Part shown: positions 1 to 32,709 of the stretch, in pieces
Position numbering within the stretch: position 1 is the first letter of the stretch
How the letters are laid out: each line of letters begins with the position of its first letter
Source: a virus
Reading direction: 5' to 3' (one strand)
Length of the DNA stretch: 32,709 nucleotides
IMG/VR virus record: IMGVR_UViG_3300045988_092706
Coordinates: 1 to 32,709 of that record
Position numbers and translations under genes: made by a program
The notes under the pieces: model-generated
What the model was told of the DNA's origin: nothing
The model's database searches: none
What the model saw: the letters and a program-made list of their open reading frames with translations, nothing else

Positions 1-510
1 AAAACCAGCAAGCGCGAAAAAGACGGTGAAGATGAGGTTCTCTTTACTATCGATTATAATTATTTTCTCGACAACTTTGACGAATGGTTTGAAAAAATCG
101 AAGAGCCGACAACCAGCGTCCGCCGCACGCCAAAAATGGGCGAGGCGTACTTCTATGTCGACGAATATGGAAACGTAGAGCGTGAAATCTGGGACAACGA
201 CGGCGTGGATAATGAGCTTCTCGCTATGGGTTTTGTCCGCCTAACGCCAGAAGAGGCTACGGAAGCCCGCGACCGAAGGCTGGCAGAAGTTAGACTGCGC
301 CAGACCTCAGACTTTGAGCCAGACTTTGCGAAGGGCAAGGGTGGCTGGGTAGTTTGCTATGATTATCTAAATAAAAAGATAGACTGCTTTGACAGTATCT
401 GGAATGACTCAGGAGAACCAGTGCGCTACGCAACCAAAGAGGACGCTCTAAAATCAATCGAAAAAAACGAAGCCGACTGGAAAAAATACTTCGGCATTAA
501 GGAGAACTAA
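1..510 (+). CDS. hypothetical protein, 3' part of a gene spanning the circular junction (5' part at 32550..32709); about 204 aa in total
   Basis: Frame 1 is open from nt 1 (KTSKREKDGEDEVLFTIDYNYFLDNFDEWFEKIEEPTTSVRRTPKMGEAYFYV...). nt 1-55 are identical to 32655-32709 and in frame with GTG 32550. Stop TAA at 508-510. Confidence 0.55.
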   Translation, partial: KTSKREKDGEDEVLFTIDYNYFLDNFDEWFEKIEEPTTSVRRTPKMGEAYFYVDEYGNVEREIWDNDGVDNELLAMGFVRLTPEEATEARDRRLAEVRLRQTSDFEPDFAKGKGGWVVCYDYLNKKIDCFDSIWNDSGEPVRYATKEDALKSIEKNEADWKKYFGIKEN

Positions 511-514
511 ACCT

Positions 515-733
515 ATGGCAGGAAACAGAGAGGGCGGCTTAAAAGCCGCGCAGAAAAACAAAGCAAGTAACCCTAATTTTTATCGCGACCTCGGACGCAT
601 AGGCGGAAGCGCACGCGTACCGAAAGGCTTCGCCCTGAACCGCGAACTAGCGCGCCGAGCAGGCTCAAAGGGTGGCTCCATAAGCCGACGCCCGAAGCCT
701 CAGAAAACTGAAGCCGAAGACGCGGAAGTTTGA
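515..733 (+). CDS. KGG-repeat (YciG/GsiB-like) general stress protein homolog, 72 aa
   Basis: RBS AAGGAG 8 nt upstream of the ATG. Repeats GGLKAAQKN and GFALNRELARRAGSKGGS fit the KGG stress-induced repeat pattern (GF...E.A...G.KGG). Confidence 0.55.
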   Translation: MAGNREGGLKAAQKNKASNPNFYRDLGRIGGSARVPKGFALNRELARRAGSKGGSISRRPKPQKTEAEDAEV

Positions 734-739
734 TATAAT
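729..739 (+). promoter_or_regulatory. extended -10 promoter TTTGATATAAT (TG 731-732, -10 TATAAT 734-739)
   Basis: TGnTATAAT consensus. The same 11-mer recurs at 3915 and 27438. It is followed by a 225-nt leader before the next ORF. Confidence 0.45.
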
Positions 740-965
740 ACAGCTAAAGCACATTAACAGTCTATCTTAGCCGCGGAGCTAGAAGCACCAGCACAAAATT
801 ATTAAAAGATTAACTCAATTGATGATATACACACCGTTGGCGCTTCGACGCGGAGGCTCGTCGTACCTTTGTTCTTACGTAAAAAAGTTTTCTACCCGTT
901 TATCATAAACATATTTATCTTGCGAGCCTCCACCTAGCCCTGCGGCTAAGAAGCAGAGGTAAACA

Positions 966-1337
966 ATGAAAAGACAGACGCGACAATTAAGACCACGCGC
1001 AAAGCAGGTCGCGGAAATCCAAGGCTTGGGCGAGGGCTTTATTCACGCCCTGAAGCGAATTGCGAACTTCGCGAAAGCGGGTCAAGTGAAAAACACACGC
1101 GGCGCAATCAAAGACGCCAGCCGCTGGTCAATCGATTACGCGAGCGAACTGGCGCTATACGAATTAGAGCTTCTCGAGTATTGCTTTGAAAACGGCGCAG
1201 AGCCTGAGGAGCTGAAAGAATATATAGCAATGAGGCGGAGCGTTCACCGCGAAGCCAAGACAATAAGGTACTGGAATGAAAACAACAGCAGATGTGAACG
1301 GCTACGACGCGACAAGAAGAAAGAAGCTCAACAATAG
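966..1337 (+). CDS. hypothetical protein, 123 aa
   Basis: ORF with RBS GAGG upstream (gcagaggtaaacaATG). Confidence 0.5.
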   Translation: MKRQTRQLRPRAKQVAEIQGLGEGFIHALKRIANFAKAGQVKNTRGAIKDASRWSIDYASELALYELELLEYCFENGAEPEELKEYIAMRRSVHREAKTIRYWNENNSRCERLRRDKKKEAQQ

Positions 1338-1512
1338 AGTAACCTCAACTAAAATCGAGAGAGCTATTATCGAGGCGAAGCGCGAGTGCGAAGACCTAAA
1401 CACAATCCAGGACTACGCCCTATTTTTGATTGACCACAGCGCGTACTGGCGCAGAGTGGGCTATCACGAAATCACGCGGCAATTAAAAGACTACTACTCA
1501 AAACAGGGGTAG
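1276..1512 (+). CDS. hypothetical protein, 78 aa (overlaps the upstream ORF by 62 nt in another frame)
   Basis: ORF only; the start is uncertain. Confidence 0.3.
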   Translation: MKTTADVNGYDATRRKKLNNRVTSTKIERAIIEAKRECEDLNTIQDYALFLIDHSAYWRRVGYHEITRQLKDYYSKQG

Positions 1513-1545
1513 TAGTTTTATTTTTATAAAGTTGTCCACAGGTCG

Positions 1546-1640
1546 AAAAAAAAGTATAAAAATCTCCACAAAAACCCTTGCATTTATTGAGAGGGTACAA
1601 TATACTAAGAACATAGCAAACGTAAGAACAAAGGAGAAAA
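1546..1640 (+). promoter_or_regulatory. promoter/leader cassette copy A: -35 TTGCAT 1578-1583, 17-bp spacer, -10 TATACT 1601-1606, conserved leader CATAGCAAACGTAAGAACAAAGGAG
   Basis: Near-identical to 31504-31600 and related to 25195-25279. Sigma70-like geometry. Confidence 0.6.
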
Positions 1641-1644
1641 CGCT

Positions 1645-1851
1645 ATGACTAAAAACTTTCAACCTTTCACAATGAGCCTCATCGAGGACATCGAAGCAGG
1701 CAACGCGAAAATTGACGGAGGAGGCGCCGCTATCAGGAACCGCCAGACGGGCGAAATCAGCTGGGCTTACACGGAATACTTCACAAATGACAGGAACTGG
1801 AACAAGCTCCTAGCATTTTACGACATCGACGCTGACACAATCGTCTACTAA
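1645..1851 (+). CDS. hypothetical protein, 68 aa
   Basis: First ORF downstream of cassette A; RBS AAGGAG. Confidence 0.5.
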   Translation: MTKNFQPFTMSLIEDIEAGNAKIDGGGAAIRNRQTGEISWAYTEYFTNDRNWNKLLAFYDIDADTIVY

Positions 1852-1861
1852 AACAAACAAT

Positions 1862-1889
1862 AACGGGGGCGACCACCACCGCCCCCGCC
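1862..1889 (+). other. GC-rich stem-loop (CGGGGGCG / CGCCCCCG) without a U-tract
   Basis: Perfect 8-bp inverted repeat flanking ACCACCAC, in an intergenic position. Confidence 0.35.
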
Positions 1890-1901
1890 AGGAGATAAAA
1901 A

Positions 1902-2087
1902 ATGACAAAACTATACAACACAGCACTAGCAACATTAACAGCCTACGCAATTGCGCCCGAAGCAATCGCTACAGCGGTACTTATCATAGCGCTAACAATA
2001 AATGCTATCATTTATATAAATAAAACCCAGCAGAGCGCGCTAGCCGAGCCAGCACGCCGAGCATTAAGACGACAGAGAGGACTCTAA
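1902..2087 (+). CDS. small hydrophobic (membrane) protein, 61 aa
   Basis: ORF with a long hydrophobic stretch ALATLTAYAIAPEAIATAVLIIALTINAIIYI. Confidence 0.45.
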   Translation: MTKLYNTALATLTAYAIAPEAIATAVLIIALTINAIIYINKTQQSALAEPARRALRRQRGL

Positions 2088-2089
2088 AG

Positions 2090-2926
2090 ATGATTGAAAA
2101 AGTCAACCCAGACCACCCCGACAAATTAGCCGACCGAATAGCAGGCGCCCTCGTGGACTACGCCTATGAGGAGCAAGACGCTCCACGCGTAGCCTTTGAG
2201 GTGCTTCTCGGACACGGAGAGGTGAATATCATAGGTGAGAGCTCGGTATACGTACCGCGCCGCGTAGCCAAGCAAATCATAACGCGAATATTGAAGCACG
2301 AGGACTACAACCTGAATATGAACATTGTCGAGCAGGACGTGCGCTTAGCCGCGAACCAAGCCGAAGAACCACGCGCAGGTGATAACGGTATCTTCGCAGG
2401 CGAGCCAATCGACAAAGAGCAGTCGCTTCTTTCAAAAATCGCCCGAGGTATTCATCAAAAATACAACTCAGACGGTAAGTATATACTCGATATGAAGGCG
2501 GAGCGCCTCATCATCTGCCAGAGCGACGCAGAAGAGAACGCGCTAAGAGTAGACCTTTATAAAATCCTGGACGAAATCAAAGCCGAGGAGCTAAAAGACT
2601 ACGACATTGTTATAAATCCACTCGGCTTATGGTCGGGCGGCGAGAACGTCGACGCAGGAGCAACCAACCGCAAACTCGGCTCAGATATGGGCAGAGCCGT
2701 AACGGGCGGAGGGCTTCACGGTAAAGACCTCAGCAAAGCAGACGTAGCCGTGAACATTTACGCGCACATCATAGCCACAGGCAACAACAAGCGCAAAGAA
2801 TTAAGCTGCGCAATCGGCGACAACGAAATAGACGGAGTGCCCTACAAAGACATCGTGCTAATCGCCAAGCAATACGTCGACGAAATCGGAGGCTTCGAAC
2901 GCCTCGCAGAATGGGGGTTAGCATAA
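2090..2926 (+). CDS. metK: truncated S-adenosylmethionine synthetase (MetK/MAT) homolog, 278 aa
   Basis: N-terminal HPDKLADRIAGALVD aligns with MetK GHPDKIADQISDAVLD. RAGDNGIFAG aligns with GAGDQGLMFG. DAGATNRKLGSDMGRAVTGGGLHGKDLSKAD aligns with [34 protein letters not shown]. About 100 aa shorter than bacterial MetK. Confidence 0.75.
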   Translation: MIEKVNPDHPDKLADRIAGALVDYAYEEQDAPRVAFEVLLGHGEVNIIGESSVYVPRRVAKQIITRILKHEDYNLNMNIVEQDVRLAANQAEEPRAGDNGIFAGEPIDKEQSLLSKIARGIHQKYNSDGKYILDMKAERLIICQSDAEENALRVDLYKILDEIKAEELKDYDIVINPLGLWSGGENVDAGATNRKLGSDMGRAVTGGGLHGKDLSKADVAVNIYAHIIATGNNKRKELSCAIGDNEIDGVPYKDIVLIAKQYVDEIGGFERLAEWGLA

Positions 2927-2984
2927 TGTAAAGGAGGGAGCGAGGAATAACCAGACACTAAACTAAAGCAAGGAGTAAACAAGA

Positions 2985-3149
2985 ATGAACCCAGAACGAA
3001 GAAACGCACGCGACGGAGCCAACTACGTCCGAATACAGAAGGGACACAGCGTCCTTATGCACGTATTGCTAGCATTTTTTACAATGGGCTTTTCGCTAAT
3101 ATGGACAATCTACTACGCGATATCGCCGAACCACTACTTTCACGCATAG
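2985..3149 (+). CDS. small membrane protein, 54 aa (not in the ORF track, below the size cutoff)
   Basis: ATG 2985 preceded by AAGGAG. Sequence MNPERRNARDGANYVRIQKGHSVLMHVLLAFFTMGFSLIWTIYYAISPNHYFHA. Stop TAG at 3147-3149. Confidence 0.4.
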   Translation: MNPERRNARDGANYVRIQKGHSVLMHVLLAFFTMGFSLIWTIYYAISPNHYFHA

Positions 3150-3165
3150 AGAGGAGCAGAAGAAA

Positions 3166-3411
3166 ATGTTTTACAACAAGCACAAGACCGTAGACTACGA
3201 CTACAGCGCAACCATAGACGAAATCGACGAGCGACAGCAGGCACTAAACTACATCGCCGAATTATCAGAAGCAGACAAGACCGCCTTCTTCGAAGCCGCG
3301 GAACTCATCTGGCGAGGATACGAACGACTTCGCCAAATGGAAAAACACACCACCACGCAAACAATCGAGCAACCAACTAAAGAAGAGGAGAACTTAAACT
3401 ATGAAATCTGA
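3166..3411 (+). CDS. hypothetical protein, 81 aa
   Basis: ORF with RBS GAGAGGAG upstream. Confidence 0.5.
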   Translation: MFYNKHKTVDYDYSATIDEIDERQQALNYIAELSEADKTAFFEAAELIWRGYERLRQMEKHTTTQTIEQPTKEEENLNYEI

Positions 3412-3850
3412 GAAAGAACTAAAAGCTATATCTGTAGAAATCCACGTACAGGAGCTGAGGGGCGAAAGCGGCGAAATGGTAGACCGCGCAATAGGAAAAT
3501 CCGAGGGCTTCTTTCTTCTACTAATCGTATTAACGATTGGTCTAAGCAACGTCATAGCGCAGGGAATAATTAAAGGCTTTGACCTACTGGGCATTTTGAT
3601 ACTCATCTTCGGTCTTATTATCGAAGTACGAACGATTAAGGAAGTTATGGACTACGAAAGCGCACTAGTAGAAGGAGCCAAGCTGGCTATCTTTGTAGGC
3701 GAATGCCTCGACGAAACCGAGCGCGAGGAAGTCATAAAGAAAGCCAAAGCCGCAGAAAAGAAAGCCGCACCAAAGAAACGCAAGCCACGCACAAAGAAAT
3801 CAGAAGCGAAAGCGGACGACAAACCAAGCAAGAAAGCAAGCACTAAATAA
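3401..3850 (+). CDS. membrane protein with a lysine-rich histone-H1-like C-terminal tail, 149 aa
   Basis: Two predicted TM segments (FFLLLIVLTIGLSNVIAQGII, LLGILILIFGLIIEV). C-terminal tail KKAKAAEKKAAPKKRKPRTKKSEAKADDKPSKKASTK. Confidence 0.5.
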   Translation: MKSEKELKAISVEIHVQELRGESGEMVDRAIGKSEGFFLLLIVLTIGLSNVIAQGIIKGFDLLGILILIFGLIIEVRTIKEVMDYESALVEGAKLAIFVGECLDETEREEVIKKAKAAEKKAAPKKRKPRTKKSEAKADDKPSKKASTK

Positions 3851-3886
3851 AGAACGAACACACAGGCACCTGAAAAACACAGAAGG

Positions 3887-3916
3887 CTCCGAGAATAACA
3901 ACATCTCGGGGCTTTT
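3887..3916 (+). terminator. rho-independent terminator
   Basis: Stem CTCCGAGA/TCTCGGGG with a 9-nt loop, followed by CTTTTT. Confidence 0.6.
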
Positions 3917-3925
3917 TGATATAAT
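3915..3925 (+). promoter_or_regulatory. extended -10 promoter TTTGATATAAT (-10 3920-3925), 6 nt upstream of the putative TerS ATG
   Basis: Same 11-mer as at 729 and 27438. The predicted TSS coincides with ATG 3932, so the mRNA would be leaderless. Confidence 0.45.
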
Positions 3926-3931
3926 GCAATT

Positions 3932-4534
3932 ATGACAGAGAATACGCAAACAGAGGTAAAAGAACCGACAGCTCCAACCAAGGACTGGACACCAACCCCA
4001 CCAAGCAAAGAAGCACAGAACGCGAAACGACGACGCGACGCGGTTATGATTGAGCATAAATTGGCGGGCGATGAGAAGAGTTTTACAGAGCTGGCAAGGG
4101 AAACCGTCGTAGTTGACACATCGCAAAAATTGAAACGGGACAAGCACGGTCGCTTCATAAAAGGCACAGGCGTACCCGCAGGATTAGCCGTAAATCCACA
4201 GAACCGAAGCGCGGGCGGCTGGACTAACAAAAATATGATATCTTACTGGTATAAATACTTTATGAAAATGACCACCGCACAGGCGCGACGCTGGCTATCG
4301 AAGGTACCAGAAGACGAGAGAACCGTCGCGCAGGAGATAGCCTTTGCAAGAATTACCGACGCACGCAAGGGTGGTAAAATCGGATTGAATACTACCCAGG
4401 AAATCACAGACCGCACGGAGGGTAAGGCTCCGCAGTTTGTGAACACAAGCATAACGACCTCATCAATCGAAAGCCTGAACCTGACGAACGAAGAACTCGC
4501 ACAAATCGCATTTAACGACGTAGACGAGGACTAA
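3932..4534 (+). CDS. terS: putative terminase small subunit, 200 aa
   Basis: Position immediately upstream of TerL. Basic N-terminal region. No SD sequence, consistent with a leaderless start. The assignment is positional. Confidence 0.4.
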   Translation: MTENTQTEVKEPTAPTKDWTPTPPSKEAQNAKRRRDAVMIEHKLAGDEKSFTELARETVVVDTSQKLKRDKHGRFIKGTGVPAGLAVNPQNRSAGGWTNKNMISYWYKYFMKMTTAQARRWLSKVPEDERTVAQEIAFARITDARKGGKIGLNTTQEITDRTEGKAPQFVNTSITTSSIESLNLTNEELAQIAFNDVDED

Positions 4535-4649
4535 AAACCCGCCTCGTGATATTTTCACGAAAAGGGGGGCGGCAAAAAGACAACCAAATTGCCGCGAAAA
4601 TGAACGCCAAGCCGAAAAATCGGCAAAAAATGGTAAAAAAATATATCAT

Positions 4650-6125
4650 ATGGAGCATATCACGCAGGAACAGGCTCGAGAAATACGCCGAGAACTACAG
4701 AAGCAAGCGCTCGTAAAGCTAGCGCCATATAACCTGTATGCATATGCGAAGGTTATGCGCCCGTCATTTTACCGCGCAGACAGACCGCACTTAAAACAGA
4801 TGTGCGACATATTGCAGTACTTCCTCACCGAAGACCACGGCTATCAATTCTTACTACTCGACGCACCACCACGCCACGGAAAGAGCCTCACAGGACAGAC
4901 CGCGGTGGAGTGGGTCTTTGGCAAGAACCACCTGCTCAAAGTTATGACAGGGAGCTACAACGAAACGCTCTCAACCACCTTCGCCGAAAGCGTGCGCAAC
5001 ACGATAGCCAGCCAGAAGGCAGAAGACCAAACAGTTGTATATAGCGACATCTTTCCATACACAACCCTCCAATCAGGAGAGAGCAGTAAAGCGCTCTGGG
5101 CTTTGAAGGGAAGCTATGGCAAATCGTACCTGGCAACCAGCCCGAAGGGTACCGCGACGGGCTTTGGCGCGAACCTGCTCGTGCTTGACGACACGATTAA
5201 GAGCGCGGAAGAAGCGCTGAACGAGCGAACCCTACAGCAAATCTGGGACTGGTTCACAAGCACAATGCTTCAGCGAATGGAGGGCGACTGGCGCGTGATT
5301 GTCATTATGACCCGCTGGGCAACTGGCGACATCGCGGGCAGGATTAAATCCTCATACGGCGAGGATAAGGTTCTGGAGCTGAACCTGAAAGCAATCGACG
5401 ACAATGGAAATATGCTTTGCCCGAGCATTTTATCACGGGAAGACTACGACCTGAAGACGCAGGAAATGCTTCCAGCCATTGCCGCCGCGAACTATCTCGG
5501 CGAGCCAATGGACGTCAAGGGAGTGCTTTATAAGAGCCTGAACACCTACGCGATTATGCCGCAGACCGACGACGAGCGCGTTTGGGCTTATTGCGACACC
5601 GCAGACACAGGAAGCGACTACCTCTGTATGATTGTCTACAAGATTATCGACAGCGAGGCGTACGTGCTTGACGTCGTCTTTACCGACGAGGATATGGACA
5701 CCACCGAAACAGAGGTCGCGGATTGCCTTTATCGCAATAACGTAACGAACGCCACTTTCGAAAGCAACAACGGCGGACGGCTTTATAGCAAGAATATCGA
5801 GCGACGCCTAGCCGAGAAATACGCAAGCAATAAAACAGTCATCGAGGCAGTGCCGCAACACAAGAATAAGGAGGCGCGTATTCTTTCATCAAGCGCGTGG
5901 GTACAGAAACACGTTTATATGCCAGAGTCGTGGAGTAGTCGCTGGCGAGCTTTTCACACCAACGTCGTGTCGTATCAGAGCAAAGGCAAGAACGCGCACG
6001 ACGACGCGCCAGACGTCCTGGCAAGCATTTACGAGCATATCACCGCGCAATCACCGCCAGTACTGTATAATAAAAGCATATTGACGAACGGCGCCAACAT
6101 CAGCCGTCGCCGCGGATTATTCTAA
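4650..6125 (+). CDS. terL: terminase large subunit, 491 aa
   Basis: Walker-A-like LLLDAPPRHGKS. Acidic nuclease-domain residues (DTADTGSDY...VLDVVFTDE). Position upstream of the portal. Confidence 0.8.
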   Translation: MEHITQEQAREIRRELQKQALVKLAPYNLYAYAKVMRPSFYRADRPHLKQMCDILQYFLTEDHGYQFLLLDAPPRHGKSLTGQTAVEWVFGKNHLLKVMTGSYNETLSTTFAESVRNTIASQKAEDQTVVYSDIFPYTTLQSGESSKALWALKGSYGKSYLATSPKGTATGFGANLLVLDDTIKSAEEALNERTLQQIWDWFTSTMLQRMEGDWRVIVIMTRWATGDIAGRIKSSYGEDKVLELNLKAIDDNGNMLCPSILSREDYDLKTQEMLPAIAAANYLGEPMDVKGVLYKSLNTYAIMPQTDDERVWAYCDTADTGSDYLCMIVYKIIDSEAYVLDVVFTDEDMDTTETEVADCLYRNNVTNATFESNNGGRLYSKNIERRLAEKYASNKTVIEAVPQHKNKEARILSSSAWVQKHVYMPESWSSRWRAFHTNVVSYQSKGKNAHDDAPDVLASIYEHITAQSPPVLYNKSILTNGANISRRRGLF

Positions 6126-6145
6126 GAAAGGGAACACCGCCAAAA

Positions 6146-7528
6146 ATGAGCAAAGCCTTTAAACCATTTACACAAGCACCAGACACAGACCTACACAGCG
6201 TCGACGTTGTGAAAGCCGCGATAGCCTACAACACGAAATTAAAAGCGCGCCTGGACAAATTAGAGAACTACTACTTCGGCGACCACGACATCAACAGCCG
6301 TCAAACGCAGTCAGGCGTGAACAACAAGGTAGTAGTGAACCACGCGAGCTACATCACCGACGTGAATGTCGGCTACTTTTTGGGAAGCCCCGTGGATTAT
6401 GAAACAAGCGAGGGCGTCAACATCGAACCAATTATGGACGAATACGACCGCCAGGTCATCGCAGACCTCGACAGCGAAATAGCCCGCGACGTATCAATAT
6501 ACGGCTACGCCTACGAATACATCTACACAGACGAGAACAGTGCTATCTTCAGCGCGCACTATGACCCGCGCAACGTCGTGCTAGTGCGCGACAATACCGT
6601 CAAGCAGTCGAAAATCGGCGCGATTATTTACATACCGCAGACGGACGACAACGGAACCATTAAGAGCTATACGGTCTACATCGCGGACAAGGAATACGTA
6701 GCCGAATACACGACCGAAGCCGAGCCTAAGAAATTAACAGAGGTAAAACCAAAGCACGCGCACGCAATGGGTGACGTCCCAGTGATTGAATACCGCAACA
6801 ACCCAGCACGCACGGGCGACTTCGAGGGCGTTATCGGATTGATTGACGTCTACAACGTATTGCAGAGCGACCGAATTAACGACAAGGCGCAACTGGTCGA
6901 CGCAATCCTCGCGCTCTATGGAGTGTCATTAACCAACCAGCAGGTAGAAGACCTGAGAAACAACCGCGTCATCTCATCGATACCGAAAGACGCAAAAATA
7001 GAATACATCGTCAAGCAATTAAACGAGTCAGACGCCGAAACGCTTCGCACTTCGATTGAGAAAGACATTCACAAAATCAGCAAGACGCCGAATATGTCAG
7101 ACGAGAACTTTGCAGGCAACTCGTCAGGGGTAGCCCTGAAGTACAAGCTTTTGGCAATGGAGCAGAACATCAAGACCAAGGAACGCTACTTTGAGCGCGG
7201 ACTAATGGAACGTATGGCAATCTACGCAAGCTTCCTCAAGGTCAAGAACAACACCGAGCCAATCACCGCCCGCGACGTTGACGCGAAGTTTACGCGAAGC
7301 CTGCCAGCAAACGACCTGGAAGTAAGCCAGATGATAAACAACTTAACCGACCACGTCGACGACGAAACGCTAATTAGCCAGCTGTCCTTTGTCCGCGACG
7401 CCAGCGAGGTTATCGAGCGATTAAAAGCCGACAAGGAAGACGAGCAAGCAAGCAACGCCGACGACATCAGTAAACTCGAAGAAGCCGAGCCAATAGAACC
7501 AGCAAAGCCAGAAGTAGCCGAGGAGTAG
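6146..7528 (+). CDS. portal protein (SPP1 gp6-like), 460 aa
   Basis: Size and position after TerL. N-terminal LENYYFGDHDI resembles the conserved SPP1-family portal motif. Confidence 0.7.
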   Translation: MSKAFKPFTQAPDTDLHSVDVVKAAIAYNTKLKARLDKLENYYFGDHDINSRQTQSGVNNKVVVNHASYITDVNVGYFLGSPVDYETSEGVNIEPIMDEYDRQVIADLDSEIARDVSIYGYAYEYIYTDENSAIFSAHYDPRNVVLVRDNTVKQSKIGAIIYIPQTDDNGTIKSYTVYIADKEYVAEYTTEAEPKKLTEVKPKHAHAMGDVPVIEYRNNPARTGDFEGVIGLIDVYNVLQSDRINDKAQLVDAILALYGVSLTNQQVEDLRNNRVISSIPKDAKIEYIVKQLNESDAETLRTSIEKDIHKISKTPNMSDENFAGNSSGVALKYKLLAMEQNIKTKERYFERGLMERMAIYASFLKVKNNTEPITARDVDAKFTRSLPANDLEVSQMINNLTDHVDDETLISQLSFVRDASEVIERLKADKEDEQASNADDISKLEEAEPIEPAKPEVAEE

Positions 7529-7532
7529 GCGC

Positions 7533-9179
7533 GTGAAGTCCGCGGAATACTGGCAACAGCGCACCGAAAGACGCGGCGCAGACATAAGCCGACACATTGA
7601 CCGCCAGTCGGTGAACGTTGCAAAAATCTACTCAGACGCGGCGAAGATTGTCCAGCGCGACATCGAGCGAACCTATCAGAAATACAGCGACAAGACAGGA
7701 ATAGATGTCGGACAGCTTAAGGAGTTGCTCAGCCGAGGCGAAACCGACCGCTTCTGGAAAACCGCCGAGGGCAGGCTAAGCCGCCAGTACATCAAGGAAA
7801 ACTACAAGGCACGCATAACGCGCCTCGAGGAGTTTAAGCACAACCTCTACGCGGAGGCTATGACAATCACGAAGCCACGCATAGAACTCTCGACGAAAGC
7901 GCACGCCGAAACAATCAAGCGGAGCTACCTGAAAACCGCCTACGACATCGAGCAGACGACAGGACGCCGCGCACAATTCACGCAAATAAACACCAGGCGA
8001 CTAAACCGTATGCTAGGCGAGCAATGGAACGGCGCGAACTACAGCCAGAATATCTGGAGCAGTACAAACAGATTAGCTCAAGACTTGAGCCAGCGCACAG
8101 CCGCAGGACTACTGGCGGGCAAATCGCCGCAATATCTCGCCCGAGAAGTGCGCCAGCGCTTCGACGTGGGCGCCTACGAGGCAATGAGGCTTATACGCAC
8201 AGAAACGACCTACTTTGAGAACGAAGCCGAAGCCAGGCTATACGAGGAGCTAGGAATAACCGAGTACGTCTTTATGGCGACCTTGGACACGCGCACCAGC
8301 GAAATATGTGGCTCACTGGACGACAAGCGCTTCAAGCTATCGGAGCGCGAGGTAGGCGTAAACTGCCCGCCAATGCACCCGAATTGCCGCTCAAAGATTA
8401 GAGCTTACCTGGGCGACGACGCAGAGCCAAGCCTGAGGCGCTCACGGCTGGAAGACCGCGAAGACCTAGACACAGCACCGAGCGAGGTGCAGAAGTATAG
8501 GAGCTTCGACGATTGGCAGAGCGGACGAGGCGAGGAAACACTAAGCGCGAAACCAACAGCACCACCAATCGCCTACGCAATGCAGGACGTCATCGGAACG
8601 CAGGGCGAGCCAATGGAGCCAGAGGACGCAATCAAGGCAAACCCACGCTACGACGAGGGCGGAGGCTACAAGAGCAACTGCCAGAGGTGCGTCCCCGCAT
8701 ACGAATTAAGACGCCGCGGTTATGATGTGGAAGCTTTACCAAACACCCCGAAACTCAGGCGCGAGTTTAGCGGAACCATACGCGAAATGGAGTGGCTCTG
8801 GAAGAAGGAGGTCGACTTTTTGGGCTGGAAGAAAATCGACGGCAGACTATACAAGTCGGAGTATCCTGAAATGGTAAGCCACACGAAAGAATTGCCAGTA
8901 GGCGCAAGGCTCCAGGTGTTCTTCTACGCCCGCAACGGACGCTCAGGACATACGCTAATAGCCGAGCGCGTGAAATCCACCGCAGGCAATCCAGACGGGC
9001 TGCGTTTTATCGACCCGCAGAACGGCGAAAGCTTCGACACTCCGCCATATAAAAATAAAATGACCAGGTGGGGCTTTATGCGCATAGACAACGCCAAAAT
9101 TGACACGGAAATGCTTCCGTATATCGTGAGAAAATCAGGCAAAGCACAACCGAAACCGAAGAAAGGAGCGAAGAGATGA
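7533..9179 (+). CDS. minor head protein (Mu F / SPP1 gp7 family) with an extra C-terminal domain of about 260 aa, 548 aa
   Basis: GTG start after GAGGAG. MuF signature LDTRTSEICGSLDDKRF...NCPPMHPNCRS. The C-terminal region contains YKSNCQRCVPAYELRRRGYD, GHTL and FIDPQNG (Cys/His/Asp candidates). Confidence 0.7.
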   Translation: MKSAEYWQQRTERRGADISRHIDRQSVNVAKIYSDAAKIVQRDIERTYQKYSDKTGIDVGQLKELLSRGETDRFWKTAEGRLSRQYIKENYKARITRLEEFKHNLYAEAMTITKPRIELSTKAHAETIKRSYLKTAYDIEQTTGRRAQFTQINTRRLNRMLGEQWNGANYSQNIWSSTNRLAQDLSQRTAAGLLAGKSPQYLAREVRQRFDVGAYEAMRLIRTETTYFENEAEARLYEELGITEYVFMATLDTRTSEICGSLDDKRFKLSEREVGVNCPPMHPNCRSKIRAYLGDDAEPSLRRSRLEDREDLDTAPSEVQKYRSFDDWQSGRGEETLSAKPTAPPIAYAMQDVIGTQGEPMEPEDAIKANPRYDEGGGYKSNCQRCVPAYELRRRGYDVEALPNTPKLRREFSGTIREMEWLWKKEVDFLGWKKIDGRLYKSEYPEMVSHTKELPVGARLQVFFYARNGRSGHTLIAERVKSTAGNPDGLRFIDPQNGESFDTPPYKNKMTRWGFMRIDNAKIDTEMLPYIVRKSGKAQPKPKKGAKR

Positions 9180-9430
9180 GCATAACAGCAAGCAGAGCTG
9201 AGCTACTAGTAGGCAAGGGCTACGAAAACGTGGGCGAGATGAAGGGTTACATAATTTACGCGCCGAAAGACGAGGAAACGAAGCTCAAACGCCCACATTA
9301 TCTGGTGGTCGACAAGAACACAGGACGCCTGAGGAATATTTGCTTCGAGCAATTCAGCGACGACGAGGAACTGAACGCGCCGTTTCTGAAAATCGACGCA
9401 GAAGTAAAAGCATATGAGAGTTTATTCTAA
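9176..9430 (+). CDS. hypothetical protein, 84 aa
   Basis: ATGA overlap with the upstream gene (translational coupling). Confidence 0.45.
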   Translation: MSITASRAELLVGKGYENVGEMKGYIIYAPKDEETKLKRPHYLVVDKNTGRLRNICFEQFSDDEELNAPFLKIDAEVKAYESLF

Positions 9431-9434
9431 AATA

Positions 9435-9443
9435 TGTTACAAT
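9435..9443 (+). promoter_or_regulatory. possible extended -10 promoter TGTTACAAT upstream of the scaffold/capsid genes
   Basis: TGnTACAAT in the intergenic region 9431-9539. Confidence 0.3.
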
Positions 9444-9539
9444 TTAAGCAAGCAGGACTAAAGCCGAGCTTGTTCGACGGAACTGAAACGGCAACCTTTA
9501 AGAAAAGCTGACGAGCTTAAAACGGAAAAGGAGATTAAG

Positions 9540-10055
9540 GTGAAAAACGACAACGCCGAAAACAACGAAGCGCAAGCAGTAGACAACGCCACGCAGGAGG
9601 AGAAGCAGACAGAAGACCGCCTGTTTACACAAGAGGACGTAAACAGAACGGTAGAGAGTCGCTTAGTCCGAGAGCGCAAGAAGTACGACAAGGAACTCGA
9701 CCGACGCATAGCCGAGTACGACCGCCAAGCAAAGCTTAGCGAAGAGGAGCGCGAAGCCGAGCGACGTGCACAATCGGAACGCGAGCTAGCAGAGAAAGAG
9801 CGACAAATCACGCTGAGAGAAAACCTCTTTAACGCGAAGAACGTGCTGATTGAAAAAGGTATATCCCACGAGCTGGCTGAATTGGTAGTAGACGCAGACG
9901 TTGAAAAGCAGGAGCAGAATATCGCGACTTTGGAAAAGCAGTTTGGAAAAGCTGTCGAAGCCGCAGTAGCAGAGCGACTGAAAGGAAGCACACCGAAAGC
10001 TCCACAGGAAAGCGCCTCGAGCGCTCAAAAATACGGTGAAGTAACCGTCATCTAA
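9540..10055 (+). CDS. scaffolding protein, 171 aa
   Basis: Highly charged, coiled-coil-type composition (ERRAQSERELAEKERQITLREN). Located immediately upstream of the major capsid gene. Confidence 0.6.
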   Translation: MKNDNAENNEAQAVDNATQEEKQTEDRLFTQEDVNRTVESRLVRERKKYDKELDRRIAEYDRQAKLSEEEREAERRAQSERELAEKERQITLRENLFNAKNVLIEKGISHELAELVVDADVEKQEQNIATLEKQFGKAVEAAVAERLKGSTPKAPQESASSAQKYGEVTVI

Positions 10056-10074
10056 ACAATTAGGAGATTATAAA

Positions 10075-10902
10075 ATGGCACAGGACGCTAAAAGCATTTT
10101 GAGCAACACAGACAAAGATAAATTGGCTGTGAGCTACGGCTACGTTATCGAGTCAATCCAGAAAGGCTCACTAGCTGCACGTTTTAAGAACAAGGACTTG
10201 TCAGGCGACCCAACAACAGGAAGCGTCGAAGCAAACCGCTTTGTAAACGCGAAGGGTAAAGACTACGGCACAGCTCGAACAGCAGCCAAGGGCGACGCAT
10301 TAAACAACAAGGGCAAGGTCTTCGTCCAAATCGACACAGACCGCGAAATTGTCGAGGAAATCGCACAGAAGGACGTGAAGCTACGCGGTATCCCTGGCAT
10401 TATCGACAGCCGCAAGAAGAACCACGCGCAGACTGTTATCTCAGAAACTGACGCTAAGTTCTTCAGCGTTGCCGAAGCGGAAGGCTCAGAAGTAGTCGTA
10501 ACCGCAGAGCCAACAATTCAAGACAAGGTAGAGGCTCTTATCCAAGCAATCGAAACGACCAAGAACGATTATGTCGACGGCGTTGACCGCGAGATGATTA
10601 AATTGTCTTTGACACCAAAAGCTTACGGTAAACTACGCAACTACCTAGACACTGTAAAAATCGGTGTAACCACAGACGTAGAGGAAATCCAAATGTTCCA
10701 CGGCGTAGAAGTAGTAAGCAACGTACGCCAGACCAAGGACGCAATCGCTTTCGTAGACGGCGCAATTGCACAGCCACTGATTGTCGCACAATACGACGCA
10801 GAGAAGCTACCTTTGTCAAACGACTACGCTGCCGAAATGTTCTACAACTACGGCACCAAGGCAGTAACACCTGACTTGATTAAGTTCGCAACAGTAGCGT
10901 AA
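10075..10902 (+). CDS. major capsid protein, 275 aa
   Basis: Strong RBS AGGAG. Position after the scaffold. Size typical of small HK97-fold capsid proteins of TP901-like phages. Followed by a stabilising hairpin. Confidence 0.6.
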   Translation: MAQDAKSILSNTDKDKLAVSYGYVIESIQKGSLAARFKNKDLSGDPTTGSVEANRFVNAKGKDYGTARTAAKGDALNNKGKVFVQIDTDREIVEEIAQKDVKLRGIPGIIDSRKKNHAQTVISETDAKFFSVAEAEGSEVVVTAEPTIQDKVEALIQAIETTKNDYVDGVDREMIKLSLTPKAYGKLRNYLDTVKIGVTTDVEEIQMFHGVEVVSNVRQTKDAIAFVDGAIAQPLIVAQYDAEKLPLSNDYAAEMFYNYGTKAVTPDLIKFATVA

Positions 10903-10916
10903 TAAATCAAATCAAA

Positions 10917-10946
10917 GGCAGAGGCGGGGGCAACCCCGCCAACGCC
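10917..10946 (+). other. GC-rich stem-loop downstream of the capsid gene (GGCGGGG GCAA CCCCGCC)
   Basis: 7-bp perfect stem with a GCAA loop and no U-tract. Confidence 0.4.
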
Positions 10947-10960
10947 ACAAGGAGAACAAA

Positions 10961-11119
10961 GTGAGAACTTTCGAAAATGTAACAACAGGCACACTCGAGC
11001 GAGTAACCAACGAGGCAGTCATCGAGATGATGATTAACTCCGAACACTACGTCGAAGTTACCGAAGAGGCGGCACCAGAGCAAAAAAAGGCTAAGGCAGA
11101 AGCGCCAAAAGAAGACTAA
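10961..11119 (+). CDS. small acidic protein, 52 aa (below the ORF-track cutoff)
   Basis: GTG 10961 after AAGGAGAAC. Sequence VRTFENVTTGTLERVTNEAVIEMMINSEHYVEVTEEAAPEQKKAKAEAPKED. Followed by hairpin AGGCGC..GCGCCT at 11127-11145. Confidence 0.4.
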   Translation: MRTFENVTTGTLERVTNEAVIEMMINSEHYVEVTEEAAPEQKKAKAEAPKED

Positions 11120-11163
11120 GAACGAGGCGCTACACGGCGCCTTATTCAGGTATAAGGAGGAAC

Positions 11164-11550
11164 GTGAACAAGGAGCAGAAAGAGCGAATAAAGCTACATA
11201 TACAAAGCCTACGCTCGAACGAACAACAACACGACGAAGCACTCGAAGACTTCGTTATTGAAGAAATCGCCGACCGCGTCAAATTATACCTGAACGCCGA
11301 CGAAATCGAACCGCGACTCGAAAGGATTGTAGCGCGAATTGTCGTAGCCAGCTTGACGCAAGCAAGCGAACAAAAAGCGAACGGCAACATTGAGCAAGCA
11401 GTCCAGAGTATCAGCGACAACGGTCAGTCAATCTCATACAAAGACGGTGTAAAGAACTACTACGCAAGCGCCACAGATAGCGAGCTACTGGGCGGCTTTG
11501 CAGAGCTACTGGCACCATACAGGAGGGCGAACGTTGCGGGGGCTAGATAA
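11164..11550 (+). CDS. head-tail connector (gp6-like / SPP1 gp15-like), 128 aa
   Basis: GTG start after AAGGAGG. Pattern KERIKLHIQSLRSNEQQHDEALEDFVIEEIADRVKLYL, typical of the Phage_connect_1 family. Confidence 0.55.
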   Translation: MNKEQKERIKLHIQSLRSNEQQHDEALEDFVIEEIADRVKLYLNADEIEPRLERIVARIVVASLTQASEQKANGNIEQAVQSISDNGQSISYKDGVKNYYASATDSELLGGFAELLAPYRRANVAGAR

Positions 11551-11551
11551 T

Positions 11552-11875
11552 ATGAAGACCGCGGTGGCGCGGACGTTTTACGACAAGGAAGCCGAGCTGC
11601 TGAAACGACAGACCGCGAAGGCTTTCGACGGAAGCAACCGCACGACATACGTAACGGTCGGCAAAATCGTCGGCAATATTCAGACATCAGTGAGCCGTCG
11701 GCTTATTGAGAATTACGGCTTGGACGAAGACACGGAGCTGACTATCACAATAGCTCCATTATCGCCCGCAGAGATAGGCGATAGGCTAAAATACGCGGGA
11801 AAAGTTTATGTCGTACAATCGATAAAGCCGCGGGACAGCCACGTGCTGATAGCCGCAACGAGCGTAAAGCTATGA
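11552..11875 (+). CDS. head closure / head-tail adaptor protein, about 107 aa (alternative TTG start at 11534 after AGGAGGG)
   Basis: Position and size. The ORF-track start at 11498 would overlap the upstream gene by 53 nt. Confidence 0.45.
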   Translation: MKTAVARTFYDKEAELLKRQTAKAFDGSNRTTYVTVGKIVGNIQTSVSRRLIENYGLDEDTELTITIAPLSPAEIGDRLKYAGKVYVVQSIKPRDSHVLIAATSVKL

Positions 11876-12288
11876 GCGCGTCTATATCTTTCCAAAACCT
11901 CGGGCAAATCCAGGCTCGCTACAGCAAGCTAGAGAAAGCCAAAGGCGTGGCGGAAGCAGTGAACAGAGCCGCGCTGGAAGTTGAAGGACAAGCACGCGCA
12001 CTCGCACCCGTTGACACAGGCGCACTCGCGAATAGTATCACAATGAAGCCAGCGACCGCGAACGGCGGCGAAATCACGGCTGAGGTGTATACAGACAAAG
12101 AATACGCGGCGTTTGTTGAATACGGGACAGGTCAGCGCGGAGCCGCAACAGCGCAGAGCCAACCACTGAACGGCTCAATTGCATACGGCGACACCGCAGG
12201 ACAGGTAGCCCAACCGTATATGAAGCCAGCACTCGAACAAGTGCGCAAGCGTTACGCCTCAATAATGAGGTCAGAGATTAAGAACTAA
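11872..12288 (+). CDS. HK97 gp10-family tail component, 138 aa
   Basis: ATGA overlap with the upstream gene. Motif ALAPVDTGALANSI matches the conserved aP.dTG.LrnSi motif of the HK97 gp10 family. Confidence 0.6.
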   Translation: MSASISFQNLGQIQARYSKLEKAKGVAEAVNRAALEVEGQARALAPVDTGALANSITMKPATANGGEITAEVYTDKEYAAFVEYGTGQRGAATAQSQPLNGSIAYGDTAGQVAQPYMKPALEQVRKRYASIMRSEIKN

Positions 12289-12299
12289 GGAGAAGCAAA

Positions 12300-12644
12300 G
12301 TGTCAGTATCGCGAAAGTACATCTATGATATGCTCTGCTCGGTAGACCCAGAAGCGGACGTCATACAAGGAGCAACGGCTCAATTAACGAAACTGCCAGC
12401 AATCACCTTCTCATTAGCAGGCAATCAAACAAAGTACACGCTTGACAGCGAATACATCGGCTCAATGACGGTATATAAAATCGACATCTGGACGAGGGAC
12501 GCCACTCAAGCCGAGCAACTTCTCCAGCGCACGAGCGACATACTCTGCGCCGAGGGCTGGGCAATGGACAGCGCGAGCGATATGCCTACAGCGCAAGACG
12601 ACCTCGTGCATATCACATCACGCTTCCACGGCGTGATATGCTAA
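12300..12644 (+). CDS. tail terminator / tail completion-like protein, 114 aa
   Basis: GTG after AAGGAGAAG. Position between the gp10-like gene and the major tail gene. Confidence 0.4.
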   Translation: MSVSRKYIYDMLCSVDPEADVIQGATAQLTKLPAITFSLAGNQTKYTLDSEYIGSMTVYKIDIWTRDATQAEQLLQRTSDILCAEGWAMDSASDMPTAQDDLVHITSRFHGVIC

Positions 12645-12677
12645 AATAAAAGCGTAAAGCAAGAAAGGAGTACCACT

Positions 12678-13121
12678 ATGGCAGGTACACGAACAATGGG
12701 AACTCGACTCGAAAAAGTCAAGGCGAAAGACGAAACCGCAAACCTAGTTATTGGTAAATTGACCTCAATCGGCGAAATCGGCGTAGAGAGCGATGAGCAA
12801 GACACAACGACCCTGGACACAGAGGGCGGCTACAAGGAGTTTATCGCAACCACCAAGGACGCAGGCGAGGTAGCAATCGCTGGTAACATCGTCAAAGCCG
12901 ACGAGAAAGGCACTATAGCTAAATTGCTAGCATTAGCCGAGAACCAAACTATGCAAGAATGGATTGTAACATATCCGTCAGGCGCAAAGTGGCAATTCAA
13001 GGGCTTTATCAAGTCTTTCAAGGACGGCGAAAAGACCGTCGACGGCTTGGCTACTTTCTCCGCAACAATCCGCGTGAGCGGCAAGCCAACCTTCACTCCA
13101 ACAGAGCCAGACACTCTTTAA
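12678..13121 (+). CDS. major tail protein, 147 aa
   Basis: Strong RBS AAGGAG. Position immediately upstream of the G/GT chaperone pair and the tape measure. Confidence 0.5.
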   Translation: MAGTRTMGTRLEKVKAKDETANLVIGKLTSIGEIGVESDEQDTTTLDTEGGYKEFIATTKDAGEVAIAGNIVKADEKGTIAKLLALAENQTMQEWIVTYPSGAKWQFKGFIKSFKDGEKTVDGLATFSATIRVSGKPTFTPTEPDTL

Positions 13122-13190
13122 GGAGAACAAAAAGCGAACGGGTGGCGCTATATCCGCCCGACCACAGCAACATAAACGAGGTACGAAATA

Positions 13191-13547
13191 ATGGCAGAAG
13201 TCGAAAAGCTAAATCTAAAGTTTAACGCACGAATAGTCGACAGTATCGAAAGAGCCGTCGGCAATGTTTCTATCGAACATATCGCCGCAGACGGAAGCGT
13301 GCGCGCTTTATCAAAGATATTAGAACACGCACTCTGGGACGAGAACGCCCAGCGATACGGCGTTAGCTCAAAAGTAGCCCTGGACACGCTGGACGCACAG
13401 TTTGAAGCAGGACGCGACAAGTACGATATTATGTTAGACGTAACAGAGGCGCTAGTGGAGGCAGGTTTTTTACCGCAGAACACGAACGTCGAGGCGATGA
13501 GGCGCAACAAAGCCGAAGTGAACGAGGCTCTGGCGGACATAAGCTAG
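13191..13547 (+). CDS. tail assembly chaperone (gpG-like), 118 aa
   Basis: Position between the major tail and tape-measure genes. Contains the slippery heptamer at 13466-13472. Confidence 0.6.
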   Translation: MAEVEKLNLKFNARIVDSIERAVGNVSIEHIAADGSVRALSKILEHALWDENAQRYGVSSKVALDTLDAQFEAGRDKYDIMLDVTEALVEAGFLPQNTNVEAMRRNKAEVNEALADIS

Positions 13548-13897
13548 AACGCAGAGTATCGCAGGCGCTAGGTTTATCCACATACGGCGCGCAATGGCGC
13601 CACCACGAAATCACAGCGCTAGAAATAGGCTTAGACCTGAATTACTACTGGGAATTAACGCCGAAGCAATTCCAGAAGCACGTAACGGCGTACTACACCA
13701 GAGAAAAAGAGAACGAAAAGCGAACAGACCAGCTGAACTACCTCCTCGGCGTTTACGTCGGCTCAGCTGTGAACAACGGAAAGCACTATCCAAAAGAACC
13801 TTTCCTATCGCAAAAGAAGCGGCGCGCAATGACTCCCGAAGAAATGGAGGAGCAGGCAATCCGCAACACGATAAAACTAGGAGGTAACCTAAAATGA
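13191..13897 (+). CDS. tail assembly chaperone GT fusion produced by a -1 programmed frameshift at 13466-13472 (13191..13472 joined to 13472..13897; about 235 aa)
   Basis: Zero-frame GGT TTT TTA gives heptamer T TTT TTA. The -1 frame is open from 13406 to TGA 13895-13897 and encodes a plausible protein (...LGLSTYGAQWRHHEITALEIGLDLNYYWELTPKQFQKHVTAYYTREKENEKRTDQLNYLLGVYVGSAVNNGKHYPKEPFLSQKKRRAMTPEEMEEQAIRNTIKLGGNLK). Its stop overlaps the tape-measure ATG. Confidence 0.6.
13466..13472 (+). other. -1 ribosomal frameshift slippery heptamer U_UUU_UUA
   Basis: Six T then A, in the X XXY YYZ register of the G frame. Confidence 0.55.
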
Positions 13898-16620
13898 CAG
13901 TCGACGAGCTAAAGCTGCTTATAACCGCGAACGCTGACCAGATGAGAAAAGAAATCGGTCGCGCCCGCGCAGATATTGACGCAATCGCTTCGAACGCGAC
14001 AAAAGCCTCGTCGACCGTTTCGGGTTCTTTCCGCGGAATGGGCGCAGGAGCCGTCGCAATGGGTGGATTAGTAGCCGCTGGTATATCGAAAGCCATAGGC
14101 GCTATCACATCGACCTTAGGCGACGCCGTATCACGCGTTGATACGCTAAACAACTTTCCGCGAGTAATGGGCAACCTTGGAATATCAGCCGAAGACGCCC
14201 AGAAATCTATCGACTATATGAGCCAGAAGCTCGTAGGACTGCCAACAACCCTAGACACAGCCGCAAGCGCCGTGCAACGCTTGACCGCCGCGAACGGCAA
14301 CGTCAAAGCCAGCACCGAAATGTTCCTGGCAATGAATAACGCCATAATTGCAGGAGGCGCGCCAGCACAAGTGCAAGCGAGCGCAATCGAGCAATTAAGC
14401 CAGGCTTACGCAAAGGGCAAGCCTGATATGATGGAATGGCGCAATATGATGACCGCAATGCCTGCTCAGTTGAAGCAGGTGGCGCAGTATATGGGCTATG
14501 CCAGCTCGAACCAACTCGGCGAAGCCTTGCGAAGCGGAACCGTCAGTATGAACGACTTTATGAAGGCTATGATAGAGCTGAACCAAAACGGCGCAAACGG
14601 AATAAAGCCTTTCTCAGAGCAAGCCCTAGGCGCCGCGGGCGGAATTGAAACAGCTATCACGAATATGAAGACAGCCTTCACCAGGGGCTTGGCGGACATT
14701 ATGAACGCAATCGGTCAGTCGAACATCGCGGGCTTCTTCCAGATGATAACAAACGCGATTAACGCCGCAATACCGTACGTAGTAGGCTTTGTGAAGGTTA
14801 TGGTTATGGCGGTGAGCTGGATAGGCTCACTCTTCGGCGGCGGAGGCAAGAAAGCCGAAGGAATGAAGAAGGCAGTCGACAGCGTCGGCAAATCAGTCGG
14901 TAGCGTAGGCGCAGGAGCGGCAGGAGCAGGCAAACAGCTCGGCGGAGCCGCAGGGCAAGCAAAGAAGCTCAAGAAAGAGCTGGCAGGCTTGGCGGCGTTT
15001 GATGAGATGAATGTTCTGAAAGAGCCAGAAGACAACGCAGGCGGTGGCGGCGGAGGAGGCGGCGGCGGTATGGATATGAGCGGCTTAGACTTTGACCTTG
15101 GCAATATGGACAAGGGCGCAAGCAAAGCCGACGAAATCGCGCAGAAAATCAAGGACAGCTTCCTGAAGGCTTTCGAGGTTATTCAAAGCACGAAGTCGTG
15201 GCAGGCTTTCGCGAACGGCGTAGGCAAAATCTTCGACGCCTTGGCAAACAACGGCAAGCGGGTATTCTCGAGCATTAGTAACATAGTAGTAGCGCAGACA
15301 AGCGCTTGGTCGACGGTTATCGGACAGCGCGCTGGAGAAATTGACGAACACTTTGCAAATCTGCTTACATCAATGGGTACCACAATCGCGACAGAGATAA
15401 ACGTCTTGGCGGCGCCGTTTGTAGGCTTCTTCGAAGGGCTAGAGGGCGTGATAGTACCGCGAGCCGAAGAAATCGCGAATAACTTCACTACCGCATTTTT
15501 GGGCGCTATGGACATCACCGCGAAGCTGTACGAGCTGGCGAACTCTTTCTTCGAGCCGCTGGTGGAGCCATTAAGGCAAGGCTTCTCAGACATCGGCTAC
15601 TTGGCGGGTACAATCCCAGCAGACCTGCTGCAAGGATTAGCTGACGCCACGCCGCAAATCGTCGACAACCTGACGGGGCTTATGGAAAATATGAAGAGCG
15701 TCTTCACGCAGATAAGCACAATCGTAGGCACAATCTGGACAGACTTCACAGGCACACTGAAAAGCACCTGGGACACCTACGGAAAAGACATATCGAAGGG
15801 AATAGGCGAGTTCTTAGGCAATATCACGGGGACATTTAAGAGGCTCTACAGCGACGTCCTGGAGCCAATCATTAAGCCATTTTTGGACGAGTTCCAGAAG
15901 GTCTGGAAAGACCAACTACAACCCGCGCTGAAAGCCGTAACCGACTTTATCGGCAAATTGGTAGCAGGAGCGCTCGAAATCTACAACAAGTTTATAACGC
16001 CAATTGTGAACTGGATTATAAGCACATTTAAGCCCGTCTGGGTCGCCCTCGGCACGACAATCGGCGGAATAATAAACACCGCGCTAAGCACAATCGGAGG
16101 CTTCGTACGCGGAGTATTCACGGTACTCGGCGGACTGGTTGACTTCATCGCGGGCGTATTCACAGGCAACTGGAAGAAAGCCTTCGAAGGACTAAAAGGA
16201 ATTGTAGGCGGCGCGCTTGGAGCGCTTGGCGCAATCGCAAAGGCACCAATTAACGCGTTGATCGACATCATTAACGGCTTTATTGGCGGCTTGAACCAAA
16301 TCAAAATACCAGATTGGGTGCCAGGTGTCGGCGGTAAGAATATGAACATACCGAAAATCCCGAAGCTCGCCCGCGGTGGTGTGGTTGACCGCGCAACCCT
16401 GGCGGTGGTAGGAGAAGCAGGACGCGAGGCGGTTGTGCCGCTAGAAAACAACACAGGCTGGCTCGATAAAATCGCGAACCAGCTAGCCGAGAGGGGTGGC
16501 GCAGGAAGCCAGGCTCAGACTATAATAGTAAAAATTGGCGAAGACGAACTGGTGCGTCGCGTCATCGACGGAATTAACGACCAGAGCTACTTAAACAATC
16601 AAGGGGTGATATTGGTATAA
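13894..16620 (+). CDS. tail tape measure protein, 908 aa
   Basis: Size and position. Tape-measure core region (MSQKLVGLPTTLDTAASAVQRLTAANGNV...MEWRNMMTAMPAQLKQVAQYMGY). Gly-rich transmembrane-like segments. Poly-Gly run GGGGGGGGG at about 15040-15066. Confidence 0.85.
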   Translation: MTVDELKLLITANADQMRKEIGRARADIDAIASNATKASSTVSGSFRGMGAGAVAMGGLVAAGISKAIGAITSTLGDAVSRVDTLNNFPRVMGNLGISAEDAQKSIDYMSQKLVGLPTTLDTAASAVQRLTAANGNVKASTEMFLAMNNAIIAGGAPAQVQASAIEQLSQAYAKGKPDMMEWRNMMTAMPAQLKQVAQYMGYASSNQLGEALRSGTVSMNDFMKAMIELNQNGANGIKPFSEQALGAAGGIETAITNMKTAFTRGLADIMNAIGQSNIAGFFQMITNAINAAIPYVVGFVKVMVMAVSWIGSLFGGGGKKAEGMKKAVDSVGKSVGSVGAGAAGAGKQLGGAAGQAKKLKKELAGLAAFDEMNVLKEPEDNAGGGGGGGGGGMDMSGLDFDLGNMDKGASKADEIAQKIKDSFLKAFEVIQSTKSWQAFANGVGKIFDALANNGKRVFSSISNIVVAQTSAWSTVIGQRAGEIDEHFANLLTSMGTTIATEINVLAAPFVGFFEGLEGVIVPRAEEIANNFTTAFLGAMDITAKLYELANSFFEPLVEPLRQGFSDIGYLAGTIPADLLQGLADATPQIVDNLTGLMENMKSVFTQISTIVGTIWTDFTGTLKSTWDTYGKDISKGIGEFLGNITGTFKRLYSDVLEPIIKPFLDEFQKVWKDQLQPALKAVTDFIGKLVAGALEIYNKFITPIVNWIISTFKPVWVALGTTIGGIINTALSTIGGFVRGVFTVLGGLVDFIAGVFTGNWKKAFEGLKGIVGGALGALGAIAKAPINALIDIINGFIGGLNQIKIPDWVPGVGGKNMNIPKIPKLARGGVVDRATLAVVGEAGREAVVPLENNTGWLDKIANQLAERGGAGSQAQTIIVKIGEDELVRRVIDGINDQSYLNNQGVILV

Positions 16621-16624
16621 CATT

Positions 16625-16990
16625 ATGGCAGAAGCACTTGTAACAATCGAAGGCGTCGAGATACGAGAATTAAAGAAGTACGACGTGCAGGCGAGTAAGC
16701 TCTGGAAGGACGCAGGGCGCAATATGAGAGGCAGTATGAGAAGCACGCTTATAGGTATCTTTCCGAAATTAGAGCTGGAGTTTGTGCCTATGGAATATGC
16801 CCGAGCCGCGCAAATCGCGGGAATATTGAACCGCCCCTTTTTCAATGTGCGCTACTTCGATATTCACACCAACTCCTACAAATCACAGACATTTTACGCG
16901 AACGACCTCAAGCTAGGAGTGCTTGACCGCAGACGTGGACTAGTAACCGACTTCAAAGTGAACCTGATAGCACAGGAGGCACAGCGATAG
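16625..16990 (+). CDS. tail component (possibly a minimal distal-tail-protein-like protein), 121 aa
   Basis: Position immediately after the tape-measure gene. Too short for a canonical Dit. Confidence 0.3.
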   Translation: MAEALVTIEGVEIRELKKYDVQASKLWKDAGRNMRGSMRSTLIGIFPKLELEFVPMEYARAAQIAGILNRPFFNVRYFDIHTNSYKSQTFYANDLKLGVLDRRRGLVTDFKVNLIAQEAQR

Positions 16991-16991
16991 T

Positions 16992-19049
16992 ATGCACGAG
17001 CGACGACTAGACGACTTGCGAGAACGCCAGGCTTTTATAAACGGCTTGGACATACCAGCTCGCGAAATGGAGCTGTTTCTTCAGACTATGGACGAGGGCG
17101 AAGAAATCACAATGACAGACCGCGACCTGCTTATAAGCGCGACGCTTGAAAGTGAAGTGCCAGGAATTGGGCGCCTTGAAATGCAGAAGCTGACCCTGAC
17201 ACACCTCGAAGGCAAGGAACTACTCGGTCGCCGTTTTACGCTTCAGGTCAGCGCAGGGCAGAGGGACAGCCTCGGACAACTACCCGCGCCACTGACCCTC
17301 GGCACATTTTACGCAGTATCCTCGGAGAAAATCAAAGACAAGGACGAGGTCAAAGTAACCGCGTACAACCAGACGCACTTATTGACCGCGGAATACAAGC
17401 CCGAGCTATTCACATACCCGACGACCGCAGACGAGCTACTTCAGCAAATCTGCGGAGTTTTGGATATCGGCGCGACAATGAACCAGGCGAACATCGATAT
17501 CGACATAGAGCAAGACCTCTATAAAAATATTCACGGTATACAATACCGCGAAATTATCGAAGAACTGGCGGCGCTCACGGGAAGCATAGCGCGCTTTAAC
17601 AATCGCGGCGACCTGGAGTTTTGGTGTGCAAACGACCTCGAAGGCGAAACCGACAATCACCACGTCAAAATACCAGACGGCTCACTGATTAAATTAACAG
17701 AGCTAGAGAAATACGGAGCCGTGAACAGCCTAGTCCTGGCGAGAAGCCCGCAAAACGACAACGTAGCCGAAACCGAGCCAGGCGCGAACCCAATTATTGA
17801 GGCGACTATCACCAACAACCAAATCATAGACAAGCGACGCGAAGCGGTAAAGGCTAAACTCTTTCCATTTTTCAAAGGCTTAAACTACTACCCCTTCGAA
17901 GCCGAAACGAGCGGCGTGATAGGCGCACTAGTCGGCGACATAGTCGAGATTAACGGCAAGCGCTCCGTGGTTATGGGTCGCAAATTGACCCTCGACGGCG
18001 GAATTAAAGAAAATCTCTGGTGCAAAGACCCAGCACGCACAAAAATAAACTACAACCGCACGAGCAACATCGACAAGCGAATAAAGAACACAGAACTGTA
18101 CGTAGATAAGCAGGAGCAGGTTATCCGCGGAGTAGTGAGCGACGTCCAAACGCTCGGCAACGTAGTAAACGACAATCACACAGAAATCACGCAGAAGGTG
18201 CGCGAAATTACAAACAAGATACAGCGCGCAGGAGGCAATAACCTCCTGAGGAACTCAGCCTTCTTTTACAAATCGAAGGAGAAGCCAGACGACACAGCCG
18301 CAGAGCCGAACCTATACAAGCCGTGGAAAGAAGAAACGCTAAGCTCGCCCTCGATTATCGACGTAGCACCGAGCGCAGAGGCGAAAGCCAACGGCGGTAT
18401 CTCAGGCAACAATCTCTTCTTAAGAGGTCGACGAGTAAGCCAGACGGTAAAAATCCGACGCTCGAAGACGACAGACACAGAAGAAACGCGGAGCTACTAC
18501 ACATTAAGCTGTTTGATTAAGAAGAGCGCGCTAGGAATTGCAGGTATTCTCGTACGCACCGCGACAGTGCCAACCGAAAACCTCTGCTATACACAAATTG
18601 GCGAAGGCGAGAGCGCCTTTTATAAGCGCCTGGAGTGCGAGCCTTTTTATACAACCGCAAGCGACGAGGTCATAGTTGAAATCTGGGCGAACGGCGACGC
18701 AGAGGCAACGTTTACGGACATAATGCTAGCGCACGGCAGAAGCTCCGCAAACTGGGAGCAAGCCAGCGGCGAGGCAATGAGTACCTCCGTTACAATGAAC
18801 GAGTACGGCTTGATAGTGAAGTCGGACATTTACGACGGAGCCTATACAGCAATGACACCGCTCGAGTTTTCAGGATACGCCACCTCAGGCGGAACCCAAC
18901 AGCGCGTCTTTACGGTGAACGGCGAGCGCACAATCGTTACAAAGTTTTCAGCGAAAGACGAAATAGTGCTGAACCCTATAAAACAAATCGCAATTAAAAC
19001 AGGAAGCATTAAAGGTGTCGCATTTATCGACAGCGGAGAGGAGGACTAA
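16992..19049 (+). CDS. tail tip / baseplate protein (Dit/Tal-like), 685 aa
   Basis: Position and size. Start ATG overlaps the upstream stop (TAGTATG). Confidence 0.45.
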   Translation: MHERRLDDLRERQAFINGLDIPAREMELFLQTMDEGEEITMTDRDLLISATLESEVPGIGRLEMQKLTLTHLEGKELLGRRFTLQVSAGQRDSLGQLPAPLTLGTFYAVSSEKIKDKDEVKVTAYNQTHLLTAEYKPELFTYPTTADELLQQICGVLDIGATMNQANIDIDIEQDLYKNIHGIQYREIIEELAALTGSIARFNNRGDLEFWCANDLEGETDNHHVKIPDGSLIKLTELEKYGAVNSLVLARSPQNDNVAETEPGANPIIEATITNNQIIDKRREAVKAKLFPFFKGLNYYPFEAETSGVIGALVGDIVEINGKRSVVMGRKLTLDGGIKENLWCKDPARTKINYNRTSNIDKRIKNTELYVDKQEQVIRGVVSDVQTLGNVVNDNHTEITQKVREITNKIQRAGGNNLLRNSAFFYKSKEKPDDTAAEPNLYKPWKEETLSSPSIIDVAPSAEAKANGGISGNNLFLRGRRVSQTVKIRRSKTTDTEETRSYYTLSCLIKKSALGIAGILVRTATVPTENLCYTQIGEGESAFYKRLECEPFYTTASDEVIVEIWANGDAEATFTDIMLAHGRSSANWEQASGEAMSTSVTMNEYGLIVKSDIYDGAYTAMTPLEFSGYATSGGTQQRVFTVNGERTIVTKFSAKDEIVLNPIKQIAIKTGSIKGVAFIDSGEED

Positions 19050-19052
19050 ATA

Positions 19053-21041
19053 GTGGCAACATCGGGACGAATTGAAACTGGCAGGTATAACGGCACTTGC
19101 TTCTATTTTCAATGGCAACTAGGCGGGCAGGACGTAGGCACGAACCGCTCAGTTATTCACTGGCAGGTCGGTATAAACATCACGAACAACGCTCGCTGGT
19201 ACAGTAACGCGGTGCGCTTGAATATCACGACAATGAACGGAAGCGGCAACATCGCAAGCGGTGTCTGGTCGAACATCAGCGGCAACGGCGACCACCAACT
19301 GGGCGGCGGAATAATGGACATCTACCACAACAGCGACGGAGGTAAAGCCTTCAGCGCTGGAATGTCAGGCTCGCTTTACGGAAGCGGAGCGCTCGAAACG
19401 AGCGGCGGCTGGGAATTGCCAGCAATACCGCGAGCCAGCTCGCCAACATTTACAAAAGGCTTGTATATAGTGGGCGAACCTATCGCGGTGAATATGAACA
19501 AGAAGCACTGGAGCTTCCACCACAACGTAAGCCTCCAAATCCCCGACGGTGTGGAAATCAAGAGGCAGGACGGCTTCGTCGGCGACCAGTACATATGGAC
19601 GCCAAGCCAGCAAGAAATAGACACAATTTACGAGCGAATGAAAGACACGCGCCAGACGAGCCTAGGCGTGGACACTTGGACATTTAACGGCGGCTCAATG
19701 ATAGGCTCAGGCTTTCAGAATGTAACAATTGCCGTCAACGACAAAGAAGCCAGCCCCCTCTTTTCAAAGATTGACGCCCGCGACACAAACGCCACCAGCA
19801 AAGCCGTAACTGGCAACGACCGCGTCTTTATTCAAGGAATATCGACCGTAGTCGCAACAATTGCCGACGCGGACAAGATGAAAACGCGCTTAAAAGCGAC
19901 ACCGAAAAGCTACTCAATAAAGCTCGTCGACAAGACCGCGACAATCGCCCACGACGAAAAGCAGAACGGCAAGCCATACGAAGCCGCACTCGGAACGATT
20001 AGCCAGAAAGGAAGCCAGCGCCTTGTTATTCAGGCGACAGACAGCCGCGGCTTAACCGCTGAGGCTTATAAAGACTTGAACTTCATCGAATACGACACGC
20101 CGAAAATCACAGCCACCGCCGAGCGAAAAAATAACTTTGAAAATGAAACGAAGCTCAGCGTCAGCGGAACCTTTGCGCGCATAACCGTCGACGGAACCGA
20201 CAAAAACAGAATAGAGCCAGGAAGCCTGCGCTATCGCTGGAAGCAGGACGACAACGGCTGGACGGCTTGGATAAAGCGCGACTTCACGCAGGGCGAGGGA
20301 GCCTTCACAATGACACCCGCCTTTTTATCAATGGCGAACTCCTCAAAGTTTATTATAGAAATTGAAGTGCGCGACAAATTGAGTACCTCAAAGACGCAAA
20401 TCTCTCTCGACAGAGGCGTGCCTATTATGATGATATCGAGCAGTAATCGCAATGTCGGTATCGGCAAAATGCCAGCCGAAGGCAGAGCGCTAGACGTCAA
20501 GGGTAAAATCTATATGAATGAGAAGCCGCTCGAAACGCCAACACGCGTGCGCTCTTTTCGAGCCTTAGGATTGGCAGAAATAGAAGCAGAAGTCGCGAGC
20601 GAATTGCCTGCTGGCTACACGAGAAAATATGTAGACGTAACACAAAACCAACAACTGCCGAGCGCACACTTCGTTTACGGCACTATAAACTGGGGACGAG
20701 CGCAGACTGTGGGTGCGCATATGACAGTGTCACGCTCAGGCTACTACGAAATAGCCGTAGCGCAGACAACGCTGAACAACCACAACCGACTAGGTGGCGA
20801 CCGAATGGCGGTAATAGCGCTAGACCTGCCTCAGGGCGAATACAACGTGAATAACGCGTTTTATAACGCGATAGCAATCGTCTCTCAGCACGCTGGCTCT
20901 TTGCCAGTTATGGCAAGCAGGCGCGTTTTCATCAAGAAGGGGCAAAATATCTCAATTTTCGCGGGAACTATGGCGTCAGAGGAAGGCTTTTATAAAATCC
21001 AGCTGGTCGAATGGGAAGGCGACTTGTCCGAGGACATTTAA
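19053..21041 (+). CDS. tail fibre / receptor-binding protein, 662 aa
   Basis: GTG start after GGAGAGGAGG. Last large structural gene before the lysis cassette. Gly/Asn/Ser-rich. Confidence 0.45.
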   Translation: MATSGRIETGRYNGTCFYFQWQLGGQDVGTNRSVIHWQVGINITNNARWYSNAVRLNITTMNGSGNIASGVWSNISGNGDHQLGGGIMDIYHNSDGGKAFSAGMSGSLYGSGALETSGGWELPAIPRASSPTFTKGLYIVGEPIAVNMNKKHWSFHHNVSLQIPDGVEIKRQDGFVGDQYIWTPSQQEIDTIYERMKDTRQTSLGVDTWTFNGGSMIGSGFQNVTIAVNDKEASPLFSKIDARDTNATSKAVTGNDRVFIQGISTVVATIADADKMKTRLKATPKSYSIKLVDKTATIAHDEKQNGKPYEAALGTISQKGSQRLVIQATDSRGLTAEAYKDLNFIEYDTPKITATAERKNNFENETKLSVSGTFARITVDGTDKNRIEPGSLRYRWKQDDNGWTAWIKRDFTQGEGAFTMTPAFLSMANSSKFIIEIEVRDKLSTSKTQISLDRGVPIMMISSSNRNVGIGKMPAEGRALDVKGKIYMNEKPLETPTRVRSFRALGLAEIEAEVASELPAGYTRKYVDVTQNQQLPSAHFVYGTINWGRAQTVGAHMTVSRSGYYEIAVAQTTLNNHNRLGGDRMAVIALDLPQGEYNVNNAFYNAIAIVSQHAGSLPVMASRRVFIKKGQNISIFAGTMASEEGFYKIQLVEWEGDLSEDI

Positions 21042-21059
21042 GGGTGTTAGAATAAAAAA

Positions 21060-21326
21060 ATGGAAGCAAGCGTAACGACATATCTGGCAACGCAAGGCGT
21101 ACTCGGTATAGCCGTCATCGCTTTATCTACCGCGGTTTTCAAACTCTGGAAGAAGAACGAGGAGCTAAACCAAAAGCTCGTCGAAATCGCAGGAGCGAAC
21201 GGACACGAGATGATAGCGTTTTATAAACAGGACGCCGCAAACGAAGCCGAAAAGTCAAAGGCAATTACTCAGATGTCGCACTCAATCGACCTATTAACTG
21301 AGAAGATTAACCGAGGGGGTAATTAA
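21060..21326 (+). CDS. small protein with one TM segment (holin-like or tail-associated), 88 aa
   Basis: Hydrophobic GVLGIAVIALSTAVFKLW followed by a charged tail. Confidence 0.35.
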   Translation: MEASVTTYLATQGVLGIAVIALSTAVFKLWKKNEELNQKLVEIAGANGHEMIAFYKQDAANEAEKSKAITQMSHSIDLLTEKINRGGN

Positions 21327-21327
21327 A

Positions 21328-21543
21328 ATGGACACAGCCGCAGTCATACGAGCGGAATTATACAGCGTGGACATCGAAGCCGCCCGCGAAGAAGCGCGAA
21401 AAGCGCGACAAAATACACAGCAAGCCTACGTGAACCTGGCAAAGAACAGCCAGAAACTAGAGCAACGCATACGTGAAAATCATTTTCACATCACGCTAAA
21501 AAAGGCGGTCAGCGCGCCGAAAAAACAGCCGAAGAAACCATAG
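21328..21543 (+). CDS. hypothetical protein, 71 aa
   Basis: ORF that starts immediately (2 nt) after the upstream gene. Confidence 0.4.
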   Translation: MDTAAVIRAELYSVDIEAAREEARKARQNTQQAYVNLAKNSQKLEQRIRENHFHITLKKAVSAPKKQPKKP

Positions 21544-21547
21544 AAAA

Positions 21548-21871
21548 ATGTTTATAACTATAACCGCAATTGCGCGTATATTGATAGCGACAGCACTTGT
21601 CGCTATTATATTGCGACAGATAGAACTTTACCGACTGAAAGCGCCGAAAGAAGTGCGACACTTAAAAGTATTGCTACTCATTTTATCGATATCATTATTG
21701 ACGAGTAACGCAATTTTACTGATACAGTGGATTATCGGAGCCTACACACATATCGAAATCGCACCCGAGCCGAAAGGCTACGACGGTCTACTTTACTCTA
21801 TCGTCGATATATTAGATGATATAATTACGGTAATAATACTAAGGCTCATTTATAAGGAGGGCGAAAAATGA
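21548..21871 (+). CDS. putative holin / membrane protein with 3 TM segments, 107 aa
   Basis: Three hydrophobic helices (ITAIARILIATALVAIIL; VLLLILSISLLTSNAILLIQWIIGA; IVDILDDIITVIILRLI). Immediately upstream of the lysin. Confidence 0.4.
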   Translation: MFITITAIARILIATALVAIILRQIELYRLKAPKEVRHLKVLLLILSISLLTSNAILLIQWIIGAYTHIEIAPEPKGYDGLLYSIVDILDDIITVIILRLIYKEGEK

Positions 21872-23202
21872 CAGAAATGACAGAGCTACTAGTGCAATCT
21901 TTGCAAGCGTTTGCTTTGTATGGATTAGCGACGATATCGTACACAATCCTGTCGGCTTGGTCGAATATTAACGTTTGGAAAATCAGCGAGGGCTTCGACA
22001 AGAAGCTGTGGCTGAACGGGCTAGCGAAATACGCGCTCCTTGGAGCAAGCACTATAGTTATTATCCTAGTAGCAAAGGCGCTCCTTATCTTTGCGCCGAA
22101 CTGGGGAATTGAATTGCAAGGCGCGAACCAAATCAGCTCGCAGATTATCTTCGGCGTATTAGCGGCAGGAATTGCAGGTATGGTATTGAAGAACATCCAG
22201 AAATTAGCCGAAATCTACGGCGTGAGTCAGAAGAACCTCGACAAAATCACAACCAGCGCGCTCGAGAAAGAAGACGCAGAAGCACCGCTGGTGATTGACG
22301 TGGCAGACCTTCCGAACGGCAAGAAAGCCAAAGACGCAGACGTTGAAAAAGCGGTAGAGAAATCGGGCGCAAAAGCGCTCCTAGACAGCGGACGCGGAGC
22401 AAGCGTACCAACCGACAGCTGGCAGAGTTTTCGCAACGCGGTTATAAATCAAGCCTTTGACGTTGACGGCGCATACGGCGCGCAATGCTGGGACGGAGGC
22501 GCGCTCTTCTGGCTGAACGCAGTCGGTAGGACTTTGTCCACAGGCGGCACAGGCGCGGCACGCGGAGCCTGGGAAGCTGCTCGTGGTTATAACGCAGGGA
22601 GCGAGTTTGAACTCATCACAGACAGAAACGCAATCCAACCAGGTGACTGGCTCTTCTTTGGCGGCACGCAATGGGGACACGTCGGAATGGCAGTGTCGAA
22701 CAACCTCGGCGGCTACGTGAGGCTATTAGGGCAGAACCAAACAGGCAACGGCAACGGCGCACCATTTACTGAAATCAATATGAACCTCGGAAGCTTCTTA
22801 GGGGCTATGAGGCTGAAGCGCTGGCACATCGCACCAGCACCAGCTCCAGCACCGCAACCGCAACTATCACCCGACGAGGTAGCCGCGCAGGTCATCCGCG
22901 GTGATTGGGGCAACGGCGACGACCGACGCGCAAGATTAGCAGGAGCGGGTTATAACCCTGATGATATTCAGAACCGCGTAAACGCTAAGCTATCGCAGGC
23001 AACACCAGCAGAGCCAGAAGCGCCACGCTTCAGCGTAGGCGATATTGTCCAGCCGAAAGTAGCCGTAGACTACAACGGAACGCCACTTACGCAATACGAC
23101 AACAACTACGTAATTACCGAATTGATAGGCGACAGAGCCGTATTATCAGCCCGAGGGCAGGTCTGGGCGGCTTTGAATACAAACAACCTGAGAAAGGCTT
23201 AG
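21868..23202 (+). CDS. endolysin: N-terminal 3-4 TM region + CHAP peptidase + CW_7 repeat + SH3-like C-terminus, 444 aa
   Basis: CHAP Cys/His motifs YGAQCWDGGALFW and GHVGMAVS. CW_7-like VIRGDWGNGDDRRARLAGAGYNPDDIQNRVNAKL. PAPAPAPQPQ linker. N-terminal 120 aa hydrophobic. Confidence 0.7.
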   Translation: MTEMTELLVQSLQAFALYGLATISYTILSAWSNINVWKISEGFDKKLWLNGLAKYALLGASTIVIILVAKALLIFAPNWGIELQGANQISSQIIFGVLAAGIAGMVLKNIQKLAEIYGVSQKNLDKITTSALEKEDAEAPLVIDVADLPNGKKAKDADVEKAVEKSGAKALLDSGRGASVPTDSWQSFRNAVINQAFDVDGAYGAQCWDGGALFWLNAVGRTLSTGGTGAARGAWEAARGYNAGSEFELITDRNAIQPGDWLFFGGTQWGHVGMAVSNNLGGYVRLLGQNQTGNGNGAPFTEINMNLGSFLGAMRLKRWHIAPAPAPAPQPQLSPDEVAAQVIRGDWGNGDDRRARLAGAGYNPDDIQNRVNAKLSQATPAEPEAPRFSVGDIVQPKVAVDYNGTPLTQYDNNYVITELIGDRAVLSARGQVWAALNTNNLRKA

Positions 23203-23206
23203 AACA

Positions 23207-23563
23207 ATGACGGGTGCGGAAATCCAGCGACAACTAAACGCGACGATTAAGAACAGTAAAGGTATCAGAGAGTACGATTATCTTTATACAAGGCTACTCC
23301 ACAGAACGAACGTCTGGCTATTCAAGAACAAGCTCCACCGCGATTATTCAGTAACCAACGACAACGGTCGCGTCTTTATCGTGAACAGGCGCACGCAGGA
23401 GCGCATAAACGAAATCTGCCCCGACGTTTTACGGGGCGGAAAGCGCGGCGAATACGTAGTGTATAATGTACTTATACTCAGCGCAGAGGGTGGCAGACCG
23501 CAAGCGCTTAGAGAAAGGAAGCAGTATGTATCAAATCGAAGTCGAACCGAACGCCGAAGGTAA
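23207..23563 (+). CDS. hypothetical protein, 118 aa
   Basis: ORF; the 3' end overlaps the next small ORF. Confidence 0.4.
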   Translation: MTGAEIQRQLNATIKNSKGIREYDYLYTRLLHRTNVWLFKNKLHRDYSVTNDNGRVFIVNRRTQERINEICPDVLRGGKRGEYVVYNVLILSAEGGRPQALRERKQYVSNRSRTERRR

Positions 23564-23657
23564 GCTCATCATCGAGCTATACGGCGACAAGTACGAAATC
23601 GTCGTAAAAGAGCCGAAACCAAAGGCGAAAAAAGAAGAAAAACCCGCCGAGAAATAG
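23526..23657 (+). CDS. small protein, 43 aa (MYQIEVEPNAEGKLIIELYGDKYEIVVKEPKPKAKKEEKPAEK)
   Basis: Internal ATG 23526 preceded by GAAAGGAAG. The upstream extension in the ORF track (23466) lacks an RBS. Confidence 0.35.
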   Translation: MYQIEVEPNAEGKLIIELYGDKYEIVVKEPKPKAKKEEKPAEK

Positions 23658-23676
23658 AACAAAAGGCGAACAAGAA

Positions 23677-23702
23677 AGAGGGCAAAATAGCCCTCTTTTC
23701 TG
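23677..23702 (+). terminator. rho-independent terminator
   Basis: AGAGGGC aaaata GCCCTCT followed by TTTC. Confidence 0.65.
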
Positions 23703-23789
23703 TTGCAAAAATTACATAGCCACTGGCGGAAAATCCGCGCTTGTCATATAGTAAGAGTACATAAAAAATTAACCAGCAAAGGGGAACGA

Positions 23790-24272
23790 ATGGAGCGAAG
23801 AAATGCTAAAGAAACACTCGTCTTAGTATCAAAGACGGGGGACTTTTTATTAACCAAAGACGAAGCCAGAGAGGTGGCTGTAAAAATCTCAGAAGGCTAT
23901 AGAAATATTGCCCTCCAGGGGTCAGTCCTTGCGACGCACTCAATCGACGGAATACTGCCTTACGACAGATACCGCGACAGCGCCAGGATTAAGAACCGCG
24001 GCTTCATCTGTCTACACGAGAACTTCCATAGAGCGAATGAACAGTGCGCCTGCTCGCGACTTCAAGCAATCGACAAGAATAAGCAAATCGAAGCAAAGGC
24101 GAAGCCGACAACCGAAGAAGAAGCTCGAGGCACAGCCGCTCGCGAATACATACGCGAAAATCTCAAAAATCCAGAAGCGCTGAAGGACGCAGACGCCCGC
24201 GAAGCGTTTGTAAAAAAGCGCACCGCCGAAATCTTAGCAGAAAACGCGTCAGACGCGCCAGAAGCGCCGTAA
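23790..24272 (+). CDS. hypothetical protein, 161 aa (first gene after the terminator)
   Basis: ATG 23790 (MERRNAKETLVLVSK) preceded by AAAGGGGAACGA. The ORF-track start at 23703 extends upstream without an RBS. Confidence 0.45.
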   Translation: MERRNAKETLVLVSKTGDFLLTKDEAREVAVKISEGYRNIALQGSVLATHSIDGILPYDRYRDSARIKNRGFICLHENFHRANEQCACSRLQAIDKNKQIEAKAKPTTEEEARGTAAREYIRENLKNPEALKDADAREAFVKKRTAEILAENASDAPEAP

Positions 24273-24372
24273 AAATTAAAGACGATAAAGTTACGGGCTT
24301 GAACGCCAAAACGCGAAATAAAGCGGAATGAATAGCAAATAGAAGCATTAAGCAACGAAGGAGCCAAAGAAA

Positions 24373-25179
24373 ATGCTAAAAAACATACCATTTTACGCAA
24401 GTCTACTAAATCGAGAACTAGCCAACGGAAAAATAACCAAACACAGCCACGTGCTGGTTTATGGAGCCATAGAAACGCACGCGCTCGGCGATTATGGCTG
24501 TATTGCAAGCAATAAAACAATCGCGGCAGAAACAGGCTTCACAGCTGGAACCGTCGCTAACATCATAAGCGAACTCAACGCGTCGGGCTGGATTAAAGTA
24601 AACCTGGACGAGAAGCACCACAGAGTGAATATAGAGCCGAAGCTAACTATAAACGTCCCAACTTTTTCACAGGAAAGTCAAGAGCCAACAGGGGTAGACC
24701 CTTCACCCGCCGAGGAACACCCCCTACCCCGCCGAGGAACACCCCCTACACCCGCCGAAGAACCCCCCTATCACCCGCCGATGAACATAGAATACAGTAA
24801 TAGAAACAGTAATAGAAACAGTAATAGAAATACTCTACTTGTCCGCACTCGGACAAGCGAGGTGAGTAAAACCTCCGCAGAAGCTGCTGAAATAGTCGAA
24901 AAAATGCACGAAATGATAAAAAAACGACTACCAAACAGGGCGAACAAAAAGCGAACACAAGCACAGCTCCAAAAAGACATCGAAACAATCGAGAAAATCC
25001 ACAGACTGGACGGGTACAGCTACGCCGAAATTAACGCAGTGATGAAATGGTCGCAGGAGGACGACTTCTGGTCGCAAAATATTCTATCAACCGCAAAGCT
25101 TCGCAAGCAGTTTGACAAGCTGGTGCTTCGAATGAGAGCCGAGCAGAAGAAAAAGCGGGACAATATCGCTTTCATTTAA
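24373..25179 (+). CDS. replication initiator / replisome organizer with a winged-HTH N-terminus and DnaD-like C-terminus; carries iterons in its coding sequence, 268 aa
   Basis: RBS GAAGGAG. HTH TIAAETGFTAGTVANIISELNASGWIK. C-terminal GYSYAEINAVMKWSQEDDFWSQNIL (DnaD-like). Internal 22-bp x3.7 and 12-bp x3 tandem repeats. Confidence 0.55.
   Translation: MLKNIPFYASLLNRELANGKITKHSHVLVYGAIETHALGDYGCIASNKTIAAETGFTAGTVANIISELNASGWIKVNLDEKHHRVNIEPKLTINVPTFSQESQEPTGVDPSPAEEHPLPRRGTPPTPAEEPPYHPPMNIEYSNRNSNRNSNRNTLLVRTRTSEVSKTSAEAAEIVEKMHEMIKKRLPNRANKKRTQAQLQKDIETIEKIHRLDGYSYAEINAVMKWSQEDDFWSQNILSTAKLRKQFDKLVLRMRAEQKKKRDNIAFI
24704..24829 (+). repeat. iteron-like tandem repeats: about 3.7 copies of the 22-bp unit ACCCGCCGAGGAACACCCCCTA (24704-24786), then 3 perfect copies of ACAGTAATAGAA (24794-24829)
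   Basis: Direct repeats read from the sequence. Located inside the rep gene (encoding PAEEHPLPRRGTPPTPAEEPPYHPP and NSNRNSNRNSNR). Confidence 0.7.
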
Positions 25180-25194
25180 GAGGCTAAAAAATCT

Positions 25195-25279
25195 TTGAAA
25201 ATCTTCACAAAAAGGCTTGATATTTTTGAGAGAGTACAATATAATGAAAGTACAACAAACGTAAGAGAAAGGTAAAACT
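25195..25279 (+). promoter_or_regulatory. promoter/leader cassette copy B: -35 TTGATA 25217-25222, 17-bp spacer TTTTTGAGAGAGTACAA, -10 TATAAT 25240-25245
   Basis: Diverged copy of cassettes A and C, with a conserved spacer and leader core (CAAACGTAAGA). Confidence 0.6.
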
Positions 25280-25471
25280 ATGCAAGAATGCAAGCACGAA
25301 AACGCATATCTCGAAGAACCCTGCTGTGGGCGAGGCGAGAGCGGCTACGTCGAGTGCGCCTGCGGCGGAACATACGCGGTAGTATGCCCAGACTGCGGCG
25401 AAGAAGTCGACGAAGCAACCAAGAAGCGAGTTATAGAAGAAACGGAGCAACAAGATGATTACAGCGAATAG
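25280..25471 (+). CDS. small Cys-rich zinc-ribbon protein, 63 aa
   Basis: CKHENAYLEEPCCG and two further Cys pairs (CACGG, CPDCG). Confidence 0.5.
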   Translation: MQECKHENAYLEEPCCGRGESGYVECACGGTYAVVCPDCGEEVDEATKKRVIEETEQQDDYSE

Positions 25472-25892
25472 AACCTCCAGCCTAGCAGACAAGCTGCTAC
25501 AAATGGCGCTACACGACGAACTAGTCAACGGCGATTATAACGGCGACTTGCTCGCCCTCGCCAATGAGCTGGCGGAGGAGGTAGTTCTGCCAATCGACGA
25601 CAGCGGCGAGTTTATCGCCTTGCACGCCCCGCGAATACAGAAGCGACACCTGGTCGAAATCCTGGCAGGCGAAACGACCCGCGGAATAATCGCACCCGTC
25701 CAAATGGAAATCCAGGACGGCGACGAAGTGCTGGAAATCCACTACGAACCACTCGCGAGCCGAATTAACAACCAAATATTCACAGCTTGCCGAAGAATGA
25801 CAGGCAACGGCTTAGTGAGGTCAAGCACAGACCCCGAGAAGTTCTTAGAGCGAGCGATTGAGCGCTTCACGCGAACACCGCGCAAGGACTAG
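25455..25892 (+). CDS. hypothetical protein, 145 aa
   Basis: ORF overlapping the upstream gene by 17 nt. Confidence 0.45.
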   Translation: MITANRTSSLADKLLQMALHDELVNGDYNGDLLALANELAEEVVLPIDDSGEFIALHAPRIQKRHLVEILAGETTRGIIAPVQMEIQDGDEVLEIHYEPLASRINNQIFTACRRMTGNGLVRSSTDPEKFLERAIERFTRTPRKD

Positions 25893-25939
25893 CACAAATT
25901 GAGCCACTACAATATAATCAACTAAACAAGGAGAACGAA

Positions 25940-26755
25940 GTGGAAAAAATCAACGACATCGTAGCAGAAATCAAAGACGAACTCGAAAAAATGGAGATAG
26001 ACGTAGACAGCAAAGACGCACGCGCAAGCCTACGCTACGTGAGAGAGGCGCTCATAGAAGAGTCGCGCAAATCAGCCGACAAGCGCGTGGTAGGCAAGAA
26101 CGGAGCGCGCACGCTCGCCGGTATGATTGCGAAATGGCTGAACCTGAGCCTGCCCCTCGACGGTGTCAACGTCGTCATATCGGGCGCGAATATGACAATG
26201 GTTACATATCAGGGCTATAAGAACAAAGTGCTTAAATTGCACCCGAACGCGACCTTTGACGTCCAAGTAGTGCGCGAAGACGACGACTTTACGGTCGAAA
26301 AGCAGAGCGGGAAGGTCGTCTATTCTCACAAGATTAAGCCTTTCAGCAATTCAAAAATCGTCGGCGCGTATTGTGTTATTAAGACAGGCGACTCTGAACA
26401 CTACGAGGGTCTGTCAGCCGAAGACTTCGAAAAAATGAAGAAGAGTAGCCGCAACAACTACCTCTGGGAAAAATGGGACACAGAGTTTTGGCTAAAATCG
26501 GTCATAAAGCGAGCCTGCAAGCGCTACTTCTTCGAAGAGGTGAAAGACATCGACACAATCGACAATTCAGACTACGGACTGACAGAAGAGCCGCAAGAGG
26601 ACGCCTTTGAGCGATTAAAAAAAGCCGAAACGATAGCCGAATTAAAAGCTGCCTACGCGAGTCTAGCACCAGCGGAGCAAGCCTACGCCGCAACAGTCGC
26701 ACGCGAAAGACTGCGAAAAATCAAGGAAGAAACTGCGGTAAAAGTCGAGGGCTAA
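25940..26755 (+). CDS. recT: RecT-family single-strand annealing protein, 271 aa
   Basis: GTG after AAGGAGAACGAA. RecT-like block GAYCVIKTGDSEHYEGLSAEDFEKMKKSS...WEKWDTEFWLKSVIKRACKRYF. Confidence 0.65.
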   Translation: MEKINDIVAEIKDELEKMEIDVDSKDARASLRYVREALIEESRKSADKRVVGKNGARTLAGMIAKWLNLSLPLDGVNVVISGANMTMVTYQGYKNKVLKLHPNATFDVQVVREDDDFTVEKQSGKVVYSHKIKPFSNSKIVGAYCVIKTGDSEHYEGLSAEDFEKMKKSSRNNYLWEKWDTEFWLKSVIKRACKRYFFEEVKDIDTIDNSDYGLTEEPQEDAFERLKKAETIAELKAAYASLAPAEQAYAATVARERLRKIKEETAVKVEG

Positions 26756-26756
26756 A

Positions 26757-27425
26757 ATGGACACGACAACACACGAGCAGGGAACCGAGGACTGGTACAA
26801 AGACCGCCTCGGTATCCCGACCGCCAGCCGCTACGGCGATATCCTCGCCAAGCGCGGAGGGTTTGCAAGATACGAAAGCACCTCGCGCAAGAACTACCTC
26901 GCCGAATTATTGACCGAGCGGCTAACTGGTCAGCCATACAGCCGCTACGGCAAGACTAAATATATGGACTGGGGTACACAAATGGAGCCAGCCGCAAGGC
27001 TCAGGTATGAGCTAGAAACAGGCAACACAGTAGAAGAGCGCGGCTTAAAGAAACACCTCTTCCTAGAAACAGGAGCGAGCGCGGACGGAATAGTCGAGGT
27101 CGACAATTGGCGAGGCGAGGGCAAAGGCGGTATAGAAATAAAGAACCGCACACCAGCGCACCACCTCGAAGCACTCACGACAGGCAAAGTGCCGTCAATT
27201 TACATACCTCAAATCCAGGGAAATATGATGTGCGACAAGGAGCGGCTCTGGTGGGACTGGGTGAGCTACGCGCCAGACTTTTCAGAGAATGCACAGATAG
27301 TAGTAGTGCGCGTCTACCGCGACGAGGACTACATCAAGAACCTCGAAATTGAGGTGGCGCTATTCATCGACGAATTGAAAGCCGCAGAGAAAAAAGTCCG
27401 CGAATATAACGTAAAAGTATTGTAG
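26757..27425 (+). CDS. YqaJ-like (lambda Exo-type, PD-(D/E)XK) recombination exonuclease, 222 aa
   Basis: Hallmark GIPTASRYGDIL (G.TAS motif). Located immediately downstream of RecT. Confidence 0.65.
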   Translation: MDTTTHEQGTEDWYKDRLGIPTASRYGDILAKRGGFARYESTSRKNYLAELLTERLTGQPYSRYGKTKYMDWGTQMEPAARLRYELETGNTVEERGLKKHLFLETGASADGIVEVDNWRGEGKGGIEIKNRTPAHHLEALTTGKVPSIYIPQIQGNMMCDKERLWWDWVSYAPDFSENAQIVVVRVYRDEDYIKNLEIEVALFIDELKAAEKKVREYNVKVL

Positions 27426-27437
27426 CGTTACATAATT

Positions 27438-27448
27438 TTTGATATAAT
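27438..27448 (+). promoter_or_regulatory. extended -10 promoter TTTGATATAAT (-10 27443-27448)
   Basis: Third copy of the 11-mer. The leader to ATG 27481 contains RBS AAAGAAAGGG. Confidence 0.45.
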
Positions 27449-27480
27449 TAAGACACAACAAACTAAAAGAAAGGGTACGT

Positions 27481-28317
27481 ATGAACGAAGCCAACCAGGA
27501 ACTACGCCAAGCGGCGAATAAACAAATAGAAGCAATCTCACCGCTTAAAATTAAATCAAACGAGCTACTCGAGCGAGCCAAGAGCGTCAAAGTCGAAACA
27601 GCCGCAGACGTAAAGACCGCGAAGGAAGTCATAAAAGACATCACAGCACACAAGAAGTCAACAGAAGAATTACGAAAGAACTTCACACGACAATTAGACG
27701 ACGTAAAAAAGCAATTCATAAGCGCAGAGCGCGACATCTTAGCTCCAGCCGAAGAAGCTCGCGGAATTGTAGCTAACGAAATCCTAGCCTTTGAGCGCGC
27801 TGAGGAGGAGAAGAAGAAGCGCGAAGCAGAGCGCGTCTGGGTAAGCCTCCTAGAAATTAAGAGCGCGGTAGCAATCGACGACGCAAAAACACTCGAAGAC
27901 GTAGACAAGAGCGAGAAAGTCGCCGAGGAGCGCATAGCCGCATTAAACGACGACGCGAAGCACCCGCTGGCTATTGCCTTCATCGGCAAGCTTCGCCAGG
28001 AAATCGCAGAGCGAAAAATCGAGCTGGCGAAAAATCCAGAAACAGAGAAGGAAGAAGCCGAGCAACAGCTAGAAATCGACAAGGCGAAAGCCCTCGCGGA
28101 AAAAATGGAAGCCGAAGCCAGAGCCGCCGCCCGCGCAATCGAGAAGGAAGCGCCAAAGACAGGAAGTCGCGAGAAAATCACGGTCGAAATCGTGAACGCG
28201 AACGAAGTGCCACGAGAGCTTTGTGTACCAAGCGAGAGCCTCATCAAGGACTACGTAAAGAAAAGCGGCGCAGATATGGTGCCTGGCTGTATTATTAAAA
28301 GAGAGCGCGTCATTTAA
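27481..28317 (+). CDS. highly charged coiled-coil protein of unknown function, 278 aa
   Basis: E/K/R-rich (AFERAEEEKKKREAERVW). Located between the exonuclease and SSB genes. Confidence 0.5.
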   Translation: MNEANQELRQAANKQIEAISPLKIKSNELLERAKSVKVETAADVKTAKEVIKDITAHKKSTEELRKNFTRQLDDVKKQFISAERDILAPAEEARGIVANEILAFERAEEEKKKREAERVWVSLLEIKSAVAIDDAKTLEDVDKSEKVAEERIAALNDDAKHPLAIAFIGKLRQEIAERKIELAKNPETEKEEAEQQLEIDKAKALAEKMEAEARAAARAIEKEAPKTGSREKITVEIVNANEVPRELCVPSESLIKDYVKKSGADMVPGCIIKRERVI

Positions 28318-28334
28318 GAAAGGAGCTTATAAAA

Positions 28335-28742
28335 ATGGCAGACATTAACAACGTAACGCTGGTAGGAAGGCTGGTGCGCGACGCAGAAGCGCGCACCACA
28401 AAGTCGGGTAAAAACATAGCCGCCTTTACGCTAGCCGTGAGCGGAATTGAAAAAGAGTACGTCGACTTTATCGACTGCCTCGCCTGGGGAAAAACCGCGG
28501 ACGTGGTAACAAAATACACGAGCAAAGGCAAGCGCGTCGGTATTGTCGGAAAATTGCACATAAACAAATACGAAAACAAAGACGGCGAAAAACGCTCGCG
28601 AGCTGAGGTTATTGTAAACAGCATACAATTACTCTCAAGCGCAGAGGCGCCGAAGAAAGAAGAAACCGAACCAAGCGACGAGGTGAACCTCGACGACGTA
28701 AAACTCGACGAGCCAGTCGACCTATCGGAGATACCATTTTAA
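28335..28742 (+). CDS. ssb: single-stranded DNA-binding protein, 135 aa
   Basis: OB-fold N-terminus NNVTLVGRLVRDAEARTTKSGKNIAAFTLAV. Acidic C-terminal tail ending in IPF. Confidence 0.8.
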   Translation: MADINNVTLVGRLVRDAEARTTKSGKNIAAFTLAVSGIEKEYVDFIDCLAWGKTADVVTKYTSKGKRVGIVGKLHINKYENKDGEKRSRAEVIVNSIQLLSSAEAPKKEETEPSDEVNLDDVKLDEPVDLSEIPF

Positions 28743-28757
28743 GAGGAGGGAGAAAGA

Positions 28758-28976
28758 ATGAGGCAGAGAATTATAGACATAATAGCAAGGCTCTTTGTGA
28801 GCGTGGTAGTTTTCGCAATCGGAGGACTAATAACAATGCCGCTATTCATTTTTACGAACAGCCACAACTTCGTCATAAAGGTGATTGCTACGACATTTTC
28901 AGTACTGGCTATCTTAGTAATTGCGCTGATGATTATCACAATCTGGGTGCCACGAGATGACGACCTTGACGACTAG
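28758..28976 (+). CDS. small membrane protein, 72 aa
   Basis: Two hydrophobic helices. RBS GAGGAGGGAG. Confidence 0.45.
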   Translation: MRQRIIDIIARLFVSVVVFAIGGLITMPLFIFTNSHNFVIKVIATTFSVLAILVIALMIITIWVPRDDDLDD

Positions 28977-29364
28977 AAAATATCCGCTCGAGGCAGAAGA
29001 ACACAAAGCCTTTGTGAATTATCTCGAAGTTTTGCGCTTGCCGCACTTCCACGTGCCGAACGAGCAGAGCCAGCGAGCCTATCGAATGGTCAACCGAAAG
29101 CTGGGAGTATCGAGCGGAGTGCCTGACTTGTTTGTTATCATTAAATCAGAGCGAAACGGCAGAAGTAAGCTTATCGCTATCGAAATGAAGCGACAACGAG
29201 GCGCGCGCCCGACAGTATCGCCAAAGCAGAAGCTCTGGCTGGAAGAGTTGAAGCGCGCAGGAATTGACGGCTACGTAGCGTACGGCGCAACCGAAGCCAT
29301 AGACATCGTGAGAAAGGAGCTGGACAAGCTCAGGAAGGAAGACGACGACAGTGAAGTATTTTAA
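28957..29364 (+). CDS. VRR-NUC domain nuclease, 135 aa
   Basis: PD-(D/E)xK arrangement GVPDLFVI...IEMKRQRGARPTVSPKQKLWLEELKRAGIDGYVAYGATEA, typical of VRR-NUC. Confidence 0.6.
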   Translation: MTTLTTRKYPLEAEEHKAFVNYLEVLRLPHFHVPNEQSQRAYRMVNRKLGVSSGVPDLFVIIKSERNGRSKLIAIEMKRQRGARPTVSPKQKLWLEELKRAGIDGYVAYGATEAIDIVRKELDKLRKEDDDSEVF

Positions 29365-29977
29365 GCTAATTCAAGACACGCCAGAATGCAAAGCTGGCGC
29401 TATGTTTTACCAGACAGTAAACGGCGACGCTTTGGTATCGGTCGACAACGAAGCGTATGTTATCAAAATCGACAAAATAAACGACTTCGCGAAGTTCTTT
29501 GTAAAAGTCGATACGAAGCTGGCTCGGTATTTTAAGCCAGCAGTCGGCGCAAAGTACTACTACTTAACCGCAGAAGGCGAAGTGCGCGACACAGAAAATC
29601 GCGGCGAAATCACGGACGCGGCGCGAATATCACTCGGCAATAGCTTCGAGCTCTATCCAGACGCACTGGCGTATAAATCGGCGCTGATTGCACGAGCAGA
29701 GCTGGCGGCGCACTCAGCGAACCAGTACCAGCCGAACTGGAAAAACGCCTACAAAGAAATCAAAGAGAAAGAAGGCAGCTACGAAGCGACGAAGCTCGTC
29801 GAAAACACGGTGGCTTATATTATCGCGCAAGACAAGCGCACAGGCGAGCTGGTGGTTGTGCCTATGAGCGGAGCCGTGAACTATAACCCAATCGCGTACT
29901 ACGCAACCGAGGACGACGCAAAGAAAGCGCTATCACAGCAATCAAAAAACTATAAAACTTATATGGAGGCTCAATAA
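29351..29977 (+). CDS. hypothetical protein, 208 aa
   Basis: GTG start overlapping the upstream gene; ORF only. Confidence 0.4.
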   Translation: MKYFKLIQDTPECKAGAMFYQTVNGDALVSVDNEAYVIKIDKINDFAKFFVKVDTKLARYFKPAVGAKYYYLTAEGEVRDTENRGEITDAARISLGNSFELYPDALAYKSALIARAELAAHSANQYQPNWKNAYKEIKEKEGSYEATKLVENTVAYIIAQDKRTGELVVVPMSGAVNYNPIAYYATEDDAKKALSQQSKNYKTYMEAQ

Positions 29978-30178
29978 ATGACGACCAACAAAGAAATCAC
30001 TCTGCCAATCGCAGAGTATAAGAAATTGAAGAAAGACGCGGAAAAATGGCGAGCCTTTCACGAAAAAGTAGCCGCAAACGCGAAAAAACGCTGGCAGAAG
30101 CGCACACCTGAAGAACGAGCCGCAGAAATGCAAGAGCTAAGAAGCCATAGAAAGTGCTACCGAAAAGATGAAGTATAG
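29978..30178 (+). CDS. hypothetical basic protein, 66 aa
   Basis: ORF directly abutting the upstream stop. Confidence 0.35.
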   Translation: MTTNKEITLPIAEYKKLKKDAEKWRAFHEKVAANAKKRWQKRTPEERAAEMQELRSHRKCYRKDEV

Positions 30179-31388
30179 AAACCTTTCCGAATTGCACAAG
30201 CTCGAAGATAATCCGCGAACAATCGACAAGGACAGCTTCGACTCGCTCTGTCAATCGATTAAAGACAATCCTGACTACTTCGAAGCGCGCCCGCTCATTT
30301 TAAGCAACAGGACAGGTAAGCTGGTTATTTTAGGAGGAAATCAGCGCTACGAAGCCGCGAAGAAGCTCGGGCTGGAAAAAGTACCAACGCACCTCATCGA
30401 GGGGCTGACAGAGGAGCGCGAGGAAGAAATCACAATTCGCGACAACGTCAACAACGGCGACTGGGATTGGGACAAGCTCGCGAACAGGTACGACTATGAG
30501 AAGCTCGACGAATGGGGCGTGGAGGTGCCTGAACTCGACAAAGAAGAAGACGACACCAAAATTGAAGAGGTGCCGACGCCAGAAATCGAAGAAGCCGCCA
30601 AAAGCGAACTCGGAAAAATCTACAAGCTTGGCGAGCATATGCTGATGTGTGGCGACAGCACGAAGGCTGAGGACGTCTTTACTCTTATGGGGGGGGCGAC
30701 AGCGGCGCTTATTCATACAGACCCACCTTATGGAGTGTCATATAACTCGGACACACAGGGCTCAATCCAGAACGACGAAATCGTAGGCTCGGAGCTTTAC
30801 GAGTTCTTAAATAAAGCACTTAAAAACGCATACGCGACTGAGCGAGAGTTTTACAAAGCAATCGAAGACGCAGGCTTTGTAGTCAAACAGCAAATCATCT
30901 GGAACAAAGAAAGCCTGGTGCTTGGGCGAGCTTCTTATCACTGGAAGCACGAACCGTGCTACTTGGCTTTCAAAGACGGACTACGCCCAGAGGAGGCAGA
31001 AGAGCGAAAGTCGACGACGGTCTGGGATAGTCCCGAAATCCTCAAGACCCTGTCGAAAAAACAGCTTCTCGAAGAAATCGAGAAGTGGAAAGACGACAGC
31101 ACTGTCTGGGACTTGAAGCGCGACCCTCGGTCGGAATATATTCACCCGACACAGAAGCCTGTCGCGATACCAGCGCGAGCAATTAAAAAGCACAGCAAAG
31201 AAGGCGACACGATACTCGACCTCTTCGCAGGCTCAGGCTCAACCCTACTAGCGTGCGAACAGCTAGGCAGGAAATGTCGCACAATGGAACTAGACCCGCG
31301 CTTTGTGGACAGAATACGCAAGCGCTATCACTATTTTCAGACTGGCTCGACTGACGGCTGGGAAGAAGCTACTCCCGCGATAAATTAA
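30168..31388 (+). CDS. ParB-like nuclease domain fused to a beta-class DNA (N6-adenine/N4-cytosine) methyltransferase, 406 aa
   Basis: N-terminal LVILGGNQRYEAAKKLGLEKVP (ParB/Srx fold). Motif IV LIHTDPPYGVSYN precedes motif I ILDLFAGSGSTLLA (FxGxG). Confidence 0.75.
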   Translation: MKYRNLSELHKLEDNPRTIDKDSFDSLCQSIKDNPDYFEARPLILSNRTGKLVILGGNQRYEAAKKLGLEKVPTHLIEGLTEEREEEITIRDNVNNGDWDWDKLANRYDYEKLDEWGVEVPELDKEEDDTKIEEVPTPEIEEAAKSELGKIYKLGEHMLMCGDSTKAEDVFTLMGGATAALIHTDPPYGVSYNSDTQGSIQNDEIVGSELYEFLNKALKNAYATEREFYKAIEDAGFVVKQQIIWNKESLVLGRASYHWKHEPCYLAFKDGLRPEEAEERKSTTVWDSPEILKTLSKKQLLEEIEKWKDDSTVWDLKRDPRSEYIHPTQKPVAIPARAIKKHSKEGDTILDLFAGSGSTLLACEQLGRKCRTMELDPRFVDRIRKRYHYFQTGSTDGWEEATPAIN

Positions 31389-31469
31389 ATTGTGCTATAC
31401 TAAAATCGTGTTCTTACAGGCACAGGCAGAGGCGCAAATGCTGGTTGGTGCGCCTCGCTCCACTTCGAC

Positions 31470-31502
31470 AGACACTCCGCAACAGGGGTGTCTTTCTTTT
31501 TC
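31470..31502 (+). terminator. rho-independent terminator
   Basis: 9-bp stem AGACACUCC/GGGGUGUCU (one G.U pair), 6-nt loop, followed by UUCUUUUUC. Confidence 0.6.
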
Positions 31503-31503
31503 T

Positions 31504-31600
31504 TAAAAAAAGTATAAAAATCTCCATAAAAACCCTTGCTATTTTTGAGAGGGTACAATATACTAAGAACATAGCAAACGTAAGAACAAAGGAGCAAGCA
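31504..31600 (+). promoter_or_regulatory. promoter/leader cassette copy C: -35 TTGCTA 31536-31541, 17-bp spacer, -10 TATACT 31559-31564
   Basis: About 90 bp nearly identical to copy A (1546-1640). Confidence 0.6.
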
Positions 31601-31912
31601 GTGAAAAAGCTTACAACCAAAGACATCAACAACATTAAAATCTTCGCAGAAGCAGGCTACGCTATCCAAGCCAGCGACTGGACGAGCGGACGCGGTCGCT
31701 ACACAACCCGAAAGGCAACGCCAGTATTCACAGACGAATATAACCGCGAAGACTTCAAGCACGCCCTAGAAACAGGCAATAACAAGCCTCAGTGGGACAC
31801 ACCAGAGCGCACAGCCTACGACTTCTTCGTAAAGAACCCACGCGCTCGCAAGGTCTTAGTAATGGACTTCAACCAAATCTTAGAAGCCCTAAAAGGCGCA
31901 GAGATTAAATAA
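31601..31912 (+). CDS. hypothetical protein, 103 aa
   Basis: GTG 31601 six nt after AAGGAG within the conserved leader. The ORF-track start at 31445 reads through the promoter cassette and is rejected. Confidence 0.5.
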   Translation: MKKLTTKDINNIKIFAEAGYAIQASDWTSGRGRYTTRKATPVFTDEYNREDFKHALETGNNKPQWDTPERTAYDFFVKNPRARKVLVMDFNQILEALKGAEIK

Positions 31913-32292
31913 GGTTACACAAACAGTAAGCGGAACTATCTACGTCGAAGGCGACAACTACGAAGACGCAGAAAAGAACGCCAGGCAATTTATAAAGAAA
32001 GACCCAAAGCACGTAGCGTCTATCATTTTTGACGAAACCTGGATAACCGAAGTAGGCTCACAGGACGCGCCTGACGAGAGTTCTAACGAAACTAAGACAA
32101 ACTAGCACTTTTATATAAAACAGCCCACAGAGCGCTCCAGACGAGCGCAGGGCGACAACATAACGCGGTGGTGCCAGCGAAAGTGGCACTGGGACGGCAA
32201 GACTTGAGGTCGCAACTTCCATAAACCTTTCAAAAACAGCCAGACCAGCGCACCAGCCACCCTGCCCCTTTAAAAATAACGGAGAGGAGTAA

Positions 32293-32553
32293 ATGTATAT
32301 AAAATTATCAGCGAAGGTAACTCGCGACTACGGAGCGAAAGAAACGCGCTCAAGACAATTCATACGAAGACAACTGATAAATAAGAACGGAGCGACCTGC
32401 GCGCTTTGTGGTGAACCAGTCGAAACAATGAAAGACTGCACAATTGACCACATCATACCAGTCAGCAAGGGTGGCTTAACGACAATCGAAAACTGCCAGC
32501 TGGCGCATAAAAAATGTAACGCACATAAAGGAAATCGAGGAGTAAAGAAGTGA
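32293..32553 (+). CDS. HNH endonuclease, 86 aa
   Basis: CALCG...DHIIPVSKGGLTTIENCQLAHKKCNAHKG (CxxC...DH...N...CN HNH motif). RBS GGAGAGGAG. Confidence 0.8.
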   Translation: MYIKLSAKVTRDYGAKETRSRQFIRRQLINKNGATCALCGEPVETMKDCTIDHIIPVSKGGLTTIENCQLAHKKCNAHKGNRGVKK

Positions 32554-32709
32554 AATATAAACTACTTAAAGACTTGCCCTTTGCAAAAGCGGGCGAGGTC
32601 TTCGAAAGAGTAACCTATAAGAGCAAAGACGGTCTGTCAGATTATGATTACTTTAAAACCAGCAAGCGCGAAAAAGACGGTGAAGATGAGGTTCTCTTTA
32701 CTATCGATT
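32550..32709 (+). CDS. 5' part of the junction-spanning gene (continues at 1..510)
   Basis: GTG 32550 overlaps the HNH stop (GTGA). In frame with the repeat 32655-32709, which equals 1-55. Confidence 0.5.
   Translation, partial: MKYKLLKDLPFAKAGEVFERVTYKSKDGLSDYDYFKTSKREKDGEDEVLFTID
32655..32709 (+). repeat. 55-bp exact duplicate of nt 1-55 (circular closure or terminal redundancy of the assembly)
   Basis: Direct string identity. Confidence 0.9.

Follow-up and report, generated by a model that had tools for sequence, protein, structure and literature searches.

Why a phage should place the same cassette of about 95 bp at the head of separate gene blocks, and why the likeness between the copies should reach past the promoter hexamers into the spacer and the transcribed leader, is the question raised by this locus. 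An earlier note had read the cassettes as promoters with leaders and had suggested a common regulator-binding site or a shared RNA leader. We examined this reading in the window, that is, the whole stretch of 32,709 nucleotides, and in related contigs from viral and metagenomic collections.

The window begins and ends with the same 55 bases (1-55, repeated exactly at 32655-32709), consistent with a genome of 32,654 bp assembled as a circle or with terminal redundancy. All sizeable reading frames lie on the plus strand, where A greatly exceeds T. The gene set is that of a small tailed phage, with terminase, portal, Mu-F-like head protein, tape measure and a CHAP/CW_7 lysin, together with a DnaD/O-like replication organiser, RecT, exonuclease, VRR-NUC, a ParB-methylase, an HNH protein and a MetK-like protein. 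The labels portal, Mu-F, tape measure and SSB were taken from the Pfam annotations of a more distant, syntenic relative, L079 (annotated with an SPP1-type portal and a Mu-F-type head protein), and from reading of the translations; the Pfam and/or PHROGs scan took in 29 of the 49 listed reading frames, including the orphans of the early region. No integrase, repressor or sigma factor, and likewise no lysogeny genes, were recognised in the phage genome. Its strong Shine-Dalgarno (SD) sites, its CW_7/CHAP lysin and its closest cultured terminases, those of Clostridium, Fusobacterium and Streptococcus phages at 46-48% identity, point to a Firmicutes-type host. Searches of GenBank phages by megablast and blastn with the window, the cassette and the structured RNA described below returned no useful match and no close cultured relative. 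A tRNA search of the window found none, and Rfam, run over the whole window with E values up to 1, gave just two implausible lncRNA matches, both away from the cassettes.

Repeat searching recovered three direct copies of one promoter-plus-leader module of about 95 bp on the plus strand: cassette A, the reference copy, at 1547-1639 (start codon ATG 1645); cassette B at 25186-25278, 73% identical to A (ATG 25280, of a Zn-ribbon protein); and cassette C at 31505-31597, 95% identical to A (GTG 31601). These positions are within a few bases of those first proposed, and the identities bear out the description of A and C as nearly identical and of B as a diverged version. A 20-nt core, TTTTGAGAGRGTACAATATA, has three matches at up to 3 mismatches against 0.00 expected from 100 dinucleotide shuffles, the motif TACAATAYAMT occurs four times against 0.03 expected, and the 10-nt leader core, AAACGTAAGA, is exact in A, B and C.

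The internal order of elements is the same in each copy. In A, three A-tracts (1548-1552; 1559-1565, AAAATCT; 1571-1574), spaced about 10-12 bp, precede a -35 element TTGCAT at 1578-1583, a 17-nt spacer at 1584-1600 and a -10 element TATACT at 1601-1606; these are followed by an invariant A at 1613, the seventh nucleotide after the -10 and the predicted +1, by the leader core at 1618-1627 and by the SD site AAAGGAG at 1630-1636. The corresponding elements of B are TTGATA (25217-25222), a 17-nt spacer, TATAAT (25240-25245), the leader core (25257-25266) and the SD site GAAAGG (25267-25272), and those of C are TTGCTA (31536-31541), a 17-nt spacer, TATACT (31559-31564), the leader core (31576-31585) and the SD site (31588-31594). 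The -35 and -10 hexamers and the exact 17-bp spacing thus read as the earlier note had them. AAAGGAG stands ahead of the start codon in A and C, and GAAAGGTAA in B; the start codon lies about 32 nt beyond the predicted +1 A.

These features are those expected of sigma-70/sigma-A promoters: TTG is conserved in the -35, the spacer is 17 bp, the -10 fits TAnnnT (as TATACT, TATAAT or, at a fourth site, D, found in relatives, TACAAT, with T1, A2, A4 and T6 invariant), and the A/T-rich region at -40 to -60 holds the three invariant A-tracts, which lie about one helical turn apart in the manner of an UP element. A promoter scan listed B (11/12) and C (9/12); A was not listed, and its TTGCAT shares only 3/6 bases with TTGACA, under the scan threshold of 4. 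Alternative registers, with TACAAT as -10 or TTGAGA as -35, were rejected, as their spacings leave no partner hexamer at 16-18 bp. A structured leader, such as a riboswitch, an attenuator or a nut/boxB-type site, was ruled out by weak folding (-2.4 to -6.1 kcal/mol, z +1.4 to -0.6; for A, -2.4 and +1.4) together with the lack of an Rfam match.

We therefore consider it probable that the cassettes form a single family of strong promoters of the sigma-A/sigma-70 type, joined in every case to a shared short leader. The promoter-plus-leader reading proposed earlier agrees with the canonical elements, which are correctly spaced and invariant in the 53 cassette versions compared below, and with the position of each copy at the head of a terminator-bounded unit. 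Host RNA polymerase of the sigma-A/sigma-70 type would read the cassettes, with the phased A-tracts serving as an UP-like element; transcription would most likely start at the invariant A seven nucleotides past the -10; and an unstructured, purine-rich leader of about 32 nt would bring the SD site to the first gene. The elements and their spacing, like the invariance pattern, terminators and mosaicism described below, are read directly from the sequence, and from them we infer promoter activity and the start site. Several points weigh against a family of strong promoters: the -35 of A has only half of the consensus bases, the motifs TTnTTG (-29 to -24) and TACAA (-17 to -13) are unexplained by canonical sigma contacts, the relatives are all close, so that invariance partly reflects shared ancestry, and the relative L079, whose terminase is 60% identical, shows no cassette in the genome half covered by our reading.

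The terminators divide the genome into units that each cassette would open. One at 1487-1519 (13-bp stem and U-run; -15.7 kcal/mol, z -6.2) ends unit C just upstream of A, one at 31470-31493 (-16.7 kcal/mol, z -5.5) ends unit B and abuts C, and one at 3880-3918 (-22.2 kcal/mol, z -7.6) ends unit A, all on the plus strand. Unit B thus extends from 25186 to 31493, unit C from 31505 across the circle junction to 1519, and unit A from 1547 to about 3918, each closed in the proposed scheme by its intrinsic terminator. The gene content that had been assigned to the three downstream blocks is as described, but their ends are not, since each unit runs on to its terminator; in unit B, for example, the Zn-ribbon protein is followed by RecT, exonuclease, SSB, VRR-NUC and ParB-methylase. 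Overall, the cassette units hold pre-structural functions, namely recombination and replication genes, the MetK-like protein, the methylase and small orphan genes, and from this content it is reasonable to infer the coordinated early regulon suggested earlier, with early timing as a presumed part of it.

A second class of promoter, TTTGATATAAT, carries a TGnTATAAT extended -10 and no -35. It has three exact plus-strand copies (0.35 expected for all matches), at 729-739 upstream of the structured RNA, where it is invariant in 18 related contexts; at 3915, directly before the small terminase gene; and at 27438, inside unit B. The copy at 3915-3925, the promoter of the terminase/late block, overlaps the U-run of the terminator at 3880-3918. 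A TGTTACAAT is present at 9433. The second class would lie at the head of the terminase/structural block and of the structured RNA, and within unit B it would start an internal part. Promoters that depend on a -35 appear to be assigned to the pre-structural genes, and -35-independent ones to the structural block; a timing or switch factor behind the two classes may be supposed.

Relatives were collected from viral contigs, scanned by DNA pattern and by protein anchors, with a small number of metagenome contigs added. About half of the matches in the first viral-contig scan were unrelated repeat families in large contigs, and genome-contig matches to TACAATANANT-N11-AAACGTAAGA (three Alistipes MAGs and one Ignavibacteriaceae) proved on reading to be unrelated sequence. 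A metagenome scan with a GC-rich 17-mer of the structured RNA added at least 6 further clade members, among many chance matches. In all, about 20 related genomes or contigs were obtained, with RecT 92-99% identical; no terminase relatives were found between 98% and 60% identity.

A hidden Markov model of the three copies placed the cassette family at four orthologous sites in these relatives: site B before the Zn-ribbon gene, site C after the methylase terminator, site A before the MetK block, and site D about 300-630 nt past C, before a small gene starting MVYEIKVTQ. In the window, cassette D has been deleted, with the stop codon of the first unit C gene joined to codon 6 of the D gene; a promoterless, 5'-truncated remnant of the D-headed gene at 31913-32105 (plus strand) marks the deletion. 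A DnaA box was found upstream of A and D; genome-wide, such boxes are not enriched (7 versus 3.6 expected). Repeat and motif searches also found a degenerate member of the family before RecT (25890-25918, plus strand), in which TAGCAC occupies the -35 position and overlaps the stop of the upstream gene, followed by ATTGAGCCACTACAA and by TATAAT at 25913-25918. This copy keeps ATTGAGnnnnTACAATATAAT, lacks a -35, A-tracts and leader core, and is conserved in relatives.

Comparison of 53 distinct cassette versions from the related contigs, over 90 columns, sharply separates constant from variable blocks. Invariance extends to 47 of the 90 columns: the A-tracts (AAAAA, AAAATCT, AAAA), CTTG of the -35, TTnTTG at -29 to -24, TACAATA-A-T at -17 to -7, the A at 1613, AAACGTAAGA and SD positions. 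By contrast, variant counts are 12 for the block near -50, 5 for the 3' half of the -35, 9 for the spacer centre (AGAGGG, AGCCGT, TGAGGG, GAACGG and TGGGGG among them) and 14 for the 11 nt that follow the -10. The conserved spacer claimed from the window alone is therefore reduced to its two ends, TTnTTG and TACAA, its central 6 nt being variable once relatives are included. The direct repeats GTACAA/GAACAT/GAACAA that had been placed in the leader do not survive the comparison: A and B do not carry them in register, and the block that they occupy is the most variable one. The cassettes have no TG at -15/-14, and TTnTTG and TACAA together give just a 3-bp dyad, TTG-N8-CAA; the two motifs may be idiosyncratic polymerase contacts, in the way supposed for the extra consensus regions of T4 early promoters (PMC2988021), or a protein site.

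Much of the likeness between A and C has a recent origin. In the window, both the spacer centre and the post -10 block of C are of A type, whereas 13 of the 14 other C copies have AGCCGT or AGCAGT at the spacer centre, and the post -10 block differs in all 14, being AAGAATACGAC in 13. Comparable exchanges are seen in other contigs: TGGGGG is present in A and C alike in L058, the post -10 blocks of A and C are exchanged in L065, and the B copy of L005 and L018 carries the -10 and following block of A type. The copies evolve in concert through short conversion tracts between paralogues, which accounts for the 95% identity of A and C here, and their near-identity is in large part due to C having recently been converted by A within this genome. 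Conservation between genomes is also to be read with restraint: orthologous A and B cassettes are 92-93% identical, against 90-96% for adjacent coding DNA, and the 10-nt invariant run reaches only a modest permutation P of 0.04. Judged from these comparisons, the clade has not diverged for long enough that conservation by itself could establish function.

A separate line of evidence bears on the leader. The non-coding region at 733-966, downstream of the promoter at 729, folds at -64.7 kcal/mol (z -4.9), and folding and repeat searches predict a structured non-coding RNA, or 5'UTR of gene 966, at 765-951 on the plus strand. It is closed by an 18-bp helix (765-782/934-951) that varies among 15 relatives only between G-C and G-U, which fits an RNA of the plus strand; energy does not discriminate between strands, as the minus strand folds nearly as well (z -3.9). 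No terminator was found after the structured RNA. A coding reading of the region was rejected, its 29-codon frame having no SD site and being frame-shifted by a 2-nt indel among relatives; the protein encoded downstream is confined to this clade. A second candidate non-coding RNA, at 32100-32295, was not significantly structured (z -0.5).

The weakly paired apical part of this structure carries, at 864-880 on the plus strand, a segment found by complement searching, UACCUUUGUUCUUACGU, which we call the anti-leader. Its bases 866-880 (CCUUUGUUCUUACGU) are the exact 15-nt reverse complement of ACGTAAGAACAAAGG, present at 1620-1634 in A and 31578-31592 in C, and the target, ACGUAAGAACAAAGG, comprises the leader core and SD site of these two copies. 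This is the only reverse-complement match without mismatch in the genome to the 15-mer of leader and SD, and none of 2000 dinucleotide-shuffled versions of the genome contained a complement to the A leader as long as 15 nt, a length of 14 nt being attained once. With the leaders of B and D, whose SD site is AAAGGUA, 864-880 pairs at 16 of 17 positions, as 9+7 bp including UACC with GGUA. Predicted net energies are -18.8 kcal/mol for A and for C, -17 to -18 for D and -12.7 for B, compared with only -6 to -10 kcal/mol for four other start regions, and opening the anti-leader segment costs 3.6 kcal/mol in silico. In 18-19 related contexts neither the 729 promoter nor the anti-leader varies, except for an extra T in two anti-leaders, where the leader has no matching change; two single-base leader variants (A to G, C to U) both stay paired as G-U. 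Otherwise, leader and anti-leader show almost no variation over about 20 contigs. Inspection of the reverse complement by eye, for a promoter that would transcribe the inverted leader copy from the minus strand, showed nothing convincing; the region's sole promoter-like match on that strand, a weak 9/12 site (764-735), lies downstream of the inverted copy. The view that the similarity exceeds that of mere promoters is supported in part, by AAACGTAAGA, the two spacer flanks and the complement at 864-880, and is not supported for the whole spacer and the repeats: gene conversion weakens the claim for the spacer, while the invariant core and its complement strengthen that for the leader.

Several explanations for this constancy may be considered, some of which can coexist with the promoters. 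A possible addition to the promoter reading, which we put forward tentatively, is that the leader is held constant as the target of a phage antisense RNA. The structured RNA would be made from the 729 promoter and also within the unit C transcript, its segment 864-880 would pair with ACGUAAGA...AAAGG(UA) in the leaders of A, B, C and D and cover the SD site, and translation or stability of the first cistron of each cassette unit would be reduced, as feedback or as early shut-off. The unique complement, unmatched in the shuffles, the stronger predicted binding of the four leaders than of other start regions, the cheap opening of the segment on a stable scaffold whose closing helix varies as a plus-strand RNA would, and the invariance of promoter and anti-leader, with leader variants that keep G-U pairing, all argue for such a target. 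Yet leader and anti-leader hardly vary, so that no covariation supports the pairing, and the two extra T's are unmatched; two invariant A's 5' of ACGTAAGA fall outside the duplex; the minus strand folds almost equally; the structure, having no terminator of its own, may be the plain 5'UTR of gene 966; and the match could be a functionless relic, an inverted fragment of a cassette leader. The full form of the idea, that in a lytic-type phage of a Gram-positive-type host one structured RNA, made from a -35-independent promoter, silences the first cistron of every -35-dependent early unit at once through the common leader handle, strikes us as doubtful; if true, it would also explain the constancy of the leader and not of the promoter alone. 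The inverted copy at 866-880 would have another meaning if the extra invariant blocks (TTG-N8-CAA and/or +6 to +15) were a DNA operator for a phage or host repressor or activator, for it could then be an autoregulatory site before genes 966 and 1276. That TTnTTG and TACAA are fixed in 53 versions while the intervening 6 nt vary is the usual look of half-sites, the degenerate copy before RecT retains both despite the loss of its -35, UP-like tracts and leader core, and the leader 15-mer recurs inverted beside two clade-specific orphan genes. A protein that acts in trans on these blocks is nevertheless unlikely in our judgment: the dyad arms are just 3 bp, the leader block lacks symmetry, the 29 of 49 reading frames scanned with Pfam and/or PHROGs gave no helix-turn-helix, repressor, sigma or anti-sigma family, and a site in the spacer implies a repressor in a phage that shows no lysogeny genes.

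The remaining explanations require no partner for the leader. The cassettes may be promoters only, their extended similarity produced by recent duplication and gene conversion, with invariant blocks that have not yet mutated in a young clade. The exchange of tracts is clear, the identity of A and C in the window comes from conversion, the orthologous cassettes as a whole are conserved no more than neighbouring coding DNA, and the run-length test gave just the P value above; as an account of the whole pattern, we find this questionable, as B and D, at a divergence from A of about 27% or more, still share the single-variant 10-nt block, this block adjoins the 11-nt block with 14 variants although conversion should homogenise both, and an independent 15-nt complement is hard to ascribe to drift. 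It is also rather improbable that the leader core acts in cis, as a 5' mRNA stabiliser or translation enhancer that recruits ribosomes or blocks a 5'-exonuclease. A purine-rich 5' segment in an early RNA of Bacillus phage SP82 reportedly acts as a stabiliser (work of Hue, Cohen and Bechhofer, 1995), and the leader here is purine-rich, is less structured than shuffled controls, places its core 3 nt from the SD site and confines it to the promoter class expected to fire first. However, an invariant 10-mer is more than a generic enhancer should need, the core is missing from well-placed SD sites elsewhere in the genome, and the complement at 866-880 would be left unexplained. The reading that we prefer thus remains a promoter family with a common leader, to which antisense shut-off is a plausible addition suggested by modelled pairing.

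For an uncultured clade seen in many metagenomes, the analysis provides a transcription map of three terminator-bounded early units and an extended -10 class, as well as a compact and probably strong set of promoter/5'UTR parts of Firmicutes type. The complementary element is the only part of specialist interest: if the pairing is functional, it would show how a single RNA can allow a virulent phage to close down several of its early operons, a form of early shut-off about which little is understood.

Among known systems, the early promoters of T4 also have consensus regions additional to the canonical elements (PMC2988021). As in T4, a strong family of promoters for host polymerase, with an A/T-rich UP region, -35 and -10, would serve pre-replicative genes within one phage, and the consensus extends beyond the canonical elements in both. 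In contrast to the dozens of copies in T4, there are 3-4 full copies and one degenerate copy here; the TGn that is included in the T4 promoters belongs here to a separate class; and the present cassettes, in a phage of a Firmicutes-like host, are conserved through the transcribed leader to the SD site.

A second system is built even more similarly. The promoter-early stem-loops (PeSLs) of the T4-type phages RB49 and phi1 are conserved intergenic modules of about 100 bp (PMC2839356) that span the upstream stop codon, an AT-rich region, -35, -10, SD and the next start codon, with a terminator stem-loop (PMC2839356); they precede small orphan genes in an indel-rich region, and chimeric copies indicate recombination between modules (PMC2839356). 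The present cassettes share the module of about 100 bp with AT-rich region, -35, -10, SD and start codon, A and C abut terminators, the region from C to A has several gene indels, and blocks are swapped among copies. They fall short of membership in the PeSL class in copy number and indel breakpoints, and probably also in stem-loop placement: about 50 PeSLs occur per genome, versus 3 full copies in this 32.7-kb phage and 4 in relatives; the stem-loop lies inside the PeSL promoter region, whereas the terminators here are separate and upstream, and absent at B and D; and the deletions in the window, in L056/L064 and in L060 break outside the cassettes, at short microhomologies. These breakpoints do not show cassette-mediated gene shuffling or mini-circles.

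Phage antisense RNA repressors, among them the P4 CI RNA, P22 sar and lambda OOP, are small structured RNAs that block expression by pairing at a ribosome-binding site or close to it. The closest likeness to such systems here is to the c4 and P4 CI RNAs, in that a structured phage RNA displays, in silico, a 15-17-nt complement to leader and SD. The c4 RNA of P1/P7 is needed for full ant repression in the immI operon (PMC8198154, citing Citron and Schuster 1990). These RNA repressors act in immunity or lysogeny of temperate phages and on one operon, whereas this phage has no recognisable lysogeny genes and the putative target is a leader common to three or four separate units. We take the cassettes to be an ordinary phage early-promoter family in a new clade, PeSL-like in build, and a clean small-genome example of the concerted evolution of regulatory cassettes that has been described for the PeSLs of T4-like phages.

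The first and last 55 bp of the window (1-55 and 32655-32709) form an exact terminal direct repeat. The window is thus a 32,654-bp phage genome whose assembly is circular or terminally redundant, and cassettes C and A, two of its repeated promoter-plus-leader modules, are therefore separated by only ~2.7 kb across the junction. Gain and loss of small genes are concentrated in the interval from C to A, a hot spot seen in the window (31912-32105) and in related viral contigs of the same clade (L062, L060, L053, L056, and L064). Missing from the window are the MTEAEK gene, cassette D (a fourth family site, located before the MVYEIK gene in relatives), and codons 1-5 of the MVYEIK gene. In L056 and L064, cassette D and its gene are absent; L060 lacks the HNH gene and the first gene of unit C, the block headed by cassette C. 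The deletion junctions in this interval carry short microhomologies, and cassette sequence is not found at them.

Just upstream of cassette A lies a DnaA-box-like 9-mer (1532-1540), which reads TTGTCCACA in the window versus TTATCCACA in many relatives; it sits within a segment, AAGTTRTCCACAG, shared by cassettes A and D and lying shortly before each. Across the genome, DnaA boxes are not enriched (7 observed versus 3.6 expected). The terminators upstream of A (1487-1519) and C (31470-31493) share the loop and the start of the 3′ arm, AACAGGGGT, and their stems differ by changes matched on both arms. The two may be diverged copies of a single ancestral terminator-plus-promoter unit.

A second predicted promoter class is represented by three exact plus-strand copies of the extended -10 element TTTGATATAAT (TGn, no -35) at 729-739, 3915-3925, and 27438-27448, with a related element, TGTTACAAT, before the scaffold/capsid genes (9433-9443). 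The copy at 3915 directly follows a terminator. Its -10 ends 6 nt ahead of the small terminase gene's ATG, and since that gene lacks an SD, this first late gene may be translated from a leaderless mRNA. Downstream of the copy at 27438 lies a leader, ACAACAAACTAAAAGAAAGGGTA (27449-27480), that is a diverged relative of the one in cassette B, ACAACAAACGTAAGAGAAAGGTA, and does not contain the invariant core.

The copy at 729-739 precedes a plus-strand structured non-coding RNA or 5′UTR (765-951) upstream of gene 966. Its predicted fold is stable (z -4.9), and it is strongly conserved among relatives, with the closing helix varying by G-C to G-U only; an Rfam scan of the window returned no family for it. 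Inside this RNA lies the anti-leader (864-880), a segment complementary to the cassette leader core and SD, to which ACAACAAACTAAAAGAAAGGGTA has weak predicted pairing (-5.9 kcal/mol net).

Within the DnaD/O-like replication organiser gene (24373-25179), four tandem repeats of CCCTTCACCCGCCGAGGAACACCCC (24699-24791; 22-23 bp each) look like an iteron-type replication origin inside its own initiator gene. Downstream of the terminator 3′ of the lysis block (23678-23699), TTGTCA-17-AAAAAT (23741-23769), with a spacer, AGAGTACA, similar to the cassette spacer, is probably the promoter for genes 23791-25179. The true start is likely the ATG at 23791, and the annotated TTG start at 23703 is probably wrong.

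The unit headed by cassette A includes a MetK-like protein (2090-2926; PHROG 1569), in which only the N-terminal S-AdoMet synthetase domain passes the Pfam cut-off. At 278 aa, it is shorter than cellular MetK.

Follow-up and report, generated by a model that had tools for sequence, protein, structure and literature searches.

Nucleotides 2090..2926 of the analysed stretch of DNA (hereafter the window: all 32,709 nucleotides of IMG/VR virus record IMGVR_UViG_3300045988_092706) encode a 278-aa homologue of the methionine adenosyltransferases (MATs; MetK in E. coli), the SAM synthetases. The catalytic residues of MetK were conserved in the protein, its modelled structure had the MAT fold, the gene was under purifying selection, and in related phages it was linked to DNA methylase genes. 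In the best reading of these sequences, the product is probably a minimal SAM synthetase that is active and feeds the phage's own DNA methylase.

Genome layout and local signals

The first 55 nt of the window were identical to its last 55 nt and two related contigs were collinear across the junction, indicating that the assembly closes into a circle and that the phage genome is 32,654 bp long. Every gene that could be recognised lay on the + strand:

2090..2926, + strand: MAT-like gene of the PHROG 1569 family, 278-aa product, start codon ATG at 2090 and stop codon TAA at 2924-2926
4650, + strand: large terminase
6146, + strand: portal
7533, + strand: minor head protein
13894, + strand: tape measure, followed by tail genes
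21868, + strand: endolysin
24373-29400, + strand: replication/recombination block (DnaD/O-like initiator, RecT, exonuclease, SSB, VRR-NUC)
30168..31388, + strand: ParB_N-fused beta-class N6/N4 DNA methyltransferase, a probable SAM consumer (Pfam and PHROG matches)

The MAT gene was located at the far end of the replication/DNA-metabolism block and bordered the packaging genes, with the large terminase 1.7 kb downstream; the early region named in the preliminary description is a plausible label for this place. The DNA methyltransferase that the preliminary description had placed at 30168..31388 was borne out by ParB_N and N6_N4_Mtase matches; its DPPY motif (aa 185) preceded FAGSG (aa 353), which is the beta-class order. 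On the circular map ~3.36 kb separated the stop codon of the methylase from the start codon of the MAT gene downstream of it, showing that the two genes share a genome here and are not adjacent. About 12 small unannotated ORFs spanned the junction between them, and four more small ORFs were found between the MAT gene and the terminase. Almost no matches were obtained when the small ORFs flanking the MAT gene were scanned against PHROG and Pfam. No integrase was detected in the window, nor was any SAM-dependent enzyme other than the methylase. Megablast of the region against annotated phages returned one short unrelated match only, indicating that the phage has no close annotated relative.

The following signals were read near the start of the gene:

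1487..1519, + strand: putative terminator-like hairpin with T-run (consensus scan only), which may end transcription of the unit preceding the MAT block
1578..1606, + strand: promoter-like TTGCAT-17 nt-TATACT, tentatively read by eye below the scan criteria, ahead of ORF 1645 and the MAT block
1902..2087, + strand: hydrophobic 61-aa ORF (sequence reading) with its stop 2 nt before the MAT ATG
2075..2080, + strand: GAGAGG, a Shine-Dalgarno-like sequence 9 nt before the MAT ATG, presumably functional

The GC and GC3 contents of the MAT gene were like those of the remaining genome. Firmicute metK genes are riboswitch-controlled. At gathering thresholds, zero Rfam families were detected across the whole window, including no SAM riboswitch; with none recognisable there, the phage gene may be free of the feedback that limits host metK.

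Relation to MetK: homology, active site and fold

The similarity of the window protein to MATs was far above chance, in agreement with the family assignment in the preliminary description. The Pfam N-terminal domain S-AdoMet_synt_N (PF00438) was matched above its gathering score (E 1.6e-10; 41.9 bits, cutoff 33.1), the C-terminal domain PF02773 was matched below it (16.2 bits, cutoff 25), and the central domain PF02772 gave no match at E <= 1. MATs with solved structures in the PDB were matched down to E 2.6e-12 by the single sequence and down to E 1e-14 by the family profile, and hhalign of this profile against E. coli MetK gave 96.8% probability over 263 columns. Identity was 18-26% to solved MATs and ~20-26% to bacterial MATs. 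When scored against the metK equivalog model (NCBIfam TIGR01034), the window protein reached 54.8 bits and failed the cutoff of 309.4 bits; the control, Orf29 of Phi1207.3, passed with 426.6 bits. What had been called a MetK-like SAM synthetase is thus a shortened, motif-complete MAT homologue, but one outside the curated MetK equivalog.

The protein matched phrog_1569 over its full length (aa 1-276; E 5.3e-60, 204.7 bits), a family labelled "unknown function" in PHROGs. A word-indexed search recovered at least 8000 clusters at 90% identity, carried by phages and prophages. Among the best 120 of these at least 8000 clusters, nearly all members were 260-283 aa long, the precomputed Pfam match was PF00438 only, and a few had the JGI name "S-adenosylmethionine synthetase". 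An exhaustive search of 50%-identity representatives gave 1353 matches at E <= 1e-3, including 121 at E <= 1e-30. Longer representatives carried insertions or N-terminal extensions, and one was a chimera with capsid and protease domains; no MAT-methylase fusion was found among them. Close relatives in GenBank (50-56% identity; gut "NatCom" phages and Streptococcus Javan108, Javan117 and Javan422) were annotated as "hypothetical protein", and a distant group (26-31% identity; Phi1207.3, phiNJ3 and many Javan prophages), which has the longer, orthodox form, was annotated as S-adenosylmethionine synthetase. Short-form relatives were also present in prophage-like regions of genomes and MAGs assigned to Clostridia, Erysipelotrichaceae, Streptococcus, Ligilactobacillus, Prevotella and Treponema, among others. 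The short MAT is therefore a member of a very large phage family and no peculiarity of one phage. A TerL-based search for related phages without a MAT retrieved the same species only (TerL 96-99% identical).

The HPDK, RAGDNG and P-loop motifs reported earlier for the 278-aa ORF were all at the places given for them, and their residues aligned with MetK catalytic positions:

2114..2125, + strand: HPDK motif, aa 9-12, counterpart of E. coli MetK H14, D16 and K17 in the motif-anchored residue map; H9, D11 and K12 are invariant in 84 members
2372..2389, + strand: RAGDNG block, aa 95-100, counterpart of GAGDQG; D98 corresponds to D118
2471..2479, + strand: D128-G129-K130, corresponding to MetK D163-A164-K165; family-invariant and on the strand after the central-domain helix in the model
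2615..2686, + strand: NPLGLWSGGENVDAGATNRKLGSD, aa 176-199; W181, D188, R194 and K195 correspond to F230, D238, R244 and K245
2705..2743, + strand: GGGLHGKDLSKAD, the P-loop, aa 206-218; K212, K216 and D218 correspond to K265, K269 and D271

The complete map, with the E. coli MetK numbering checked against the MG1655 gene, was as follows (E. coli residue first, window residue second):

H14, H9; D16, D11; K17, K12; E42, E37
E55, E50; Q98, Q82; I102, L86; D118, D98
D163, D128; K165, K130; F230, W181; D238, D188
R244, R194; K245, K195; K265, K212; K269, K216
D271, D218; I302, I242; R229, L180 (variable)

All mapped residues had identical counterparts except F230, I102 and R229, which were replaced by W181, L86 and L180. 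Apart from L180, every mapped residue was invariant in an alignment of 84 members, most of which were 55-64% identical to the query. Approximately 80 alignment columns were invariant in the family, and all catalytic residues were among them. The P-loop, GGGLHGKD as against GGGAFSGKD, was one residue shorter and contained an invariant His210, and the GDQG of MetK was GDNG here. MAFFT and HMMER alignments were ambiguous around the D128-G129-K130 stretch, where sequence aligners disagreed. The MAFFT pairing of R119 with K165 of E. coli MetK was rejected, as the central-domain gap was misplaced; the pairing of D128-G129-K130 with D163-A164-K165 was preferred because of family invariance and the order of secondary-structure elements. 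The phosphate and metal roles of the MetK residues in this catalytic set we take to be those of the MetK literature. In E. coli MAT (1RG9), SAM is contacted by E55, Q98 and I102 of one chain and by H14, D163, R229, F230 and D238 of the other (PMC8727953). Apart from R229, the residues of both half-sites were invariant or conservatively replaced in the alignment, which speaks for retention of the composite dimeric active site in the short phage family.

An AF2 model built with 84 family members had a pLDDT of 89.1 and a pTM of 0.89. When it was searched against the PDB with Foldseek, the top 50 matches were all MATs (query-normalised TM-score 0.66-0.78), indicating that ~95% of the protein lies on the MAT core; nothing significant was found in the BFVD viral structure library. 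All three tandem beta-alpha-beta-beta-alpha-beta units were present in the secondary-structure string of the model. A whole domain had been suspected to be missing; in the model none is absent, and all three are kept in trimmed form. At 278 aa the protein falls 106 aa short of E. coli MetK (384 aa), and the missing residues were located from the sequence anchored on unambiguous motifs:

N-terminus: 6 residues lost
E. coli residues 56-98: 11 residues lost
gating-loop region: 4 residues lost
central domain: 29 residues lost
around the P-loop: 4 residues lost
C-terminal domain: 7 residues lost
C-terminal tail: 45 residues lost

The losses had been assigned mostly to the central region and the extreme C-terminus. 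This was right for the 29 aa of the central domain and the 45 aa of the tail but incomplete, as the N-terminal third, with the gating-loop region, accounted for 21 aa and a further 11 aa were missing around the P-loop and in the C-terminal domain. The canonical C-terminal tail was replaced by a conserved GGFExLAEWG ending.

Gene neighbourhood and candidate roles

A homologue of the ParB_N-fused methylase was the immediate same-strand neighbour of the MAT gene in 55-56 of 80 IMG/VR loci (34 upstream, 21 downstream and one overlapping call). It was a few kb away in 10 more loci and absent in 14 of the 80. Among the 66 methylase-bearing loci, immediate neighbours were found in 55, as compared with an expectation of ~23% under random placement; the rough binomial P for adjacency against random placement within the locus was ~6e-25, with loci that are not phylogenetically independent. 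Neighbours in the IMG/VR loci without this homologue included another N6_N4 methylase, a C5 methylase, a TET-associated glycosyltransferase, a weak radical-SAM match and a PLP-dependent enzyme. In 80 loci from GTDB genomes, a limited single-sequence search found a methylase adjacent to the MAT gene in 28, within 3 kb in 13 and not at all in 38. A Pfam scan was then made of the distinct proteins flanking the MAT gene in ~160 loci (142 upstream and 138 downstream neighbours). Methyltransferases made up 61/142 of the upstream and 39/138 of the downstream neighbours, and 8 further proteins were radical-SAM. The families were distributed as follows:

N6_N4_Mtase: upstream 45/142, downstream 35/138
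ParB_N: upstream 16/142, downstream 35/138
Cons_hypoth95 methyltransferase: upstream 11/142, downstream 4/138
C5 DNA methylase: upstream 3/142, downstream -
D12 methylase: upstream 2/142, downstream -
Radical SAM: upstream 4/142, downstream 4/138
small terminase (Terminase_4): upstream 27/142, downstream -
large terminase families: upstream -, downstream ~30/138

Both gene orders were found in named phages. The order was methylase, MAT, terminase in Javan117; MAT, adenine methylase, cytosine methylase in Javan108; and MAT, DNA methyltransferase in Ruminococcus phage NatCom_38182 (Ca. Heliusvirales). In two of the related loci the stop codon of the methylase overlapped the start codon of the MAT gene. 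A minority of relatives had no methylase within +/-6-8 kb, and in one of these the MAT gene was beside RNA ligase, PNKP and PTH2. Within the phage species of the window, the catalytic domain of the methylase was exchanged between two alleles and the MAT was kept. The link to phage DNA methylation that the preliminary description had drawn from one genome is thus strongly supported by the neighbouring genes in ~160 related loci.

We therefore favour a role in methylation. The phage protein would be a catalytically competent minimal MAT that makes SAM from ATP and methionine in the infected cell, probably as a homodimer like all MATs, with a flat beta-sheet interface that contains both active sites. 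Its main client would be the phage ParB-N-fused N6/N4 DNA methyltransferase and, in relatives, also C5 or N6 methylases. New phage genomes could then be methylated fast and fully before packaging, if the genes are expressed in time, and the methylated progeny DNA would be shielded from restriction in the next host. That a phage needs extra SAM is an assumption, because the hosts already own a MetK. The preliminary description had also suggested that the enzyme perturbs BREX or type I/III R-M systems. This found no support: in the report on T3 SAM lyase (10.1101/2023.02.27.530186) the phage strategy is the opposite, destruction of SAM and inhibition of MetK, and extra SAM is not obviously harmful to defences that need SAM.

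An unlikely explanation, though one to be taken seriously, is that the SAM synthetase is active and serves as a general auxiliary or host-takeover gene with no dedicated methylase partner. It would raise SAM for radical-SAM enzymes, RNA or protein methylation or polyamines, or buffer against depletion by competing elements. Such a role would fit the ~40% of relatives in which the immediate neighbour is not a methylase, the radical-SAM, PLP-dependent, TET-associated glycosyltransferase, amidoligase and RNA-repair genes found as other neighbours, the 3.4 kb between methylase and MAT in the window, and the listing of K00789 as a generic auxiliary gene in virome papers (PMC11283538; PMC13644194). 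However, adjacency to methylases was far over the random expectation in both gene orders, and no other SAM-dependent enzyme was detected in the window.

Quite unlikely, in our estimate, is a bolder form of the supply model. Short phage MATs would be a phage-specific minimal lineage with properties absent from MetK, for example dimer-only enzymes without product inhibition or riboswitch control, or enzymes with altered substrates that yield a non-canonical sulfonium cofactor. Together with interchangeable ParB-N-fused methylases they would form a self-sufficient and mobile "epigenetic armour" cassette in which the specificity is swapped and the SAM source is kept.

It is improbable that the MAT fold here carries out altered chemistry as such, whether with another nucleotide or amino-acid substrate or with changed product inhibition, yielding a non-canonical sulfonium cofactor, or SAM while host MetK is shut off, possibly for an unusual DNA modification. 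The score far under the MetK equivalog threshold would agree with this, as would the shortened P-loop with its invariant His210, the loss of R229, the change of F230 to W and the hypermodification-type neighbours of some relatives (TAGT, radical SAM, amidoligase). Yet the listed methionine and adenosine contacts were kept or conservatively replaced (H14, E55, Q98, I102 to L, D163, F230 to W, D238 and I302), and the dominant partners were ordinary N6/N4 and C5 DNA methylases, which use SAM.

Still less probable is an inhibitor or decoy of host MetK, which would form dead heterodimers or sequester substrate, lower SAM and so disable restriction or BREX, with an outcome like that of T3 SAM lyase. 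Because the subunits of a MAT share their active sites, a foreign one might in principle inactivate the host enzyme, and phages do attack MetK (10.1101/2023.02.27.530186); the complex of T3 SAM lyase with MetK (8bb1) was in the Foldseek list. However, both catalytic half-sites were invariant in the family, which a poison subunit does not need; an identity of ~20-26% to bacterial MATs makes a matching heterodimer interface unlikely; and SAM depletion would favour the reverse of the tight linkage to SAM-consuming methylases that was observed.

When the window gene was compared with two same-species homologues, dN/dS was 0.055, 0.133 and 0.155 at dS of ~0.32-0.34, and the MAT gene was intact in 12 of the 13 same-species genomes with enough upstream sequence (the other had a frameshift). 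A decaying, functionless remnant of a captured metK, as the 106-aa shortening and that frameshift might suggest, is barely credible, and the pseudogene reading was rejected, in view of these dN/dS values (0.055-0.155), the uniform length of 260-283 aa in a family of at least 8000 90%-identity clusters, the ~80 invariant columns with all catalytic residues, and the compact fold predicted with high confidence.

Comparison with known systems

The canonical bacterial MetK (E. coli b2942; TIGR01034; PF00438, PF02772 and PF02773) has 384 aa as compared with 278 aa in the phage protein, which is without the 45-aa C-terminal tail, has a P-loop one residue shorter, has W in place of F230 and is variable at R229. 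Its gene is phage-borne and without a detected SAM riboswitch. If active, the protein would be among the smallest known MATs (~72% of MetK length) and would delimit the minimal catalytic core of an enzyme that has been much engineered to make SAM analogues. Many gut and streptococcal phages would then bring a methyl-donor supply along with their anti-restriction methylases, and a gene now listed as "unknown function" in PHROGs and "hypothetical protein" in GenBank would become an interpretable and very common module.

T3 SAM lyase destroys SAM and inhibits MetK against SAM-dependent restriction and BREX (10.1101/2023.02.27.530186). As the phage MAT may do, this phage protein alters SAM levels in the host in a setting of restriction and BREX. 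However, it acts in the opposite direction and has an unrelated fold, and it disables defences rather than feeding a methylase.

The closest precedent is Orf29 of the Streptococcus prophage Phi1207.3 (353 aa), which is likewise phage-encoded and located between replication and packaging modules. Its gene is ~1 kb upstream of a ParB-like and N6/N4 DNA methylase (orf32) and a C5 methylase (orf33), and was proposed as the methyl-donor source for the phage methylase (Iannelli et al. 2014; PMC4260502). Unlike the window protein, Orf29 keeps all three Pfam domains, and the two are ~27-29% identical; the short form (PHROG 1569) is a separate and much more divergent lineage. In Ca. Heliusvirales, K00789 was found in 58.9% of genomes and a C5 methylase in 67% (PMC11283538). 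In one of these phages, NatCom_38182, the gene for a short MAT (55% identity) lies immediately upstream of one for a DNA methyltransferase, whereas the window phage has a 32.65-kb genome with the methylase 3.4 kb from the MAT gene. In anaerobic digesters K00789 was listed as an abundant phage gene to which the authors explicitly assign no role (PMC13644194). These K00789 reports are annotation counts and go into neither the short architecture nor the residues nor the linkage. Our literature search brought up no phage MAT, the short form included, that had been studied biochemically, structurally or genetically; several metK papers it returned dealt with unrelated matters (H. pylori prophage integration sites, riboswitch motifs and Ralstonia methylomes).

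The concept of a phage MAT that feeds a methylase is thus not new, and phage SAM synthetases were already known at the annotation level; as the concept had been proposed before, the surprise is limited. What appears to be new is the recognition of the short form as a lineage in its own right, compact throughout, with all catalytic residues in place despite its failure against the equivalog model. The map of its trimming and the quantified tight linkage, in both directions, to ParB-N-fused methylases also appear to be new, as does the exchange of the methylase catalytic domain within a phage species that keeps its MAT.

Genome closure and elements around the MAT gene

The first 55 nt of the window (1-55) were identical to the last 55 nt (32655-32709) when both ends were compared, and relatives were collinear over the end-to-start junction, demonstrating that the window is a complete, circularly closed genome of a phage, about 32,654 bp in size. 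A single strand carried every recognisable gene, and no integrase was detected in the window. The elements considered here were as follows.

515-733, 72-aa ORF with a match to PF10685 (KGG, stress-induced bacterial acidophilic repeat motif)
1855-1890, GC-rich hairpin whose stem spans 12-13 bp (GGGGGCG...CGCCCCC), between ORF 1645-1851 and ORF 1902-2087
1902-2087, 61-aa ORF directly upstream of the MAT gene
2090-2926 (+), MAT gene, encoding the 278-aa compact MAT-like protein
2985-3149, 54-aa ORF directly downstream of the MAT gene
30168-31388 (+), ParB-MTase, a ParB_N-fused N6/N4 DNA methyltransferase

The PF10685 match scored 27 bits, above the cutoff of 20.4, and was out of the ordinary for a phage. 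Only on the minus strand did the scan mark the hairpin as terminator-like; on the plus strand, the ribosome-binding site of the next ORF comes after it. The 54-aa ORF matched PHROG 29438 and PHROG 14499, the latter annotated as 'membrane protein' in the moron/host-takeover category, and the 61-aa ORF was likewise strongly hydrophobic.

Genomic neighbourhood of short MATs in relatives

The MAT and methylase pair adjoined packaging genes in many relatives (L024, L026, L029, L030, L032, L183 [Javan108], L184 [NatCom_38182] and others). Small terminase subunits (Terminase_4) made up 27 of the 142 upstream neighbours of MAT, and large terminases about 30 of the 138 downstream neighbours. The position of the pair beside terminase genes in so many relatives suggests that MAT and methylase form a mobile cassette inserting at, or even between, packaging genes. 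Short-MAT loci of 53-57% identity were found in genomes labelled Methanobrevibacter (L154, Methanobrevibacter sp. MAG contig JAFRFB010000096.1), Prevotella (L097-L113), Treponema and Bacteroidaceae, besides Firmicutes, indicating either a very broad host range of the cassette or mis-binned phage contigs. In a larger phage (L004, 3798-7401 of a 99-kb contig), the short MAT was flanked by an RNA ligase and PNKP pair of the RNA-repair type and by a PTH2 peptidyl-tRNA hydrolase, with no methylase within 6 kb. This gene context does not fit the explanation that MAT would make SAM for the phage's own DNA methylase.

Variation in the MAT and methylase genes

Some representatives of the short-MAT family (P0136, P0149, P0165, P0169 and P0173) were 346-415 aa long because of an insert of about 60-100 residues in the N-terminal domain, after approximately residue 60-74, that Pfam did not recognise. 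Within the phage species (TerL 96-99% identical), the MAT gene was intact in 12 genomes; in the remaining one (L179, 3791-4620) it was broken into two reading frames, either by a true frameshift or by an assembly error.

Two ParB-MTase alleles were present in the same species when the window gene was compared with L169 2871-4340, L171 1537-3006 and L172 2614-3876. The window type was 406-421 aa long with a DPPY motif, and the other 490 aa with a TCPPY motif. Only the ParB-N domain (aa 1-121) was common to both, at 96-99% identity, and their methylase moieties were unrelated to each other. The two alleles represent a domain swap, which presumably altered methylation specificity while the MAT gene was kept.

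Follow-up and report, generated by a model that had tools for sequence, protein, structure and literature searches.

Here, we describe a phage gene that is probably a natural translational fusion of a holin-like module with three transmembrane (TM) domains and an endolysin, the membrane module being a putative hole former. The gene is located in the window, that is, the whole 32,709-nt stretch of DNA that was analyzed, which corresponds to IMG/VR record IMGVR_UViG_3300045988_092706 (Table 1). Holin-endolysin lysis is taught as the work of two proteins, whereby a soluble enzyme has to wait until a separate membrane protein makes an opening. A sequence-only reading of the window had proposed that this lysin is itself anchored by several membrane helices, either as a holin-endolysin fusion or as a SAR-like lysin. 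The first of these proposals is supported: the architecture is conserved and under selection, and free, holin-sized versions of the membrane module are found beside endolysin genes.

Table 1. Positions of the fusion gene, its parts and its upstream neighbors in the window.
Feature	Position (nt)	Strand	Basis or remark
orf88, one N-terminal TM (aa 9-27), charged helical tail	21060..21326	+	hydropathy
orf71, small, soluble, highly charged, basic C-terminus	21328..21543	+	no hydrophobic segment
orf107, two strong TMs (aa 3-21, 41-59) plus an amphipathic third segment of acidic character	21548..21871	+	hydropathy
Shine-Dalgarno sequence AAGGAGG	21854..21860	+	7 nt 5' of ATG 21868
Whole fusion gene	21868..23202	+	444 codons + stop
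N-terminal module, aa 1-117: predicted TMs ~12-31, 55-76, 89-107, then basic juxtamembrane helix	21868..22218	+	hydropathy, conservation, charge, AF2
Charged linker, aa 118-185: helix 121-133, disordered 138-175	22219..22422	+	AlphaFold
CHAP peptidase domain, aa 186-320; candidate triad C207, H271, N290	22423..22827	+	Pfam, PHROG, Foldseek
Pro/Ala-rich interdomain linker, aa 321-333, APAPAPAPQPQ	22828..22866	+	sequence
One CW_7 (Cpl-7-type) repeat, aa 336-375	22873..22992	+	Pfam, Foldseek
Conserved β-rich C-terminal domain, aa ~388-444	23029..23199	+	alignment A3, AlphaFold

Reading frame and integrity of the fusion gene

The open reading frame (ORF) that had been reported is present and encodes a product of 444 amino acids (aa). 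From the N terminus, the protein comprises three hydrophobic helices, a linker of ~70 aa, a CHAP domain, a Pro/Ala linker, one CW_7 repeat, and a β-rich C-terminal domain. The AAGGAGG before M1 is the top Shine-Dalgarno (SD) match in the window when 26 genes are compared. We find no similarity between the window DNA and deposited phages, and the GenBank relatives of the protein (DAQ64515.1 and DAX60900.1) carry a single name, “CW7 repeat protein.”

A frameshift or an assembly artefact that merged two genes can be ruled out. The ORF is uninterrupted in 12 independent IMG/VR contigs, which share 97-99% aa identity, and pN/pS is 0.02-0.07 in all of its segments (TM module, 0.03; linker, 0.04; CHAP, 0.02). 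The entire chain is under purifying selection.

A single ORF might still yield two products, a holin and a soluble lysin, through internal initiation or proteolysis of the linker, with the fusion as their precursor. Codons 146-200 contain no in-frame ATG, GTG, or TTG, and the two GTG codons V142 and V145 are without an SD. The internal start that had been suggested at ATG 22180 (M105) does not hold up: it is situated within TM3 and is not conserved, and its AGGA is weak. Nor is any junction Met conserved across the family (alignment A3). We thus find no site, at ATG 22180 or elsewhere, with support for internal initiation. A lambda-style dual start at M1/M4 was likewise rejected, as the stretch M1-T-E-M4 has no basic residue, M4 is not conserved, and the SD is placed for M1. 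As to proteolysis, the linker is disordered at aa 138-175 (pLDDT <50 at aa 138-167), and its motif P-L-V-I-D-V-x-D-L-P, conserved within the close clade, could be a processing site. Furthermore, possible cleavage has been raised for a fusion of the TpeE type (PMC9527704). Such clipping is, however, compatible with a functional fusion rather than an alternative to it, and we regard the two-product explanation as quite improbable.

Helices and topology of the N-terminal module

TM segments were assigned from hydropathy, charge bias, conservation, and predicted helices. A 19-residue Kyte-Doolittle (KD) scan of the window protein places hydrophobic segments at residues 12-30 (1.30, weak), 57-75 (2.52), and 89-107 (1.99). 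Roughly 105 of 120 homologues show these three segments as well, at about residues 10, 52, and 88, and their TM1 is more hydrophobic (1.8-2.2) than that of the window protein. AlphaFold predicts helices at residues 2-36, 45-79, and 91-117, and an AF2 model of the N-terminal module alone has a pLDDT of 85 and a pTM of 0.74. Of the three to four helices proposed from the sequence, three are therefore upheld by hydropathy, homologues, and AlphaFold, and the fourth is not. The weakness of TM1 in the window protein (KD 1.30) is an observation that speaks against the fusion reading.

The distribution of positive charge is strongly biased. Lys and Arg (K+R) amount to 7.64 in loop 1 plus the flank after TM3, versus 0.52 for N-tail and loop 2 together, across 107 of 107 fused members; the same bias is present in all 36 free-standing members (36/36). 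The 20 residues after TM3 hold 3.8 K+R, and the N-tail is short and acidic. Because the number of TMs is odd and the positive-inside bias is strong, the enzyme is placed inside the cell. We thus predict an N-out/C-in topology for the module, which is like that of class I holins and not SAR-like.

Endolysins with SAR domains or signal peptides are well known, and the protein could in principle be an exported lysin of this kind: Sec-dependent, with its CHAP domain outside the membrane, tethered, and inactive until depolarisation. The weakly hydrophobic TM1 would suit such a protein, as would the Gly/Ala/Ser/Thr content of all three helices (~0.4), which resembles that of SAR domains. The charge distribution argues otherwise, since K+R values of 7.6 versus 0.5 in every fused member, together with the odd number of TMs, put the enzyme on the cytoplasmic side. 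The short acidic N-tail also fits an N-out orientation, and free-standing modules lack an enzyme that could be exported. On the grounds of charge topology, and of three helices in place of one, we reject the SAR-like alternative that had been offered for this gene and consider export extremely improbable.

A holin-like family outside the catalogued ones

No significant profile match places the module in a known holin family (Phage_holin_*, Holin_BhlA, Holin_LLH, Holin_SPP1, or PHROG). When 26 fused N-terminal modules were compared with Pfam and PHROG holins, nothing was significant, and the best match was Phage_holin_4_1 (E = 0.07, in 2 of the 26). Among 49 free modules, again with no significant holin family in Pfam or PHROG, the sole match was one to Phage_holin_3_6 (E = 0.008). 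Holin_BhlA matched neither the window protein nor the N-terminal modules. Fold searches with the N-terminal module returned generic three-helix bundles only in BFVD and PDB, and proteins named “Holin” appeared in BFVD only at E~1. The module is thus outside the catalogued families, which counts against the fusion reading; it is considered holin-like on the basis of size, topology, and gene neighborhood.

The enzyme and its wall-binding domains

The enzyme part is a bona fide endolysin by profile and structural-model evidence, and is predicted to cleave peptidoglycan. Its assignment as a CHAP peptidase, made previously from sequence motifs, is confirmed by several lines of evidence. The Pfam match to PF05257 is borderline (26.2 bits against a cut-off of 26), and five PHROG endolysin families match the same region with E values of 3e-16 to 9e-8. 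Foldseek aligns the domain, which is modeled with pLDDT >90, to the CHAP domains of LysIME-EF1, LysGH15, and LysK (6ist, 4olk, 4csh) at 2.2-2.6 Å over 130-141 residues (E = 4e-6 to 2e-5). The candidate catalytic residues C207, H271, and N290 are invariant among 34 diverse sequences.

The PAPAPAPQPQ linker noted earlier is indeed found (aa 323-333), and its P325, P327, and P329 are nearly invariant in alignment A3. It is followed by a single CW_7 repeat, as had been claimed, with a Pfam score of 60.5 bits (PF08230; cut-off, 25). Foldseek matches this repeat to the Cpl-7 repeat 4cvd with a TM-score of 0.90 and 45% identity, in a three-helix repeat fold.

The C-terminal domain has five strands, with pLDDT >90. 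It has no Pfam family and no PDB sequence match, and its fold matches are weak, being to SH3/Tudor/Agenet-type structures (Foldseek, E 0.06-0.3). The sequence-only reading had described this tail as SH3-like: a conserved β-rich domain is present, and the SH3 label is plausible given weak fold matches only. The domain is retained in family members without CW_7 and in a soluble split homologue (locus L105, below). It is probably a small-barrel wall-binding module.

Fused and free forms in metagenomes

The holin-endolysin fusion is rarely described, yet it is common in metagenomes. More than 100 homologues share the fused architecture over their full length, with identity down to ~34%. A profile search recovered 372 cluster representatives that bear the module. 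Among the best 150 of these 372, 99 are shorter than 200 aa and 46 have at least 300 aa, and about a third are fused. A word-indexed search with alignment A2 gave 9 matches. The arrangement had been called uncommon, which is true of the literature and untrue of nature.

The module also stands alone, as many proteins of 115-175 aa. In all four informative contexts (4/4), this free module adjoins an endolysin gene. Three further contigs, which give the contexts of P0134, P0143, and P0170 (L021, L022, and the contig of P0143), are too short to be informative. In L105, the gene after the free module overlaps it and encodes a soluble protein with CHAP and the C-terminal domain, which aligns with aa 173-444 of the family (hhalign, 99.1%, E = 1.6e-18); L105 is, by this alignment, an exact split version of the fusion gene. 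In L004, the gene after the free module encodes a CHAP-like+LysM protein; this protein and the enzymatic portion of the fused P0167 are 49% identical (E = 9e-38). The other two contexts have the reverse order: a Peptidase_M15_4 lysin gene overlaps that of the free module in L104, and an Amidase_2+PG_binding_1 lysin gene precedes it by an 11-nt gap in L023. Thus, three enzyme classes occur beside the free module, and at least three CHAP sub-types are partners of the fused module in other phages. These sequence comparisons identify the TM module as an autonomous evolutionary unit.

Upstream ORFs

Two separate candidate holins had been proposed just upstream of the fusion gene. Both ORFs exist, evolve under purifying selection, and encode membrane proteins; the single-TM type recurs in relatives, and the two-TM orf107 is specific to the lineage. 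Neither orf88 nor orf107 matches a known family in Pfam or PHROG, and the same is true of orf71, which lies between them. In colinear relatives, pN/pS is 0.02 for orf88 and 0.00 for orf71. A single-TM protein with the architecture of orf88 is encoded directly upstream of the fusion in loci L019, L020, L001, L010, and L012. These five proteins are homologous to each other, with no detectable homology to orf88, and their family has only weak matches to phrog_4257. We consider orf88 a candidate lysis partner of the co-holin or antiholin type.

The stop codon of orf107 overlaps the start codon of the fusion gene (ATGA), and orf107 is intact in 13 of 13 contigs, with pN/pS of 0.08. Close to the fusion, the coding strand has no equivalent of orf107 in the five loci above or in L005, where the single-TM partner is also absent from the coding strand. 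Most relatives have no other multi-TM ORF near the fusion on that strand. Thus, orf107 is a candidate additional holin or antiholin, specific to the lineage of the window's phage. Its translational coupling also means that orf107 could be the real holin, an observation that counts against the fusion reading.

These neighbors bear on whether the N-terminal module makes holes at all. It might act as a passive tether that keeps the endolysin at the membrane's inner face, with orf107, orf88, or both as the true holin(s). The two strong TMs of orf107, its ATGA overlap with the fusion start, and its presence in every contig would all agree with this, as would the single-TM protein that accompanies the fusion in most relatives. 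However, free modules hold the holin position beside soluble lysins, where there is nothing to tether. Furthermore, the six related loci lack an orf107 counterpart, and L005 lacks the single-TM partner as well. A purely passive tether is therefore rather unlikely.

Genome position and host

The fusion gene of the window is located at the end of the tail module, ahead of the replication genes. This is the usual post-tail lysis position, which is also seen in L019, L020, L010, and L012. The gene is flanked by tape-measure and Dit (DUF6711) genes in L005 and L004. A role as a virion-associated (tail) lysin or ejection protein is ruled out by the wall-binding domains, the post-tail lysis position, and the pairing of free modules with classical endolysins.

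The host is probably a monoderm member of the Saccharibacteria (Patescibacteria) from a human or animal microbiome. This assignment is based on two Saccharibacteria MAG contigs and one NCBI protein name, with which one “Sangeribacter” bin conflicts. To our knowledge, the lysis biology of Saccharibacteria phages is unstudied. If the host is a member of this group, the lysis cassette of the window would be one of the first to be described for its phages.

Proposed mechanism and implications

For the holin-endolysin fusion, we propose that the module would insert N-out/C-in, in the manner of a class I holin; the enzyme would therefore build up in folded form on the cytoplasmic side of the membrane, tethered and harmless. 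The modules may then, at a set time, oligomerise and open a lesion, with orf88 and orf107 as possible regulators of the co-holin or antiholin type. The enzyme might then reach the wall through the lesion on its long linker, or after the linker is clipped, dock through CW_7 and the C-terminal domain, and cut peptidoglycan. The fusion would fix a 1:1 holin:lysin ratio, and the lysin would stay on the cell debris. That an enzyme tethered on the C-in side needs a route to the wall is an observation that weighs against the fusion reading. Lambda S105 can bear GFP at its C terminus, and very large endolysin fusions get through S holes; thus, a holin loaded at its C terminus is physically plausible.

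A more far-reaching interpretation is that the three-TM module constitutes a previously unrecognised holin family, and that its fused form is a self-sufficient, single-polypeptide lysis device, which carries its own endolysin through the lesion, keeps it anchored to the cell remains, and serves phages of Saccharibacteria (CPR/Patescibacteria) in particular. We advance this tentatively, and with some doubt. If the module is such a family, its repeated fusion and fission would provide a natural experiment on holin-endolysin stoichiometry and lesion crossing.

A large natural family that covalently joins a holin-like module and a lysin, with the enzyme predicted to be cytoplasmic, is a departure from the textbook model. 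It raises the questions of how a tethered enzyme crosses a lesion, whether a 1:1 ratio is sufficient, and whether tethering spares neighboring hosts. Related phages offer matched fused and split versions, which makes for a tractable test system. There are also practical consequences. The TM module is outside the catalogued holin families and invisible to Pfam-based endolysin surveys, which leaves a blind spot. Such lysins are mis-described, and full-length expression of one as an enzybiotic would fail; the usable enzyme would be the soluble portion, aa ~175-444.

Comparison with known systems

The membrane module resembles class I holins such as lambda S105 in its length (~110 residues), its three TMs, its predicted N-out/C-in topology, and its location next to an endolysin gene. 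It also shares their short N-tail without positive charge and their charged cytoplasmic C-terminal flank. Unlike these holins, it lacks the Met-Lys-Met dual-start motif, which is frequent in class I holins though not obligatory, and its C terminus runs into an enzyme. Nor does it resemble any catalogued holin family in sequence or fold.

SAR endolysins (P1 Lyz, phage 21 R21, and phiKMV gp45) likewise have a membrane segment of their own at the N terminus and are tethered before lysis. Their segment is a single N-in/C-out helix, exported by Sec, and the enzyme waits in the periplasm, whereas there are three helices in the window protein, and its enzyme is predicted to be C-in. The catalytic fold, with its Cys-His-Asn residues, is shared with the CHAP endolysins of Gram-positive phages (LysK/LysGH15 CHAP, PlyGRCS, and LysIME-EF1), and the CW_7 repeat with Cpl-7. 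The modular order of enzyme, linker, and binding domain is common to endolysins of Gram-positive phages. In contrast to the window protein, LysK, LysGH15, PlyGRCS, LysIME-EF1, and Cpl-7 are soluble and need a separate holin.

The endolysin of Hafnia phage Enc34, a Gram-negative phage, also has an integral TM segment (PMC8943055). This segment is a single C-terminal helix, and the enzyme has a different, lysozyme fold.

The natural fusion of a TpeE/BhlA-family holin and an endolysin in Clostridium sporogenes (WP_163247266.1; Microb Cell 2022, PMC9527704) is alike in having an N-terminal holin and a C-terminal endolysin; there, too, the cargo is on the cytoplasmic side at first and has to get across together with, or alongside, its own holin. 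That protein is known from six genomes, all of one species, and has been discussed for non-lytic secretion (PMC9527704). Its single-TM holin consists of one short TM and an amphipathic helix, whereas the module of the window protein has three TMs and is unrelated in sequence. Furthermore, the window protein is encoded in a phage lysis cassette and belongs to a large family.

A single, conserved protein

The fusion gene of the lysis region (see table) encodes one real protein of 444 aa and not an artefact. AAGGAGG, 7 nt before M1, is the top Shine-Dalgarno match among 26 window genes. An internal start at ATG 22180 (M105), raised by an earlier sequence-only reading, finds no support: this sole internal ATG ahead of the enzyme lies within transmembrane (TM) helix 3 and has a weak AGGA. 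ATG, GTG, and TTG are all absent from codons 146-200, and the family alignment has no conserved Met at the junction of module and enzyme. At least 12 IMG/VR contigs (32.5-33.5 kb) represent this same phage, and the ORF is unbroken in every one. Among 13 sequences compared, synonymous changes vastly exceed non-synonymous ones in each segment (pN/pS: TM module, 0.03; linker, 0.04; CHAP, 0.02; Pro/Ala linker plus CW_7, 0.07; C-terminal domain, 0.04). Near-identical GenBank proteins (DAQ64515.1 and DAX60900.1) bear only the name "MAG TPA: CW7 repeat protein [Caudoviricetes sp.]". The ORF begins M-T-E-M-T-E (21868..21879), with two in-frame Met three codons apart. Its likeness to a holin-type dual start is superficial: the residue between the Mets is acidic, not basic, and the second Met is unconserved in homologues.

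The window, a phage genome of siphovirus type (G+C ~0.50), has every gene on the + strand and no tRNA genes. AT skew is strongly positive over the entire genome (+0.22 to +0.41). Because the antisense strand is T-rich, it carries many spurious hydrophobic shadow ORFs, such as 21846..22196 (-) within the fusion gene. Tape-measure residues 602-861 match the endolysin-annotated PHROG phrog_971 (E=1.3e-10), and may be muralytic or merely a TMP-like segment.

Coordinates of features in the window, the fusion protein (AlphaFold2 segments), and related loci
Sequence	Feature	Position	Strand	pLDDT
Window (nt)	Large terminase	4650	+	
Window (nt)	Portal	6146	+	
Window (nt)	Minor head protein	7533	+	
Window (nt)	Tape measure	13894..16620	+	
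Window (nt)	Tail proteins	16992, 19053	+	
Window (nt)	Four lysis-region ORFs (orf88; orf71; orf107; fusion), between tail genes and DnaD-like gene	21060..21326; 21328..21543; 21548..21871; 21868..23202	+	
Window (nt)	DnaD-like replication protein	24373	+	
Window (nt)	ParB/methyltransferase	30168	+	
Fusion (aa)	Three long helices	2-36, 45-79, 91-117		60-73
Fusion (aa)	Short helix	121-133		
Fusion (aa)	Disordered stretch	138-175		<50
Fusion (aa)	CHAP	185-320		>90
Fusion (aa)	Three-helix CW_7	335-377		>90
Fusion (aa)	Five-stranded C-terminal domain	393-443		>90
L001	Single-TM partner; His-rich protein	7926-8291; 11430-11837		
L004	Lysis genes (split)	4001-5038		
L005	His-rich protein; lysis gene (fused)	5383-5778; 5920-7119		
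L010	Single-TM partner	4487-4936		
L012	Single-TM partner	5440-5889		
L019	Single-TM partner; His-rich protein	9080-9487; 13610-13975		
L105	Single-TM partner	788-1240		

Domains and family of the fusion

Pfam, PHROGs, and Foldseek bear out the CHAP and CW_7 modules of the sequence-only reading. Pfam places CHAP at aa 201-290 (26.2 bits, right at the cut-off) and CW_7 at aa 336-375 (60.5 bits), with no match in residues 1-180; in PHROGs, the C-terminal two thirds match several endolysin families. Of the "three to four" TM helices proposed, three stand, at hydrophobic segments 12-30 (weak), 57-75, and 89-107 of a hydropathy scan, and the fourth falls away. In the AlphaFold2 model of the whole fusion (mean pLDDT 78), the CHAP domain superposes on the phage endolysins LysIME-EF1, LysGH15, LysK, and PlyGRCS (rmsd 2.2-2.6 A; Foldseek against PDB), and its C207, H271, and N290 are invariant in the alignment. 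The same search matches CW_7 to the Cpl-7 repeat (TM-score 0.90) and, weakly, the C-terminal domain to SH3/Tudor/Agenet barrels; the latter domain has no sequence match in PDB. The N-terminal module (aa 1-117) is modelled confidently by itself (pLDDT 85, pTM 0.74), with nothing specifically alike in BFVD or PDB.

The fused architecture runs through the family. Among 5.8 billion proteins searched, 227 relatives emerged; dozens span 99-100% of the query at 34-74% identity, and of the 120 relatives listed, some 105 show three hydrophobic segments near residues 10, 52, and 88. The alignment shows an N-x-N-I-W…W-D/S-W-K loop after TM1, a conserved G-x-D/E within loop 2, and a basic K-N stretch past TM3. 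Since a few relatives have a single TM helix or lack any, signal-anchored and soluble versions of the enzyme exist as well. Fusion partners of the module include at least three CHAP sub-types ("QCWDG", "TYPEPYRSA…CYNRE", and "GWQCSKY"). Some fused members (P0086, P0087, and P0089, 742-749 aa; P0140, 727 aa; P0163, 755 aa) have an intein, made up of Intein_splicing and LAGLIDADG homing-endonuclease domains, near the CHAP start, so that the lysin would need protein splicing for activity.

Membrane topology

Lys and Arg residues were counted segment by segment in 107 aligned fused members. Their mean is 0.19 in the N-tail of ~10 residues (D+E, 1.38), 3.83 in loop 1, 0.34 in loop 2, and 3.80 in the 20 residues after TM3. 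The "inside" sum (7.64) exceeds the "outside" sum (0.52) in 107/107 fused members, and the same bias holds in 36/36 free-standing homologues. By the positive-inside rule, the module is thus predicted to be N-out/C-in, so the enzyme would start on the cytoplasmic side. This topology is that of class I holins and opposite to that of SAR or signal-anchored lysins; the suggested SAR-like lysin is unsupported by these counts.

The module as a free-standing protein

The fused module matches no Pfam or PHROG family. A profile of 26 modules, searched against 1.84 billion representative proteins, gave 372 matches at E<=1e-3 (108 at E<=1e-10); the 150 best include 99 proteins of <200 aa and 46 of >=300 aa. 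The free-standing proteins match no known holin family in Pfam or PHROG.

Four contexts were long enough to read; in each, an endolysin gene adjoins the free module. In L105, a 131-aa module precedes and overlaps the gene of a soluble 283-aa protein that aligns to family aa 173-444 (hhalign 99.1%, E=1.6e-18); this pair corresponds exactly to the window's fusion gene in split form. In L004, a 134-aa module is followed, after an 81-nt gap, by a 183-aa CHAP-like plus LysM protein, which shares 49% identity (E=9e-38) with the enzyme part of P0167, a protein in which this module occurs fused. The order is reversed in a Filifactoraceae prophage (L104), where a Peptidase_M15_4/VanY lysin gene overlaps a downstream module of 125 aa, and in L023, where an Amidase_2 plus PG_binding_1 lysin precedes a 130-aa module by 11 nt. 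Lysis genes of L005 and L004 lie between the tape-measure and DUF6711 distal-tail genes and not after the tail fibre genes, an unusual placement for a lysis cassette.

These neighbourhoods are decisive for the module's identity. Because it is small, has three TM helices, is predicted to be N-out/C-in, is shuffled between lysins unrelated to each other, and lies in the holin position, the module has the features on which holins are usually annotated from genomes, and we infer hole formation from them. Together with the conserved fused family, the free modules beside endolysins support the earlier reading of a holin-endolysin fusion: a holin-like module, with a probable role in lysis, joined to an endolysin. 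The fusion is built on an uncatalogued holin-like family.

Other small proteins of the lysis cassette

The three small ORFs upstream of the fusion are real genes. The product of orf88 has a single N-terminal TM helix and a charged tail, an architecture also found immediately upstream of the fusion in L019, L020, L001, L010, and L012. Those single-TM partners and that of L105 are mutually homologous (E=1e-6 to 1e-9), whereas orf88 has no detectable homology to them. They are proteins of 120-150 aa whose features are a single TM helix at the N-terminus, a coiled-coil, and a conserved C-terminal "LxGNG…W" motif; their sole match is weak, to phrog_4257 (function unknown). This partner family accompanies both fused and split modules; L005 has no single-TM partner near the fusion on the coding strand. 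His-rich proteins of 121-135 aa near the fusion gene in three different phages (L005, L001, and L019) resemble one another by eye (…HH…R…W…GYA.A.R…H.E.H…VP.P).

The module could merely tether the enzyme, with a different protein acting as holin. Within the window, orf107, with two strong TM helices and a stop codon overlapping the fusion's ATG, is a credible co-holin or antiholin. However, orf107 has no coding-strand counterpart near the fusion in six other loci; in most relatives, the module is therefore the sole multi-pass membrane module of the lysis region, which argues against a mere tether.

Proposed mechanism and likely host

As a holin-like part of the fusion, the module would insert N-out/C-in, with the folded enzyme waiting at the cytoplasmic face. 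Modules would then open a lesion at a time that orf88 and orf107 may set. In a monoderm host, the flexible linker of ~70 residues might allow the enzyme past the rim of the lesion and on to the neighbouring wall, or the linker might be clipped; CW_7 and the C-terminal barrel would dock the enzyme, and CHAP would cut peptidoglycan. Lambda S105 with a C-terminal GFP stays functional, and S lesions let very large endolysin fusions through, which makes this mechanism physically reasonable.

A Saccharibacteria host is likely, if unproven. Relatives that include the TM module occur in three species-representative genomes: two Candidatus Saccharibacteria MAGs (sheep ileum and mouse gut) and one binned as Sangeribacter, whose cassette is essentially that of the mouse Saccharibacteria contig. 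The Sangeribacter (L010) and Candidatus Saccharibacteria (L012) MAGs carry near-identical cassettes (partner protein 86% identical) and are assigned to different phyla, so that at least one of these binning-based hosts is in doubt. P0103 is NCBI MBR3254227.1, [quoted passage not shown], and its cluster includes a 274-kb contig. In Clostridia genomes, the match is limited to the CHAP core; the free module is present in a Firmicutes prophage (L104). Terminase relatives yielded no organism names. Among the IMG/VR copies of the window phage are some from IMG datasets with 7000000xxx numbers, presumably Human Microbiome Project assemblies.

Comparison with known lysis systems

Full-text searches, with most subscription journals outside their coverage, turned up no account of endolysins fused to a three-TM holin-like module, nor of Saccharibacteria phage lysis genes. 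Large Pfam-based endolysin surveys disregard TM segments (PMC5968864, PMC13284279). The arrangement, with its module of putative lysis function, is widespread, mechanistically provocative, and directly testable. The one natural holin-endolysin fusion found in these searches, present in six C. sporogenes genomes, consists of a single-TM TpeE/BhlA-type holin and its endolysin; a 2022 description calls it "so far not recognized" (PMC9527704).
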